From an uncultured Bacilli bacterium (GTDB lineage Bacteria; Bacillota_I; Bacilli_A; RF39; UBA660), in contig CAKOQC010000001.1 of assembly GCA_934101175.1 (NCBI GenBank), forward strand, positions 276,882-340,881: DNA of 64,000 nucleotides, in the 5' to 3' direction. How positions within the stretch are numbered: position 1 is the first letter of the stretch; every line of letters starts with the position of its first letter. The notes under the pieces are model-generated. The model was not told the DNA's origin. It made no database searches and was given only the letters and a program-made list of their open reading frames with translations. Made by a program: the position numbers and the translations under genes. This document shows positions 1-64,000 of the stretch, one piece after another.

Positions 1-309
1 TTTATATTCTTGATATAATCTATTATCATAACCATAATATACATCATTCTGTTTATATACTCCTACTGTTTTATATAATTTACTTTTAAAACTTAAAAGT
101 TTTTCCCTAAATGGAAAATTATCTGCTATGTAATTATCTAATTGTGACATAAATTTTCCTGAAATTATATTTTCAACATTTAATACGGGAAACTTTGTTA
201 AATATCTATTTTCATTATATGAAAAGTCTTTTTTGGGTACTAATAAGAGTATTAATACTATTCCAAATACTAGTATTGAAATTAAAATTGATATTACTTT
301 CTTCATTTT
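1..309 (-). CDS. DHHW-family protein (AlgX/AlgJ/DltD-like partner of MBOAT), 5'-partial at window edge
   Basis: Minus-strand ORF starts with ATG at ~309 after an AGGTGA RBS and translates MKKVISILISILVFGIVLILLLVPKKDFSYNENRYLTKFPVLNVENIISGKFMSQLDNYIADNFPFREKL. It has a signal-anchor N-terminus and lies immediately upstream of, and co-oriented with, an MBOAT gene. This is the typical MBOAT-DHHW pair. It continues past position 1. Confidence 0.45.
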
Positions 310-315
310 TATCAC

Positions 316-1698
316 CTAAAATCTAAAATATAAGAATGGATTATAAGAATCACTACATAACTGACATATACAAACAATAAACAAAAATATATAAGCAATT
401 ATAACCATTGTTTTAATAGTTTTTGTTTTTTTAATTTTATTAACTATTGGTATTGAGAATATTATTCCACTAATTAAAAATATCATATAGTTTTTTATAT
501 AAAATATAAATTCATTATCTATAATATTGGAATTAGCAAATATTTTAGGAATGTATTTTTGTAGTAATGTTAAATCATCACAAAAGAAGATTAACCATCC
601 AATTAATATTAAGAATAATGCATATATGTGTCTTAAAACTTTAGGTAATTTCTCTATAAATTTTCCAATAAATAATTTTTCTATTATTAGTATAATTCCA
701 AAATATATTCCCCAAATGGCAAAATTCCACGAAGCACCATGCCAAATTCCTGTTAATGCCCATACTATCATTATATTCATTAACCATCTATATTTTTTTA
801 CTCGATTTCCTCCTAGTGGTATATATACATAATCTCTAAACCAAGTAGATAAAGTTATATGCCATCTTCTCCAAAAGTCTGTAATACTTGTTGATATATA
901 TGGATAATTAAAGTTTTTAGGAAAATAAAATCCCATCATTTTTCCCATACCTATTGCCATCGTAGAATAACCATTAAAATCAAAATATATTTGTAGTGCA
1001 TATGCTATTATTCCTAACCAAGCGGTAAGTAATGAAATATTAGAAATATCACTTATTATTAATGAGTGTAAGTGTCCAACATTATTAGCTATCAATACTT
1101 TTTCAAATAGTCCTGTTAGAAAAATAAATAATCCTTCTGAAAATGAATTAAAATCAATTTTTCTACTCCTTAATTCTTTTGCTACATCTTCATATCTAAC
1201 AATAGGACCTGCAACTAATTGTGGAAACATCGAAATATATGTTAAAAAATTTAAAAAACTCTTCTCTACTTCTACTTTGCCTCTATATACATCTATTGTA
1301 TAACTCATAGTTTGAAAAATATAAAAACTTATTCCTAATGGAAGTGCTATATTTAATACATTAAAGTTTAACCCTAAACTATTTAAATTATCTATTATAA
1401 AGTTCGTATATTTAAAAAAGCATAACAACGCTATATTTAAAATTACACAAATAATCATAACCCATTTTTTAATTTTCTTGTTATCGTTTTTATATATTAT
1501 TAACCCACATATATAATTTAGTAATGTTACAAATATTAATAAGAAAATATATTTAGGTTCTCCCCAAGCATAAAATATTAAACTAAATATTAATAAAACA
1601 ATATTTTTAAATTTAAACGGAACTATATAATATATTAATAAAAATATAGGTAAAAAAATAAAAATAAATAGTAAACTGCTAAAAAGCATACATATCAA
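316..1698 (-). CDS. MBOAT-family membrane O-acyltransferase (AlgI/DltB/PatA-like)
   Basis: 460 aa polytopic membrane protein. The conserved MBOAT histidine is present (FWRRWHITLSTWFRDYVYIPLGG), and the protein is paired with the downstream DHHW protein. Confidence 0.8.
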   Translation of the reverse strand: MICMLFSSLLFIFIFLPIFLLIYYIVPFKFKNIVLLIFSLIFYAWGEPKYIFLLIFVTLLNYICGLIIYKNDNKKIKKWVMIICVILNIALLCFFKYTNFIIDNLNSLGLNFNVLNIALPLGISFYIFQTMSYTIDVYRGKVEVEKSFLNFLTYISMFPQLVAGPIVRYEDVAKELRSRKIDFNSFSEGLFIFLTGLFEKVLIANNVGHLHSLIISDISNISLLTAWLGIIAYALQIYFDFNGYSTMAIGMGKMMGFYFPKNFNYPYISTSITDFWRRWHITLSTWFRDYVYIPLGGNRVKKYRWLMNIMIVWALTGIWHGASWNFAIWGIYFGIILIIEKLFIGKFIEKLPKVLRHIYALFLILIGWLIFFCDDLTLLQKYIPKIFANSNIIDNEFIFYIKNYMIFLISGIIFSIPIVNKIKKTKTIKTMVIIAYIFLFIVCICQLCSDSYNPFLYFRF

Positions 1699-1858
1699 AC
1701 TCCAATCACTTGTTATAAAAATTAGTTCTTATTTCAAAAAACAAATTATCTATCTTTACCAAACTACGACACATTAATGACATTATATCAAATAATTATT
1801 AATTTGTCTTTATTTTCATTATAAAAGTTTTCTCTATAAAAAAATATCTCATTAATTT

Positions 1859-1938
1859 AAATACATTTTTCATACGAAGTCTAGGTCTAAATAAAATTAA
1901 ATACATTTTTCATACTTTGACCAGGTCTATATAAAATA
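1859..1938 (+). repeat. Two tandem 40 bp direct repeats upstream of the pilB-like gene
   Basis: The sequence aaatacatttttcatacgaagtctaggtctaaataaaatt is followed immediately by aaatacatttttcatactttgaccaggtctatataaaata. A TTGATA-N17-TATAAT-like promoter lies at ~1963-1995. Confidence 0.6.
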
Positions 1939-2026
1939 AAAACAAAAATCATACTTTAGTGCTTGATAAAAAAATAAATATATTATATAATTAAGAAAAG
2001 TAAAATAAAAAGGAAAAGTGATATCT

Positions 2027-3316
2027 ATGCAAAACAATATAGATTTTATTAATACACCAGTCGTAGACGTCGTTAATCGTATTATCTTAGACTCTGCTAA
2101 GATTGGTGCTAGTGATATTCACTTCGATCATACAGACCATTGTCTAAAAGTAAGAATAAGAATAGATGGTGTTCTAAATGATTATGCTGATATTCCTAAC
2201 GAAGTAAAAAATAATGTTATTACTAGAATTAAAATCTTATCTGGAATGAATATTACCGAAACAAGACTTCCTCAAGACGGTGCTATTAAAACCGAACTTG
2301 GTGGTCTAAATCTAGATATGAGAGTTTCCTCCCTACCAACTAAAAAGGGAGAAAAAATCGTAATAAGAATATTAGATTATTCAAGAAGTTTACAAGGTAT
2401 TGAATACCTATATTTTTCTGAAGATAATTATAAAAAAGTTATTAAAATGATAGCAGCCCCAAACGGTATTATCTTAGTAACGGGAGCTACTGGTAGTGGT
2501 AAATCTACTACCGTATATTCCTTCTTACAAAAGTTAAATGTTAAAGGAACAAATCTAATTACTGTTGAAGATCCCGTTGAAATGGATATCGAAGGAATTA
2601 ATCAGGTTCAAGTAAATAGTGATATCGGACTAGATTTTGCTACTGTTTTAAGAAGTATTTTAAGACAAGACCCCAATGTCATAATGATTGGAGAAATAAG
2701 AGATAGTGAAACTGCTCAAATAGCTGTAAGAGCTGCCATTACTGGGCACTTAGTACTATCAACACTACACACTAATAACTCCCTAACTACTATTGAAAGA
2801 TTATTGGATATGGATGTTGAAAGATACTTATTAGCATCAGCCTTAACTGGTATCGTATCTCAAAAACTAGCTCGTAAATTATGTGATAATTGTAAAAGAG
2901 TTAGAGCCACTTCTTCTTATGAAAAAGAAATGTTTAAAAAATTTCTAAATTTAGATGTAGAACAAATTTATGATGCTGTTGGTTGTCCACATTGTTCATC
3001 AGGATATCGTGGACGTATCGCTCTTCAAGAAGTATTACTAATCTCTCCAGAAATAAGAGATGCCATCAATGCTCGTATACCTAAAGCTAAGTTAAGAGAA
3101 TTAGTTTATAGTAGTGATGTTATTACTCTACTACAAGATGGTCTATATAAAGTAATTGCTGGACTTACTTCAATAACTGAAGTAATCAAATTAACTGAAG
3201 CTGATGATGAAGTTAATGCAGAAGAAAAAATTAAAAATACTATGATGACTGAAGAAGAAAAACAAAAAGAAGAAGACATAATTGAAAATCAAATAGAAAA
3301 TGCTTTCCAAGAATAA
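2027..3316 (+). CDS. Type II/IV secretion-family ATPase (PilB/GspE-like), short form lacking the N-terminal domain
   Basis: Walker A GATGSGKST, Walker B region VIMIGEIRD, and a tetracysteine motif CDNC...CPHC. The track ORF starts at GTG 2018. ATG 2027 has better spacing from the AAAAGGAAAAG RBS. No pilC, pilin or pilM genes are adjacent. Confidence 0.8.
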   Translation: MQNNIDFINTPVVDVVNRIILDSAKIGASDIHFDHTDHCLKVRIRIDGVLNDYADIPNEVKNNVITRIKILSGMNITETRLPQDGAIKTELGGLNLDMRVSSLPTKKGEKIVIRILDYSRSLQGIEYLYFSEDNYKKVIKMIAAPNGIILVTGATGSGKSTTVYSFLQKLNVKGTNLITVEDPVEMDIEGINQVQVNSDIGLDFATVLRSILRQDPNVIMIGEIRDSETAQIAVRAAITGHLVLSTLHTNNSLTTIERLLDMDVERYLLASALTGIVSQKLARKLCDNCKRVRATSSYEKEMFKKFLNLDVEQIYDAVGCPHCSSGYRGRIALQEVLLISPEIRDAINARIPKAKLRELVYSSDVITLLQDGLYKVIAGLTSITEVIKLTEADDEVNAEEKIKNTMMTEEEKQKEEDIIENQIENAFQE

Positions 3317-3433
3317 AAGCATTTTTCTTTTACATTACTCTAAACAAACTATCACACATAAAAAAGTCCTTATATTAATACCTCTTATCAAATAAGACAT
3401 ATTTATAAAGACTTTTACTATAAACCCTATTAT

Positions 3434-4132
3434 CTATAATTCATCATTTTCTTCAAGTAATATTTCTTCTATTTTTTTATACTCATACTTCTTAATATTA
3501 AACTTAGTAACTATATCATTAATACTACTATCAACTTTCTTCTCAGAACTCTTCTTAACAATAATATCAAAATTAATCGTATCTTCATCTACTTTAAAGT
3601 TATCCGTATCTATAGCATCATCATCTTTAAACATATCATTAATATATTTAACTACATCTTTATTATCAGTAGAAAAACTTACCCTAAATGTTTCCTTAGT
3701 AGCCATACTAGTTGTTCTATTATTAATAATTTTATTTACTTCTCTTAATACAATATTTGCAAAAAGAACAAATAATGCTCCAACAATAGCTTCTTTAATA
3801 AATCTTCCTGCGCATAACATTCCTATTGAAGCATCACACCATAAAGTAGCTGCTGTTGTAAGTCCACTTACTCTATTTTTCTCACTATTCTTAACAATAA
3901 CTCCCGCACCAAGAAAACCTATTCCTGTTACTACCTGTGCCGCTACTCTTGATACATCTAATTGATATCCTGTTATTAAGAAAGAAAAACTAACAAACAT
4001 ATAAGATCCTATTGCTACTAAAATCATCGTTCTAAGTCCTAAAGATCTTCTACGATATTGTCTTTCTATTCCTAATATAAAACTAAGTATAAAACATACT
4101 GATATTCCTATCACAAAATCTATAAATTCCAT
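3434..4132 (-). CDS. mgtC: MgtC/SapB-family membrane protein
   Basis: N-terminal MgtC signature (GIERQYRRRSLGLRTMILVAIGS), 4-5 TM helices, and a C-terminal soluble domain. Confidence 0.7.
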   Translation of the reverse strand: MEFIDFVIGISVCFILSFILGIERQYRRRSLGLRTMILVAIGSYMFVSFSFLITGYQLDVSRVAAQVVTGIGFLGAGVIVKNSEKNRVSGLTTAATLWCDASIGMLCAGRFIKEAIVGALFVLFANIVLREVNKIINNRTTSMATKETFRVSFSTDNKDVVKYINDMFKDDDAIDTDNFKVDEDTINFDIIVKKSSEKKVDSSINDIVTKFNIKKYEYKKIEEILLEENDEL

Positions 4133-4401
4133 CTACTAAACCTCTTTCCTATTATCATCTAATATTATATCATACACAAAACTATATTCGCAATATAACA
4201 ACTTAAAATTTATAATTTTATCAACTATCAATCTAACTAAATATAATAAAACTCTAAAAATATCTTCATTATAAAAATACATTTTCTAACATAATTACTA
4301 CTATCTATATATCTAATTAATTTATCTAAACTAGGCTAAATAACGGAACAATTTATCTTACATTGAGTAAACTATAATAGATACGAAAAGGAGGTATCAT
4401 T

Positions 4402-4617
4402 ATGTATTATTATGGAGGATACTCAGGAACAAATAGCGGTTGCGGTTGTGGCACTTCTTCATATCAACAAGGATATACATACCCAATGTACGGTGGATAT
4501 GGATACGGTTCTGGATATGGCGCTGGATACGGATATGGTTCTGGAGCTGCTATCGTATTAGTATTATTTATTTTATTAGTAATAATCATCGGTACACGTA
4601 CATTTGTAACTGCTTAA
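4402..4617 (+). CDS. YjcZ-like small sporulation protein (Gly/Tyr-rich with a C-terminal hydrophobic tail)
   Basis: 71 aa: MYYYGGYSG...GYGYGSGYGAGYGYGSGAAIVLVLFILLVIIIG. It has a strong RBS (AAAAGGAGGT) and a rho-independent terminator downstream. It resembles the Bacillus/Clostridium YjcZ family. Confidence 0.5.
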   Translation: MYYYGGYSGTNSGCGCGTSSYQQGYTYPMYGGYGYGSGYGAGYGYGSGAAIVLVLFILLVIIIGTRTFVTA

Positions 4618-4625
4618 TAAAATTA

Positions 4626-4648
4626 AAGGGAACTCTTCCCTTTTTTTT
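4626..4648 (+). terminator. Rho-independent terminator after the yjcZ-like gene
   Basis: The hairpin aagggaa-ctc-ttccctt is followed by a T8 run. Confidence 0.7.
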
Positions 4649-4685
4649 CATTTTGTGATAAAATACTTCTGAAAGAAGGGATATT

Positions 4686-5234
4686 ATGATTAAAACTTCT
4701 GATATATTAGATGAATCTGATAAAAGAGTACGTGCTAAAAATAAAGAAGTAACTTTTCCTTTATCAGCAGATAAAAAGAAATTAATTAATGACATGTTAG
4801 AACATTTATATTATTCTCAAATTGAAAAATTTGCTGAAAAATATCATTTACGTCCTGGTATGGGACTAGCAGCTCCTCAGCTTGGTGTAAATGAACGTTT
4901 CTTTGTTGTATGTCATGAAGAAGAAGAAGGCGTATTTAAAAATTACATCTTAATTAATCCTAAGATGATTTCTAATTCCGAAGAATTAATATATGCTTCT
5001 GAGGGAGAAGGTTGTTTAAGTGTCAATCGTGAAGTAGAAGGTATTGTTCCAAGATATGCTAGAGTTACTTTTACTGGTTATGATATTGATGGTAATCCTA
5101 TCAAGATTAGAGCTCGTGAAGAATTGGCTATTGCTTTCCAACATGAATTAGATCACTTAAATGGAATACTATTTGTAGATCACATAGATCCAAAAGATCC
5201 ATACAAAAATAAAGATTATATGCGTGAAATATAA
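4686..5234 (+). CDS. def: Peptide deformylase
   Basis: All three Def motifs are present: GMGLAAPQ, EGCLSV and HELDHLNG. Confidence 0.9.
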   Translation: MIKTSDILDESDKRVRAKNKEVTFPLSADKKKLINDMLEHLYYSQIEKFAEKYHLRPGMGLAAPQLGVNERFFVVCHEEEEGVFKNYILINPKMISNSEELIYASEGEGCLSVNREVEGIVPRYARVTFTGYDIDGNPIKIRAREELAIAFQHELDHLNGILFVDHIDPKDPYKNKDYMREI

Positions 5235-5302
5235 TCTTTTTTCTTTAGGTAATAACATATTTTCTCTTTTTTAATATAATAATATGAAAGGAAAGTGAAA
5301 TT

Positions 5303-5500
5303 ATGTATCCTATGAGAAATAGAATGCCCGTAAGGACTGGCGATAGATTTATTGGAGGAGGTTTCTTAGGTCCATTCGTTCTAGGTGGTATTACTGGTGG
5401 TCTTCTTGCTCCTGCTTTTTATCCAAGACCATATCCATATCCAGTAGTTCCAGCTCCATATCCACCTTATCCATATCCTCAATATCCTATAAACTATTAA
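5303..5500 (+). CDS. Small Pro/Tyr-rich protein (possible spore-coat-type low-complexity protein)
   Basis: 65 aa with a C-terminal PYPYP/PYPPYPYPQYP repeat and a good RBS (AAAGGAAAGTG). Confidence 0.35.
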   Translation: MYPMRNRMPVRTGDRFIGGGFLGPFVLGGITGGLLAPAFYPRPYPYPVVPAPYPPYPYPQYPINY

Positions 5501-5639
5501 TAGTATCATAAGTTTTAATTCTACTTAAATATATATTTTACATCTATAAGTAAATCTTCATATAAATATTTCATATTTTTTTAAATAAATTCCATGCAAT
5601 TTTTGTAAATCTATGGTATAATTATAATTAGGTGAGAAT

Positions 5640-6164
5640 ATGAAAAGTAATTATATAATTGAATATGTTAATGAAAATGAATTTAGAAAGAAAGAAAGAG
5701 CTGTCAAGAAATATAATATGTTAGCATACAAAAAATTACTATTTGATTACTATCCAAGCCTTCGTGAAGGAAATTTTCAAGGTGTATTAGTATCTTCTAA
5801 TGAAAAAGATATGATTGATAAGTATGAATTAACATTACCTACTGATAAGACTTTCACTATGGTTCATGGTAATATTACTCTTCATTATTCAGTCTATTTA
5901 AATCAAAAGATTGTCATGTTAGAAACCTTAACTCCAGAAGAAATATTAACTGAAGGTCATCAAAAAGAACTAACTACTTATAAAGGTGTCATGGTATCTA
6001 AATCCCATAAAGAATTAGATATGTTTAAAATAAATCTTTTAAATAGTATGAATAAGAATGGTTTCTTTAAATTAAATAAGTTATCTATCTGGATATTAAG
6101 TATCTTATCTGTTATCTTATTAACAATAATTACTATCTTATCTGTAAAAGCTATAATTAAATAA
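5640..6164 (+). CDS. Hypothetical protein, paralog A1 of 39669..40097, with an extra C-terminal TM anchor
   Basis: Residues 4-140 are ~65% identical to the 142 aa protein at 39669..40097. Examples are NYIIEYVNENEFRKKERAVKKYNMLAYKKLLFD and LTEGHQKELTTYKGVMVSKSH. A C-terminal hydrophobic helix is added. Confidence 0.4.
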   Translation: MKSNYIIEYVNENEFRKKERAVKKYNMLAYKKLLFDYYPSLREGNFQGVLVSSNEKDMIDKYELTLPTDKTFTMVHGNITLHYSVYLNQKIVMLETLTPEEILTEGHQKELTTYKGVMVSKSHKELDMFKINLLNSMNKNGFFKLNKLSIWILSILSVILLTIITILSVKAIIK

Positions 6165-6193
6165 CCACTAAGTTATATAACCTAGTGGTTTTT
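6165..6193. terminator. Bidirectional terminator between convergent genes
   Basis: The ccactaag...cctagtgg hairpin is followed by ttttt. Confidence 0.5.
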
Positions 6194-6195
6194 CT

Positions 6196-6774
6196 TTATC
6201 TAATTATATCCTTCTCTTTATTCATATCTATATATTCTTGATATTTAATAATAATAGAACGAACACTTCTAACAATCACCGATAATGGTTTATTCATTTT
6301 TTTAGCTATACTTCTAAGATTAAAATATCTTCCTGACATATCTGTTATAAATTTAATAATCATCTGTTCTTCTTCAGTAAATAAATATGCTATCTCATCA
6401 AAATTATCTTTATCTATACTAAACAAAAGATTAACTTGCATACTTTCTTTTTTATTAGCTAATTTATCTTCTAAATTATCTCTATTCCACTTTGAATATT
6501 CCGGATTAGCTAACATTCTTTGCATCTTAGGAACTACATAACTATAAAAATTTCTACTTATTACTTCATCCCATTTTTTGCTTCTAACAGGATTATCGAA
6601 ATCATCTCCATATCCAAGATGTACATATTCTCTTTCTAGTGGTGACAACTTTGATACGACTACTCTTACCCTTTCTTTAAATTCTTGTGGAACCTCATCA
6701 GGTATTCCCTCATCTTTATTTTGCCATAGTAATTCATATATTCCCTTTACTTGCTGTTTATTTCTATTCTCCAT
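6196..6774 (-). CDS. Hypothetical protein with sigma-70 region-4-like HTH segments
   Basis: KLSPLEREYVHLGYG resembles the sigma region 4.2 motif. A second HTH-like stretch lies near the C-terminus. No region 2 is present. Confidence 0.3.
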   Translation of the reverse strand: MENRNKQQVKGIYELLWQNKDEGIPDEVPQEFKERVRVVVSKLSPLEREYVHLGYGDDFDNPVRSKKWDEVISRNFYSYVVPKMQRMLANPEYSKWNRDNLEDKLANKKESMQVNLLFSIDKDNFDEIAYLFTEEEQMIIKFITDMSGRYFNLRSIAKKMNKPLSVIVRSVRSIIIKYQEYIDMNKEKDIIR

Positions 6775-8845
6775 ACCTTACCTCATTATAATCATTATCT
6801 TTAGTAATTTCTTGATATAATTCCTGATATTCATCTTTATTATTAAGTATTTCTGGTAATAATTCCATAACATCATCCCTAGCTTTCATAAGCATCAAGG
6901 CATCTTTTCTAAAATTAGCTAATTTCAAATTTAAATCTTTATCTCCACTTTGTTTAACTCCATTAAGCATACCACCGCCACGGTTCTTAAAGTCATATTC
7001 ACTAATTTCAAAACCATCACTACATTTTTCTAAGAACTTTAATCTTTCTTGATATTCTTTAGCAATTAAAATACAATAGCTTTGAATATCACTTCTTCCT
7101 ACTCTACCTCTTAACTGATGAATTGTAGATAATCCAAATAAATCAGCATCAAATATAACAATCATACTAGCATTAGGAACATTAACTCCTACTTCAATAA
7201 CTGTTGTAGATATCAATATATCAATATCTCCCTTTTCATAAGAAGCCATTATCTTCTCTTTCTCATGGCTATCCATTTTACCATGTATTGAAGCTATCTT
7301 ACTAACCTTACCAAACGCCTTATTCATCTTTTCTTCTAATTCTACTACATTCTCAATTTCTTCATTATCATTATCAATCATCGGAGCTATTACATATATT
7401 TGATGTTTCTTATTTAATTCTTCTAACATCATTTCAAGTACTGAAGTAATATCTTTCTCTCTCTTAAAATAAGTAATAACATCTAATCTACCCTTAGGTT
7501 TAGTCTTAATACTAGAAACATCCATATCGCAGTATATTGTAAGAGCATATGTTCTAGGTATTGGTGTAGCACTCATCGATAATACATCAGGACTAATACC
7601 TTTATTCTTCAAGTTATTTCTCTGATTAACTCCAAAACGATGTTGTTCATCTGTTATTACTAATCCTAAGTTATTAAATTTAACATCTTCTTGAATTAAA
7701 CTTTGTGTTCCTATAATTAAATCTACCCTACCATCTCTTAATTCTTCTAATATTTTATCTTTATCTTTTTTCTTAACTGAAGAAGTAAGAAGTTCTATTT
7801 TCATATCTGTATCTTTAAATATCTTTTTAGCATCTTCATAGTGTTGTTTTGCTAATATCTCTGTAGGTACCATCAAAGCTGTTAAGTATCCTGATAAATA
7901 ATTAGCATATGCTCCTATAAAAGCTACTATTGTCTTACCACTACCAACATCTCCTTGTAATAACCTATTCATCTGCTTATTACTTTCCATATCACTAAGT
8001 ATCTCTTTAATAGAACTAATCTGATCTTCAGTAAGCTGATAAGGTAGCCCTTTAATAAACTCTTCTATCTTCTTATTATCTATCACTCTTTTAATAGCAT
8101 TCTGATTATTACTTATAATCTTCTTTAAATAATTTATTTTTAATAGATACATAAATAATTCTTCATATTTTATTCTTTGTCTAGCTTTTTTAAGTAAAGT
8201 AACATCTTCTGGATTATGAATTTGTACTATTGCTTCATATTTACTTAATAAATTATATTTCTCTTGTATCTTACTTGGAAGTAACTCTTTAGGTTTATAT
8301 CCTCCCATAATAGCTGAAGTAATATATTTAGAAATACTCTTTTTAGATAATCCATTTGTAGTATAATATATACTCTCTATTTTAGGAATTGTAGGTAACA
8401 TTTCTAATCTAACATCACTAGCTATTATTGTATTCTTAATTCTATCATATTTTCCTATTACTGTAATTCCTCTTCCTGATTTTAAATTATCCATAAGATA
8501 TACTTTATTATATATACTAATATTTAATATATTATGTCCTGAATTAATTCTTAGTATTATCTTCTTTAATTTAGGTGATAGGAAAATCACGGTTGGTTGT
8601 CCTTCTACTATTCCGTCTACCACTACTTTATCTCCATCTTTTATTTCTTGTAAGTTACTTTTTTTAAGCATTTCATATCTATATGGGTAATGTTCTACTA
8701 AATCTTCTACTGTATATATTTGTATTTTTTCTAATAATTCTTTTGTTTTAGGGCCTATCCCATCTACGCTTTCAAGCTCATTTGTTATTACTTCTTTTTT
8801 TTCTTCACTATACTTCTGAGTTACTTCCATAATATTACCCTCCAA
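6764..8845 (-). CDS. recG: ATP-dependent DNA helicase RecG
   Basis: 693 aa with a wedge domain plus SF2 helicase motifs (LLQGDVGSGKT, DEQHRFG). Confidence 0.9.
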   Translation of the reverse strand: MEGNIMEVTQKYSEEKKEVITNELESVDGIGPKTKELLEKIQIYTVEDLVEHYPYRYEMLKKSNLQEIKDGDKVVVDGIVEGQPTVIFLSPKLKKIILRINSGHNILNISIYNKVYLMDNLKSGRGITVIGKYDRIKNTIIASDVRLEMLPTIPKIESIYYTTNGLSKKSISKYITSAIMGGYKPKELLPSKIQEKYNLLSKYEAIVQIHNPEDVTLLKKARQRIKYEELFMYLLKINYLKKIISNNQNAIKRVIDNKKIEEFIKGLPYQLTEDQISSIKEILSDMESNKQMNRLLQGDVGSGKTIVAFIGAYANYLSGYLTALMVPTEILAKQHYEDAKKIFKDTDMKIELLTSSVKKKDKDKILEELRDGRVDLIIGTQSLIQEDVKFNNLGLVITDEQHRFGVNQRNNLKNKGISPDVLSMSATPIPRTYALTIYCDMDVSSIKTKPKGRLDVITYFKREKDITSVLEMMLEELNKKHQIYVIAPMIDNDNEEIENVVELEEKMNKAFGKVSKIASIHGKMDSHEKEKIMASYEKGDIDILISTTVIEVGVNVPNASMIVIFDADLFGLSTIHQLRGRVGRSDIQSYCILIAKEYQERLKFLEKCSDGFEISEYDFKNRGGGMLNGVKQSGDKDLNLKLANFRKDALMLMKARDDVMELLPEILNNKDEYQELYQEITKDNDYNEVRYGE

Positions 8846-8949
8846 TTATAATTATATTATAACATTATTTCTTTTCATATGTCTACCCCTCATGTAAACT
8901 AAATGTAATCGATTTATAAATTAGAAAAACTATATCGCTTTTGATATAG

Positions 8950-9996
8950 TTAAATTTCTTCAGTTATCTTTATACATTCATTCATAATACTTCTAAGTAA
9001 AGTCATTATATTATCTTTAGTAATACTTACTTTAAAATCACTAATATTATTATCTATTCCTTCTATTGTAAACATTTCGTCTTGATAATAATACATTCCT
9101 TTAGCTATAAGTTCATTAAACTTCTGATATAAATATTTATTAGGAATAACTATTTTCTCCCATTTAGCATGATTTTTATCACTTATATCTTTATTATTAG
9201 CAAATGAATATAAATCAGTTATCTTAATATTATCTATCTTAAAATCTCCCATATTAATATCTTTTAATATACTAACATCTTTAAAGATTAAATATGTCAT
9301 CATTATAGGTATCATTTCATAAGAAGATATCTCTTTATAATTACCCTTCTTAATCATATCTATAATCTTTTTAATAATCTCTTTATGTTCTATCTTATCT
9401 GAATTATATATATCTTGATAATTATCTATATCTAATAAGTAATCAAATATCTCATAGAATTCTTCTATTTTTATCCTAAGTCCTCTATCTATTCCTATTA
9501 TATATAACATATCATCATCTATATAATAATTACTCTTAAATATAATATCTATTATTTCTTTTCTTCTAAAGTTATCTTCCTCATAATAATTCTCTTTTCT
9601 CATCTTAACTTTTGTCATCTTGTCTATTAATTTAGTTATCTCTTTAGCATCTTTAGAAGTAACAATCTTAAGTATATCTAACTTATCTTTATTATATTTA
9701 TCTATTATTTTATTATTCTCTTCATATAGTAAATCTATCTCTTTAAGTATCTCTTCTATCTCTGTATCTTTTCTCTTTAATTGTATCTTAACTTTATAAT
9801 TATTTACTCTTCTTAAGAAATTATCTATAATTAGAAATTCTTCTTCATATATTTTATCTTTATAATTATGATTATTTAATGATAGTAAAGAAAGATAAAT
9901 ATTAATTTTTAATAATTCTTCTTCCTCTTTGTCATCTATTACTTCTTCTTTATTAAGTAATTGTAATAAATATTTATAGTAGGTATTTACTTCCAT
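8950..9996 (-). CDS. Hypothetical acidic Lys/Glu/Asp-rich protein downstream of cotE
   Basis: 348 aa with no recognisable motif. Confidence 0.3.
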   Translation of the reverse strand: MEVNTYYKYLLQLLNKEEVIDDKEEEELLKINIYLSLLSLNNHNYKDKIYEEEFLIIDNFLRRVNNYKVKIQLKRKDTEIEEILKEIDLLYEENNKIIDKYNKDKLDILKIVTSKDAKEITKLIDKMTKVKMRKENYYEEDNFRRKEIIDIIFKSNYYIDDDMLYIIGIDRGLRIKIEEFYEIFDYLLDIDNYQDIYNSDKIEHKEIIKKIIDMIKKGNYKEISSYEMIPIMMTYLIFKDVSILKDINMGDFKIDNIKITDLYSFANNKDISDKNHAKWEKIVIPNKYLYQKFNELIAKGMYYYQDEMFTIEGIDNNISDFKVSITKDNIMTLLRSIMNECIKITEEI

Positions 9997-10061
9997 ATCT
10001 ATCTCTCCCTAGTATATTAATTATACTAAAAATAGTTACTACTAGTCAAGAAAAAAAGAGA

Positions 10062-10601
10062 TTATTTTATTATCTCTTCATTTAGGTAATTGGTATTAAT
10101 TTTATCTATCTCATTATCTTCTGAATCATCTAATATATCCCAGTTATCTTCTTCTTCCACAGAAGCTATTTTTACTTTTGTATCTCCTATTATTTCTAAT
10201 CCTAATTCTTTTTCTATCTCTAAATTAATTACATTCCCGTCTTCCTTAGCAGATATACATGTAGGTTGTTTCAAACTTCTAACTATTACATCTTTATTAA
10301 CAACATTCTCATTTCCTACATTTAGTTTTTCTTCTTCTATATAATCTATTTTCTTAGTAATAACTGTTGTCTTTGTATCATTATCATAAGAATACCATAC
10401 ATTTACATCAAAACTACCATTTATTATTATCTTATTATCTATCTCTTTTGCCAAGAAATTATGATTAATGATCCAACAGCCCAAAATAGTAGTAGGCTTT
10501 TGTTCTACTGTAATCTGATATTTATTATGGTATTTCTTCTTACCTTTACCAATTACCGCTTTAGTAACTATTTCTTTATATGCCACTATATCACTCCTCA
10601 T
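10062..10601 (-). CDS. cotE: Spore coat morphogenetic protein CotE-like
   Basis: 179 aa, collinear with Bacillus CotE as recalled: Y(K/R)EI(V/I)TKAV, ILG(C/G)WIINH, D(V/I)NVWYSY and KQP(T/N)C, with an acidic C-terminal tail. Confidence 0.65.
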   Translation of the reverse strand: MRSDIVAYKEIVTKAVIGKGKKKYHNKYQITVEQKPTTILGCWIINHNFLAKEIDNKIIINGSFDVNVWYSYDNDTKTTVITKKIDYIEEEKLNVGNENVVNKDVIVRSLKQPTCISAKEDGNVINLEIEKELGLEIIGDTKVKIASVEEEDNWDILDDSEDNEIDKINTNYLNEEIIK

Positions 10602-10665
10602 TTTAGAATATGCGACTATCTAAAAAATAATACTATCAAATGAAAAAAAGTCTTATCAAGACTTT

Positions 10666-11046
10666 CTATTTCTTCTTACTATTCTCTTCTTTCTTAAGAT
10701 AATATCTTCCTAATAACCCATAACATATAATTATAAGTAATACTAATAATACTATCCCTATAATTACCTTTAATATCATAGATTTAACTAAATATATTAC
10801 TAATAAATAAGTTGTTGTTATAATAAAAGCATTAATTAAACTATAAGTATATTGAAATCTTCTAAAACTAATCTTCTTAGGATCTATTCCATATAAGTTA
10901 GCTAAATATATTAATTCTAATGGCATATCATCTTTATTTAACTTCTTATTCTTTCTAACGAACAAAAAGTAATTAAGTAAAAATACTGCTACGTATACTA
11001 TTACTGCTTCAATAAGTATTTGTAATACCTTATTCATATCTACCAC
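10666..11046 (-). CDS. Small integral membrane protein
   Basis: 126 aa with 3-4 TM helices. Confidence 0.3.
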   Translation of the reverse strand: MVDMNKVLQILIEAVIVYVAVFLLNYFLFVRKNKKLNKDDMPLELIYLANLYGIDPKKISFRRFQYTYSLINAFIITTTYLLVIYLVKSMILKVIIGIVLLVLLIIICYGLLGRYYLKKEENSKKK

Positions 11047-11089
11047 CCATAATAATTATACTATAAATATTTCTAAGTAGCAAGTATAT

Positions 11090-11593
11090 CTAATTAACTA
11101 TCATTATCATTATATAAAACATCATAAACATAGAAAATAAGATACATCCTATCATAAACACTATCTTATTAATTATCTCTCTATTCTTAAATATCATTAA
11201 AAATATCATATAAATATAACTTCCTATAATTACCCCACTAGTATTAGTAACTATATCTGTAATATCACTAACTCCTATTGCTAATATATATTGCATCATC
11301 TCTAAAATAAAACTAGTAATAAATCCTATCAAAACACTCTTCTTAGTATTAACTCCCATACATTTAAGCATTATTCCCATAGGAATAAATATTATTATAT
11401 TCTCTATAACTTCTCTCACTTGGAAAGTAACAGTATCTTCATAATAAAATAATCTCAAGTTAATCTTTCTAATCGTATCCATATCTCCTATATTAATTGA
11501 TAATTTAAATAATATTATCCATATAAGTATTATCATATATATAATAAATAATGTTTTTATTTTCTTATTCATAATAACCTCCAACATTATCAA
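11090..11593 (-). CDS. VanZ-family membrane protein
   Basis: NIIIFIPMGIML...GFITSFILEMMQYIL...DITDIVTNTSGVIIGSYI matches the VanZ-like signature. Confidence 0.6.
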   Translation of the reverse strand: MIMLEVIMNKKIKTLFIIYMIILIWIILFKLSINIGDMDTIRKINLRLFYYEDTVTFQVREVIENIIIFIPMGIMLKCMGVNTKKSVLIGFITSFILEMMQYILAIGVSDITDIVTNTSGVIIGSYIYMIFLMIFKNREIINKIVFMIGCILFSMFMMFYIMIMIVN

Positions 11594-11664
11594 TTATATC
11601 TATTCTATATGACTAATACATGACTATTTAATAACAATTTAGTAATATTTAAAAAGAAATATTT

Positions 11665-12024
11665 CTACTTCATATTTCTTTTTATCCATTCCATAATAAT
11701 ATCTACTATAAAATCTACTTCTTTATCACTTAATACTTTATTCTTATCTATATGATACCATTTCTCTAAACACCCTCTACAACAAGTCGCTGTAGCATGT
11801 TCTGAAATAAATACCGGATGTCCCCTCATCGGTGTCTGTTTTCCATCATTAATATTACTAATATCTCTAAGCCTTTTATTAATAAAATCATATGCATGAC
11901 TTCTTATCTTATCAAGTCCTTTATCATTAATATATTCTATATCTTTCTCTTTTAATTTAAAACTACTTCTAAATTTAGATTTACTAAGTCTATCTAATAT
12001 TTCATCTTTATTCATAATTTTCAT
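11665..12024 (-). CDS. Small conserved protein with a CCRGC motif (DUF4186-like)
   Basis: 119 aa with HATATCCRGCLEKWYHI. Confidence 0.3.
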   Translation of the reverse strand: MKIMNKDEILDRLSKSKFRSSFKLKEKDIEYINDKGLDKIRSHAYDFINKRLRDISNINDGKQTPMRGHPVFISEHATATCCRGCLEKWYHIDKNKVLSDKEVDFIVDIIMEWIKRNMK

Positions 12025-13204
12025 CTCTAAATTTTACCAAGATATTAGCTACTTCTGCTGTAGAACCTACTCTCATACTAGGTCCATATACCCCAACTCC
12101 ACTAGTAACAATACTCTTCATATTACCAACAGTGATCATTCCATAAGGATTTTTCCATATAATCTTTCCAAAAACATTTGAAGGAAACATCTGTCCATTA
12201 TGTGTATGTCCTGATAAATCAATATCTACCCCAGAGCTTTCTAATTCTTTAAACTCTTTAGGTTCATGGTCTATCATAATTATAGGTTTACTCTTATCTA
12301 CTTCTTTAAGTAGTTCACTAGGACTTTTTCTCTCTTTCAAACCAATTATTCCCAGTTTATGATAATCAAGTCTTCCTCCAAGATAAAAACTATCATCAAT
12401 TAATACTACCTCATCTTGAAGAAGCTTAATATTAGCCTTCTTAAGAAATTCATCCATCTCTGGAGCACTAGTACCAACATTATTTTTCCAACTAAAAGTA
12501 AATCCTGCTAAGATAGCTTCTTCTATATCATGATTTCCATATACTGCATATACTCCATAAGTAGCTTTAATCTTCTTAAGAACATTAATAAACTCTTCAT
12601 CCCTATCAATAGCTGCATAATCATTATCAAAAATATCTCCTGCTATTACTACTAAATCATTCTTATTCTTATTAATAATATCTACCATCTTTTCAATATG
12701 TTCTATCTTACTATTATATCCAAGATGTAAATCTGATACTAAAGATATCTTAAGATTATTAAGTTTACTTATCTTATTAATAGTAATTTCATACTTAGTA
12801 TCATTAATCTTATTAGCGTGTATTACTCCATATGTAGATAATATTGCTACTATTAAGATACATATACTACCTCCTACTAAGAATGTCATCTTACTACTAA
12901 GTTTATCTTGATTTATTCCTTTACATTTCTTAAGAATAATTCTAATTAAATCAGCTATAATAACTGTCATTACTATATATTGAACAACTCCAAGCCAGTA
13001 ATTGCCTACTACTCTAATCCATCTTACTGGTAAGAAAAATCCTACTATAAATGAACTAGCAAAAAGTATATATATGTATACTATTACCATTTTGATATAT
13101 TTATTTTTAAACCATTTACTAAAACATTCTAACCATTTAATTAACCACTTAACGATATATATATTTATAACTATATATACTGGTGCTAAGAATAATGCTA
13201 TCAT
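12008..13204 (-). CDS. Membrane-anchored calcineurin-like metallophosphoesterase (YkuE-like)
   Basis: N-terminal TM helices followed by LVSDLHLG, VIAGDIFDN, GNHD and GHTHNGQ. Confidence 0.7.
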   Translation of the reverse strand: MIALFLAPVYIVINIYIVKWLIKWLECFSKWFKNKYIKMVIVYIYILFASSFIVGFFLPVRWIRVVGNYWLGVVQYIVMTVIIADLIRIILKKCKGINQDKLSSKMTFLVGGSICILIVAILSTYGVIHANKINDTKYEITINKISKLNNLKISLVSDLHLGYNSKIEHIEKMVDIINKNKNDLVVIAGDIFDNDYAAIDRDEEFINVLKKIKATYGVYAVYGNHDIEEAILAGFTFSWKNNVGTSAPEMDEFLKKANIKLLQDEVVLIDDSFYLGGRLDYHKLGIIGLKERKSPSELLKEVDKSKPIIMIDHEPKEFKELESSGVDIDLSGHTHNGQMFPSNVFGKIIWKNPYGMITVGNMKSIVTSGVGVYGPSMRVGSTAEVANILVKFRDENYE

Positions 13205-14865
13205 TTTATCACCCCTATATTTCTCTCAGGTAAACTTCCACTAATACCTTCTCCTACATTAGGATAACTATGAGTATATATTTTATCTATAATAAATAAA
13301 CTAACTAATATAAAACATAGTATATATAATATTTTAATATTTATCTTCTTTAACACATTATCTATAAGTGGAGCTAAAAAGTATACTCCTGCCATTCCTC
13401 CAAGTCCAAATACTAATAATCCTTCTGCACACACTCTTCCATTAATATTTAGAAAGTATCCATTATAATTCCACCAACTAAGTCCAAAACGATATTCTAA
13501 ATAACAAGCTGTTCCATATTCTACCATACCACATAATAATACCATTAATAAAAATTCTAATATTGGTTTGCCACGATATCGATATAATATTGTCAAAATA
13601 AGTATTCCTCCAGAACCATATATTGGTAACCAAGGCCCATGTAATACTCCTCTATTTACAAAATTGCCATCATTTATTAAATGAAGTAATACTTCCCAAG
13701 TCCATCCTGTTATAGAAAAGATAAAAAACATCAAGATAATACTATAAAGTGAATAACTTCTCATACTATTAAGATTAACTATTTTCTTATCTTTCTCTTT
13801 TATTAATAAAGGATATAATCTATCAGGATATACTCTTCTCTCAATAGTATCTTTATAATTACTAATCATATATTCTCTAACTTGTAAACTATCATATTCA
13901 TCTTTTGTATCTTCATCATATAAACTAATACCAAAATTCTTAATAAGAAATCCTTTAATTCCTTTTAATTCCATTTTCTTATCTTTATCAATTAGTTCAA
14001 AAACATCACCATAATTATCTTCTAGTAATTTCTTATCTGCCTTCTTATATAAATACTTATCAAAAAGATAATCATATCCCCATTTCTTATTTTTAACATA
14101 TTTATCTCTAACCATAACATAAAATTCTGTCATCGTAAGTGCCATATACATATTAGTAAAGAATACATTTGTAACTCCTAAAGTTATATATCCTAATAAT
14201 AGGTATCCAATAAAACTAATTTCTAATTTAAAACATTCCCATTTGTATCCTTCCATCATTTTAGAAGACAATCTAATAGCATCTTTAGAAGATATATCTG
14301 GATTTTCTGCTAATATATAAGGTACTAAATAATAAGCATATCTCTTAGTAAAAATTCCTACTATTGTAAAACACCATAAGAAGTAATATATATCACGCAA
14401 AAATAAAGTCTTTGATACTTTTATCCATTTCTTAACTCTAAGTAAGAATGTAAATCTATGTATTAATACTTTCTCATAAGTTCTTACTTCTAAAAATATT
14501 CTTCTTGCTACTACTTTATATGTATTTTTAACAAATATATAGAATAATATTGATATTATTAATCCTATTACTACTAGTATTTTATTAGCTATTGTAACTG
14601 ACCCGGTTATTGAACTTATTGTATGTGTAATCTTAGAAGTTATTGTACCTGATGTAAACATATTTATAATCCAAGCGAATACTCCTCTATTACCAAAAGA
14701 AATGTTAGTAATATCTGCTCTTTTAACAAATGCTAGTGATCCATAATATTCATTTCCAAAAAAAGCGGATATTAAGCATGTAAAAGTAAGCAGGGCATAA
14801 TTTTTAAGTGTATTCTTCTTCCCCTTTTGTTTCATATTTTTAAATTTTTTCATAACTACCACCAT
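13201..14865 (-). CDS. Large polytopic membrane protein
   Basis: 554 aa with more than 10 TM helices and a conserved GPWLPIYGSGG segment. The family is uncertain. Confidence 0.35.
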   Translation of the reverse strand: MVVVMKKFKNMKQKGKKNTLKNYALLTFTCLISAFFGNEYYGSLAFVKRADITNISFGNRGVFAWIINMFTSGTITSKITHTISSITGSVTIANKILVVIGLIISILFYIFVKNTYKVVARRIFLEVRTYEKVLIHRFTFLLRVKKWIKVSKTLFLRDIYYFLWCFTIVGIFTKRYAYYLVPYILAENPDISSKDAIRLSSKMMEGYKWECFKLEISFIGYLLLGYITLGVTNVFFTNMYMALTMTEFYVMVRDKYVKNKKWGYDYLFDKYLYKKADKKLLEDNYGDVFELIDKDKKMELKGIKGFLIKNFGISLYDEDTKDEYDSLQVREYMISNYKDTIERRVYPDRLYPLLIKEKDKKIVNLNSMRSYSLYSIILMFFIFSITGWTWEVLLHLINDGNFVNRGVLHGPWLPIYGSGGILILTILYRYRGKPILEFLLMVLLCGMVEYGTACYLEYRFGLSWWNYNGYFLNINGRVCAEGLLVFGLGGMAGVYFLAPLIDNVLKKINIKILYILCFILVSLFIIDKIYTHSYPNVGEGISGSLPERNIGVIK

Positions 14866-14973
14866 AATATATCTAATTATATCAAATAACGTATTTAATG
14901 TAAATTATAAGTTATCATTTCTATAAATCACAACTCATGTAATCTAATTTTTTTATTTTTTTCATAAAAAGAC

Positions 14974-15002
14974 TTGCAATTATTTTAAATATATTATACA
15001 AT
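14974..15002 (+). promoter_or_regulatory. Candidate sigma-A promoter (TTGCAA-N17-TACAAT) of a short plus-strand transcript
   Basis: The -35 and -10 hexamers have 17 bp spacing. No CDS starts within 400 bp downstream. An intrinsic terminator lies ~95 nt downstream. Confidence 0.35.
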
Positions 15003-15009
15003 AATATTG

Positions 15010-15116
15010 TCATAATAAACAAGATATTATGACCAACCTTTTTACACTCACTACGGATTAATGTAGGAGTGTTCAACCAAAACCCCCTGAAGAGAGCGAA
15101 AGCTCTCATTTTTTTG
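15010..15116 (+). ncRNA. Candidate ~105 nt small RNA or leader, class unknown
   Basis: It is bounded by the promoter above and a gagagc-gaaa-gctctc hairpin plus U7 run (15092..15116). It sits in a 640 bp gap between divergent genes. It is not assignable to a known riboswitch from the sequence. Confidence 0.3.
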
Positions 15117-15502
15117 TTTATTTATAATATTTCAGTTTCACATAACATCTAATAAATATATATTAGTCAAGAAACAATGGATAAAGGAAAAATAAAAATT
15201 TATGAATTAAAATGTCATAGTGGCATAATTAAAAGATAGAAAATTAAAATAACTTATGTTTATTTACTGAAATAAATGCACAGAAAATAAAAAAGTATGA
15301 TATAATAAACGCTATATTCAAAAAGGAGATTTTGATTATGAAAAAATAGCTAAAAACTACATGTCAAAATTAACAAAACACACAAAAAATATTTGACATT
15401 TACAAAATGAATTTATTCACTTTAAAATACATGTCAGATAAGCAAAAAAATCATAAAGTATCGCAAATTGTAATTGATAGAGAACGAAAAAGAGGAGGAA
15501 AA

Positions 15503-16642
15503 ATGATTATGAATATGAATAAAGAAATAAAAAGTTTCGTTGAAAAAAAATATAAAGGCACGTTATTTAGTCAATATATAGAAACTGAAGTAATAGAAAA
15601 AGATCCAATGAAAATTGAAAACGATGGTTTTATACAAGGTTTCCGTTTTTATGATAGAGAATTTATTACAGTTGAAGGAAAAAGATATGCAAGTGAAAAG
15701 TATAACTGCTCTAACTGGATTTATTTTGGTAAAAGATTAAGTTTGAACGAATTCAAGAACCAATATAGCAATAATTCAGACTATGAATCACTAATTAGTA
15801 ATATAGAAAAAAGCGATTGTCAAGACGTTTGCCATACACAAGATGATTCTTTTTTACCGATGAATAAAGAAGATATGACTTTCAATGAATTCGTTCTTGA
15901 ATCTATTTCGAAAAGAAAAGAACAAGAAAAAGCAAAAGCAAAAGCTGTGCTTGATAAATTAAGAAAGTATCTCTATGAAGAGGTATCATGTACATGGTGG
16001 TGGTATGGTACAAAACAAGAAATGACAGGTATTATAGATGACATTGAAGATTTTGTTTTTGTTGGCATCAATGGTACTATGATTCCATTTGTTGCTGCTA
16101 ACATGGCACTATCTGAAATAACATCCCCAAATGGTGAAATATTATATTTAAATCCCTATATTGAAGATGGATATAATAAAGAATCAACTACTAGCATATA
16201 CAAAATACAAAGATTAATATTTGGTAATGAAATACCATGTGCTGAAATTAAAAAAAAATGGGAAAAATATAAAGAAGAAGACAAGAAAGAAATTACATAT
16301 ATAAAAAATAGTATCTTACTTGCAGATTCATTAATGTATCTTATTAAAACTGAAATGATAGAACAATGGTCATATTTTGTTTATAATAATTGTAATGAAA
16401 TATATTCAACATGGTTGGTTAAAGCAGTCTATGAAATGTTGCTTAAAATAGATAATTTTGTTCCCTTTGAAGAAGCTGAACAAGAAATTTATAATGAAAA
16501 GTATAGCCTTAGCGGATATATGATTGAAGCCGCCGCAAATGCTGTATCATATTTTTCAAAACGTGGTGAAGAATATAGAGCATATTGGAATGAACAATAT
16601 AGTATCGGAAATTCAAGAATTAAAAGAAACAGAATAATCTAA
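15503..16642 (+). CDS. Hypothetical protein
   Basis: The track ORF starts at 15407. The in-frame ATG at 15503 follows the AGAGGAGGA RBS. 379 aa with no recognised motifs. GC is slightly higher than in neighbours. Confidence 0.4.
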   Translation: MIMNMNKEIKSFVEKKYKGTLFSQYIETEVIEKDPMKIENDGFIQGFRFYDREFITVEGKRYASEKYNCSNWIYFGKRLSLNEFKNQYSNNSDYESLISNIEKSDCQDVCHTQDDSFLPMNKEDMTFNEFVLESISKRKEQEKAKAKAVLDKLRKYLYEEVSCTWWWYGTKQEMTGIIDDIEDFVFVGINGTMIPFVAANMALSEITSPNGEILYLNPYIEDGYNKESTTSIYKIQRLIFGNEIPCAEIKKKWEKYKEEDKKEITYIKNSILLADSLMYLIKTEMIEQWSYFVYNNCNEIYSTWLVKAVYEMLLKIDNFVPFEEAEQEIYNEKYSLSGYMIEAAANAVSYFSKRGEEYRAYWNEQYSIGNSRIKRNRII

Positions 16643-16909
16643 ATTACTAAGTATTTGATTTAAAAACGGCTTATGGCTTATTCTGAATATGATTTAAAAG
16701 AAAAATTATAACAAGTTAAATGCTATAAAATAACTAGATTTTATGATAGAATACTTATTAAAGATTACGTAGAGATAAGACATAAATACATATAATAATA
16801 TAGTAGAAATTTAAAACAACCCAATTTTTATATTAATTTTTGTGATATAATCATATGCAATGAAAATGAATATTGATAAATTGTTAGAAAATATAAGGAG
16901 ATGATAAAT

Positions 16910-17854
16910 ATGTTAGATAAAGTTTTAGAAACCAATAAATTTGTAGTCGATAATGCAAAACATGTAAGAATTAATTATGATAAAGCAACTCAATTAATAG
17001 ATGAACTATTAAATTTTGAAAATGTTCATTATTTAACTAAAGTACCTTATGGCATATATAATATGAATACTAGAGATATAATTAATTTTTTACTTATATA
17101 TGATGCAATAGATTTTTCTTTTTGGGGTAACCCTAAATGGACAATTGATGCTAATGGAAAAAATTTAGATGGTGGTATAGCCCTATTACATTGCATTTTC
17201 AACTTATTTAATGGTCGTAATAGTATAGAAGTTTATTATCAACTAGAAAATATGACTTTAGAAGATTTTAAAGATATATTAAAAGGAAATATTGATATTC
17301 CCCTTTTAGAAGAAAGATATAAAATAGTTACTGGTATAGCAAAAATAGTAAATACTAAAATGAATGGAAGTTTTTATGATCACATAAAAGATATGAATAC
17401 AGATCAAGAAATATTTAAAACTCTAATTAGTAATTTTAATAATTTTGAAGATACTAGAACTTATAATGAAAAAACTATATATTTTTATAAATTAGCACAA
17501 TTATTAACTTCAGATATTTTACACGTAATTGAAATTAAAGAAAAAAGAAATGTTAATTATTCTAATTTACTAGGTTGTGCTGATTATAAAATACCACAAG
17601 TAATGCAAAGCCTTGGCATTTTAGAATATGATACAAAGTTATTATCATTATTAGAAACTAAAACAGAAATTGAAGAAAATAGTGAATATGAAGTTGAAAT
17701 TAGAGCAAGTATGTTAGTTGTCATAAATTATATATATGAACAAATAAATAAAAGTATTGATAGAATTGATATAAATGACTTTATCTGGAGTAAAAGTCAA
17801 GATAAAACTAAAAAATACAAACCTTATCATTTAACTAGAACAACATCATACTAA
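16910..17854 (+). CDS. Hypothetical protein, possibly queuosine-salvage Qng1/DUF2419-like
   Basis: The segment AIDFSFWGNPKW...GGIALLHCIF resembles the D..nFcFW signature recalled for the Qng1 family. Start taken at ATG 16910 (AAGGAG RBS, 9 nt spacing) rather than 16901. Confidence 0.35.
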   Translation: MLDKVLETNKFVVDNAKHVRINYDKATQLIDELLNFENVHYLTKVPYGIYNMNTRDIINFLLIYDAIDFSFWGNPKWTIDANGKNLDGGIALLHCIFNLFNGRNSIEVYYQLENMTLEDFKDILKGNIDIPLLEERYKIVTGIAKIVNTKMNGSFYDHIKDMNTDQEIFKTLISNFNNFEDTRTYNEKTIYFYKLAQLLTSDILHVIEIKEKRNVNYSNLLGCADYKIPQVMQSLGILEYDTKLLSLLETKTEIEENSEYEVEIRASMLVVINYIYEQINKSIDRIDINDFIWSKSQDKTKKYKPYHLTRTTSY

Positions 17855-17937
17855 AAATCCTCAAAATTAACCACAAAAAAACAATAGCTAAATATCTTCG
17901 CAAGAAAATATTAATCTATTGTTTTTTTTATTTCATA

Positions 17938-19275
17938 TTAAAATTTATTAACTAAATTCTTAAATTCTTCTCCTCTTACTGCAAAGTTCTTAAACATATC
18001 AAATGAAGCTGAAGCTGGACTAAACAATACTACTTCCCCTTTAGTAGCCACTTCATAAGCCTTATTAACTACTTCTTCTAATGAATTAAGTATAAATATT
18101 TGAATATCCTCATCTTTCTTCTTATCCATAACTGCCCTATATATCTTATCTTTAGTAGCTCCAAATAAGATTAACTTACTAACATGTTTCAGTATTGGTT
18201 CTGCTAATGGTGAATAATCTAAATTCTTATCATATCCTCCTGCTATAAGTACAATTCTCTCCTCATAAGAATTAAGACCTGCTATTGTTCTAGTAGGACT
18301 AGAAGATACAGAATCATTATACCACTTTACTCCATTTATCTCTCTTACGAATTCAAGTCGATGTTCTACTCCTCCAAATTTTTCAATTACCTTAAAAGAT
18401 TTATCTATATCTACTAAATCACATATAGCACTCATACAAGCACATATATTCTCATAGTTATGTCTTCCTCTAATATGTAACTTCCTAGTATCAAATACTC
18501 TACTTCCCTTATAATAAATAAAGTCATCTATAACATAAAAACTATTAGTCTCTTCATATCTACTAAAATATCTTATTTCTCTAGAAGACTTAATATCTCT
18601 AGTAATTTCATTATCTTTATTTAAAACAAGTATCCCCGGACTATTTCTAAATATATTTAATTTACTATCTATATATTCTTGATAATCTTTATGTTTATCT
18701 AAATGATTTGGACTAATATTAGTAATAACTGATATATCTGGACTAACATCCATACCCATAAGTTGAAAAGATGATAATTCCAAGACAACAATATCATCAC
18801 TCTTCATCTTACCTACTTGTGTAAATAAAGGTATTCCAATATTTCCTCCAAGCCATACATGGTATCCATTACCTTCTAACACTTTGGCAATTAATGTTGT
18901 CGTAGTAGTTTTTCCATCAGATCCTGTTACCCCAACAATTTTACAAGGAGCATTCTTAATAACTTCTTCTATCTCCGTAGTAATATAAGCTCCTCTTTCT
19001 TTCTCTTCTAATAGTTCCCTCTTACTAGGCAAACATCCTGGAGCTCTAAATATAATATCAAATCCCTTTAATTTATCTAAATATTTATCTCCTGTAATTA
19101 CTTCATAATTATATTTACTTAAATCAATCTCTATTTCTTTATCATTAAATATTACTACATTACAACCTAAATCATTTAAATAATCTAATAAAGGAATATT
19201 ACTAACTCCTAATCCTACTATTGCTATCCTACTCTTTTTAAGTTTCTCATTAAATTCATCTAATTTCTTATTCAT
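17938..19275 (-). CDS. murD: UDP-N-acetylmuramoylalanine--D-glutamate ligase
   Basis: 445 aa with the Mur ligase P-loop GVTGSDGKTTTTTLI and the overall MurD domain order. Confidence 0.85.
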   Translation of the reverse strand: MNKKLDEFNEKLKKSRIAIVGLGVSNIPLLDYLNDLGCNVVIFNDKEIEIDLSKYNYEVITGDKYLDKLKGFDIIFRAPGCLPSKRELLEEKERGAYITTEIEEVIKNAPCKIVGVTGSDGKTTTTTLIAKVLEGNGYHVWLGGNIGIPLFTQVGKMKSDDIVVLELSSFQLMGMDVSPDISVITNISPNHLDKHKDYQEYIDSKLNIFRNSPGILVLNKDNEITRDIKSSREIRYFSRYEETNSFYVIDDFIYYKGSRVFDTRKLHIRGRHNYENICACMSAICDLVDIDKSFKVIEKFGGVEHRLEFVREINGVKWYNDSVSSSPTRTIAGLNSYEERIVLIAGGYDKNLDYSPLAEPILKHVSKLILFGATKDKIYRAVMDKKKDEDIQIFILNSLEEVVNKAYEVATKGEVVLFSPASASFDMFKNFAVRGEEFKNLVNKF

Positions 19276-19306
19276 ATAAATTTATCCTTTCATAATAAAT
19301 TATATC

Positions 19307-20542
19307 TTATTTTTCCAAGAATTTGCTTACTACATTGATTATTGTTATTTTTCCATAATCATATGTAAGTGATCCTTGCATATATGCTATATAAGGTTCT
19401 CTTAATGGTCCATCACAAGATAATTCTATAGAAGAGCCTTGGGTAAATGATCCTGATGCCATTACTATTTGGCTATTATATCCTGGCATATCTGAAGGTT
19501 CTACCATTGCCTTAGCGTCTATTGCTGAACTACTTTGAATAACTCTACAAAAATCAATTAGTTTCTCTCTATTACCAAATTCAATATTTAAAACAATATC
19601 AGCCTTAGTATCATTATATCTAGGACTTACTTTATATCCTAATCTTTCCATAATATAACTCATTAAAGTACTAGTTTTAAGACTACTACTAACAACAGAT
19701 GGTGCCATATATAGTCCTAATAAGAACATTCTATTATTGCCTCCTGATGGTCCTACTTCTTTAGCCTGTCCAGGTACATTAAGTCTCTCAGCACATAACT
19801 CTACTAATTTCTTTTTACCACAAATATAAGCTCCATTAGTAGCTATTCCTGCTCCTAAGTTCTTAATCAAACTACCAACTACTAAATCAGCTCCTACCTC
19901 AGTAGGTTCTTTATAAGAAACAAATTCACAATAACAATTATCTACCATAATAATAACATTCTTATCTACTCTTCTAATTTGTTTAATAATATTCTCTAAT
20001 TTCTCAATACTAATACTATCTCTATTAGAATATCCTTTACTTCTTTGAATTGTAACTAATTTAATCTTCTTAGCTAATAAAGCTTTATATATTTTTTCTA
20101 CATCAAATTCTGAATTAATTAAATCTACTTGTTCATATTTTATTCCATAACTAATAAGACTACTATCATTATCTTCTATTCCTATTACTTTATCTAATGT
20201 ATCATATGGTTTACCTGTAATTGATAGCATTGTATCGCCTGGTCTTAGCATTGCTGCTAATGCTACTGTCAAGGCATGTGTTCCTGATATTAATTGTCCT
20301 CTTACTAAAGCATCTTCACATTTAAATACTTCTTTATATACTTCTTCTACAGTATCTCTACCATAATCATTGTATCCATATCCCGTAGTACCATTAAAGC
20401 ATCCTTCATTAACATTACATTTATGAAATGCTCCTAATACTTTCATACTATTATAAAAGCTTACTTTATCTATTTCTTTAATCTGTTCTTTAATCATTTC
20501 TTCACAGTCATATACATATTCTATTATTCTTTTTCTATCCAT
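19307..20542 (-). CDS. Aluminium-resistance / methionine gamma-lyase-family PLP enzyme (YnbB-like)
   Basis: 411 aa. The N-terminal region matches the YnbB family, with PLP fold-type I features. Confidence 0.55.
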   Translation of the reverse strand: MDRKRIIEYVYDCEEMIKEQIKEIDKVSFYNSMKVLGAFHKCNVNEGCFNGTTGYGYNDYGRDTVEEVYKEVFKCEDALVRGQLISGTHALTVALAAMLRPGDTMLSITGKPYDTLDKVIGIEDNDSSLISYGIKYEQVDLINSEFDVEKIYKALLAKKIKLVTIQRSKGYSNRDSISIEKLENIIKQIRRVDKNVIIMVDNCYCEFVSYKEPTEVGADLVVGSLIKNLGAGIATNGAYICGKKKLVELCAERLNVPGQAKEVGPSGGNNRMFLLGLYMAPSVVSSSLKTSTLMSYIMERLGYKVSPRYNDTKADIVLNIEFGNREKLIDFCRVIQSSSAIDAKAMVEPSDMPGYNSQIVMASGSFTQGSSIELSCDGPLREPYIAYMQGSLTYDYGKITIINVVSKFLEK

Positions 20543-21216
20543 AATTTATCATCCTTTATATCTATTCTAATAATACTTCCACTCTCATAATTACTATTAA
20601 TTATTTTATCTATTCCTATTACTAATTCTTCTATTTTAATTAATCTAGATTGTCCTATTCTTATAAGTTCTTCTAATAAGTATTCTTTATTCATACTTCT
20701 AGTACTATTACTATCTATCCAATTAGGACATATACATAATATTTTATTATTACTACATTTAGATATAGCTTTACTCATACATATTATTCCTGCTTTACTA
20801 GTACTATAATCTATACTATATTCACTATATGTATCTATCCCATCAGTACTACCCATATTAATAATTATTCCATTATCTATATATCTAGAATATATTTGAT
20901 TACATAGAAACATTCCTACCAGGTTTACTTCTAATACCTTCATAAATTCTTCTTTTGTCTTATTAAGAAAGCTATTATCCATACTTATACTAGCTAAATT
21001 TATTAGTATATCTATTTTACCAAACTCATCTATTACATACTTAAATATTTCTTCTATTTCTTCTTTCTTAGTAACATCACACCTATAACTAATAACACCA
21101 GGAATATCTTCTTTATGTTTATTATATGATATTATTACTTTATTTCCTTTATCTCTATAATAAGTTGCTAAAGAAATTCCTATATCACAGCTTCCTCCAA
21201 TTATTAATATATTCAT
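20524..21216 (-). CDS. Short-chain dehydrogenase/reductase-family protein
   Basis: Rossmann motif IIGGSCDIG at the N-terminus. 230 aa. Confidence 0.55.
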   Translation of the reverse strand: MNILIIGGSCDIGISLATYYRDKGNKVIISYNKHKEDIPGVISYRCDVTKKEEIEEIFKYVIDEFGKIDILINLASISMDNSFLNKTKEEFMKVLEVNLVGMFLCNQIYSRYIDNGIIINMGSTDGIDTYSEYSIDYSTSKAGIICMSKAISKCSNNKILCICPNWIDSNSTRSMNKEYLLEELIRIGQSRLIKIEELVIGIDKIINSNYESGSIIRIDIKDDKLWIEKE

Positions 21217-21292
21217 ATCTATTACCTCTTCTTCTTAATTATACTAAAATTTATTTAAAAAAGCTATCTTCTTCCTATCATTATCTCTATCT

Positions 21293-21571
21293 TTACATCT
21301 TATTTATCACTTTATTAACTTGATCTAATGCTACACCCATCTTATTAAGCATATTTCTAATTTCTGGATGTCCTCCTCCTAAATATTCATTCCAATCATT
21401 ATTAAAAACATAGCTTCCATTACTACATAGAGTTTGTGCTACTAGCATTAGCCAGTTTCCTAAGGCATTTTGTTCTGTACTAGTTAAATTTTCTGTTAGT
21501 AGCATTCCAAGTAAGAAAGCTGCTATAGTATACAATCTAGATTCTTCTTGTTTATTAACATTACTATTCAT
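21293..21571 (-). CDS. Small hypothetical protein
   Basis: 92 aa with no motif. Confidence 0.3.
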   Translation of the reverse strand: MNSNVNKQEESRLYTIAAFLLGMLLTENLTSTEQNALGNWLMLVAQTLCSNGSYVFNNDWNEYLGGGHPEIRNMLNKMGVALDQVNKVINKM

Positions 21572-21604
21572 ACTAAATAATATGAAAAAAAGATAATATC
21601 ATAT

Positions 21605-22411
21605 CTATTTTCTTTTATAATTATTATCTTTTCTTAAAACTCTTTTCTTACATTTAATATTATCTTCTTCTCTATTATTATATTCTCTATCTACATCATT
21701 ATCTCTATTAAGTATATCTACTTTATCATATTCTATATCTTTATTATCTATCTTCTTAGTTAACTCTACTTCTTTATTCATATCATTATCTATATTTTCA
21801 TTTTCTTCTAAGAATACTCCTCTTATCTTCATATCATCATTAGCTTGAAGCATTTCTCTTAAAGAATTCATAAATGAATGGAAATCATAAAATCCTGTTA
21901 CTGCAAAGATAATTCCTAAAAGATACCCTATAAATACATGTGTTGATAAAGTTATAAATGCACATCCAAGTACTCCTAAAAAGACAATTAATTCTCCTAC
22001 AGCTAAATCTTTTACACCCTTAATAAGTTTCTTATAATAATTTTTCTGTTCATTCACAAGTTTTAAATAATCAGATCTATTATCTTTTAATAAGTCCATA
22101 TCTAATTCTAATAATTTCTTCTGATAATATAAACCTACTCCTCTATGTTTTTGATACTTATAATAACTATATCCTCCCTTTAATAAGAAAGTTCCTCCTA
22201 TTAAAGATATTAATAAACTAGTATTTATCTTCATAATACTACCAAATACCCCTATTGCTAAAGATATTAAAGGTACTATTACCATCTTACTAAAATACTT
22301 TTCTTTTATATTCTTCTCTGTATCTATTTTCTTTACTACATCATCTATAACCAAATTCTTATCCATAATATTCCTCCTAAACAAGTACTCCTTATTATAA
22401 TCAATATCCAT
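21605..22411 (-). CDS. Membrane protein with a charged C-terminal tail
   Basis: 268 aa with 4 TM helices and a K/D/N/R-rich tail. Confidence 0.3.
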   Translation of the reverse strand: MDIDYNKEYLFRRNIMDKNLVIDDVVKKIDTEKNIKEKYFSKMVIVPLISLAIGVFGSIMKINTSLLISLIGGTFLLKGGYSYYKYQKHRGVGLYYQKKLLELDMDLLKDNRSDYLKLVNEQKNYYKKLIKGVKDLAVGELIVFLGVLGCAFITLSTHVFIGYLLGIIFAVTGFYDFHSFMNSLREMLQANDDMKIRGVFLEENENIDNDMNKEVELTKKIDNKDIEYDKVDILNRDNDVDREYNNREEDNIKCKKRVLRKDNNYKRK

Positions 22412-22469
22412 CTTTTTTGCAAGAATTATCTATCTATTATTATAAAATATTAATTAAAAAGACAATCTC

Positions 22470-22997
22470 TTAAAGATTATCTTTTACTAATTTAGCACTT
22501 CTAAATATTGGCATTAATTTCTTAACATTAACTTTTTCTTTAATCTTTTTCTTACCAATATCTCTAATAGCTTTCAATCTACCAGATTCATCATCTTTAT
22601 TATAAGCTATATAGCTAACACTATCTATATTGAAATTATGATTAAATTTAATAAATTTTGTTACTTCGTTTAGCATCAAAGCCATATCTCCAATAGTAAT
22701 CATTCCTGCATTAACTGTAATACCAAATGATTTATCATCTATTATCATTGGATTAAACATTCTACTATCATAGTTGTTATATTCTGATTCAAAACGATAT
22801 ATATATTCACTATTATATCTTTCATATAAATAGTTTGTTTTTAATTTATTATTTTGTACAAGTAATGGATTATTACTTTCAAAATCTAATTCATTTAACT
22901 TCTCATAAAGTAAATATGCTACTAATTTAATTTGTGTTTTTACATTTTCCGAGGGAACTTCCTCATCATCCAATGTAAAAGTATAAATCTCTTTCAT
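22470..22997 (-). CDS. Hypothetical protein
   Basis: 175 aa. Confidence 0.3.
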   Translation of the reverse strand: MKEIYTFTLDDEEVPSENVKTQIKLVAYLLYEKLNELDFESNNPLLVQNNKLKTNYLYERYNSEYIYRFESEYNNYDSRMFNPMIIDDKSFGITVNAGMITIGDMALMLNEVTKFIKFNHNFNIDSVSYIAYNKDDESGRLKAIRDIGKKKIKEKVNVKKLMPIFRSAKLVKDNL

Positions 22998-23055
22998 TTA
23001 AACCTCTTCCTTCTGAGCAAAAAATATCATATCACTTTTCTTCATTTTTGTCAAA

Positions 23056-25212
23056 TCAATATAAATTTTTAAATTCTATTTCCACCACTCCTTCTATTTT
23101 AGTACCAGGTTGAATATTTTGATTACTAGCATATCCATACCCAGTTAAATTATATGTAACTCCCATAAGATCTAGAACTATTTTACTCTCTTTATAAGAT
23201 AGTCCTGTAAAATCTATCATTGTCTTATCATTATCATTAGTAACTAATACTACTAAATCATTATTAGTAAGTGTTGTATCTTTATTAGGATACTGATTTA
23301 TAATCTTATTTCCTGTTCCTATTGTAATAACTCTTAGTTTATTATCATTAAGTTCTTTAATTATTTCCGTAGTTGTCTTATTAGTATAATCATTAACTGT
23401 ATAATTAATCTTATTACTAGTACTATTATCTATATTTAAATATTTAGATAAGTTAACAACAATATCTTTAACTGCTGGAGCTAAATAATTAACTGTATCT
23501 TTAGGTTTCTTAATAGCCATATATATAATTATCTCTGGATTATCTCCTGGATATATTCCTGCAAAAGAATATATATAATCACTATTACCTGTTAAGTATT
23601 TTCCATTTTCATATATTGAAGCTGTACCAGTTTTTCCTATTAAATCATATCCTTCCATATAATATGCTGAACCAGTTCCTTTTGTACTATCAGGAGTAAT
23701 TACACTTCTCATAAGTTCTTTTATCTTATCAGTAGTACTCTTAGAAGCTACTTTTCCTTTACTTTTTCTTGTATTTTCTAATGTCGTCTTTCCGTTTTCG
23801 TCTACTATCTTACTAACTACATAAGGTTCTAACATTTCTCCATCATTAGCTACTATACTCATTCCTTGTAACATCTGTACCGGACTAACCATAATACCCT
23901 GTCCATATCCTGCTGTAGCCGCTTCTACATCATAATTAAAACTAACATTCCCTTTAAGTTCATTATTTAAAGATATACCTGTCTTCTTACCAAAACCATA
24001 TTTATCATAACAAGCCTTAAGCTCTTTCTTAGAAATAACACTCTCAAGTAAATTAGCTACTCCTATATTAGAAGACATCGCATAACCATGATCATATGTA
24101 ATTAACCCCCATCCTGTTCCATTCCAGTCCTTAATAGTAACCGTATCATTAGCATCTCTTTCTGATACATATGTCTTAGATCCTGACATAAATGTATCAT
24201 CACCCTTATATTTACCACTATCAATAGCACACATATAACTAAATGTCTTCATTGTAGAACCAGGCTCATATGTATAACTAACTAATGGATCCATATAATT
24301 AGTTAAATTTCTTATATTAGGATCATATGAAGGTGTTGAAGAATATCCTAGTATCTCTCCTGTCTTAGCATTCATAACTCCCATTAAAACCCATTCTGCT
24401 TGGCTATCTTCTTGAGCCTTTTTAACTACTTTCTCAATAAATAATTGTACACTACTATCAATAGTTAGATATACATCACTTCCATTAGTAGCATCTTCTA
24501 CATATTCATTTGAATTAGCTATCTTATTACCTCTACCATCTTTCTCATAAGTAATATATCCTGCCTTACCAGTAAGTTCTTTATTAAAATATCCCTCTAT
24601 TCCTAACTCTCCAACCATATATAGATTTCCATCTATCACCTTATTCTTAGTATATCCTAATAAATAAGAAGCAAAATCTCCATTCGGATAATATCTTTTA
24701 GTACTTTTAGTGAAATCTATACCAGGTAAATTTAAATTCTTAATTTCTTCCATCTTTAACTGACTTAAGTTCTTACCTGCTACTCCAAATTCTACTTGAT
24801 AAGCATCTTTATTAAGTCTTTCTAATATTTTTTCATAAGACATATCTATATGTTCAGATAGTATTCTAGCAGTATTTTCTTTATCTTTAACGTGTCTAAG
24901 TTCTCCCCCATCTACACTTCTACTCTCTTCTAAGTAAGCTATCAAGGTATAACTAGAAACATCTTGTGCTAATACATTCCCCTTAGTGTCATAAATAGCT
25001 CCTCTTTCTGGCATAATTACTTCTTCTAAGATATTTCTATTTTTAATAAACTCACTAAGTGTTAAATCTCCTTTAGCTTTATAATCTACTAAACATCTAT
25101 AAGTTAATGTACCCCCAAATATTAAGAACAAAAAAAAGACAAAAAGATATACTAACTTATTTACCTTAAGTTTATTCGTATTTATCTTTTTGTCTTTCAT
25201 AATAGCCTCCAT
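23056..25212 (-). CDS. Class B penicillin-binding protein (FtsI/PBP2B/SpoVD-like) with C-terminal PASTA domains
   Basis: N-terminal TM anchor, transpeptidase motifs STMK, SSN and KTGT, and two PASTA-like repeats. It follows ftsL in the dcw cluster. Confidence 0.85.
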   Translation of the reverse strand: MEAIMKDKKINTNKLKVNKLVYLFVFFLFLIFGGTLTYRCLVDYKAKGDLTLSEFIKNRNILEEVIMPERGAIYDTKGNVLAQDVSSYTLIAYLEESRSVDGGELRHVKDKENTARILSEHIDMSYEKILERLNKDAYQVEFGVAGKNLSQLKMEEIKNLNLPGIDFTKSTKRYYPNGDFASYLLGYTKNKVIDGNLYMVGELGIEGYFNKELTGKAGYITYEKDGRGNKIANSNEYVEDATNGSDVYLTIDSSVQLFIEKVVKKAQEDSQAEWVLMGVMNAKTGEILGYSSTPSYDPNIRNLTNYMDPLVSYTYEPGSTMKTFSYMCAIDSGKYKGDDTFMSGSKTYVSERDANDTVTIKDWNGTGWGLITYDHGYAMSSNIGVANLLESVISKKELKACYDKYGFGKKTGISLNNELKGNVSFNYDVEAATAGYGQGIMVSPVQMLQGMSIVANDGEMLEPYVVSKIVDENGKTTLENTRKSKGKVASKSTTDKIKELMRSVITPDSTKGTGSAYYMEGYDLIGKTGTASIYENGKYLTGNSDYIYSFAGIYPGDNPEIIIYMAIKKPKDTVNYLAPAVKDIVVNLSKYLNIDNSTSNKINYTVNDYTNKTTTEIIKELNDNKLRVITIGTGNKIINQYPNKDTTLTNNDLVVLVTNDNDKTMIDFTGLSYKESKIVLDLMGVTYNLTGYGYASNQNIQPGTKIEGVVEIEFKNLY

Positions 25213-25222
25213 ATATATTTAC

Positions 25223-25516
25223 TTATTCTGAAACTGATTTAATATTTTCATTATTATAAGTAAGTCCTAACTGTGTACTAACAGCTTGTATTTTATCTAA
25301 AGAAACCATCTCATTTATTTTCATAACCAAACTTTGATTATCTTCAGTTTCATCTTTTATTATACCACTAAGTTCTTGAATTTCCAAATTAATTTTACTA
25401 AGCATTGCTCTACTATAAATAATTCCTACTACTAAAAATAGTGAAGTAATAACAAATGTCTTATAAATAAATTTCTCTATACGTACATTTTTATTTACTT
25501 TCTTCTTCTTTTTCAT
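25223..25516 (-). CDS. ftsL: Cell division protein FtsL-like
   Basis: 97 aa bitopic protein with a coiled coil, located between rsmH and pbp. Confidence 0.5.
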   Translation of the reverse strand: MKKKKKVNKNVRIEKFIYKTFVITSLFLVVGIIYSRAMLSKINLEIQELSGIIKDETEDNQSLVMKINEMVSLDKIQAVSTQLGLTYNNENIKSVSE

Positions 25517-25521
25517 ATTTA

Positions 25522-26445
25522 TCAGTCCTTTATCTTTTCAACTATTCTAAGTCTAGCACTCCTAGCTCTATTATTTTCATCTAATTCTATATCGCTTGGT
25601 GTTATTCCTTTACTAATTATTTTTAATTTAGGCATATATTCTAAAGGTATATAAGGAAGTTTACTAAATTTACTATCTACTTCACTATACTTTCTAAATA
25701 TATTCTTAACTGTTCTATCTTCTAAAGAATGAAAAGTAATAACACATATTCTTCCACCCACACGAATTAAATCTATTGCTTGTTCTAATGCACTCTCAAG
25801 TACATCTAATTCATGATTTACTTCTATTCTAATAGCTTGAAATGTTTTTCTTGCCGGATGTCCTTCTCTAAGTTCTCTCGCTGGCATACTTCTTTTTATT
25901 ATTTCTACTAATTCTAAAGTTGTCTCTATTGGTCTTATTTCTCTTTCTTTAATAATATTCTTAGCTATACTATTAGCATATTTTTCTTCTCCATAATCTC
26001 TAATTACTCTAACTAATTCTTGATAACTATAATTATTAACTAACTCATAAGCTGAAAAATCACTATCAGTATCCATTCTCATATCAAGTCTTGCATCATT
26101 ATGATAACTAAAACCACGATAATCTTCATCAAGTTGCATACTACTAACACCAATATCAAAAAGTATTCCATCCACCTTAGTAACACCCTCATCAAGTAAA
26201 CATTCTTTCATATTAGCAAAATTACTTTTAATTATCTTATAATTTTTATATGCTTTTAGTCTCTCTTTACTATAGCTTATCGCTTCAGCGTCTTGGTCAA
26301 AAGCATATAAAAACCCCTTTTCAATTCTTTTTAAGATTTCTAAACTATGTCCTCCAAATCCCAAAGTAGCATCTACATAAACTCCATCTTTATTGATATT
26401 TAATCCATCAACACTTTCATATAATAATACACTCTTATGCTTCAT
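25522..26445 (-). CDS. rsmH: 16S rRNA m4C1402 methyltransferase RsmH (MraW)
   Basis: VDATLGFGGHS SAM motif. The start is probably MKHKSVLLYE (~26445). The track ORF is extended into mraZ. Confidence 0.85.
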   Translation of the reverse strand: MKHKSVLLYESVDGLNINKDGVYVDATLGFGGHSLEILKRIEKGFLYAFDQDAEAISYSKERLKAYKNYKIIKSNFANMKECLLDEGVTKVDGILFDIGVSSMQLDEDYRGFSYHNDARLDMRMDTDSDFSAYELVNNYSYQELVRVIRDYGEEKYANSIAKNIIKEREIRPIETTLELVEIIKRSMPARELREGHPARKTFQAIRIEVNHELDVLESALEQAIDLIRVGGRICVITFHSLEDRTVKNIFRKYSEVDSKFSKLPYIPLEYMPKLKIISKGITPSDIELDENNRARSARLRIVEKIKD

Positions 26446-26878
26446 CTTCAAAATCCCCATCAAATAAGTTTTCTGATATTTCATCCAACTTTTCATAATT
26501 TTCTTGCATTAGTTTATTTAATTTGTCTAATGCCCAAATCTCTAGACGATCATTTACCCCAATGATTGCACATTCTTTTTCTATTCCTGCATATAAAATC
26601 AAAGAGTTATCTAGATTTATTCTACCTTGGCGATCAAATTCGCATACAGTGGCACTAGCTAAGAAAAATCTTGTAAACGTTCTTGCATCTTTCTTTGTAA
26701 ATGGTAGTTTTTTAAGTCTATTGACAATCTTTTCCCACTCTACTAAGGAATATACGAATAAACATCCATCAAGTCCTTTAGTAACTACGAAACTCTTGCC
26801 AATTTCCTCTCTAAATTTAGAAGGTATTATTAATCTTCCCTTTTCATCAATATTATGATGATATTCTCCAATTAACAT
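26435..26878 (-). CDS. mraZ: Transcriptional regulator MraZ
   Basis: MLIGEYHHNIDEKGRLIIPSKFRE matches the MraZ N-terminus. Confidence 0.8.
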   Translation of the reverse strand: MLIGEYHHNIDEKGRLIIPSKFREEIGKSFVVTKGLDGCLFVYSLVEWEKIVNRLKKLPFTKKDARTFTRFFLASATVCEFDRQGRINLDNSLILYAGIEKECAIIGVNDRLEIWALDKLNKLMQENYEKLDEISENLFDGDFEDEA

Positions 26879-26987
26879 ATTATCCCCCACTTTCTACCAC
26901 TCTTCACCACTTGCACTTTAATTTTATAATAAAAAAAACTATTTGTAAATAGTTTCAAATAGTTTTTCATTAACTTTACACTATATC

Positions 26988-28187
26988 TTACATTTTAATA
27001 TTCATATCTAGTATATTATCTAAATCTACTCCCGTAATTATCTTTCTAATAGCTTTATTTTTAAGTAGTTTTTCCAATAAACTATCTTCATCTATAACTA
27101 TATCTTTATAACTAACTGCTGTATCTGTGTCTACTTCATCAATCCCTATACTAGTATCTATATTATAATTTAACTTAAGCTCTAGTTTATAATTATCTTC
27201 TAGTGAATTTACTACTATTAAAGCACTCGTATCTTTATCATTATTCTTTATCTGAACACTACCAGAATACATCAAAGTATAATCTTGACTATATTCATAA
27301 TTATACTTATCTATTGCTTTAGTAATCTTAAGTTGTTCATTACTATCACTCATATCATTCTCTTCAAACATTAAAAATTCATTATTAAGTATTCCTAAAT
27401 AAATACTAAGTTCTATATCAGCATCTCCAAATATATCCTCTTGGGTAAATTCTTCTCCATATACATTCTTATATATACTAGTATATTTATTATCTTGAAG
27501 TAATGTCTTATTATATTTATCTCTAAATTCTTCATCTATAACTAAAGTAATCTTCTTAACATACTTATCATCTAATTTAACATACTCTTTTCTATAATTA
27601 GCATTATCTAGTCCACTCTTAAATGTATCTATATCTTTTTGAAATAAATATTTATAATCATCTATTGTAACACCACTATTATTACTACCATCTTTATCAA
27701 GTACTTTCTCTATCTTAATAGTCTTATCATATACCTCTTCTATATTTACATACATATCATCATCAGTAACAAGCATCTTAATAACCGGTAATAATTCATC
27801 ATCATAAGTATTATTCATAACTAAAGAAGACATCTTCTTATCTTTATCATAACCAATTCTTCCTTTAAATCCTACTTTATTAATAATATTATATATTTTA
27901 TTATCTTTACCCATTGCATCATTAATAGTAGCATCTATATCATATGTAATATTAAATTCATCATACCCATTATATTCTTCATAAGGTATCATCTTAGTAA
28001 TCTCTTTAGTAAATACTTTAAAAATCATCTTAGGATTATCTAATACAAAATAATAATATATTCCTCCTCCTAATAAGATTACTAATAATAATATTAAAAT
28101 AATAGTACCAGTATGTGTATTCTTAGGTTCTTTAAATGTATCATCATCCATTTCTCTATCAACTACAATATCTTTATTTTCTTCCAT
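26988..28187 (-). CDS. Membrane-anchored acidic hypothetical protein
   Basis: 399 aa with one N-terminal TM helix. The remainder is D/E/K/Y-rich. Confidence 0.3.
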   Translation of the reverse strand: MEENKDIVVDREMDDDTFKEPKNTHTGTIILILLLVILLGGGIYYYFVLDNPKMIFKVFTKEITKMIPYEEYNGYDEFNITYDIDATINDAMGKDNKIYNIINKVGFKGRIGYDKDKKMSSLVMNNTYDDELLPVIKMLVTDDDMYVNIEEVYDKTIKIEKVLDKDGSNNSGVTIDDYKYLFQKDIDTFKSGLDNANYRKEYVKLDDKYVKKITLVIDEEFRDKYNKTLLQDNKYTSIYKNVYGEEFTQEDIFGDADIELSIYLGILNNEFLMFEENDMSDSNEQLKITKAIDKYNYEYSQDYTLMYSGSVQIKNNDKDTSALIVVNSLEDNYKLELKLNYNIDTSIGIDEVDTDTAVSYKDIVIDEDSLLEKLLKNKAIRKIITGVDLDNILDMNIKM

Positions 28188-28313
28188 ATCTTACTACCTC
28201 TCTTTACTAATACATTATAATTTTATCATATCTATTTCTATTTTACAAACAAATTATCTTATTTAGAATTATTTTCCATCAAAAACTTAATTTTTGTAAA
28301 TGTCAACATCAAG

Positions 28314-28511
28314 ACCTAAAAAAATTAGCAATACAAAATTAATGTACTGCTAATTCGTATTATCCCATTTTCATCATTTTATTACTCACAGGAACCTACT
28401 GTTTATGTATTTAATCACTTATGTGATTAGGAACTAAACCTCTACGATAATCCATATTTGTAATATCCTTGAATATTAAATACTGAAGACATAAGTCTTA
28501 TATATTGTAGT
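28314..28511. repeat. Conserved ~195 bp 3' flank shared with 46867..47048
   Basis: About 95% identical to 46867..47048. On the minus strand it contains a small hairpin (aagac-ttat-gtctt) directly after the stop codon, a palindrome aatcac-tta-tgtgatt, and a ttagca...tgctaa hairpin plus T7 run, which is a candidate terminator. Confidence 0.7.
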
Positions 28512-30368
28512 CTAGGCCACCAACGAAGAACGAAATCCGCTGTTGTTGTTGGCATTGCCATGGTAGTTGCTAAAGTAAAACACGCCGACAGTAGAACCAC
28601 CGCTATAGCCGCCGCCTCGCCTCAACCATGGGTAATTGGCACTAACAAAGCCCGCGTAATCACCATACCAACTACTAACCTCGGATAAACCATGTCCATA
28701 ACATATTCCACCATTACAAGCAGTTAAGGCATTAGTCGTTGTATAATCATCATAATATTTACTATCTGGTTTACTATTAAACCCAGCACTATTTCCTCCC
28801 CATGTTGTACTTGCACCACTATAATATCCCATGACATATTCATATGCTCCTCCAGACATATCATATATTCCCGTAATATTTCCTGTGGTACTTGCTACTT
28901 TTGTTAAATCTCTTGTACTACTTTTGGTATTAGTACCATAATTTAATAAATATCCATCCCACGTATAATATCCATAACTATTGTATTGTTCTGTTGAAGT
29001 TTGAGCTGTATATGTTTTATTTATTGGAGTTTGGTAGCCAACATTGCCACCACTTCTTCCAGTATAATATGATGATGAGTTATTAATATATATTTCTCTA
29101 TTTGCTCCATATTTTGAATGTGATAGATATGCAGCGGCTCCCCATTCATCATTCTTCATCATATGACTATCTGTGTTTGAAGTTATTCCGTATGTTGTAC
29201 CACCTAGTAACTGTGCTGTAGTGAATTGTACTGATACTTTTTGACTTCTTAATGAAGATACATCTGGTAATATTGTAGGACTAGAAGCTGTACCTGTTGT
29301 TTCAAATTTTCCTACCCATATTCCTGATAACTCTTCTCCTTCATCTCTTACTCCATCACTATCATTATCCCACCAAAATGCTGGGTGAGTTATATATTCG
29401 CCAACTTGTGTTCCTTTTGATATTGTATCTTTATCTTCAAAAATTATATCTATTGTTTGTTCTTTACCATTTTCATCATTGTCAGCTATAGACCATATCT
29501 GATATTTATATCTTGGTATCCAGACATAATATGCAAGTATATCTGCTTGATTAATTTCTACTCCAGAATTATTTTTATAATAATCCCTAGTTTGAGTACC
29601 ACTCTCTTTTACTAATACTACATTAGCCCATTCTTGATTAGAATAATTATACCAAGAATTATCTGTACTAGATATTGTTTTTATTACCGTACCATTTGAT
29701 GTATCAAAAACTATTGGTATCATTCCATCATCAAGTACTGGTGCATTAGGTTCTTCTTTTTGGTCCACACAGCTTCCATTTAAAGAAAGTTCAAATGATT
29801 GGTTCATGGTATCTGAACTAGTTTCTTTAGCATCTAACCATATCCATAAATAATATGTTTCTGTTGTAGTACTGCTATAATCTTTATCTGTAAATAGTCT
29901 TACTTTATTATTTTTAGCAAGTCCTCCAAAATTACCAGAAATAATTACTCCAGTATCTTTATCAGTACTACTTGTATTTAATACATACATTAAATTACTA
30001 CTGATAGCTAAATTATCTGAAATACTTTTTATATCTAACCATAAGTCCATATAAATAGTTTTACCTTCTTTAGTAATCGTAGGCATTACTTTTACTTCTC
30101 TTTTTATATAGTTAGCTGTGGTAGTATCGTTAACTTCTGTTGGTATTAAATTAATTGTACCTGATGTGATATCTCCACCACCATCAGCTGCACAACTAAA
30201 ATCACTTTCAATGGTGAAGTTTACTACTGTCTTTTGTTCTTCGGTACTCTGCCAACGCCAATATGCTAAAGTTCCCCCAATAATTGCAATTACTAGTCCA
30301 AATATAGCAATTATTATCAATGTTTTCTTATTTTTTTCCATACATTTCTCCTTCAAAAAAGTCCTCAA
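28512..30368 (-). CDS. Membrane-anchored surface protein with a C-terminal FGE-sulfatase / C-type-lectin-like domain, copy 1
   Basis: 618 aa with an N-terminal signal anchor. C-terminal FGE-domain-like motifs are EWGAAAYLSHSKYG, GIYDMSGGAYEYVMGY, RRGGGYSGG and the terminal GFRSSLVA. The last ~50 codons are GC-rich. It is ~80-85% identical to copy 2. Confidence 0.6.
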   Translation of the reverse strand: MRTFLKEKCMEKNKKTLIIIAIFGLVIAIIGGTLAYWRWQSTEEQKTVVNFTIESDFSCAADGGGDITSGTINLIPTEVNDTTTANYIKREVKVMPTITKEGKTIYMDLWLDIKSISDNLAISSNLMYVLNTSSTDKDTGVIISGNFGGLAKNNKVRLFTDKDYSSTTTETYYLWIWLDAKETSSDTMNQSFELSLNGSCVDQKEEPNAPVLDDGMIPIVFDTSNGTVIKTISSTDNSWYNYSNQEWANVVLVKESGTQTRDYYKNNSGVEINQADILAYYVWIPRYKYQIWSIADNDENGKEQTIDIIFEDKDTISKGTQVGEYITHPAFWWDNDSDGVRDEGEELSGIWVGKFETTGTASSPTILPDVSSLRSQKVSVQFTTAQLLGGTTYGITSNTDSHMMKNDEWGAAAYLSHSKYGANREIYINNSSSYYTGRSGGNVGYQTPINKTYTAQTSTEQYNSYGYYTWDGYLLNYGTNTKSSTRDLTKVASTTGNITGIYDMSGGAYEYVMGYYSGASTTWGGNSAGFNSKPDSKYYDDYTTTNALTACNGGICYGHGLSEVSSWYGDYAGFVSANYPWLRRGGGYSGGSTVGVFYFSNYHGNANNNSGFRSSLVA

Positions 30369-30548
30369 GTATTCTACTTTATAGCTCTTTATTATGGTTA
30401 AATTATACTATAAATAAAGGAATTACACAAGATATATAGATAAATTTTGTAAGAAAAATTTCTAACTTTTATATTTTAATATTTTTAAATAAAGTCAATA
30501 TTTTCAAGGGTTTATGTTACATTTATAAAATTATTAAGTAGAATACTT
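30367..30548. promoter_or_regulatory. Invertible promoter switch, orientation ON for copy 1
   Basis: A 156 bp core (30380..30535) is flanked by perfect 13 bp inverted repeats, aagtattctactt (30367..30379) and aagtagaatactt (30536..30548). The core is the reverse complement (~90% identity) of the core at 49334..49489. A minus-strand sigma-A promoter TTGTGT-N17-TATAAT (30402..30430) points into the copy 1 gene. Its RBS is GAAGGAGA. Confidence 0.75.
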
Positions 30549-30590
30549 TATAACTTTTTTCTTTTATATTATTATAGATAAAGAAAAATC

Positions 30591-32624
30591 TTAAGTTTTT
30601 CTTCTTAAGATTTTCATTGTATTAATTATTGTAAGTAAAGTAACTCCTGTATCAGCAAATACTGCTTGCCACATTGAAGCTATTCCTAAAGCACATAGTA
30701 TAAGTACTAATATTTTAACTCCTATTGCAAAAATTAAATTTTCTTTAATAACTTTCTTAGTATATTTAGATATATCAATACATTTAACTATACTATCTAA
30801 TTTATCATTCATAATAACGATATCTGAAGCTTCTATTGCCGCATCACTACCAATACCTCCTAAAGAGATACCTACTGTTGCTAATGATATAGCTGGTGCA
30901 TCATTAATTCCATCACCTACAAAAGCTATATCTTTATTATTCTTTAATTCTTCTTGTAATAATTTATATTTATCTTGTGGTAATAATTCATATAAAACAT
31001 CTTCTATTCCTACTTTAGAAGCTATATCTAATGCATAATTCTTACTATCACCTGTATACATCTTAGGAGTTATTCCTAATTCTTTTAGTCCTTTAATCAT
31101 TCCTTTAGCATCACTTCTAATACTATCTTTTAAAATTAATTTTGCTACATTCTCATTATCTATATTTAAATATATTGCTTCATCACTAACATCTGATTTA
31201 CAAAATGCTGCTGATCCTATTAAGATAGTTTTCTTATCTACTTTAAAACTAATTCCTTTTCCTGATATTTCTTTAAAATCTTTAACTGATAAAGTAGACT
31301 TCTTATTAAATATCTTTATAATAGATTTTGCTAATGGATGGTTAGAAAGACTTTCTCCTGCTACATAATAATTAATAATATCTTCATCTTGATATTTATT
31401 ATCTAATAAGATTAATTCATAATCTGTAAATTCTCCAGTTGAAATAGTACCAGTTTTATCAAATATTATCTCTTTAATATTACTAATTTCATCTAAGTAA
31501 TCACTTCCTTTAATAAGTATTCCTTCTTTAGAACATTTACCTATTCCTGAAAAATAACTTAAAGGTACTGAAATAGCTATTGCACATGGGCATGATATTA
31601 CTAAGAAAGTAAGTCCTCTATATAGTGCATCATTAAATGAGATATCTTGTGTAAGTAATAGGAAAATTACTGTAAGTACTGCTAATATTAATACTATTGG
31701 TGTATATATTTTAGCAGCTTTATTAACTGTTGTTTCTACTTTAGCTTTTCTATCAGTAGCATCATCTAATAAAGTAAGTATTTTAGCTACTGTACTATCT
31801 TCATATTTATTAGTAACTTCTAAATATATTAAATTAGAAGTATTAATAGTACCTGATATTACTTTATCTCCTACATCTACTTTTAATAGTTTACTCTCTC
31901 CTGTAATTGAAGCTGTATTTAGTTTTGTACTTCCCTTAGTAACTATTCCATCTAATGGTATTTTCTCACCTGGTTTTATCATAATAGTATCTCCTACTTT
32001 TACTTTTGAAGGTTCTACTACTAAAGTATCTTCTTCTGTCACTAAGTTAGCATATTCTGGTTTAATATTCATAAGTTCTTTAATAGATTTTCTTGAATTA
32101 TTAACAGCTATTCCTTCTAATACTTTTCCTATATCATATAGAATAATTACCATTAATCCTTCATGTATATTATTTGTAAAATATGCTCCAATACAAGATA
32201 TTGTAATTAATAAGTTCTCATCAATATTCTTCTTTATTAATAATTTAAATGCTTTAATAATAACTTTATATAATAATATAATATAAGAAGTTATTATTAA
32301 TATATCTCCAACTATTCCTTTAAAAGCATACATTCCTAATAAAGCTAATATTATTCCTAAAGTAAGTCTTAAAACTTCTAATTTAGTATTATTTTTCTTA
32401 TTATTATCATTACTTTCAAGTACTCTTACATCAGGTTCTATTTCTGCTACTATCTTCTCTACAAGTTCTTTAACTCCTTTATCTTTCTTTGTATATACTG
32501 TTACTGTTAATTTATTAAAGTTTACTATAGCTTTATCTATTTCTTCATTTTCATTTAATTTTCTTTCTATTTTATTAGCACAATTAGCACAATCTAATTC
32601 ATTTAATATATATTTATATTTCAT
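30591..32624 (-). CDS. cadA: Heavy-metal (Cd/Zn/Pb-type) translocating P1B-ATPase
   Basis: N-terminal HMA domain with CANC, then CPC in TM6, DKTGT and GDGINDAP. Confidence 0.85.
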   Translation of the reverse strand: MKYKYILNELDCANCANKIERKLNENEEIDKAIVNFNKLTVTVYTKKDKGVKELVEKIVAEIEPDVRVLESNDNNKKNNTKLEVLRLTLGIILALLGMYAFKGIVGDILIITSYIILLYKVIIKAFKLLIKKNIDENLLITISCIGAYFTNNIHEGLMVIILYDIGKVLEGIAVNNSRKSIKELMNIKPEYANLVTEEDTLVVEPSKVKVGDTIMIKPGEKIPLDGIVTKGSTKLNTASITGESKLLKVDVGDKVISGTINTSNLIYLEVTNKYEDSTVAKILTLLDDATDRKAKVETTVNKAAKIYTPIVLILAVLTVIFLLLTQDISFNDALYRGLTFLVISCPCAIAISVPLSYFSGIGKCSKEGILIKGSDYLDEISNIKEIIFDKTGTISTGEFTDYELILLDNKYQDEDIINYYVAGESLSNHPLAKSIIKIFNKKSTLSVKDFKEISGKGISFKVDKKTILIGSAAFCKSDVSDEAIYLNIDNENVAKLILKDSIRSDAKGMIKGLKELGITPKMYTGDSKNYALDIASKVGIEDVLYELLPQDKYKLLQEELKNNKDIAFVGDGINDAPAISLATVGISLGGIGSDAAIEASDIVIMNDKLDSIVKCIDISKYTKKVIKENLIFAIGVKILVLILCALGIASMWQAVFADTGVTLLTIINTMKILRRKT

Positions 32625-32907
32625 TTATATGTTCACACCCCATTTCAAATATTTTCTTTATATGTTCATCATCTAGTGAATAGTATATTGTATTACCTTC
32701 TTTATGATATTTAACTAATTTAGAAGCTTTAAGTATTCTTAATTGATGTGATACTGCTGATTGACTAGCACTAATTTGATTAGCTATATCTCCTACGCAT
32801 AGTTCTGCATCAATTAAAATGTTAATAATCTTTACTCTAGTTGAGTCTCCAAATATCTTAAATAATTCTGATAAATCTATAATTTTATCATCACTAAGTA
32901 ATTCCAT
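32614..32907 (-). CDS. cadC: ArsR/SmtB-family metalloregulator (CadC-like)
   Basis: 97 aa. The HTH segment ELCVGDIANQISASQSAVSHQLRILK is present. The gene overlaps the cadA start. Confidence 0.8.
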   Translation of the reverse strand: MELLSDDKIIDLSELFKIFGDSTRVKIINILIDAELCVGDIANQISASQSAVSHQLRILKASKLVKYHKEGNTIYYSLDDEHIKKIFEMGCEHINEI

Positions 32908-32941
32908 TTTTATCTCCTTTCTTTCTTTTTTTAGATATATC

Positions 32942-32963
32942 TATATGAATACTTGTTCATATA
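32942..32963. promoter_or_regulatory. Operator-like inverted repeat upstream of cadC-cadA
   Basis: tatatgaa-N6-ttcatata lies ~35 bp upstream of the cadC start. Confidence 0.4.
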
Positions 32964-33099
32964 CTAATATTATATTAATTATTATTATCCCTGTCAATCA
33001 AATTTATTCTTTTTTTATAAATTAGTATTCATATTCATTATCTATAAATAAATCTTACATATTATATAAATTAAAAACTATATATTTTAATATTATAGC

Positions 33100-33120
33100 T
33101 TGACACATTTTTGTGTCAAA
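33100..33120. promoter_or_regulatory. Perfect palindrome ttgacaca-ttttt-tgtgtcaa
   Basis: 8 bp arms. It contains a TTGACA hexamer and is followed by a T-rich stretch. It could be an operator or a terminator. Confidence 0.3.
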
Positions 33121-33339
33121 TTTATTTTTTTTAATAAGTTTGCTTCTAGTAAACATTTACTCTTAGTTATATTTTTTATCTATAAAGTTCACTCTCACTT
33201 TAACTTTTTTCGTGTTTTTACCCATTTTCTTTACATCTTGTTATTTTTTCCCATATTCCCACTTAAGAATTAACCTCTTGATAATTTTGACAAGATATAA
33301 ATTAATTGCTATTATGTCTTTTGGAAAGGAGGTGAAAAA

Positions 33340-34290
33340 ATGACAGAAACTCTAAAAGAAGGAGAACTTATTCCTCTTACTTTTGATATCATGTTCACAG
33401 AAATCTTTAATAATCCAGATAATATCTGTATCTTGGAAGAATTTATCTCTAATTATTTAGATATTCCCCTAAATCTTGTTATTGGTAATTTAAAAATCTT
33501 ATCTCGTAGACTTTCAAAAGAAGAACGTTATGATTCTAGAAAAGAAGTAGATCTATTGTTAAATTATCAAGGTAAAAAGATTAATATTGAAATGTCTAAT
33601 AGTGCTAGTGATGGTGTTATTAATCGTAATGTCGTTTATTTATGTAAAATACATGGAAGGCAGCTTAAAACTAATGATATTAACTATTCTAAGATTAATG
33701 ACACTATTCAAATTATGTTTAATAACTTTGATACTGATAATGATTTGAAGACTACTTGGTATTTACGTGATGATGCTGGAAATATTTTAACAAGTAAACT
33801 AAGAATCGACATTATTAATCTAGTCAAAGGAAAAGATTTATGTTATACTGGTAGTGAAAAAGTTGATTATCTCATTAACTGGTGTAAATTATTAACGACA
33901 AATAATAAAGATAATGTTAAAAACATTTCTTGCCAAATAATGAGCCATAAATCAACTAACACACTCATGAGTAATATGAGTATGTTAAGTGAGGAGAATG
34001 AAATGGTTAGATTATATACGAAATTAAGTCGTCGTGAAATGGAATATAACACTCTAATTGTAGAAGCTACCGAAAAAGGTCTCAAAGAAGGTCGTCAAAA
34101 AGGACTAGAACAAGGGATTAAAGAAGGACTAGAACAAGGCATTGAACAAGGCATTGAACAAGGCATTGAACAAGGTATCAAAGAAGAAAAAACAAACATT
34201 GCCAAAAAGATGATTAAAGAAAATATCGAAACAGAGACGATCTCTAAAATTACTGGTTTAACTAAAGAAGAAATAGCTAAGTTAAAATAA
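33340..34290 (+). CDS. Rpn-family recombination-promoting nuclease / putative transposase (PDDEXK_7, YhgA-like)
   Basis: 316 aa with a C-terminal tail of KEGLEQGIEQGIEQGIEQGIKE repeats, typical of this family. It has a strong RBS (GGAAAGGAGGTG). Confidence 0.55.
   Translation: MTETLKEGELIPLTFDIMFTEIFNNPDNICILEEFISNYLDIPLNLVIGNLKILSRRLSKEERYDSRKEVDLLLNYQGKKINIEMSNSASDGVINRNVVYLCKIHGRQLKTNDINYSKINDTIQIMFNNFDTDNDLKTTWYLRDDAGNILTSKLRIDIINLVKGKDLCYTGSEKVDYLINWCKLLTTNNKDNVKNISCQIMSHKSTNTLMSNMSMLSEENEMVRLYTKLSRREMEYNTLIVEATEKGLKEGRQKGLEQGIKEGLEQGIEQGIEQGIEQGIKEEKTNIAKKMIKENIETETISKITGLTKEEIAKLK
34080..34185 (+). repeat. In-frame 12 bp tandem repeats (ggcattgaacaa x3 plus diverged units) encoding EQGI
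   Basis: Located inside the rpn-like gene. They are coding repeats, not CRISPR. Confidence 0.7.
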
Positions 34291-34343
34291 CTTACTATTT
34301 CTTTTTCTTTATGAATAATAGAAAAAGAAGTATTTCCAACTTC

Positions 34344-35645
34344 TTATCCCTTAACAATCTTATCATTACCATACTTAACTGTATCCATATACTCCTGACA
34401 AGTACTCCTAAATAAACTAATATTCTTGTCTTTTTCCTGACCATCTTTAATTGTTTTATAAAACATTATCATATAAACATAATCTTCCCCATAAGACATA
34501 TATACTTCATAGTACTCATTCGTATATTCCTTAGAGTTCATCATATAATTAACCGTATCAATACCATCTATTTTTGTTTTTCTAATCTCTGATAAATTGT
34601 ATTTCTCTTTAATACTATCTAAGTATTCCGTAATACTAGTCCCTTCTTCATTATCTTCTGAATATTCACTTTGCTCTAACATAACTTCTTCTATCACACC
34701 ATATCCATAATCATAATAATATTTATAATTATCACCCGTATCACTAAGAGAAAAAGATTCTGGTAACGTTATATATATATCCTTATAATTATATATCTTT
34801 AAAGGTATCTCTTCATAATTATTCTTATTATCATTATAATCATTATCATCTTCCTCATAAGTTAAAGTAATAACAAAAATTATTAACCCAATTATTAGTA
34901 GTCCTATAACTATTCCCTTAAAGAAAGATACCATAGAAGATTTCTTATAATTATTTCTTCCTCTATCACTATCTACTAAAGCTTCTTTATCAAAATATGA
35001 CTTATTTCCTGTTAAAACCACTACTCCTTTTTTAACCATCTGATTAATTATTCCATTTTTATTTATTGCTTTGTTCATATCATTTATTACTAAAGAGATT
35101 GGAATAGCCCTATCTTTATCATATCCATCATACTTCTTATAAATATCTTCTACATACTTAACCTGCTTATCTATATCAAGTCCATCTATATAATCATCTT
35201 TATCTATTAAAGTATTATTCTTATCTTTACTATTCATATATACTTCTTTATTAATATTAGAAATTACTCCACTAATGCCTAATAAAGTAAATACTATTGA
35301 TATTACATAGTCCCAAATTATTGATTTAACAAAACTACTATCTTGATATATTTCTCTAAGCATTTCTAATTGAAAGCTATATCCTTCTTTAATGATTAAC
35401 CATATTGGTATAATTATAAATGTTGCTATTGTTATTGCTAATAATGATGAAATTGTTATAATTAATGGTGTCTTTTTATCTACTATTCCTCCAAATTTCT
35501 TATATAATAACAATGCTCCATAAGCAATAACCGAAGCCATAATAGCTACTATATAATTTCCATAAATATATATCATAACCCAAGGCAAACTAAATATTAT
35601 TGCTCCAATTATGGCTCCCAATATTCCTTTTATATTATTATTCAT
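34344..35645 (-). CDS. Membrane protein with a C-terminal extracytoplasmic domain
   Basis: 433 aa with an N-terminal multi-TM region. It is the last gene of the sigma/anti-sigma cluster. Confidence 0.3.
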   Translation of the reverse strand: MNNNIKGILGAIIGAIIFSLPWVMIYIYGNYIVAIMASVIAYGALLLYKKFGGIVDKKTPLIITISSLLAITIATFIIIPIWLIIKEGYSFQLEMLREIYQDSSFVKSIIWDYVISIVFTLLGISGVISNINKEVYMNSKDKNNTLIDKDDYIDGLDIDKQVKYVEDIYKKYDGYDKDRAIPISLVINDMNKAINKNGIINQMVKKGVVVLTGNKSYFDKEALVDSDRGRNNYKKSSMVSFFKGIVIGLLIIGLIIFVITLTYEEDDNDYNDNKNNYEEIPLKIYNYKDIYITLPESFSLSDTGDNYKYYYDYGYGVIEEVMLEQSEYSEDNEEGTSITEYLDSIKEKYNLSEIRKTKIDGIDTVNYMMNSKEYTNEYYEVYMSYGEDYVYMIMFYKTIKDGQEKDKNISLFRSTCQEYMDTVKYGNDKIVKG

Positions 35646-35706
35646 ACCCTACTCCTCACTCTTACTTTTACTAACTAATTGTATCAAAAAAAGATATTAT
35701 TGTAAA

Positions 35707-36414
35707 TTACTTAATAATATCTTTTATTATATTTATAAATTCTTCTTCTGATAAATTAACTGAACCAACATCAAAATAAATATTATCTCTATTAAAAAAT
35801 CCTACATATTCACTATCATATAAAGAAACAATATTATTTACTATAACTACTTCTTGATTATCAATAATACTCTTATCTCTATCAAGAATTTCTTCTTGAT
35901 TAATAATCTCTCTAGGCATCATTTTCATATTAAGAGACATAAATATATTTATTGATTTTTTATCTAAAGAATTAGTATATTCTAAAATATATCCTGATAA
36001 ATCATTATATGTATATTTAACTGCATAAGTAAGATTATAATCTTCTAATTCATTAATTTTCTTTATTCTATCTTTTCCATATTCTAATTTATCTATAACC
36101 TTCTTATCTATTATTTCATCTATATAAGTTATCTCACCAGCTATATCAGTTACTCCTCCAGCTATACTTCCATTACCACTACTTATTTTCTCTTTATTAA
36201 TAATTATCTTATCTATATTTTTATCTATATTATCATCCAATACTTCTTTATTAGAAAAACTTACTATTCCTACTACAACAATTATTAGTAGACAAGCAAA
36301 TGAAAATACATATCCATATCTCTTTCTTATCTTATTCTTATTAATAATATTTTGATATATTTTATCTTTATCTATCTTCTTATCAAACATTTCCTTAATT
36401 ATATTCTTATTCAT
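35707..36414 (-). CDS. Putative anti-sigma factor (single-pass membrane protein)
   Basis: 235 aa with one TM helix at ~residues 35-55. Its start overlaps the sigma gene stop. Confidence 0.3.
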   Translation of the reverse strand: MNKNIIKEMFDKKIDKDKIYQNIINKNKIRKRYGYVFSFACLLIIVVVGIVSFSNKEVLDDNIDKNIDKIIINKEKISSGNGSIAGGVTDIAGEITYIDEIIDKKVIDKLEYGKDRIKKINELEDYNLTYAVKYTYNDLSGYILEYTNSLDKKSINIFMSLNMKMMPREIINQEEILDRDKSIIDNQEVVIVNNIVSLYDSEYVGFFNRDNIYFDVGSVNLSEEEFINIIKDIIK

Positions 36415-36946
36415 TATTATTACCCCCTAAATAAATATTAAGTTCACTTAGTGTTCTATATAAATAATGTTTAACATTTACTTCACTAATATTAAGTATT
36501 ACTGCTATTTCTCTTATTTTATATCCCATATAATAGTATAAATAAAATATTTTACTAATTAGAATTGATTTTCTTTTTAAGTATTTCCATACTTTATCTA
36601 TATCACTACTAATTATAAAGCTATTTGATATATCTATATCACTAGGTATCTTATCATAAAAAGTAATATTATCATCATCTTCCTTATCTATTGATATTTC
36701 CTTCTTACGATATCTAAATCGATAGTAATCTTTAATTTTATGTTTAGCTATTCCCATTAAATAATTTTTATCTATTTCTTTCTTTTTCAAAGTTTTTAAT
36801 ACTTCTAGATAAATATTTTGTACTATATCACTAACGTCATCTATTTTCTTACAAGAACATACTACATATTTAACTATATCTTGATAAGTATCATTATATA
36901 TTTTATTAAATTTAACTATCGTATTATTTTCATTCACTTCATCCAC
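36407..36946 (-). CDS. Sigma-70-family (ECF-like) RNA polymerase sigma factor
   Basis: 179 aa with a region-2-like segment and a region-4 HTH (IREIAVILNISEVNVKHYLYRTLSEL). Confidence 0.55.
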   Translation of the reverse strand: MDEVNENNTIVKFNKIYNDTYQDIVKYVVCSCKKIDDVSDIVQNIYLEVLKTLKKKEIDKNYLMGIAKHKIKDYYRFRYRKKEISIDKEDDDNITFYDKIPSDIDISNSFIISSDIDKVWKYLKRKSILISKIFYLYYYMGYKIREIAVILNISEVNVKHYLYRTLSELNIYLGGNNNE

Positions 36947-37031
36947 CTCACTATATATATCGTTATTTTTATGTAATTAGTTCCATATAATAGAAAAAAA
37001 TACTGAAACTATGTCAATATTCTCATCTATC

Positions 37032-37898
37032 TTAATCTTTATTACTCTTCTTAGTCTTAATTGTCAAAGCTAATCTATAAGTCTTATCTTCATTTTTAGC
37101 AGGATATATCTTTCTATTTTTAATAATTTCTTGATACATTCTCTTAGTATTATCAGTCTTAAATTCACTTTTTTCATATACTTTTAAAAATTCATTTCCT
37201 TTATTAGTATCATTTTGTAAAAAGTATTGATAAGCACATAATAGTATCACTATACTACCTTCTTCTTCACTAAGTTCTAATTTAGAAATTGCACTCTCTA
37301 TATCCAAATTATTCTTATTCAAATAATCTATAATCTTTCTAAAATCTAATTTCTGATAATTACTTTCTACTACTCCTTGTAAAAAGTCTTCTTCTCTCAT
37401 TACAATATTTCTCTCATTCATACTTGTTTCAATACTTCTTACTAAATCTGTATAATCAAGTCTTGACCCTTCTAATCTACTAATACTAGTAGCTATAGTC
37501 AAATAATCCATTGCTATCTTTTTCTTTCCCTTTTTTAAATAAGCTAGTCCTATATGTGCATAAACAAATGCTCTAGGTTCTCTAAAGTATAAAAGTGGTA
37601 AATATTTATTAATACATTCGTCATAATCTCCGTTTTTATATGCTGCTGTTCCTTCATCTTTAAGCTTCTTAAAATGAACCATTCCTTTTACATAAGGACG
37701 ATATCTTAAAGCTACTTGTTTAGGTTCTACATCTCCTATATCATAAGAAGCTACATCTTTATATTCTTTTATAATTTGATGTATCACTTCTCTTTTCTCT
37801 TTATTCATCTTATCAAGTAAAACTACTCCTCTTTTAGTAACTTCTCTATATTTTTTACCAATATACTTTCTTTCTTCTAAATAACTATCTTGCTCCAT
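37032..37898 (-). CDS. TPR-repeat protein
   Basis: 288 aa with TPR-like helical repeats (AAYKNGDYDECINKY...AHIGLAYLKKGKKKIA). Confidence 0.35.
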   Translation of the reverse strand: MEQDSYLEERKYIGKKYREVTKRGVVLLDKMNKEKREVIHQIIKEYKDVASYDIGDVEPKQVALRYRPYVKGMVHFKKLKDEGTAAYKNGDYDECINKYLPLLYFREPRAFVYAHIGLAYLKKGKKKIAMDYLTIATSISRLEGSRLDYTDLVRSIETSMNERNIVMREEDFLQGVVESNYQKLDFRKIIDYLNKNNLDIESAISKLELSEEEGSIVILLCAYQYFLQNDTNKGNEFLKVYEKSEFKTDNTKRMYQEIIKNRKIYPAKNEDKTYRLALTIKTKKSNKD

Positions 37899-37996
37899 AA
37901 AAACCTCCCAAATTAATAATTTTACCTTATTATATCATATGAAGATAAAATTAAAAAGATTCTAATAAAAATATTAAAATCTTTCTATATTTAATA

Positions 37997-38075
37997 TGGC
38001 GTCCCCACCGAGACTCGAACTCGGCCAAAACCAGACTTAGGAGGTCTGTGCTCTATCCATCTGAGCTATGGAGAC
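37997..38075 (-). tRNA. tRNA-Arg (anticodon CCU)
   Basis: Hand-folded cloverleaf on the minus strand: acceptor GTCTCCA/TGGGGAC, D-arm GCTC/GAGC, anticodon stem CAGAC/GTCTG with loop CTCCTAA, T-arm CCGAG/CTCGG with TTCGAGT, discriminator G, and an encoded CCA. Confidence 0.75.
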
Positions 38076-38122
38076 AAGATAAATACATTTCTAATTATAG
38101 CACTTATCTTATATCTTGTAAA

Positions 38123-38641
38123 TTAATCTGTTATTATTTCATCCATTTTTATATCATACTCATTATTATTAATATTCTCTACTAAACACTCTTTATATCC
38201 AAGCCCTATCTTATACATATTATTCTTCTGATAAAATCTATCATAATAACCTTTCCCATATCCAATTCTATATCCTGATAAAGAATAACATATTAAAGGA
38301 GTAATAGCTACCGTCTTATTAAAATCTACTACCATGTCATTTCCCCTAGGTTCTAATATATTATAAGTACCCTCACATAAATCATTCATACTTCTAATAT
38401 AATAAAAATTAATAATATTTTCCTCTACTCTAGGCACCGCTACCCTCTTATTCATAAGAAAATAATTAATAAGTCTCCTAGTATCAATTTCTTCTTTCAT
38501 AGATACATATATTAATACCTGTTCACTATCAATTACTTGCTTATTATTAATAACTTTATTATATATAATATTATCTTTCTCACTCTTATTATTTATCATC
38601 TTTCTAACTAAAAGATATTTTTTTCTAATCTCATTTTTCAT
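38123..38641 (-). CDS. 5-formyltetrahydrofolate cyclo-ligase
   Basis: 172 aa with family motifs EIDT, NILEPRG, PLICYSLSGYRIGYGKGYYDR and MDEIITD. Confidence 0.7.
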   Translation of the reverse strand: MKNEIRKKYLLVRKMINNKSEKDNIIYNKVINNKQVIDSEQVLIYVSMKEEIDTRRLINYFLMNKRVAVPRVEENIINFYYIRSMNDLCEGTYNILEPRGNDMVVDFNKTVAITPLICYSLSGYRIGYGKGYYDRFYQKNNMYKIGLGYKECLVENINNNEYDIKMDEIITD

Positions 38642-38663
38642 AACAAAATTATATCAAAAAAAT

Positions 38664-39653
38664 CTAGAATATTCTAGATTTTTTTACCATTTCATCATTT
38701 CTAACTAACATTAATAATTTTCTTTTGCCATCATTATTTAAATTCTTAGCTACAATCTCTTTTTCTACTATCATGTCTTTCTCTTCAAAATTAAATAATC
38801 TACTTAATATTGAAAATAATCCCAAAGTCATATCTTTTATTTCTTTTTCATCTAATTTAATATTAGGAAATCTCTTTATCTTATTATTAATAATTAATCC
38901 CATTATATATAAAGATTGATATAATTCAAATTCATGTCCCTTTTCTAAATAATCATTAATTACTTCATAAGAGAAATCTCTATTAAAAGCATATTTAATT
39001 AATTTATAAATAACTATCTTATCTGAATGTAAATCTACACTACCAACATTATTTAATGTAAGTCCAAATGATACTAGTATTTGTTCATACTCATTTTCTA
39101 TATTAGGAGTAAATACTTTCATTAGTGAATAAGAAGTAAATCTTTTAGCTATTTCATATATAAGAGCTTCTTCTAATAATAACCATCCATTATTTACTAA
39201 TATACTAGCTTTAAGTCTATAACTTCCTATTACATTAGCATATATTTTACTAAACTTTAATGTCTCTTCTGATTTAAAATTTAATACTTTTGAAGATAAT
39301 GCTTCATATAAATAAAATCTTTGCATTTCTCTATCTTCTATACTACTATCTAGAAATATTCTATTACCAAAATCCATAAATGGTGGATACTTACTAGTAA
39401 CTTTCTCATTATTCACAAATATACTTTCTTTAAAAGAAATATACTGAAGTACTTCTAAAGAATTAACTACTTTATCAAAATCATAATTAAAATCTATTAC
39501 TGCCCTCAAATAATCTTCTATATAAGAAACAAATAATAAAGCATTTATACTCTGATTACCAAGTCTATTTAATTCCTTATCTGTGTTAAGATAAATTCTC
39601 TCTAAAAGTTTTTTAACTTCCGGGAACTCATCCCAGTCATATTTGTATTTCAT
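38664..39653 (-). CDS. Hypothetical protein
   Basis: 329 aa with no motif. Confidence 0.3.
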   Translation of the reverse strand: MKYKYDWDEFPEVKKLLERIYLNTDKELNRLGNQSINALLFVSYIEDYLRAVIDFNYDFDKVVNSLEVLQYISFKESIFVNNEKVTSKYPPFMDFGNRIFLDSSIEDREMQRFYLYEALSSKVLNFKSEETLKFSKIYANVIGSYRLKASILVNNGWLLLEEALIYEIAKRFTSYSLMKVFTPNIENEYEQILVSFGLTLNNVGSVDLHSDKIVIYKLIKYAFNRDFSYEVINDYLEKGHEFELYQSLYIMGLIINNKIKRFPNIKLDEKEIKDMTLGLFSILSRLFNFEEKDMIVEKEIVAKNLNNDGKRKLLMLVRNDEMVKKSRIF

Positions 39654-39668
39654 TTTTCTTTTTCTCTC

Positions 39669-40097
39669 CTATTTTTCTATCATATTTAATAGATTAATTT
39701 TAAATATATCTTTCTCAGCATGAGACTTAGATACCATTACTCCTTTATATGTAGTAAGTTCTTTTTGATGTCCTTCTGTTAGGATATCATCAGGTGTAAG
39801 CGTATCTAACATAATAATTTTTTGATCATGATATACTGCATAATGCAAGATTATATCTCCATGCACTTTATTAAACATACTATCAGTAGGTAATTTTAAT
39901 TCATAATTAGTAATATTCTTCTCTTTATTATGAGATACCATTACTCCTAGAAAATTACCATCTCTTAATGAAGGATAAAAATCAAATAATAATTTCTTAT
40001 AAGCTAACATATTATATTTTTTTACTGCTCTTTCTCTTTTTCTAAACTCATTTTCATTTAGATATTCTATTACATAATTATTATTCATTTTATCCAC
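39669..40097 (-). CDS. Hypothetical protein, paralog A2 of 5640..6164
   Basis: 142 aa. See paralog A1. Confidence 0.4.
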   Translation of the reverse strand: MDKMNNNYVIEYLNENEFRKRERAVKKYNMLAYKKLLFDFYPSLRDGNFLGVMVSHNKEKNITNYELKLPTDSMFNKVHGDIILHYAVYHDQKIIMLDTLTPDDILTEGHQKELTTYKGVMVSKSHAEKDIFKINLLNMIEK

Positions 40098-40134
40098 CCC
40101 TCTAATTATATTTTATATTTTAATTTTTATGCTT

Positions 40135-40800
40135 TTATTTTGTTTTTGTCTTTGTTTTAGCTTTATCTCCAATAAATTCTACTGGTAATTCTAAAGCGTT
40201 ATATATTTTTAATCTTTCACTCATAATTCTTAAATCATCTAAGCTAGCTTTATCCATAAAGTTAATATTGATTGCTTCAGGTACTAGTCCTTCTTCTTGT
40301 AAAGCTCTTTCCCCATCAAGAATTCTCTTTCCATCTTTAGATATATCTAAGATATTTGGATCATTCTCTATTGCTTTTGGAAATTCATCTATATGTTCTA
40401 AGAAGTCAGCATATGTTTCTATTTGTTCTTTATGGTTAGGTTTTACAAATAATTCATTAGCAGCAGCTCCTAAAGCACTAACTGCTGTTCCTCCTGCTAA
40501 ACATATTGCAAGTATTTCTTGTTGGTAGCTATAACTCAAGTAACCAAAGCTTGCTAATAATAATGCTGATAATATTAATTTAAATGTAGCTTTATTATTA
40601 ACTACTGTAGTCATATTAGCTATAACTTTTAAATATTGAGCAGTTAATCTCTCATATAATTTTTGTACCATTTCTTCATTTAATTGATAAGTATTAGTCT
40701 TATCTTTAAATGTTGGTATAATTTGTCCTTTATCTTTCTTACAATCAATACTAGTAATAAATACTTCTGGATATTTAAAATATTTTGAATAATCTTTCAT
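40135..40800 (-). CDS. Hypothetical membrane protein immediately downstream of the 872 aa mosaic protein
   Basis: 221 aa with one central TM/hydrophobic segment and a lysine-rich C-terminus. Confidence 0.3.
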   Translation of the reverse strand: MKDYSKYFKYPEVFITSIDCKKDKGQIIPTFKDKTNTYQLNEEMVQKLYERLTAQYLKVIANMTTVVNNKATFKLILSALLLASFGYLSYSYQQEILAICLAGGTAVSALGAAANELFVKPNHKEQIETYADFLEHIDEFPKAIENDPNILDISKDGKRILDGERALQEEGLVPEAININFMDKASLDDLRIMSERLKIYNALELPVEFIGDKAKTKTKTK

Positions 40801-40928
40801 AATATCTCTCCTTTCATAAGTCGGACATATATGATATCATACATCTGTTTATTTGTCAAGAAAAACCTATGAAATCATAGGTTTAGCGTCTTATAAATAT
40901 ATTAATATAGGTGCGTTATAAACATACA

Positions 40929-49989: not shown

Positions 49990-50915
49990 TACTTTTTCTC
50001 CAATCCAATTAAATATAATTCATATAATTGTTTATGTTTTTTAGTTATTACCTGTAAGATAATTCCTGTAATCCATAAAAGAATACTAACAAGTAATACA
50101 AAACATCCTACTATTAAAGATGGAAATCTAGGAACTAAACCAGTTTGATAATATTCTAAAAATACTGGTATCATAAATACTAAAGATATTAATATAAGTA
50201 ATACTGATAATATATTAAAGAAGAAAGCTGGTTTATACTCTTTAAATAAAACAGCAATAGTCTTTAATACTTTAAATCCATCACTATAAGTATTTAACTT
50301 AGAAGCAGAACCCTTAGGTCTATCCCTATAAGTAACTGGTATTTCTACTAATTTAAAATTCTTATCAACTGCATGAATAGTCATTTCTGTCTCTATTTCA
50401 AATCCTTTTGATAAAACAGGAAATCCTTTTACAAAATCATAACTAAATGCTCTATAACCAGTCATAATATCTTTAATATTATTTTTAAATAATTTATTTA
50501 TTAAAAAACGTACTATTTTATTACCAAAATTATGAAATGGTCTTTTATTTTCTGTAAAATATGTAGAAGAAAGTCTATCTCCTATTACCATATCTGCTTT
50601 TTCTTCTAATATAAGATTACACATTTCTCTAGCATTTTCTTTAGGATATGTATCATCTCCATCTATCATTAAATAACAATCAGCATCTATATCTTTAAAC
50701 ATTCTTCTAATAACATTACCTTTTCCTTGTTTATATTCATATCTTACTATTGCTCCTGCCTTCTTAGCAATCTTATCTGTTCCATCAGTAGAGTTATTAT
50801 CATATACATAAATATCTGCTTCAGGTAATACTTCTTTATAGTCTTCTACTACTTTCTTAATAGTAATTGCTTCATTATAACATGGTATTAATACAGCAAT
50901 TTTCTTCTTTTCCAT
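49989..50915 (-). CDS. GT2 polyprenyl-phosphate glycosyltransferase (GtrB/CsbB/DPM-synthase-like)
   Basis: IAVLIPCYNEA and DGDDTYP motifs, with two C-terminal TM helices. Confidence 0.8.
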   Translation of the reverse strand: MEKKKIAVLIPCYNEAITIKKVVEDYKEVLPEADIYVYDNNSTDGTDKIAKKAGAIVRYEYKQGKGNVIRRMFKDIDADCYLMIDGDDTYPKENAREMCNLILEEKADMVIGDRLSSTYFTENKRPFHNFGNKIVRFLINKLFKNNIKDIMTGYRAFSYDFVKGFPVLSKGFEIETEMTIHAVDKNFKLVEIPVTYRDRPKGSASKLNTYSDGFKVLKTIAVLFKEYKPAFFFNILSVLLILISLVFMIPVFLEYYQTGLVPRFPSLIVGCFVLLVSILLWITGIILQVITKKHKQLYELYLIGLEKK

Positions 50916-51028
50916 AATTATCTACACCTCTTAATTTAATTGTATCATTTTTCCTCCTTAAAATAAAGTTATTATGAGAAATATCTAATTTTATCAAGAA
51001 AAAACCACTCTTTGTATATAAAAAGTGA

Positions 51029-52054
51029 TTATTTTTTTACAATAAATCCTGTTGCTATTGGTCTTGTTTGTTCTTGTTGATACCAATCTATTGGTCTATT
51101 AACTATTTTATTATTAATAACTAATACTGATGAATTGCCTCCATCTAAGTTAGCAGCATTATAAGCTCCATATTTTAGCATTATATCGCTAACATCTTTC
51201 ATTGAAGCTCCCATAGAATCTACTCTTCTTCCATCTATTACTAAGAATAATACTATTCCATCTTGTCTTTGTCCTATAGCAGATCTAGGATGTATTCCGT
51301 ATCCTCCATTACCTAATATATTAGAAGATTTTCCATTTACTATTAGAAATGGTCCAAATTCTAAGGCATCTCTTACTCCCTTATTAATTGCTTCAGTAGC
51401 ACTAACATATCCTAAGAATAGTTTATTATCATTAGTAAATCCTATAACTCCTTGACTACCACTACTTCCTTGTAATATCTTTCCATCTTTAATAATTATT
51501 CCTACTGCATTTCCTCCATTACCATTACCATCAGGATCTATAAATCCTCCTCCATTAATAGCAACTACTGCATCATTTTCCATAGCCATATCTACTAAGT
51601 ATTCTCCTTTAGTACCTAAATACTTAGAAGTAACTACATGTATCCTAGAAGGATCATATATAACTGCCATATAAGCATCAAAATTATAACCTTCTACTTT
51701 AAAATATTTATAAATATCTCCTTTATTATGTTCTAATACTTGTTTATCATATTCATCTTTATATACAATATCACTACTCTTAGTATCATTTATTTCTATC
51801 AAATCTGTTTTAGTATCTTCATCAGGAGGTATAACTCTATTTTCTGCTAATACTTTATTAATAGTATCTTCACTATAAAACCATTTAGCTAAGTATTGAT
51901 GATTTAATGTTGTCATTGCTGTTGTTATCCAAAAATCTCTAAATCCATGCCAAGGTCCATATAATAATGTAATTATCATCATACTAAAGCATATAAATAT
52001 TATTCCTAATATTTTTAATGTTTTATATCTATCTTTCTTCTTAATCCGCTTCAT
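51029..52054 (-). CDS. Phosphodiester glycosidase-family protein (NAGPA-like, DUF2233)
   Basis: N-terminal TM anchor, with GGGFIDPDGNGNGG and HPRSAIGQRQDG...DGGNSS segments. Confidence 0.6.
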   Translation of the reverse strand: MKRIKKKDRYKTLKILGIIFICFSMMIITLLYGPWHGFRDFWITTAMTTLNHQYLAKWFYSEDTINKVLAENRVIPPDEDTKTDLIEINDTKSSDIVYKDEYDKQVLEHNKGDIYKYFKVEGYNFDAYMAVIYDPSRIHVVTSKYLGTKGEYLVDMAMENDAVVAINGGGFIDPDGNGNGGNAVGIIIKDGKILQGSSGSQGVIGFTNDNKLFLGYVSATEAINKGVRDALEFGPFLIVNGKSSNILGNGGYGIHPRSAIGQRQDGIVLFLVIDGRRVDSMGASMKDVSDIMLKYGAYNAANLDGGNSSVLVINNKIVNRPIDWYQQEQTRPIATGFIVKK

Positions 52055-52595
52055 TTAAATCTATTCCTTCATATTTTCCATCTTTATTATAATCTATATA
52101 TTCTTTATATTCTATATTATATATATCTATATTTTTATTCATATAATCATTATAACCAGTAATTTTCTTATTATAATCTTTTATATCATATATATATAAG
52201 TTAATTAATTTTTCATATAATGTTTTATAACTATTACATATTTTATTTATATTTATATCATCATAAATAATATTACATCTTCTATCTATATTATCTATAT
52301 TTTTAGTAATATTATTCATAGTATCTGTATATTTATTTAATATTTCTATATAATCATTATGTTTATCTGTATAAGTTTCATAAAAGAAATCACTTGCTAA
52401 TTCTATATATTCTTCTCTTATTTTATTATAGTTATCTACTTCTTTAGATAATTCATTATAATTATTCTTTATTGTTATTTTATTTTCTTCTTTTAATGTA
52501 TTATCTTTTCTTATTTTAATATTTATTACTATTGCTCCTGATATTATTATTAATGATATAATTATTCCTATTATTATTCTCTTTTTTTTATTCAT
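52041..52595 (-). CDS. Membrane-anchored Tyr/Asn-rich hypothetical protein
   Basis: 184 aa with an N-terminal TM helix. Confidence 0.3.
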   Translation of the reverse strand: MNKKKRIIIGIIISLIIISGAIVINIKIRKDNTLKEENKITIKNNYNELSKEVDNYNKIREEYIELASDFFYETYTDKHNDYIEILNKYTDTMNNITKNIDNIDRRCNIIYDDININKICNSYKTLYEKLINLYIYDIKDYNKKITGYNDYMNKNIDIYNIEYKEYIDYNKDGKYEGIDLNEAD

Positions 52596-52896
52596 ACTAC
52601 ACTTCCTTTATTCTAGGAATAATTATATCATAGTTACTTCTTCTTGTAAATTGTAATTATGTTAGTTTTTTAAAGAAAAAGAATACTCTTCTTTTAAGGA
52701 ATTGTATTCTTACATCATATCTTCTAAATCTTCTATCATTTTAGTTTTAGCTCTATTCATACTACGTATCATTTTTCTAAAGTTACCACTTTTAATTTCT
52801 TGATATAATAGTGTTCCTCCTATACCAAGTCCTATTAAACATAAACTATTTTTCATTTTCATATTTTCATCCTCCAAAATTATTATTATCTATTTA

Positions 52897-55083
52897 TTAA
52901 TTATTATACTTATTTTGGAGTAATTCTTTTAAAGTAGTTTTTCTATTTTCTACATAATCATTTTTTATTCCATTAATAAAAGCACTAGGTTCTCCTACTA
53001 GGATTAGTTTTTCTTTAGCTCTAGTTATTGCTGTATATATTAGTTTATTATATAGCATTCTATTAAATGATTTAGCAAAAGGCATTATTACCATTTTAAA
53101 TTCTCCACCTTGTGATTTATGTACACTAATAGCATATCCATGGGTAATATTAATAAAGTCTTTTGGTGTATAAGTAACTCTATTTCCATCAAAATTAATA
53201 ATTATCTCATTCTTCTTAGATTTAGCTCTATTCGCAGACACAATACTCTCTATATAACCCAAATCTCCATTAGATACTGCATTATCTCCATCATTAACTA
53301 ACTGTAATACCTTATCTCCTTCTCTCCATACTATTTCTCCTGATACTATTTCATTCTTTAAAGGACTCTCTGGATTCATAATTTTTTGTAATACTTTATT
53401 TAAACTATCTATTCCATTTTGTGTTTTATACATTGGAGCTAATACTTGAATATCTTTTACATCATATCCTTTATCTATTGCCTTTTTAACTATATCACTA
53501 ATCATTGGTAATATACTATCACTAGAACACTCTATAAAGTTATAATCATCATACTTAGCTAAAAAATTCTCATTAAGATCTTTATTCTTTACTTCATAAG
53601 CTAAAGAAGTAATATAACTATCTTCAGTCTGTCTATATAATTGTTTTAATTTTACTACATCTAAACAATCGGAATCTATTAAATCTTTTAATACCTGTCC
53701 TTGACTAACACTAGGTAACTGATAATAATCTCCTACTAAGATAATCTTTGCCTTATCGGTTATTCCTTTTAATAAACTAGCCATAAGTACTGTATCTATC
53801 ATACTAGCTTCATCTACTATTACATAAGATTCTTTATTAGGACAATATTCATTAACCTGAAATTCATTCTTCTCTTTATCCCATCCTAAGTATTTATGTA
53901 TTGTATAAGCTGGAAGTCCTGTTGTATCCATAAGTTTTCTAGCAGCTCTACCTGTTGGAGCTAATAAAGCTAACTTATCTTGTTTAAGTCCATTAATCTC
54001 TATTAGTAACTTAACTATACATTTAATTATTGTTGTCTTTCCTGTCCCAGGTCCTCCCGTTATAATAGTTAAATTATTATTAATAGCTTTCGAAATAGCA
54101 TTCTTCTGAGATTCATCATAAGTTATCCCATTAACTAACTCTAATTGTTGTATTTTTAAATCTAACTTAGGTAATTTTCTTCTTTCTATATTATTTAATT
54201 GATATATTCTTCTAGCTATATAATTTTCATCTTCATATAATTCCCAAAGATAATATTTATCTTGTACTATTACTATTTGATTTAATTTAGATAATTTAAG
54301 TAATATATAATTAAATAATTCATGTGATATATTATCTGTATTTTTAAGCATATAATTATACATCTCATCAAAGTATAAGTATGTATCTCCCTGATTAAAA
54401 GTAATCATATTCATCATATCTACTGTCAAAGCCATTAATCTTCTCTCATCATTAAGTTCATATCCATTATTTCTAGCTATCTTATCTATCTCATTAAATG
54501 AAATATCTATATCATCCATAATATCATAGATATTATTATTAATAATATCCAAGGTCTTATTATTATGTTTCTTCATTATAGTAATAGCATTCTTTGTACT
54601 AAATCCTAGTTTACTTAATTCAAGTACTATATGTGATGTCATTTGATATTCATTTAATACTTCTACTATTTTATTTATTTTCTCTTTACTAAGTCTAGGT
54701 ATTTCTAATAATCTATCTGGATCATTAACTATTATATTTATTGTATCCGTTCCTAATTTATTAACTATCTTTTCTGCTGTTTTTTCTCCTATTGGAAATA
54801 AGTCTGATGATAGAAAGTCCACTATTTCTTCTTCTTTTGATGGCATTACTAATTCATAACTACTAACTTGAAATTGATTTCCATATTTATTATGACTAAC
54901 AAATTCTCCTTGCATAAGGTATGTCATTTTATATTTAAGTTCATCAAATATTCCTGTAAATGTTATAACTTTATTAATATATTCTGTCTGATCACTATCT
55001 TTTACTCTAAATAATCCTACTAAGTATCCATTACTAGTATTACTAAATATATCTTGAACATAAATTCCCTTTATATATGCCAT
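52897..55083 (-). CDS. recD2: RecD2-type ATP-dependent DNA helicase
   Basis: 728 aa SF1 helicase with GGPGTGKTT and a C-terminal SH3-like region. Confidence 0.85.
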   Translation of the reverse strand: MAYIKGIYVQDIFSNTSNGYLVGLFRVKDSDQTEYINKVITFTGIFDELKYKMTYLMQGEFVSHNKYGNQFQVSSYELVMPSKEEEIVDFLSSDLFPIGEKTAEKIVNKLGTDTINIIVNDPDRLLEIPRLSKEKINKIVEVLNEYQMTSHIVLELSKLGFSTKNAITIMKKHNNKTLDIINNNIYDIMDDIDISFNEIDKIARNNGYELNDERRLMALTVDMMNMITFNQGDTYLYFDEMYNYMLKNTDNISHELFNYILLKLSKLNQIVIVQDKYYLWELYEDENYIARRIYQLNNIERRKLPKLDLKIQQLELVNGITYDESQKNAISKAINNNLTIITGGPGTGKTTIIKCIVKLLIEINGLKQDKLALLAPTGRAARKLMDTTGLPAYTIHKYLGWDKEKNEFQVNEYCPNKESYVIVDEASMIDTVLMASLLKGITDKAKIILVGDYYQLPSVSQGQVLKDLIDSDCLDVVKLKQLYRQTEDSYITSLAYEVKNKDLNENFLAKYDDYNFIECSSDSILPMISDIVKKAIDKGYDVKDIQVLAPMYKTQNGIDSLNKVLQKIMNPESPLKNEIVSGEIVWREGDKVLQLVNDGDNAVSNGDLGYIESIVSANRAKSKKNEIIINFDGNRVTYTPKDFINITHGYAISVHKSQGGEFKMVIMPFAKSFNRMLYNKLIYTAITRAKEKLILVGEPSAFINGIKNDYVENRKTTLKELLQNKYNN

Positions 55084-55146
55084 AAATACACCTCACTACA
55101 TATATCTATTTTATCATATTTTTTTCTATATCATATAAAGAAGTTC

Positions 55147-56082
55147 TTATTTCTTCTCAATAAGAACTTCTTTCTCGGTCTTCTTCCCTTTTTTAATAGG
55201 CTTTTCTTCTTCTATTATCTTTTCTTTATCTTCACTTATAGTTACTTCTTCTTTATTTACCTGATCTTCTTTTCTAGATACATTTATTGCCATTCCTAAG
55301 ACAAATATATATGATAAGAAGAATACCCATACCATCATTATTATTAATGATGATAAACTTCCATATAAGATATCATATCTAGCAAAGTTATTTAAATAGA
55401 AACTAAATACAAATGTTGCTAATGCCCATACTATTGTTGTAAATGCTGCTCCATATGTTGTTTCTTCACTCTTAATATTTTTAGAAGGTGCCATAGTATA
55501 TACTAATTTAATATTAAAGTATACTATTAACATTGTAAGTGGCCATTTAATAACATCAAATATTATTGTAAACTCATCTATAAAACCTTCAAATATTTTA
55601 GCTTTACTCATTAAAGATAAGATATTAGCACCAAATATTGGTACAACTATTAAGAATACAAATAAGATTATAATTATTATAAGTAAGATAATTGAACTAA
55701 TTCTTTTCTTAATCCAATCACTATTCTCTACTTTATATAGTGCATCTGAAGTATTAATTATTGCATACGTACCATTAGAAGCTAAGATAAAAGCCATGAT
55801 ATTGAATACTCCAACGCTTCTATCAAAGCCTTTACCTGAAATAACTTCAATAATAATATCACTTGCTTGTTTAGGCATGATATTATTAACTAAATTAGCT
55901 ACCATATCAATAGATATTCCAAAAGATGACGCTAATAATACTATTACTGTAAGTAAAGGTATTATTGCTAAGATAAGGTAAAAAGCAATATTAGCTGGTA
56001 ATATTGCTAATTCCGGTTTCTTTAAAATATTTAATAATTTCTTTAAATACCCCTTAATTTTTTCTTTCATCTTCATCCTCAT
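55147..56082 (-). CDS. YihY/BrkB-family membrane protein
   Basis: 311 aa with 6 TM helices. The family signature is in the N-terminal half. Confidence 0.65.
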   Translation of the reverse strand: MRMKMKEKIKGYLKKLLNILKKPELAILPANIAFYLILAIIPLLTVIVLLASSFGISIDMVANLVNNIMPKQASDIIIEVISGKGFDRSVGVFNIMAFILASNGTYAIINTSDALYKVENSDWIKKRISSIILLIIIIILFVFLIVVPIFGANILSLMSKAKIFEGFIDEFTIIFDVIKWPLTMLIVYFNIKLVYTMAPSKNIKSEETTYGAAFTTIVWALATFVFSFYLNNFARYDILYGSLSSLIIMMVWVFFLSYIFVLGMAINVSRKEDQVNKEEVTISEDKEKIIEEEKPIKKGKKTEKEVLIEKK

Positions 56083-58121
56083 TATAATTTCTCTTTAGCA
56101 GCTCTCATTGACAAGGTTGCTTCATTAATAGCATCATCTATTGTTTTTATATCATCAGTTATCATACTATAACCAAGACTAGCTCCAAATTCATGAGGTA
56201 ATTCTTTCATCTCTTTACTTATCTTTCTCATATATTCTTGAACTTTTTTCTCTTCATATCCTACCATATATATCAAAAATTCATTACCATCAGTTCTAAT
56301 TATATCAGTATTCTCTTCTTGATTAACTATTAGTATACTAGCAGCTTTCTTTATAACCTCGTCCCCTTCAGCATGTCCATAATTATCATTAATATATTTA
56401 ATATTATTAAGATCTATTATAACTATTGCCTGAGGATAAATAACATTATCCTCCCAGGTCTTAATATTATAATTCAAGTAATTTCTATTCTTTAAAGAAG
56501 TCATAACATCAATAAACTTTAATTTATCATCTTTCTTAATATCATTCTTCTTACCTTTATTAAGTACAAAATAAATACTTCCTAGAATTACTCCCATTAT
56601 AACTACTATAATTACTATATATTTAATCATTGTTCCTAAATCTACTTTAGAACTTAATATATAATCAGTATTATATTTATATTTTATATTCTTATAATTA
56701 ATACTTTCTATATAAAAACTATATAATTTATAGAATGTATTATTCTTATTAACATCTCTTATTGCAAAAGTATAATCTGTATTAAGAGTATCTTGATATA
56801 CTACTTTATAATCTTTAAATTTCTTTCCCTTATAGTATTCATAAGTATCTAAATTAAGTATTACTATACTATCATTACCTATACTTCTAAGTAAATCATC
56901 TGTATTACTATATCCTTTAGGACTAACTCCATTTTGTGATAAATAATCATATAGATAAGTATTACTAACTGTTAATACTTCATTCCCTTTTAAACTTCTA
57001 ATAGAATCTACTACTAAATCATTCTTACTAAGTATTACATAATCTTCTTTAAATGGACTAACAGTATTTACTGTATCTATATTTACTCCATTAGTATTAA
57101 AATTAGCAAATAATAAATCTACTTCTCCTCTTGAGAATGCCTGTTTAAGTTCTGTAATATTAGCATATTCTACTACTTTAAAATCAACATCTGCTATATC
57201 TTCAAATCCACTTAAATAATTTGATATTGTTCCAACAAACTCTTTATTAATAGTATTCTCATAAGGCATATTAGTAACATATCCATATACATAATTAGAA
57301 GCATTATAATTCATTCTCTCAGCTTCACTTATACCAGTAAACTTAAAGAAAGTATCCATAACTGACTTCTTATAATCTTCTTCATAATAATCTTTCTGAT
57401 ATATCATCATAAATTTATTCATAATACTCTTCAAGGTCTTATCCCCATTAATAGTAAGAACATATTTCTTATATAAATCATTAATATGATATACTACATG
57501 CATATCATTCTTTAATATATCATCTAAATATAGATTATAAGGTATTACCATATAAGATATACTCTCATTAGTCATTCCCTCTAATAATTCATCTATATCT
57601 TTACAAGTAGTAAATTTAATACCATTTCCATCATTCAAATAATATCTAATATTAGTAATATCCCCATCAAGTATTCCTACATTCTTATCTATAAGATCAT
57701 TAATTCCATTTAAAGAATCCTCTTTAGAAGATACTACTACATAATAATCTTTATACATTTCTATATCTTTATCAGATAATTCATCATTATAATTAAGTAT
57801 TCTAAATGTAACATCTTTATTATTTACACTTCCTGTAGATAAATAAGATACTTTATTAAATTCTATTCCATATGCATTAGTAAACTCTTCTAGATACGAA
57901 AATATTATTCCATTACCATCTTGTCCATATACTGGTATATCATTATATACTGAAACATCTATTACATTACTTTTATGATTATTAAGCCAATTTTTCTCTA
58001 ATATAGAAAAACTAGATGAATCTTTTGTATAATTAAGAATAAATATAATAAGTGATACTATTAATATTAGTCCTATTATTGATAAGATTATTATTTTATT
58101 TGTTTTATTATTCTTCTTCAT
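56082..58121 (-). CDS. Membrane sensor protein with a degenerate GGDEF domain
   Basis: 679 aa with an N-terminal TM helix, a large extracytoplasmic region, a second TM helix and a C-terminal GGDEF-like domain. The signature reads RTDGNEF instead of RxGG(D/E)EF. Confidence 0.6.
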   Translation of the reverse strand: MKKNNKTNKIIILSIIGLILIVSLIIFILNYTKDSSSFSILEKNWLNNHKSNVIDVSVYNDIPVYGQDGNGIIFSYLEEFTNAYGIEFNKVSYLSTGSVNNKDVTFRILNYNDELSDKDIEMYKDYYVVVSSKEDSLNGINDLIDKNVGILDGDITNIRYYLNDGNGIKFTTCKDIDELLEGMTNESISYMVIPYNLYLDDILKNDMHVVYHINDLYKKYVLTINGDKTLKSIMNKFMMIYQKDYYEEDYKKSVMDTFFKFTGISEAERMNYNASNYVYGYVTNMPYENTINKEFVGTISNYLSGFEDIADVDFKVVEYANITELKQAFSRGEVDLLFANFNTNGVNIDTVNTVSPFKEDYVILSKNDLVVDSIRSLKGNEVLTVSNTYLYDYLSQNGVSPKGYSNTDDLLRSIGNDSIVILNLDTYEYYKGKKFKDYKVVYQDTLNTDYTFAIRDVNKNNTFYKLYSFYIESINYKNIKYKYNTDYILSSKVDLGTMIKYIVIIVVIMGVILGSIYFVLNKGKKNDIKKDDKLKFIDVMTSLKNRNYLNYNIKTWEDNVIYPQAIVIIDLNNIKYINDNYGHAEGDEVIKKAASILIVNQEENTDIIRTDGNEFLIYMVGYEEKKVQEYMRKISKEMKELPHEFGASLGYSMITDDIKTIDDAINEATLSMRAAKEKL

Positions 58122-58130
58122 AATTAACTC

Positions 58131-58592
58131 CTAATTCTTAGTCCAACCAATATAATCATTATTTGGATGTTTTGTTCCTGCTATTACAAATGCTCTATCT
58201 TCTCCATCGTCTCCTACTATAGGCTTCTGTGTAAGAAAATATTCAAAATCATAACATTTAACTACATCTTCACTATAATAGCTATATGTATTATTAGCTA
58301 TTTCTTTAGCTTTATCTTTACTAACGTTTTCTTCATATGTTATTGTTATATATATAATTTTTCCTTGAGTTCTAACACTAACATCATTTACTTCATCTTT
58401 ACTTTTTAATTCTTCTATTAGTTTATCTGTATCAGACTTATCTATTTTAGCTATATTATTAAGTCTATCTCCATACTCTGAATTTCCTGATGAGAATAAC
58501 ATTCTTGCAAATATTGCTATCATCACTATAAGTAATACTAGTGCAAGTCCTCCAACTATTGCTAACCCCTTATGTCTTTTTATTAATTCCAT
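58131..58592 (-). CDS. Small membrane-anchored hypothetical protein
   Basis: 153 aa with an N-terminal TM helix. Confidence 0.3.
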   Translation of the reverse strand: MELIKRHKGLAIVGGLALVLLIVMIAIFARMLFSSGNSEYGDRLNNIAKIDKSDTDKLIEELKSKDEVNDVSVRTQGKIIYITITYEENVSKDKAKEIANNTYSYYSEDVVKCYDFEYFLTQKPIVGDDGEDRAFVIAGTKHPNNDYIGWTKN

Positions 58593-58712
58593 TTTATACC
58601 TCCATTATGTTTTAATTATACAATAATTTTTCTTATTTGTAAATTACTATTATAGTATATTATTTTAAATGTAAGAAAAACACAGATAAGTTTATCTTAC
58701 CTGTGTAAGTTT

Positions 58713-60359
58713 CTATATTTCTTGAATAACACTAATAATCATTGGTTTATTACCAGTTTCTTCATATAAATATTTAGATAATTCTTCACGAATAGAATTC
58801 TTAACTTTACTATAATCTAAATAATTATTATGTGTATTAGCTTTAATAATATTTAAACATATTTCTTTAGTATTATCTATAATATCTTGACTATCTTTTA
58901 CATAGATAAAACCTCTTGTTAATATTTCAGGCCCTGCTAATACTTGTTTACTCTTCTTATCAATAGTAGAACTAATAATAATAATTCCATTATTAGATAA
59001 CATCTCACGATCTTTTAATACTAATTCTCCTATATCATCTGAAGATTCTCCATCTATTGATATAGTTCCTGTATGAATAGTTTTATAATCATCTACTAAT
59101 TTTCCATTTTCAAATGTAGCTACACTACCATTTTCTTTAAGTATAATATTCTCTTTAGGTACTCCTAAATTATAAGCAAGTTCTCCATTAGCTACTTGTT
59201 CAGAATATTCTCCCTTTATTGGAAAATAATATTTAGGATTCATTAAACTTATCATTTGCATTAAATCTTCAGATGAAGCATGATAAGATAAATTCTTCTT
59301 TGGATTTAAAGTTATTGCATTAGCTCCACTCATAGCTATCTTATCAAGAAGATTATAGAATGTTTTCTCTCTTCCTTCATATATTGGTGTAGCTAAAAAT
59401 ATAGTATCTTTCTTATTAATCTTTATAAATTTATCATATCCATCTAATATTTTAATCATATTCATATAAGGTTTTTCTCTTTCATTAGAGTTAAGTATAA
59501 CTACATTATCATCATTTATATTAGATAAATCTCCTATTATTTTACTATCTATATGTAAGTAATTATTATCTATTGAATATCTTATAATATTTTGTAATCT
59601 TTTTCCCATTACTACTATTTTTCTATCAGTCTTTGATACTTCATTAAATAATTCTTGTATTCTATATAAATGAGAATTTAATACATTAAATATTACTCTT
59701 CCTTTAGCATTAGTAAGTGTCTCATTAATTAATCCTTGTATTCTATGATTAGGAGATGTATATCCTTTTTTATCTGCATATATTGATTCTGACATTAAGC
59801 ATAATACATTTTGTCTTCCTATATAAGCAAGTCTTCCTAAATCTGTTTTATATGGTCCTCTCATTGTAGAATCAAATACGAAGTCTGATGCATAAAATAT
59901 TACTCCATCCTTAGTATAAACTGCATATCCAAAATTATCTGGTATTGAATGTGATAAACTAATTGGTGTAATTCTGACATTTCCAAAATCTATTATTTTA
60001 TTTTCTTTTACTATATTAATATTACTAGTATCTTTCTTATACGTTGTAAGTTCTTCATATACTATATTACAAGTAAATTTAGATCCATATATTGCTACAT
60101 TATCAAGAGCATCTACTATATCTGTAATAGCTCCTACATTCTCATCATGACCGTGTGTTAAAAATATTCCTTTTATTCTTTCTTTATTCTCTTTTAAATA
60201 ATCTATATTAGGAATACTATAATCTATTCCTAAAGTATGCTCATCAGCATACTGTAATCCAGCTTCAAAAACAAATATATCGTCATCTACAGTGATAACA
60301 TACATATTCTTTCCATTTTCATTTAGTCCTCCAAGACCAAATATATTTATTTTACTCAT
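58713..60359 (-). CDS. rnj: Ribonuclease J
   Basis: 548 aa with metallo-beta-lactamase, beta-CASP and C-terminal domains. The N-terminal GGLNENGKNMYV and HGHDENVGA motifs are present. Confidence 0.85.
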   Translation of the reverse strand: MSKINIFGLGGLNENGKNMYVITVDDDIFVFEAGLQYADEHTLGIDYSIPNIDYLKENKERIKGIFLTHGHDENVGAITDIVDALDNVAIYGSKFTCNIVYEELTTYKKDTSNINIVKENKIIDFGNVRITPISLSHSIPDNFGYAVYTKDGVIFYASDFVFDSTMRGPYKTDLGRLAYIGRQNVLCLMSESIYADKKGYTSPNHRIQGLINETLTNAKGRVIFNVLNSHLYRIQELFNEVSKTDRKIVVMGKRLQNIIRYSIDNNYLHIDSKIIGDLSNINDDNVVILNSNEREKPYMNMIKILDGYDKFIKINKKDTIFLATPIYEGREKTFYNLLDKIAMSGANAITLNPKKNLSYHASSEDLMQMISLMNPKYYFPIKGEYSEQVANGELAYNLGVPKENIILKENGSVATFENGKLVDDYKTIHTGTISIDGESSDDIGELVLKDREMLSNNGIIIISSTIDKKSKQVLAGPEILTRGFIYVKDSQDIIDNTKEICLNIIKANTHNNYLDYSKVKNSIREELSKYLYEETGNKPMIISVIQEI

Positions 60360-60454
60360 TTTTCTCCTTTCTTTTCTTAATAAAGTATAAAGACTTATAA
60401 ATTATATCAAAAAAGAGTGTTCTTGTCAAACACTCTTCTTAAATAATAAATCTA

Positions 60455-61420
60455 TTATTCTTTATTCTTTTTATTATATTCATAAGCTACTTTATCTAGA
60501 TCTTTAATTAAATCATCAGTTAAACTCCAATCAGTTAATCTTGCTCCTGAGGCATATTTATGTCCTCCACCGCCATAATTAGCAGCTACCTCATTAATAA
60601 CAGGTCCTCTTGAACGTATATTAGCTTTAATAATTTTATTTTTCTTATCTTCAGAAAAGAATACCCATATTAATATTTCTTGTACAAACTTTAAATCATT
60701 AATCATATTTCCAGCTGCTGCTGAATCTACTGAGAATTCTTTCATCTTTTCTTCTGTAAGTTTAATATAAGCTAAGTTATTTTCTGTCAAAATTAAATTC
60801 TGATATATATATCCTTGAAATCTAACTTCTGATATTGGTCTTGTATATAATGGTTCATATAATTTTGTAAATTCTATATTAGTCATATCAAGTAATTTAC
60901 TAACTAAACTAAATGTTTCATTACTAGTATAATCATGTAAAAATCTATCAGTATCTCCTACTATACCTATATAGATATTTTCTGCTACTTTAGAAGATAT
61001 CTTTAATTTATTATCTATTGCAAATTTAAATACTAATTGACTAGCACTACTTGCATTATCTTCTATATATTCTATCTTAGCATAGCTTTCTACATATGGG
61101 TGATGATCTATCTTTATAACATAGTCAAAAGCAGACACATCATCTATTCCTTCAATTCTTTTTTTATCTGGAGTATCTAATACTATTAATAGTGCTTTTG
61201 ACAAGTCTACTCCATCTATTTTATCAAGGTTCCCCATAAAACGAAATCTTTGTGCTATTGTTCCTACTGCATAAATTTTTTTATCTTTAAAGTTATCTAA
61301 AATAAGTTCTTTTAATGCAAATTGACTTCCTAAGGCATCTGGATCTGCCCCTATATGTCTAGCAATAACAATAGTATCATATTTTTTTATTTGTTTTAAT
61401 ATATCCTTAAATAATTTCAT
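60455..61420 (-). CDS. nrnA: DHH/DHHA1 phosphoesterase (NrnA-like nanoRNase / pAp phosphatase)
   Basis: DHH motif (IKIDHHP) and DHHA1 GGGH motif. Confidence 0.75.
   Translation of the reverse strand: MKLFKDILKQIKKYDTIVIARHIGADPDALGSQFALKELILDNFKDKKIYAVGTIAQRFRFMGNLDKIDGVDLSKALLIVLDTPDKKRIEGIDDVSAFDYVIKIDHHPYVESYAKIEYIEDNASSASQLVFKFAIDNKLKISSKVAENIYIGIVGDTDRFLHDYTSNETFSLVSKLLDMTNIEFTKLYEPLYTRPISEVRFQGYIYQNLILTENNLAYIKLTEEKMKEFSVDSAAAGNMINDLKFVQEILIWVFFSEDKKNKIIKANIRSRGPVINEVAANYGGGGHKYASGARLTDWSLTDDLIKDLDKVAYEYNKKNKE

Positions 61421-64000: not shown

Follow-up and report, generated by a model that had tools for sequence, protein, structure and literature searches.

Two segments that carry a predicted promoter, located upstream of paralogous surface-protein genes in the 64,000-nt (64 kb) stretch of DNA analysed here (the window), very probably flip in nature and constitute a real pair of invertons, a known kind of switch. 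Each switch measures 182 bp overall and the two flip independently of each other: in the window, gene 1 was ON and gene 2 was OFF, and both loci were found in the alternate orientation in independent human-gut metagenome assemblies.

Orientation of the switches in natural populations

Orientation was compared across assemblies of different samples, not across the reads of one clone. Locus 1 was ON in three contigs (L002, L005, L006) and OFF in four (L001, L003, L004, L007). The ON and OFF contigs encoded an identical 609-aa protein and carried 100% identical cores, and the flanks of L001 (OFF) showed 0/4,000 nt mismatched against L002, L005 and L006 (ON). Locus 2 was OFF in three contigs (L093, L096, L101) and ON in two (L097, L100), again with 100% identity between the cores of the two groups; the flanks of L096 (OFF) and L097 (ON) differed at 0/2,500 positions. 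The ON state of locus 2 surfaced only through a look-up of the conserved upstream GtrA protein, and look-ups of the exact protein, for gene 2 as well as its cluster mates, returned OFF copies only. P0122 was considered as a copy of locus 2 and was rejected, being a different locus in the ON state.

Four contigs (L007, L008, L020, L021) ended exactly at a repeat, as is expected when both orientations are mixed within a sample: L008 stopped at the gene-proximal repeat of locus 1 and L007 at the gene-distal repeat.

Other collections were scanned as follows: the JGI metagenome collection gave no match to the two locus 2 junctions, and one short OFF-type contig when rescanned with the core promoter; the scan of the viral collection gave 0 matches. 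Among the collections scanned, the organism was present in the ENA assemblies and essentially nowhere else.

Structure of the switches

The original prediction described perfect 13-bp inverted repeats around 156-bp segments, and this description was borne out by sequence at both loci. At locus 1, the invertible core (156 bp, 30380..30535, in the ON orientation in the window) is bounded by the gene-proximal repeat AAGTATTCTACTT (30367..30379), which is nearly dyad-symmetric (AAGTA-TTC-TACTT), and by the gene-distal repeat AAGTAGAATACTT (30536..30548), the exact complement of 30367-30379. At locus 2, the core (156 bp, 49334..49489, in the OFF orientation in the window) lies between the gene-proximal repeat AAGCATTCTACTT (49321..49333) and its exact complement, the gene-distal repeat AAGTAGAATGCTT (49490..49502). 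The interval 30400-30599, which takes in most of core 1, has a GC content of 14%. Exact matches to AAGYATTCTACTT in the 64 kb were confined to the four repeat arms; with one mismatch or fewer, 5 matches were obtained against 0.71 expected, a count reached in 0/100 shuffles.

Copy 1 was, as predicted, the reverse complement of copy 2 (94% identity over 182 nt; 87% ungapped over the core), and alignment of the cores in the same orientation gave no match. An independent repeat finder returned a 205-nt inverted match between 30356-30560 and 49309-49513. The flanks were collinear between the two loci, over the entire gene side and over approximately 17-20 nt on the distal side. The two loci differ by one base in their repeats, which had been read as a locus-specific trait; that reading was dropped, as the T variant occurs at locus 2 in other strains. 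In every contig seen, the locus 2 arms carried C/G or T/A jointly: position 4 of the repeat was the sole difference between otherwise identical contigs, and both arms always agreed.

The same architecture was present in related genomes, where inverted pairs of AAGTA-N3-TACTT were located upstream of paralogues (40-60% protein identity). Switches occur in the related genomes CAKOPG, CAJJKI and CALVON, among others, and are missing from the loci inspected in CAKOOM. These switches have a core of 145-180 bp with an outward promoter (TTTACA-17-TGCTATAAT) that ends about 22-35 nt from one repeat, and the position and direction of this promoter are conserved in diverged relatives. In 771 kb of sequence (window plus loci), AAGTA-N3-TACTT occurred nearly always as inverted pairs, and it was conserved across loci whose cores had diverged past easy alignment. 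Conservation of a dyad-symmetric motif amid diverged cores is the signature of a protein-recognised site.

Putative promoters and upstream hairpins

Putative promoters were read from the sequence and by regular expression. In core 1, the candidate promoter (30402..30430, minus strand) is directed toward gene 1 and comprises a -35 box TTGTGT (30430-30425), a 17-nt spacer and a -10 box TATAAT (30407-30402). In core 2, the candidate (49439..49467, plus strand; TTGTAC, 17 nt, TATAAT) is directed away from gene 2. The directions thus agree with those proposed originally, into the gene in copy 1 (ON) and away from it in copy 2 (OFF). The description of these promoters as near-consensus stood for the -10 box, a perfect TATAAT, and failed for the -35 boxes, as TTGTGT and TTGTAC each match TTGACA at 3/6 positions. 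In a promoter scan, copy 1 was absent from the list and copy 2 was read as TGTACA-16-TATAAT. The region is AT-rich and holds further promoter-like matches; one of them, TTGTAA-17-TATATT, is inside the core and points the other way. A repeat-less allele of locus 2, found in five strains, still carries TTGTAT-17-TATAAT toward the gene; because this element is kept where the repeats are missing, it identifies the predicted functional promoter, which would drive the neighbouring gene in one orientation only.

Terminator-like hairpins followed by a U-run were located upstream of both switches: after the upstream P-type ATPase gene (30584..30615, minus strand; -10.4 kcal/mol, z = -1.86) and after the upstream GtrA-family gene (49540..49593, minus strand; -22.8 kcal/mol, z = -3.7). 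A terminator scan found none, with a tool that needs at least three G-C pairs, and folding showed AT-rich hairpins; an Rfam search of 28200-30700 returned no element. This layout departs from the cwpV type, in which the promoter is outside the invertible region and orientation governs termination, with a terminator formed in the OFF state: the sole conserved promoter is inside the core, and the terminator-like hairpins are upstream of the element, not within it.

The following mechanism is proposed. A site-specific recombinase encoded outside the window would flip the 156-bp segment between its AAGTA-N3-TACTT sites, and the core would carry an outward-firing promoter of the sigma-A type. In the ON orientation transcription from this promoter would cross the proximal repeat, then the ribosome-binding site, and enter the gene; in the OFF orientation it would fire away from the gene. 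The hairpin upstream of each switch would stop read-through from the neighbouring gene. As the genes encode surface proteins whose C-terminal ends resemble the variable region of a diversity-generating retroelement (DGR), the outcome would be ON/OFF phase variation of alternative surface variants.

Genes predicted to be controlled by the switches

Both genes are encoded on the minus strand. Their starts had been placed at the TTG limits of the open reading frames (30368 and 49309), and were moved to ATG codons that are each preceded by a GGAGAA ribosome-binding site: gene 1 (609 aa) occupies 28512..30341, with the ATG at 30341 and the ribosome-binding site at 30351-30346, and gene 2 (620 aa) occupies 47432..49294, with the ATG at 49294. 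The two proteins are 79% identical. They are membrane-anchored surface proteins that belong to a large paralogous family, and the gene 1 product consists of an N-terminal membrane anchor, a beta-sandwich domain and a C-terminal FGE/C-type-lectin-like region. The neighbouring genes encode a P-type ATPase and an ArsR regulator at one locus, and GtrA and a glycosyltransferase at the other.

The original FGE-domain label was not upheld by Pfam, which scored FGE-sulfatase (PF03781) at 17.0 and 18.6 bits, under the cut-off of 23.3. Longer homologues do carry PF03781, and an FGE/C-type-lectin fold is predicted for the C-terminus from its sequence. AlphaFold modelled the C-terminal half with low confidence (mean pLDDT 40.8, then 55.5 on a second run), Foldseek returned only weak pilin-like beta-sandwich matches for the N-terminal domain, and no PDB entry was retrieved by sequence. 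Among 12 strain alleles of gene 1, the C-terminus did not vary.

Alternative explanations for the two orientations

The arrangement in the window could have been a fixed ancient inversion, in which a single inversion of the cores followed the duplication and switching has ceased. Only a single state per locus is visible within the window, and all three exact or near-exact look-ups of protein 2 returned OFF copies, as this explanation would have it. Nevertheless, it is extremely unlikely in view of the two states recovered at each locus without a single difference in core or flanks, the contigs that break at the repeats, and the repeat arms that have been kept perfectly matched. An assembly artefact, in which the segment between short inverted repeats was oriented arbitrarily, has an equally slight chance of being correct. 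All of the evidence does come from metagenome assemblies, and some contigs end at the repeats. With de Bruijn assemblers, however, a repeat shorter than the k-mer leaves the orientation unambiguous unless the reads hold both junctions, and the contig names (k141 for MEGAHIT, NODE_ for SPAdes) point to k-mers far longer than 13 bp. Moreover, both states were found across different assemblers and cohorts, and the window itself holds opposite states at its two loci.

A third possibility grants that the segments invert, and attributes this to general (RecA-type) recombination or replication slippage between the repeats, with no dedicated recombinase. It draws on the lack of a recombinase gene in the window or beside any switch-bearing locus. 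We consider it very unlikely: efficient homologous recombination needs repeats longer than 13 bp, and the site, a dyad around an asymmetric 3-bp centre, has been conserved while the cores diverged.

Recombinase

The original prediction that the window contains no invertase gene was confirmed with Pfam scans of every open reading frame of at least 150 aa and with motif scans; neither Phage_integrase nor Resolvase domains were detected in the 64 kb. The cis arrangement of the fim type was not observed, since no recombinase gene adjoins either switch, and no recombinase next to the switch-bearing loci emerged when 1,049 translated segments (window plus loci; 90 aa or longer) were scanned for motifs. 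The recombinase probably acts in trans, from outside the 64-kb window, which fits with the lack of such a gene within it. The search yielded two hits in all, one a phage-type integrase (L027) and the other a large serine recombinase (L079), and both were rejected as the invertase; as both adjoin family genes that have no switch, they were taken as mobile-element integrases.

A tyrosine recombinase is favoured as the enzyme class, with some confidence. The argument rests on one covarying position: the joint change of position 4 in both arms suggests conversion within a staggered-cut overlap of approximately 7 bp, a tyrosine-recombinase feature. A serine invertase, Mpi-like or Hin-like, would leave the switch equally real and is a credible if rather unlikely candidate. 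For such an enzyme there is the precedent of Mpi in Bacteroides fragilis, a global unlinked enzyme that acts on many promoters through one consensus repeat, and the dyad symmetry of the sites, with its small asymmetric centre, is reminiscent of the hix/gix type. The symmetry centre is, however, a single base or a 3-bp unit rather than a 2-bp core, and position 4, which covaries in both arms, is located 3 bp from the centre, so that an overlap of 6-8 bp fits better.

Possible connection with DGR variation

Judged by sequence, the FGE/C-type-lectin-like ends of the two proteins look like a DGR variable region. Relatives were found that carry a variable region, a template repeat and a reverse transcriptase (RVT_1 protein, E = 8.7e-15), and in these relatives the substitutions fall at template adenines (17/18 in L021, 21/22 in L058, 19/21 in L020). 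In the related genome CAKOPG, the L021 template repeat matches the variable regions of L019, L020 and L021, again with substitutions at template adenines, and each of these three genes carries a switch or breaks at a switch repeat.

In the window, tblastn with the enzymes of relatives gave no reverse transcriptase match better than E = 0.5, and Pfam detected no RVT_1 domain in the open reading frames. A C-terminal remnant (47061-47205), located downstream, resembles the DGR templates of relatives. It was considered as the DGR template for genes 1 and 2 and was rejected, because its mismatches are not adenine-specific: 18 of the 41 mismatches to gene 1, and 17 of the 49 to gene 2, are at adenines of the remnant.

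A tentative reading, to which we give slightly less than even chances, is two-tier surface variation in a lineage of uncultured gut bacteria of the Bacilli class: an inverton family served by one unlinked recombinase, which would switch every member of the multigene family ON or OFF, plus a single DGR that would rewrite the ligand-binding C-termini of the same genes in trans. The evidence from CAKOPG is direct; in the genome of the window, the inverton tier is the one of the two that was demonstrated. No report of invertible-promoter control of DGR targets was found in the literature searched.

Significance and comparison with known systems

These switches constitute well-documented phase variation in an uncultured, reduced-GC human-gut lineage known from metagenomes alone, for which public assemblies already include natural ON, OFF and locked-ON alleles. 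As a probe, the conserved 13-bp site has enough specificity that all the switches could be mapped and the recombinase traced by co-occurrence. Such switches also break metagenome assemblies at predictable points. The DGR link suggests that the same surface receptors can be subject to expression switching with targeted hypermutation on top of it, a matter of relevance to phage or immune evasion by gut bacteria.

DGR variable proteins with an FGE-type C-type-lectin fold have been described, for example Treponema TvpA (PMC5006420, PMC6328139). The proteins studied here share with the TvpA type the C-terminus ...RGG.Y...G.F...N...GFR and the NNC pattern of codon variation, whereas the window differs in having neither a reverse transcriptase nor a template with adenine-specific mismatches.

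As in fimS of E. coli (inverted by FimB and FimE), the predicted promoter is inside the element and would read through the repeat into a gene for a surface structure, with ON/OFF phase variation as the outcome. The fim switch has its recombinase genes next to it, whereas none is adjacent here, and fimS (314 bp, 9-bp repeats) is a single locus where we found a family of loci. The RecV switches of Clostridioides difficile (flgB, cwpV, cmrRST) are likewise elements of approximately 150-200 bp upstream of surface or motility genes in a member of the Firmicutes, and several of their sites are served in trans by a single tyrosine recombinase from elsewhere in the genome, as is proposed here. In cwpV and flgB the switch follows the promoter and takes effect once transcription has been initiated, whereas here the predicted promoter is within the element, as in fimS; in addition, the repeats differ from site to site in C. 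difficile, and follow a strict shared consensus here.

The capsular-polysaccharide invertons of B. fragilis are controlled by Mpi, a serine recombinase that acts globally on many promoters through one consensus repeat. They share with the present switches dispersed segments of approximately 150-230 bp with a promoter inside (a predicted one here), inverted repeats with a common consensus, a recombinase that is unlinked (presumably so here), independent ON/OFF states, alternative surface structures and a gut commensal host. The repeat consensus differs (AAGTA-N3-TACTT here, ARACGTWCGT in the B. fragilis capsule invertons), and polysaccharide operons are controlled in B. fragilis, whereas single protein genes would be controlled here, in an uncultured low-GC host of the Bacilli class.

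Organisation of the two promoter switches

Two 182-bp elements lie upstream of paralogous minus-strand genes: locus 1 (30367-30548) precedes gene 1 (28512..30341, 609 aa) and locus 2 (49321-49502) precedes gene 2 (47432..49294, 620 aa). The perfect inverted repeats named in the original prediction are present at both loci and enclose 156 bp: AAGTATTCTACTT at 30367-30379 with its exact reverse complement at 30536-30548, and AAGCATTCTACTT at 49321-49333 with its exact reverse complement at 49490-49502. In the whole 64 kb, AAGYATTCTACTT was matched exactly by these four arms and nowhere else; with up to one mismatch, five matches were found (0.71 expected), a count reached in 0 of 100 shuffles. 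When the loci were aligned in the same orientation, they agreed on the gene side and for approximately 17-20 nt past the distal repeat (the arm farther from the gene), with no agreement inside the repeats. With one aligned as the reverse complement, the 182-nt elements were 94% identical, confirming collinear flanks around reverse-complementary cores, and an independent repeat search returned a 205-nt inverted match between the loci. A separate 412-nt inverted repeat (76% identity; 5634-6045 and 39683-40094, 33.6 kb apart) overlaps ORFs 5640-6164 (+) and 39669-40097 (-), which have no Pfam family and, from their sequences, look like paralogous genes on opposite strands.

The promoter predicted in core 1 (TTGTGT-17-TATAAT, 30430-30402, minus strand) faces gene 1 (ON), and that in core 2 (TTGTAC-17-TATAAT, 49439-49467, plus strand) faces away from gene 2 (OFF), the predicted directions agreeing with the original reading. 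The description as near-consensus held for the perfect -10 box and the 17-nt spacer but not for the -35 box, which is weak; further promoter-like matches occur in the surrounding AT-rich DNA. The likely start codons (ATG at 30341 and at 49294, both minus strand, each preceded by GGAGAA) agree with public gene calls. With the promoter inside the invertible element, its orientation would set expression of the gene: at each locus the upstream gene is followed by a terminator-like hairpin and U-run, so expression should depend on the switch.

Both orientations in independent assemblies

Contigs encoding exactly the gene 1 product (L-numbers denote contigs or loci retrieved from other assemblies or related genomes) came from independent human-gut metagenome assemblies of the Hadza and MERR22 cohorts, produced with different assemblers. 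The 156-bp core of locus 1 was 100% identical across all of them, and was ON in L002, L005 and L006 and OFF in L001, L003, L004 and L007; none of 4,000 flanking positions differed between L001 (OFF) and L002, L005 and L006 (ON). Two contigs end exactly at a repeat (L007 at the distal arm, L008 at the proximal arm), as mixed orientations in one sample would produce.

For locus 2, exact look-ups returned OFF copies and no ON copy. Ten places were then obtained via the conserved upstream GtrA protein: locus 2 was OFF in L093, L096 and L101 and ON in L097 and L100, where the core matched the window copy, reverse-complemented, at 100% identity, with 0 mismatches in 2,500 flanking positions between L096 (OFF) and L097 (ON). 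The alternate orientation proposed as a strain-level test was therefore found at both loci, with identical cores and unchanged flanks, and the reading as phase-variation switches is supported.

In L092, L094, L095, L098 and L099 the locus 2 intergenic region lacks the repeats and is shorter by 129 nt (approximately 1885-2066). In these alleles ...TTGTAT-17-TATAAT TTAACCATAATAGAAAGCAATAAAGT|GAGGAC still points into the gene: what is left of the core is its promoter-proximal part, fixed in that direction, and of the proximal repeat AAGT remains. Judged by its sequence, this is a natural locked-ON allele, present in five further strains; it singles out the functional promoter-like site.

The putative recombinase

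As originally stated for invertases, no recombinase was found in the window (Pfam scan of all ORFs of 150 aa or longer, and motif scans), nor was one found beside any switch-bearing locus; the putative enzyme is therefore probably trans-acting and serves all sites. At position 4 of the locus 2 repeat, both arms are C/G or both are T/A, depending on the contig, and never mixed, this being the sole difference among otherwise identical locus 2 contigs. Such concerted change of both arms is expected from heteroduplex resolution within a 6-8-bp overlap, which favours a tyrosine recombinase; from this one repeat position, we consider that assignment somewhat probable.

Two enzymes encoded directly upstream of family genes were rejected as the switch recombinase, because these neighbours have no repeat switch and the enzymes look like mobile-element integrases: a phage-type tyrosine integrase (L027, 345-1637) and a large serine recombinase (L079, 2479-3897). 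Both are probably mobile-element insertions. The L079 gene comes after a 214-aa D-Ala-D-Ala carboxypeptidase ORF, perhaps truncated. The PD-(D/E)XK nuclease-family transposase (Rpn-like) encoded between the two window loci (33340-34290, plus strand) belongs to a recombination-promoting nuclease family and is no site-specific invertase. The outer spore coat protein E, CotE, is also encoded in the window.

The switch in related genomes

Paralogues at 40-60% identity with the same architecture were found at L011, L014, L016, L019, L022, L025, L028 and L030. Their switches consist of inverted AAGTA-N3-TACTT pairs, some extended to 20-24 bp, around a core of 145-180 bp, with the proximal arm ending 12-35 nt ahead of the start codon and a predicted outward promoter (e.g. 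TTTACA-17-TGCTATAAT) ending approximately 22-35 nt from one arm. Where promoter direction was read in the genome representatives, it pointed away from the gene. The L020 and L021 contigs start exactly at a repeat; at L010, L012 and L015 the promoters of the paralogues are fixed and repeats are lacking. Across 771 kb (window and loci), the site motif occurred almost exclusively as pairs, 169-193 nt start to start. Two 5-bp half-sites give the site dyad symmetry, and its polarity comes from the 3-bp centre (TTC, TAA, TAT or TTT).

Gene products and variable regions

The two proteins are 79% identical. Both have a membrane anchor at the N-terminus and contain a beta-sandwich domain (fair prediction confidence), the predicted structure of which gave weak pilin-like fold matches. 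The genes had been described as FGE-domain genes: the C-terminal half does match FGE-sulfatase, but below threshold, and its structure model is poor. A type II/IV secretion ATPase (T2SSE) is encoded at 2018-3316 (plus strand), and a prepilin-like ORF (N-terminus ...KGFTLVELI...; L024, 5425-5859) directly follows the family gene at three related loci. The family is very large and almost wholly known from metagenomes: among 8,000 candidates scored, 6,077 matched at E <= 0.001, and the 120 matches listed included no named protein. With each species represented by one genome, a scan yielded 79 loci, nearly all in genome bins of uncultured 'Bacilli bacterium' recovered from the guts of humans, rabbits, goats and mice, plus Clostridium sp. 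CAG:914 and CAG:762; many single genomes carry several paralogues.

Among gene 1 alleles from 12 strains, the C-terminal 270 residues (340-609) were invariant and the differences formed discrete blocks within residues 1-310 (e.g. 106-152, 284-293), a sequence mosaic that suggests gene conversion between paralogues.

The C-termini share the pattern ...RGG.Y...G.F...N...GFRSSLV and are encoded by GC-rich DNA (35% at 28400-28599 and 42.5% at 28600-28799, versus approximately 23% in the downstream gene; neighbouring genes, approximately 22-30%). One copy of this segment ends gene 1 (28512-28670), one ends gene 2 (47432-47600), and a third follows gene 2 as an orphan remnant (47061-47205); they differ in a pattern of NNC codons that is typical of diversity-generating retroelement (DGR) variable regions. 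In L021, L058, L059 and L075, a template repeat lies 200-400 nt downstream with a reverse transcriptase (RVT_1), and substitutions fall at template adenines (17/18 in L021, 21/22 in L058); on this sequence evidence, these relatives have a genuine DGR variable region here. In the related genome bin CAKOPG, the L021 template (2034-2177; variable region 1701-1841, reverse transcriptase 3103-4146) also matches the L020 variable region (19/21 at adenines) and that of L019 (15/20), and each of the three genes is preceded by the AAGTA-N3-TACTT switch or by a contig end at the switch repeat. One DGR is thus predicted to serve at least three paralogues, which would combine targeted hypermutation with phase variation.

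In the window, no reverse transcriptase was found. The orphan remnant resembles the relatives' templates, with no adenine bias in its differences from them (6/23 mismatches at template adenines); it was rejected as a template for genes 1 and 2, since its mismatches to these genes are not adenine-specific. Together with the invariant gene 1 C-termini, this places support for the DGR tier in the relatives and not in the window's genome. A 149-nt non-coding element lies directly 3' of gene 1 (28355-28503) and directly 3' of the orphan remnant (46905-47053); the copies are 98% identical, versus only approximately 78% for adjacent coding DNA, and no Rfam match was found across the locus 1 copy. The element may have arisen by recent segmental duplication, or it may be a 3' element associated with a DGR.

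Comparison with known switches

The kind of switch is itself unsurprising among gut bacteria; the site consensus, host lineage and cargo are new. The noteworthy part is an inverton layered on a DGR target, a link for which no precedent was found in the literature searched (weak negative evidence). Four features define invertons in general; three of them place the loci in that class by sequence (the promoter being predicted), and the fourth is the recombinase. As with fimS and the Bacteroides switches, the element itself contains the promoter, which excludes the cwpV type; unlike fim-type switches, neither locus has a recombinase in cis. The multi-locus invertons of Bacteroides (Mpi) and C. difficile (RecV), served by a recombinase in trans, are similar in their working.

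What the first reader, a model, noticed from the sequence alone, without database searches (positions are those of the whole stretch)
28512..28665. Hypervariable, GC-rich C-terminal cassettes of FGE/C-type-lectin-fold proteins with an adenine-codon (AAY) diversification pattern
The two paralogs are highly similar over about 560 residues but diverge sharply in the last ~50 codons. That stretch spans the final strands of the FGE-sulfatase-like domain and ends in GFRSSLV. In a ~25% GC genome these 3' modules are about 50% GC and use GCG, CGC, GGC and CCG codons. A third, unexpressed version of the module (47049..47212) encodes 11 Asn in ~45 residues, all as AAC or AAT. At 9 of those 11 positions copy 1 carries GGC, AGT, TAC, GGC, AGC, GGT, ACT, TAC or CAT, all reachable from AAY by changing only the adenines. 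At the corresponding positions copy 2 carries AAT, AAT, GCT, GTC, GTA, AGC, GGT, TAT, GAC and ATG; all but ATG and the third-position change in GTA are again single-adenine substitutions. In my hand alignment of orphan versus copy 1, roughly three quarters of nucleotide differences fall at codon positions 1-2 rather than position 3. That is the reverse of neutral divergence. Diversity-generating retroelements work this way: a variable region at the C-terminus of a C-type-lectin/FGE-fold protein is mutated from an AAY-rich template repeat. There are caveats. The window contains no reverse transcriptase. Several differences are at non-adenine positions. The closest pair here is only ~78% identical. 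This therefore looks like the historical or trans-acting footprint of DGR-type mutagenesis, or strong diversifying selection, rather than an intact cis cassette.
Basis: partly seen in the sequence, partly recalled or inferred. Interest (0 to 1): 0.85.

Follow-up and report, generated by a model that had tools for sequence, protein, structure and literature searches.

The report
Decayed DGR: fossil variable regions
The GC-rich, hypervariable gene ends are the fossil of a diversity-generating retroelement: its template repeat and flanking RNA element survive, its reverse transcriptase is missing from the window, and the variable regions no longer change between strains.

Summary
Two paralogous surface-protein genes (c1 28512..30368, c2 47432..49309, minus strand) are 84.5% identical in the body and 66.7% in the last ~50 codons, which are 49-58% GC. 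An Asn-rich orphan module (47049..47212) lies 220 nt past the c2 stop.

Metagenome relatives (L034, L037) carry a complete DGR: target-VR, spacer, TR, a ~190-nt post-TR element, MutS-like gene, Avd, reverse transcriptase. There, 81-86% of TR/VR mismatches fall at TR adenines. The window's spacer, orphan and downstream element are colinear with that cassette, so the orphan is a template-repeat homolog.

Using TR-adenine columns defined from relatives only, the three window modules differ at 58% of adenine columns and 10-22% of the others (Fisher 2e-8 to 1e-4).

The window holds no RT, Avd or MutS-like gene. The orphan mismatches the VRs at many non-adenine positions. The c1 VR is invariant across 12 protein variants and six assemblies. 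One strain swapped the c2 VR by recombination.

c1 is a VR joined directly to the post-TR element. It is a decayed, frozen DGR.

In passing: both paralogs sit behind invertible promoters, seen in both orientations across samples.

The parts
47432..49309 (-). c2: target-type gene. ORF of 625 aa from TTG; the called protein P0001/P0121 is 620 aa from the ATG at 49294. It has an N-terminal hydrophobic anchor, a beta-rich region and an FGE-sulfatase-like C-terminal part.
47435..47590 (-). VR2: fossil variable region of c2, 49-58% GC, ending in GFRSSLVVDGA.
47213..47431 (-). VR-TR spacer with two hairpins. One core, TTTTGCCTCTTTTTTTGCAAAA, is invariant in intact DGR relatives. The spacer is 85% identical in L007 and 80% in L001.
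47049..47212 (-). Orphan module: a template-repeat (TR) homolog. The 5' half is AAY-rich like intact TRs. The 3' half has lost about 10 consensus adenines. Homology with the VRs ends at ...CGTTGGT, the same boundary as in intact cassettes.
46866..47061 (-). Post-TR element, starting with the GACTACAAT box and ending in a terminator-like hairpin at 46874-46906. It is homologous to the stretch between the TR and the MutS-like gene in intact cassettes, and is probably the 3' domain of the DGR template RNA.
28512..30368 (-). c1: paralogous target-type gene. ORF of 618 aa from TTG; the called protein P0124 is 609 aa from the ATG at 30341.
28515..28665 (-). VR1: fossil variable region of c1. Its stop codon TAG is formed at the junction with the GACTACAAT box, so the VR abuts the post-TR element directly.
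28314..28511 (-). Second copy of the post-TR element, 97% identical to the copy at 46866-47061 (the gene bodies are 84.5% identical).
   Evidence: (D4)
30355..30560 (.). Invertible promoter segment upstream of c1. The 29-nt inverted repeats are at 30355-30383 and 30532-30560, with a 148-nt inner part.
   Evidence: (I2)
49310..49513 (.). Invertible promoter segment upstream of c2. The 33-nt inverted repeats are at 49310-49342 and 49481-49513. The inner part lies in the opposite orientation to the c1 copy.
   Evidence: (I2)

Best explanation
These are the remains of a diversity-generating retroelement (DGR) of the MutS-like/Avd type.

The ancestral unit was: target gene with a C-terminal VR, a spacer of about 200 nt, the TR, a structured post-TR RNA element of about 190 nt, a MutS-like gene, Avd and the RT.

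In an intact unit the TR-containing RNA is reverse-transcribed with misincorporation opposite adenines. The cDNA then replaces the VR, randomising the AAY-encoded positions of the ligand-binding face. This mechanism is established knowledge for DGRs and is not shown here.

That process wrote the adenine-column-specific divergence now seen among VR1, VR2 and the orphan TR. Avoidance of adenine outside the AAY codons is an inferred cause of the GC-rich composition in a 25% GC genome.

In this lineage the accessory genes and the RT have been lost from both loci.
- At c2 the VR, spacer, TR and post-TR element remain.
- At c1 the VR now abuts the post-TR element. The most likely cause (inferred) is recombination between the directly repeated VR and TR, or an ectopic exchange with the c2-locus copy, that deleted the spacer.

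With no sign of mutagenic homing between strains, the VRs are frozen.

Variation of these proteins today comes from two other sources. One is recombinational replacement of the VR patch, seen in one strain. The other (inferred) is on/off switching of each paralog by an invertible promoter.
For: 1. Relatives with a complete DGR. L034, L037 and L036 hold VR/TR repeats of 110-145 nt at 85-87% identity, spaced 321-326 nt. Pfam gives RVT_1 E=1.5e-17, bAvd E=1.5e-20 and MutS_I E=4.5e-9. The RT carries the GNYTSQ...YVRYMDD motif. TR-to-VR mismatches at TR adenines are 18/21, 24/28, 13/16 and 17/21.

2. Colinear homology. The window's spacer, orphan and downstream element align with the spacer, TR and post-TR region of those cassettes. 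The TR/VR homology boundary is the same (...GTTGGT) and the TR ends at the same GACTACAAT box.

3. Adenine-column excess. Mismatch is 58% at adenine columns against 10-22% elsewhere, p=2e-8 to 1e-4, with clean TR-versus-TR controls. Divergence at non-adenine columns (10-22%) brackets the body divergence of 15.5%.

4. Loss of the machinery. No RT, Avd or MutS-like hit in the window by motif scan, tblastn or Pfam on all 50 ORFs scanned: every ORF of at least 150 aa plus two smaller ones.

5. Frozen VRs. The c1 VR plus downstream stretch (401 nt) is 100% identical in six assemblies. Among 12 c1 protein variants, 89 columns vary and none lies in the last 60. The c2 stretch from upstream of the VR through the post-TR element (801 nt) is identical in L094.

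6. The fusion is one of several decay routes.
- L021, orthologous to the c1 locus, keeps VR-spacer-TR.
- L079 has the same VR/post-TR junction, followed by a frameshifted MutS-like gene and an RT with internal stops.
- L007 keeps the spacer plus 32 nt of TR. L001 lacks the TR. L045 has a truncated TR and a MutS-like remnant.

7. Recombination, not retrohoming. Strain L095 differs from the window only in a patch of about 370 bp covering the VR and part of the spacer. Its TR and post-TR element are 100% identical.
Against: - Only 64 kb of the genome is visible, so an RT elsewhere cannot be excluded.
- The post-TR element is 97% identical between the two loci and 100% between strains. That is higher than the gene bodies, and could mean it is still under selection and not just recently converted.
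- The order of events (VR x TR deletion or ectopic exchange; when the RT was lost) is inferred from comparisons, not observed.
- Even the intact relatives show 3-4 non-adenine TR/VR mismatches each, so the family may tolerate some imperfection.
- The C-type-lectin/FGE fold could not be confirmed structurally (pLDDT 44 and 38).
Confidence: 0.85

Rival explanations
1. The system is still an active DGR served in trans. An RT (with Avd) encoded elsewhere in the genome would use the orphan TR plus post-TR RNA, or another TR, to diversify VR1 and/or VR2 at low frequency.
For: - The TR and post-TR element are intact in length and highly conserved: 97% between the two loci and 100% between strains.
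- DGRs with remote targets are known, for example Treponema denticola (PMC5758913).
- Only 64 kb of the genome was examined.
Against: - The orphan differs from VR2 at 28 non-adenine positions and from VR1 at 20. A homing event would reset these.
- The VRs are invariant across six assemblies and 12 protein variants.
- The one VR change seen within the species also replaces part of the spacer and changes the 3' end (GFRTVLSQIGA), which retrohoming from this TR cannot do.
- The orphan TR has lost about 10 consensus adenines.
- None of the 120 RT-homolog clusters listed (of 1978 hits) has a longest contig matching the contig lengths recorded for this species. This is a weak test.
Confidence: 0.07
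2. The pattern is ordinary paralog divergence under diversifying selection on a binding surface, with no retroelement history. The orphan would then be a pseudogene fragment from a partial duplication.
For: - Another stretch of the body (aa 136-180) is also only 53-60% identical between c1 and c2.
- Taking the orphan as template, fewer than half of the mismatches are at its adenines.
Against: - The excess divergence is confined to columns that are adenines in the TRs of other genomes.
- The orphan, its upstream spacer and its downstream element are colinear with bona fide TR contexts that are followed by MutS-like, Avd and RT genes.
- The GC-rich, adenine-poor composition outside AAY codons is not expected from selection on protein sequence alone in a 25% GC genome.
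Confidence: 0.02
3. The orphan works as a silent donor cassette for gene conversion into the expressed gene ends, giving recombinational antigenic variation, and it is kept for that purpose.
For: - The VR patch is exchanged by homologous recombination within the species (L095).
- c1 carries a junction best explained by recombination involving a TR-flanking copy.
- The modules share identical 3' blocks (TTTCGTTCTTCGTTGGT) that could support crossover.
Against: - The swapped-in VR of L095 matches another lineage's VR (P0037), not the orphan.
- No VR in the 12 + 4 cluster members is a mosaic containing orphan sequence.
- There is a single donor copy, whereas known cassette systems keep many.
Confidence: 0.06

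Closest known systems
MSL-containing DGRs ('Architecture D' of Wu et al. 2018, PMC5758913; the Legionella DGR carries an MSL gene)
   Same: The intact relatives of this locus (L034, L037) have a MutS-domain-I protein, bAvd and an RVT_1 RT together with a TR/VR pair biased to adenine mismatches. The window's spacer, TR and post-TR element are homologous to theirs.
   Different: - The window lacks MSL, Avd and RT.
- TR/VR mismatches are no longer restricted to adenines.
- The TR lies directly after the target gene and upstream of MSL-Avd-RT. I did not check whether that exact gene order is among the published Architecture D variants.
Treponema denticola TvpA and other DGR variable proteins of the FGE-sulfatase / C-type-lectin class
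   Same: - The VR sits in the last ~50 codons of an FGE-sulfatase-like domain.
- The variable codons derive from AAY.
- The domain ends in a conserved GFR motif.
- There are several paralogous targets per genome.
   Different: - Pfam FGE-sulfatase is below threshold in c1 and c2 (E=0.002-0.005) and passes only in longer homologs.
- No PDB sequence hit.
- No usable structure model.
- The Treponema DGR uses HRDC, not MSL (PMC5758913).
Bordetella phage BPP-1 DGR (Mtd/Avd/TR/Brt)
   Same: - The logic of a TR/VR pair.
- A homology boundary at the 3' end of the VR, like the IMH.
- A hairpin just past the VR in the intact relatives (GTGATGC-GAA-GCATCAC).
- A structured region downstream of the TR, which in BPP-1 is needed for priming (PMC5703328).
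   Different: - Gene order differs: here the TR precedes Avd.
- The context is chromosomal housekeeping genes, not a phage.
- The hairpin is not preserved after VR2 or VR1.
- There is no RT.
Invertible promoters (invertons) of gut bacteria
   Same: Inverted repeats of 29-37 nt flank a segment of about 135-150 nt immediately upstream of a surface-protein gene. The same segment occurs in both orientations in different samples, and assemblies break at the repeats.
   Different: - No invertase gene lies in the 64-kb window.
- Promoter hexamers are not above shuffled background in this AT-rich DNA, so the ON/OFF assignment is inferred.

Membership tests
Diversity-generating retroelement (functional cassette) | A DGR-clade reverse transcriptase encoded with the element | tested here: not met
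   No hit in the 64-kb window by the G...SQ/YxDD motif scan, by tblastn with the L034 RT, Avd and MSL, or by Pfam on the 50 ORFs scanned: every ORF of at least 150 aa plus two smaller ones. The rest of the genome cannot be seen.
Diversity-generating retroelement (functional cassette) | A template repeat and a variable repeat of about 100-150 bp, with the VR at the 3' end of a target gene | tested here: met
   The orphan at 47049-47212 and VR2 at 47435-47590 lie 381 nt apart start to start (D7). The orphan is colinear with the TRs of intact cassettes.
Diversity-generating retroelement (functional cassette) | TR/VR mismatches (almost) only at TR adenines | tested here: not met
   Orphan to VR2: 16 of 44 mismatches at adenines. 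Orphan to VR1: 15 of 35. Intact relatives show 81-86%.
Diversity-generating retroelement (functional cassette) | An accessory protein (Avd, HRDC or MSL) | tested here: not met
   tblastn with the L034 Avd and MSL finds nothing in the window. There is no bAvd or MutS_I Pfam hit.
Diversity-generating retroelement (functional cassette) | Ongoing VR diversification in populations | tested here: not met
   The c1 VR stretch is 100% identical in six assemblies. None of 89 variable protein columns falls in the last 60 residues. The only VR2 variant is a recombinational swap. Read-level data were not available.
DGR remnant (descended from a DGR) | Sequence homology of the non-coding parts (spacer, TR, post-TR element) to those of intact DGR cassettes, in the same order | tested here: met
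   Alignments A2 and A5. By blastn the window's post-TR element is 86% identical to L045, 81% to L079 and 67-70% to L034-L037. A 22-nt spacer core is 100% identical in all.
DGR remnant (descended from a DGR) | Excess divergence confined to positions that are adenines in related TRs | tested here: met
   58% against 10-22%, Fisher p=2e-8 to 1e-4. TR-versus-TR controls are not significant.
FGE-sulfatase / C-type-lectin-fold DGR variable protein | The C-terminal domain belongs to Pfam PF03781 or adopts the CLec fold, with VR residues on the binding face | tested here: inconclusive
   - PF03781 scores E=0.0017 and 0.0047, below the gathering cut-off, in c2 and c1.
- 22 of 37 family members hit at E<=0.01.
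- Homologs P0054 and P0082 pass the cut-off (34.4 and 39.3 bits against 23.3).
- A PDB profile search found nothing.
- AlphaFold models were unusable (pLDDT 43.8 and 37.7).
Invertible promoter (inverton) | The segment is flanked by inverted repeats and found in both orientations at the same locus | tested here: met
   Inverted repeats of 29 and 33 nt. At the c1 locus, the 148-nt inner segment is 100% identical and lies in the window's orientation in L089, and inverted in L088, L090, L091 and L092. Contigs L092 and L093 end inside the repeats.
Invertible promoter (inverton) | A site-specific recombinase and a promoter inside the segment | tested here: inconclusive
   No recombinase domain appears in the window's ORFs. 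Promoter-like matches are no more frequent than in shuffles. A perfect TATAAT points toward c1 and away from c2.

The most novel reading that the evidence does not exclude
The TR plus post-TR RNA unit may be retained under selection and not merely not-yet-decayed.

It is 97% identical between the two loci, where the genes are 84.5% identical, and 100% identical between strains. One reading is that it still templates rare mutagenic homing with an RT encoded elsewhere.

A second reading concerns c1, a VR fused directly to the priming element. Such a gene end would serve as both template and target and would progressively erode its own adenines. The adenine-specific erosion seen in the orphan TR and in the TR of L033 hints that TRs in this family can themselves be hit.
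Probability: 0.08. Interest if true: 0.65.

Novelty: new member of a known kind. Interest (0 to 1): 0.42.

Why it matters
DGR surveys are seeded on the reverse transcriptase, so RT-less remnants like this one are systematically missed. Here a family with over 5000 homologs scoring E<=1e-5, mostly from animal and human gut metagenomes, mixes intact cassettes with several stages of decay:
- a TR kept without an RT;
- a truncated TR;
- a VR fused to the post-TR element;
- a pseudogenised RT.

That gives a concrete picture of how DGRs die, and of how a hypervariable binding domain becomes a fixed allele.

It also warns annotators that a GC-rich, AAY-patterned gene end is not evidence of ongoing hypermutation.

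In this species, variation of these surface proteins now appears to come from recombinational swaps of the VR patch, and probably from promoter inversion that switches each paralog on or off.

The conserved post-TR element, which has covarying helices, is a candidate for a DGR template-RNA motif. It matched no Rfam family in the stretch of the window I scanned.

Tried and rejected
- **Genome scan wasted.** I used the only genome-contig scan on the exact pattern GGNTTTCGTTCTTCGTTGGT. It returned four unrelated hits, about the number expected by chance for 19 specified bases in 596 Gb. The organism is therefore unnamed and its genome could not be searched for an RT.
- **Viral contigs.** Neither the DNA pattern nor the protein family occurs there.
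- **Rfam.** Nothing in 26-50 kb of the window except a tRNA.
- **Structure prediction.** The full-length model (37 sequences) gave pLDDT 43.8. The C-terminal domain alone (68 sequences) gave 37.7. Both are unusable, so I ran no fold search. The homologs retrieved are too similar to one another (at least 62% identical).
- **PDB profile search.** No hits.
- **The orphan as current template.** Rejected because of the non-adenine mismatches.
- **VR-to-TR gene conversion as the cause of TR erosion in L033.** Not supported: only 2 of the 12 changed TR positions match that locus's own VR.
- **Linking an RT to this genome.** I compared the contig lengths of RT-homolog clusters with those of this species. 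There was no match, and the test is weak.
- **Promoter scans of the invertible segments.** Matches are not above shuffled background.
Full report
**What is in the window**

Two paralogous genes lie on the minus strand: c1 (28512..30368) and c2 (47432..49309). A codon alignment gives 84.5% nucleotide and 82% amino-acid identity over 563 body codons. Over the last 51 codons this falls to 66.7% and 55%. GC rises there to 0.49-0.58, in a window that averages about 0.25.

A third module (47049..47212, minus strand) begins 220 nt downstream of the c2 stop. It has no upstream open reading frame and encodes 11 Asn in about 45 residues.

The roughly 200 nt after this orphan (46866-47061) are 97% identical to the 200 nt after the c1 stop (28314-28511). 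That is well above the identity of the genes themselves (D4).

The two layouts are therefore:
- c2: gene, VR2, stop, 220-nt spacer, orphan, downstream element.
- c1: gene, VR1, stop, downstream element.

**Checking the adenine claim**

If the orphan is taken as the template, only 15 of 35 mismatches to c1 and 16 of 44 to c2 are at its adenines.

The pattern is nevertheless not ordinary divergence. I defined 'TR-adenine columns' from seven template repeats found in other genomes, using none from the window. This gave 36 adenine columns and 104 others. Mismatch rates in the window are then:
- orphan versus c1: 58% at adenine columns against 10% elsewhere (Fisher p=2e-8);
- orphan versus c2: 58% against 20% (p=3.5e-5);
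- c1 versus c2: 58% against 22% (p=1e-4).

TR-versus-TR comparisons show no such bias (p=0.19-0.68).

Divergence at non-adenine columns brackets the 15.5% divergence of the gene bodies. All the excess divergence of the cassette therefore sits at adenine columns.

**What it is**

The protein family is very large: 5020 homologs scored E<=1e-5 among the 8000 candidates examined, almost all from ENA gut metagenomes. Their C-termini are hypervariable and rich in Y, S, G, D, N and F.

I fetched 78 metagenome loci encoding relatives. A motif scan found DGR-type reverse transcriptases (GNYTSQ...YVRYMDD) in five of them.

In L034 the order is as follows:
- target gene (697 aa), with the VR at 11944-12088;
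- a spacer of about 180 nt;
- the TR at 12270-12414, 86% identical to the VR;
- a non-coding stretch of about 190 nt;
- a 131-aa ORF, a 118-aa ORF and a 345-aa ORF.

Pfam identifies the three ORFs as MutS domain I (E=4.5e-9), bAvd (E=1.5e-20) and RVT_1 (E=1.5e-17). This is the MSL-containing class, 'Architecture D', of Wu et al. 2018 (PMC5758913).

In these intact cassettes TR-to-VR mismatches are at TR adenines in 18/21 (L034), 24/28 (L035), 13/16 (L036) and 17/21 (L037) cases.

Alignment of the window's c2 downstream region with L034 and L037 is colinear throughout:
- The spacer shares a hairpin whose 22-nt core is 100% identical.
- The orphan aligns with the TR. Homology to the VR ends at the same ...GTTGGT boundary.
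- The TR is followed by the same GACTACAAT box.
- The downstream element aligns with the post-TR stretch.

The orphan is therefore a template-repeat homolog, and the downstream element is the conserved region that follows the TR.

That post-TR element is conserved at 81-86% nucleotide identity in loci whose target proteins are only 42-55% identical to c2 (L079, L045). RNAalifold finds two hairpins and a long-range helix, and 5 of 26 pairs carry compensatory changes. It ends in a terminator-like hairpin.

By analogy with the region downstream of the TR that the Bordetella phage RT needs for priming (PMC5703328), I infer that it is the 3' domain of the template RNA. This is an inference, not a test.

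**What is missing**

The window has no reverse transcriptase, Avd or MutS-like gene. The evidence is the motif scan, tblastn with the L034 proteins, and Pfam on the 50 ORFs scanned, which cover every ORF of at least 150 aa plus two smaller ones.

The c2 cassette ends at the terminator of a convergent DUF6020 gene. The c1 cassette ends at the promoter of the next gene.

The surrounding genes are chromosomal housekeeping genes: MraW, PBP, Mur ligase, RecG, RecD2, RNase J, acetate kinase and CotE. This is a spore-forming low-GC Firmicute chromosome, not a prophage.

**How it decayed**

Relatives show several stages of decay:
- L021 is orthologous to the c1 locus, since it has the same downstream promoter and gene. 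It still has VR, spacer and TR, but no post-TR element.
- L007 keeps the spacer and the first 32 nt of the TR.
- L001 is orthologous to the c2 locus and lacks the TR altogether.
- L045 has an internally deleted TR and a truncated MutS-like gene.
- L079 has the same arrangement as c1: the VR runs straight into the GACTACAAT box. It is followed by a frameshifted MutS-like gene, an Avd gene, and an RT with internal stops.

The simplest explanation for c1 (and L079) is recombination between the directly repeated VR and TR, probably within their identical 3' block, deleting the spacer. An ectopic exchange with the c2-locus copy would also explain the 97% identity of the two post-TR elements. I cannot tell these apart.

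The orphan TR is itself eroded. Its 5' half is AAY-rich like intact TRs (NYNNGSNAGVFNF). In its 3' half about 10 consensus adenines are replaced (DRLNGDAFSNGG, where intact TRs encode NNNNGNANNN).

The TR of L033 shows the same effect. Eleven of its 12 differences from a sister TR are at adenines, and only 2 of the 12 match its own VR. TRs in this family therefore seem to be hit occasionally by adenine mutagenesis.

**Is it still active?**

The evidence says no.
- The 12 protein variants in the c1 cluster vary at 89 of 609 columns, and none of these lies in the last 60.
- The c1 VR plus downstream stretch (401 nt) is 100% identical in six assemblies from different samples. An 801-nt stretch of c2, from upstream of the VR through the post-TR element, is identical in another.
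- The one within-species VR2 variant (P0123, locus L095) is identical to the window on both sides. It differs in a patch of about 370 bp that spans the VR and the 5' part of the spacer, and it has a different 3' end (GFRTVLSQIGA). Its VR matches that of another lineage (P0037). That is homologous replacement, not retrohoming from the orphan TR, which is 100% conserved in that strain.
- A search with an RT from the closest lineage listed 120 clusters (of 1978 hits). None has a longest contig matching the contig lengths recorded for this species. This is a weak negative result.

An RT elsewhere in the genome cannot be excluded with 64 kb of sequence.

**The fold claim**

Pfam FGE-sulfatase is below its threshold in c1 and c2 (E=0.0047 and 0.0017). 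It hits 22 of 37 family members at E<=0.01 and passes the threshold in the longer homologs P0054 and P0082. The motif GIYDMSGG..EYVMG and the terminal GFR are typical of that domain; this rests on my own knowledge.

A profile search of PDB sequences found nothing. Both AlphaFold runs gave unusable models (pLDDT 43.8 and 37.7). The fold is likely but not shown.

**Noticed on the way: invertible promoters**

Immediately upstream of both genes lies a segment of about 205 bp bounded by inverted repeats of 29-33 nt, with the core AAGTATTCTACTT. The inner part is in opposite orientations at c1 and c2 (I2).

At the c1 locus, for a gene encoding the identical protein, the 148-nt inner segment is 100% identical in every assembly. 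It has the window's orientation in L089 and is inverted in L088, L090, L091 and L092. Two contigs (L092, L093) end exactly inside the repeats.

This is direct evidence of DNA inversion, that is, phase-variable expression. A perfect TATAAT box points toward c1 and away from c2. Promoter scans in this AT-rich DNA are not above background, so the ON/OFF assignment is inferred.

The same repeats occur upstream of relatives L008 and L045, but not upstream of the intact-DGR loci L034 and L037.

**Verdict**

This is a decayed, RT-less DGR of the MSL/Avd type, with a surviving but eroded template repeat, two fossil variable regions, and one VR fused to the post-TR element.

It is a new, degenerate member of a known kind. 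It is a useful example of DGR decay and of a conserved post-TR RNA element, but it is not a new mechanism.

Noticed in passing
window 30355-30560 and 49310-49513; loci L088-L093: Invertible promoter segments upstream of both paralogs. Inverted repeats of 29-33 nt flank an inner part of about 140-150 nt. At the c1 locus, the inner part is 100% identical but lies in opposite orientations in different metagenome assemblies. Two contigs break inside the repeats. No invertase gene is in the window.
   Followed up: partly
L095 5650-6030 versus window 47270-47650: A strain of the same species has a patch of about 370 bp (the c2 VR plus the 5' part of the spacer) replaced by a version from another lineage. 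Both flanks, the TR and the post-TR element are 100% identical. The VR cassette is exchanged by homologous recombination.
   Followed up: yes
L033 2261-2402 (TR) versus L036 3168-3309: The TR of an otherwise complete cassette differs from a sister TR at 12 positions, 11 of them adenines, and only 2 of the 12 match its own VR. The TR itself appears to have been adenine-mutagenised. The 3' half of the window's orphan TR looks the same.
   Followed up: partly
L079 1500-3563: The VR runs directly into the GACTACAAT box of the post-TR element, as at c1. It is followed by a frameshifted MutS-like gene, an intact Avd gene, and an RT interrupted by stop codons. This is an intermediate stage of DGR decay.
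   Followed up: partly
window 46866-47061 and 28314-28511; alignment A5: The post-TR element is a conserved, apparently structured RNA. It has the GACTACAAT box, two hairpins with compensatory changes, a long-range helix and a terminator-like hairpin. It has no Rfam match, and is more conserved between the two loci (97%) than the genes are (84.5%).
   Followed up: partly
window c1/c2 residues 136-180 (about 48770-48900 in c2): A second divergent stretch of the two paralogs, only 53-60% identical in amino acids. It is not GC-rich and has no AAY pattern.
   Followed up: no
window 5634-6045 and 39683-40094: A 412-nt inverted repeat, 76% complementary, linking two small ORFs without Pfam hits (174 aa at 5640-6164 on the plus strand; 142 aa at 39669-40097 on the minus strand). 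The second lies near an 872-aa protein that also has no Pfam hit.
   Followed up: no
L007 12150-12400: In this relative the truncated TR is followed by what reads like a T-box leader upstream of a tyrosyl-tRNA synthetase gene. This was judged by eye and not tested.
   Followed up: no
L002 8557-10671; window 2018-3316: Type IV pilus / type II secretion genes lie near family members: T2SSF and a prepilin peptidase in L002, and a T2SSE ATPase in the window. The family's N-terminus is a single hydrophobic helix. No link was tested.
   Followed up: no
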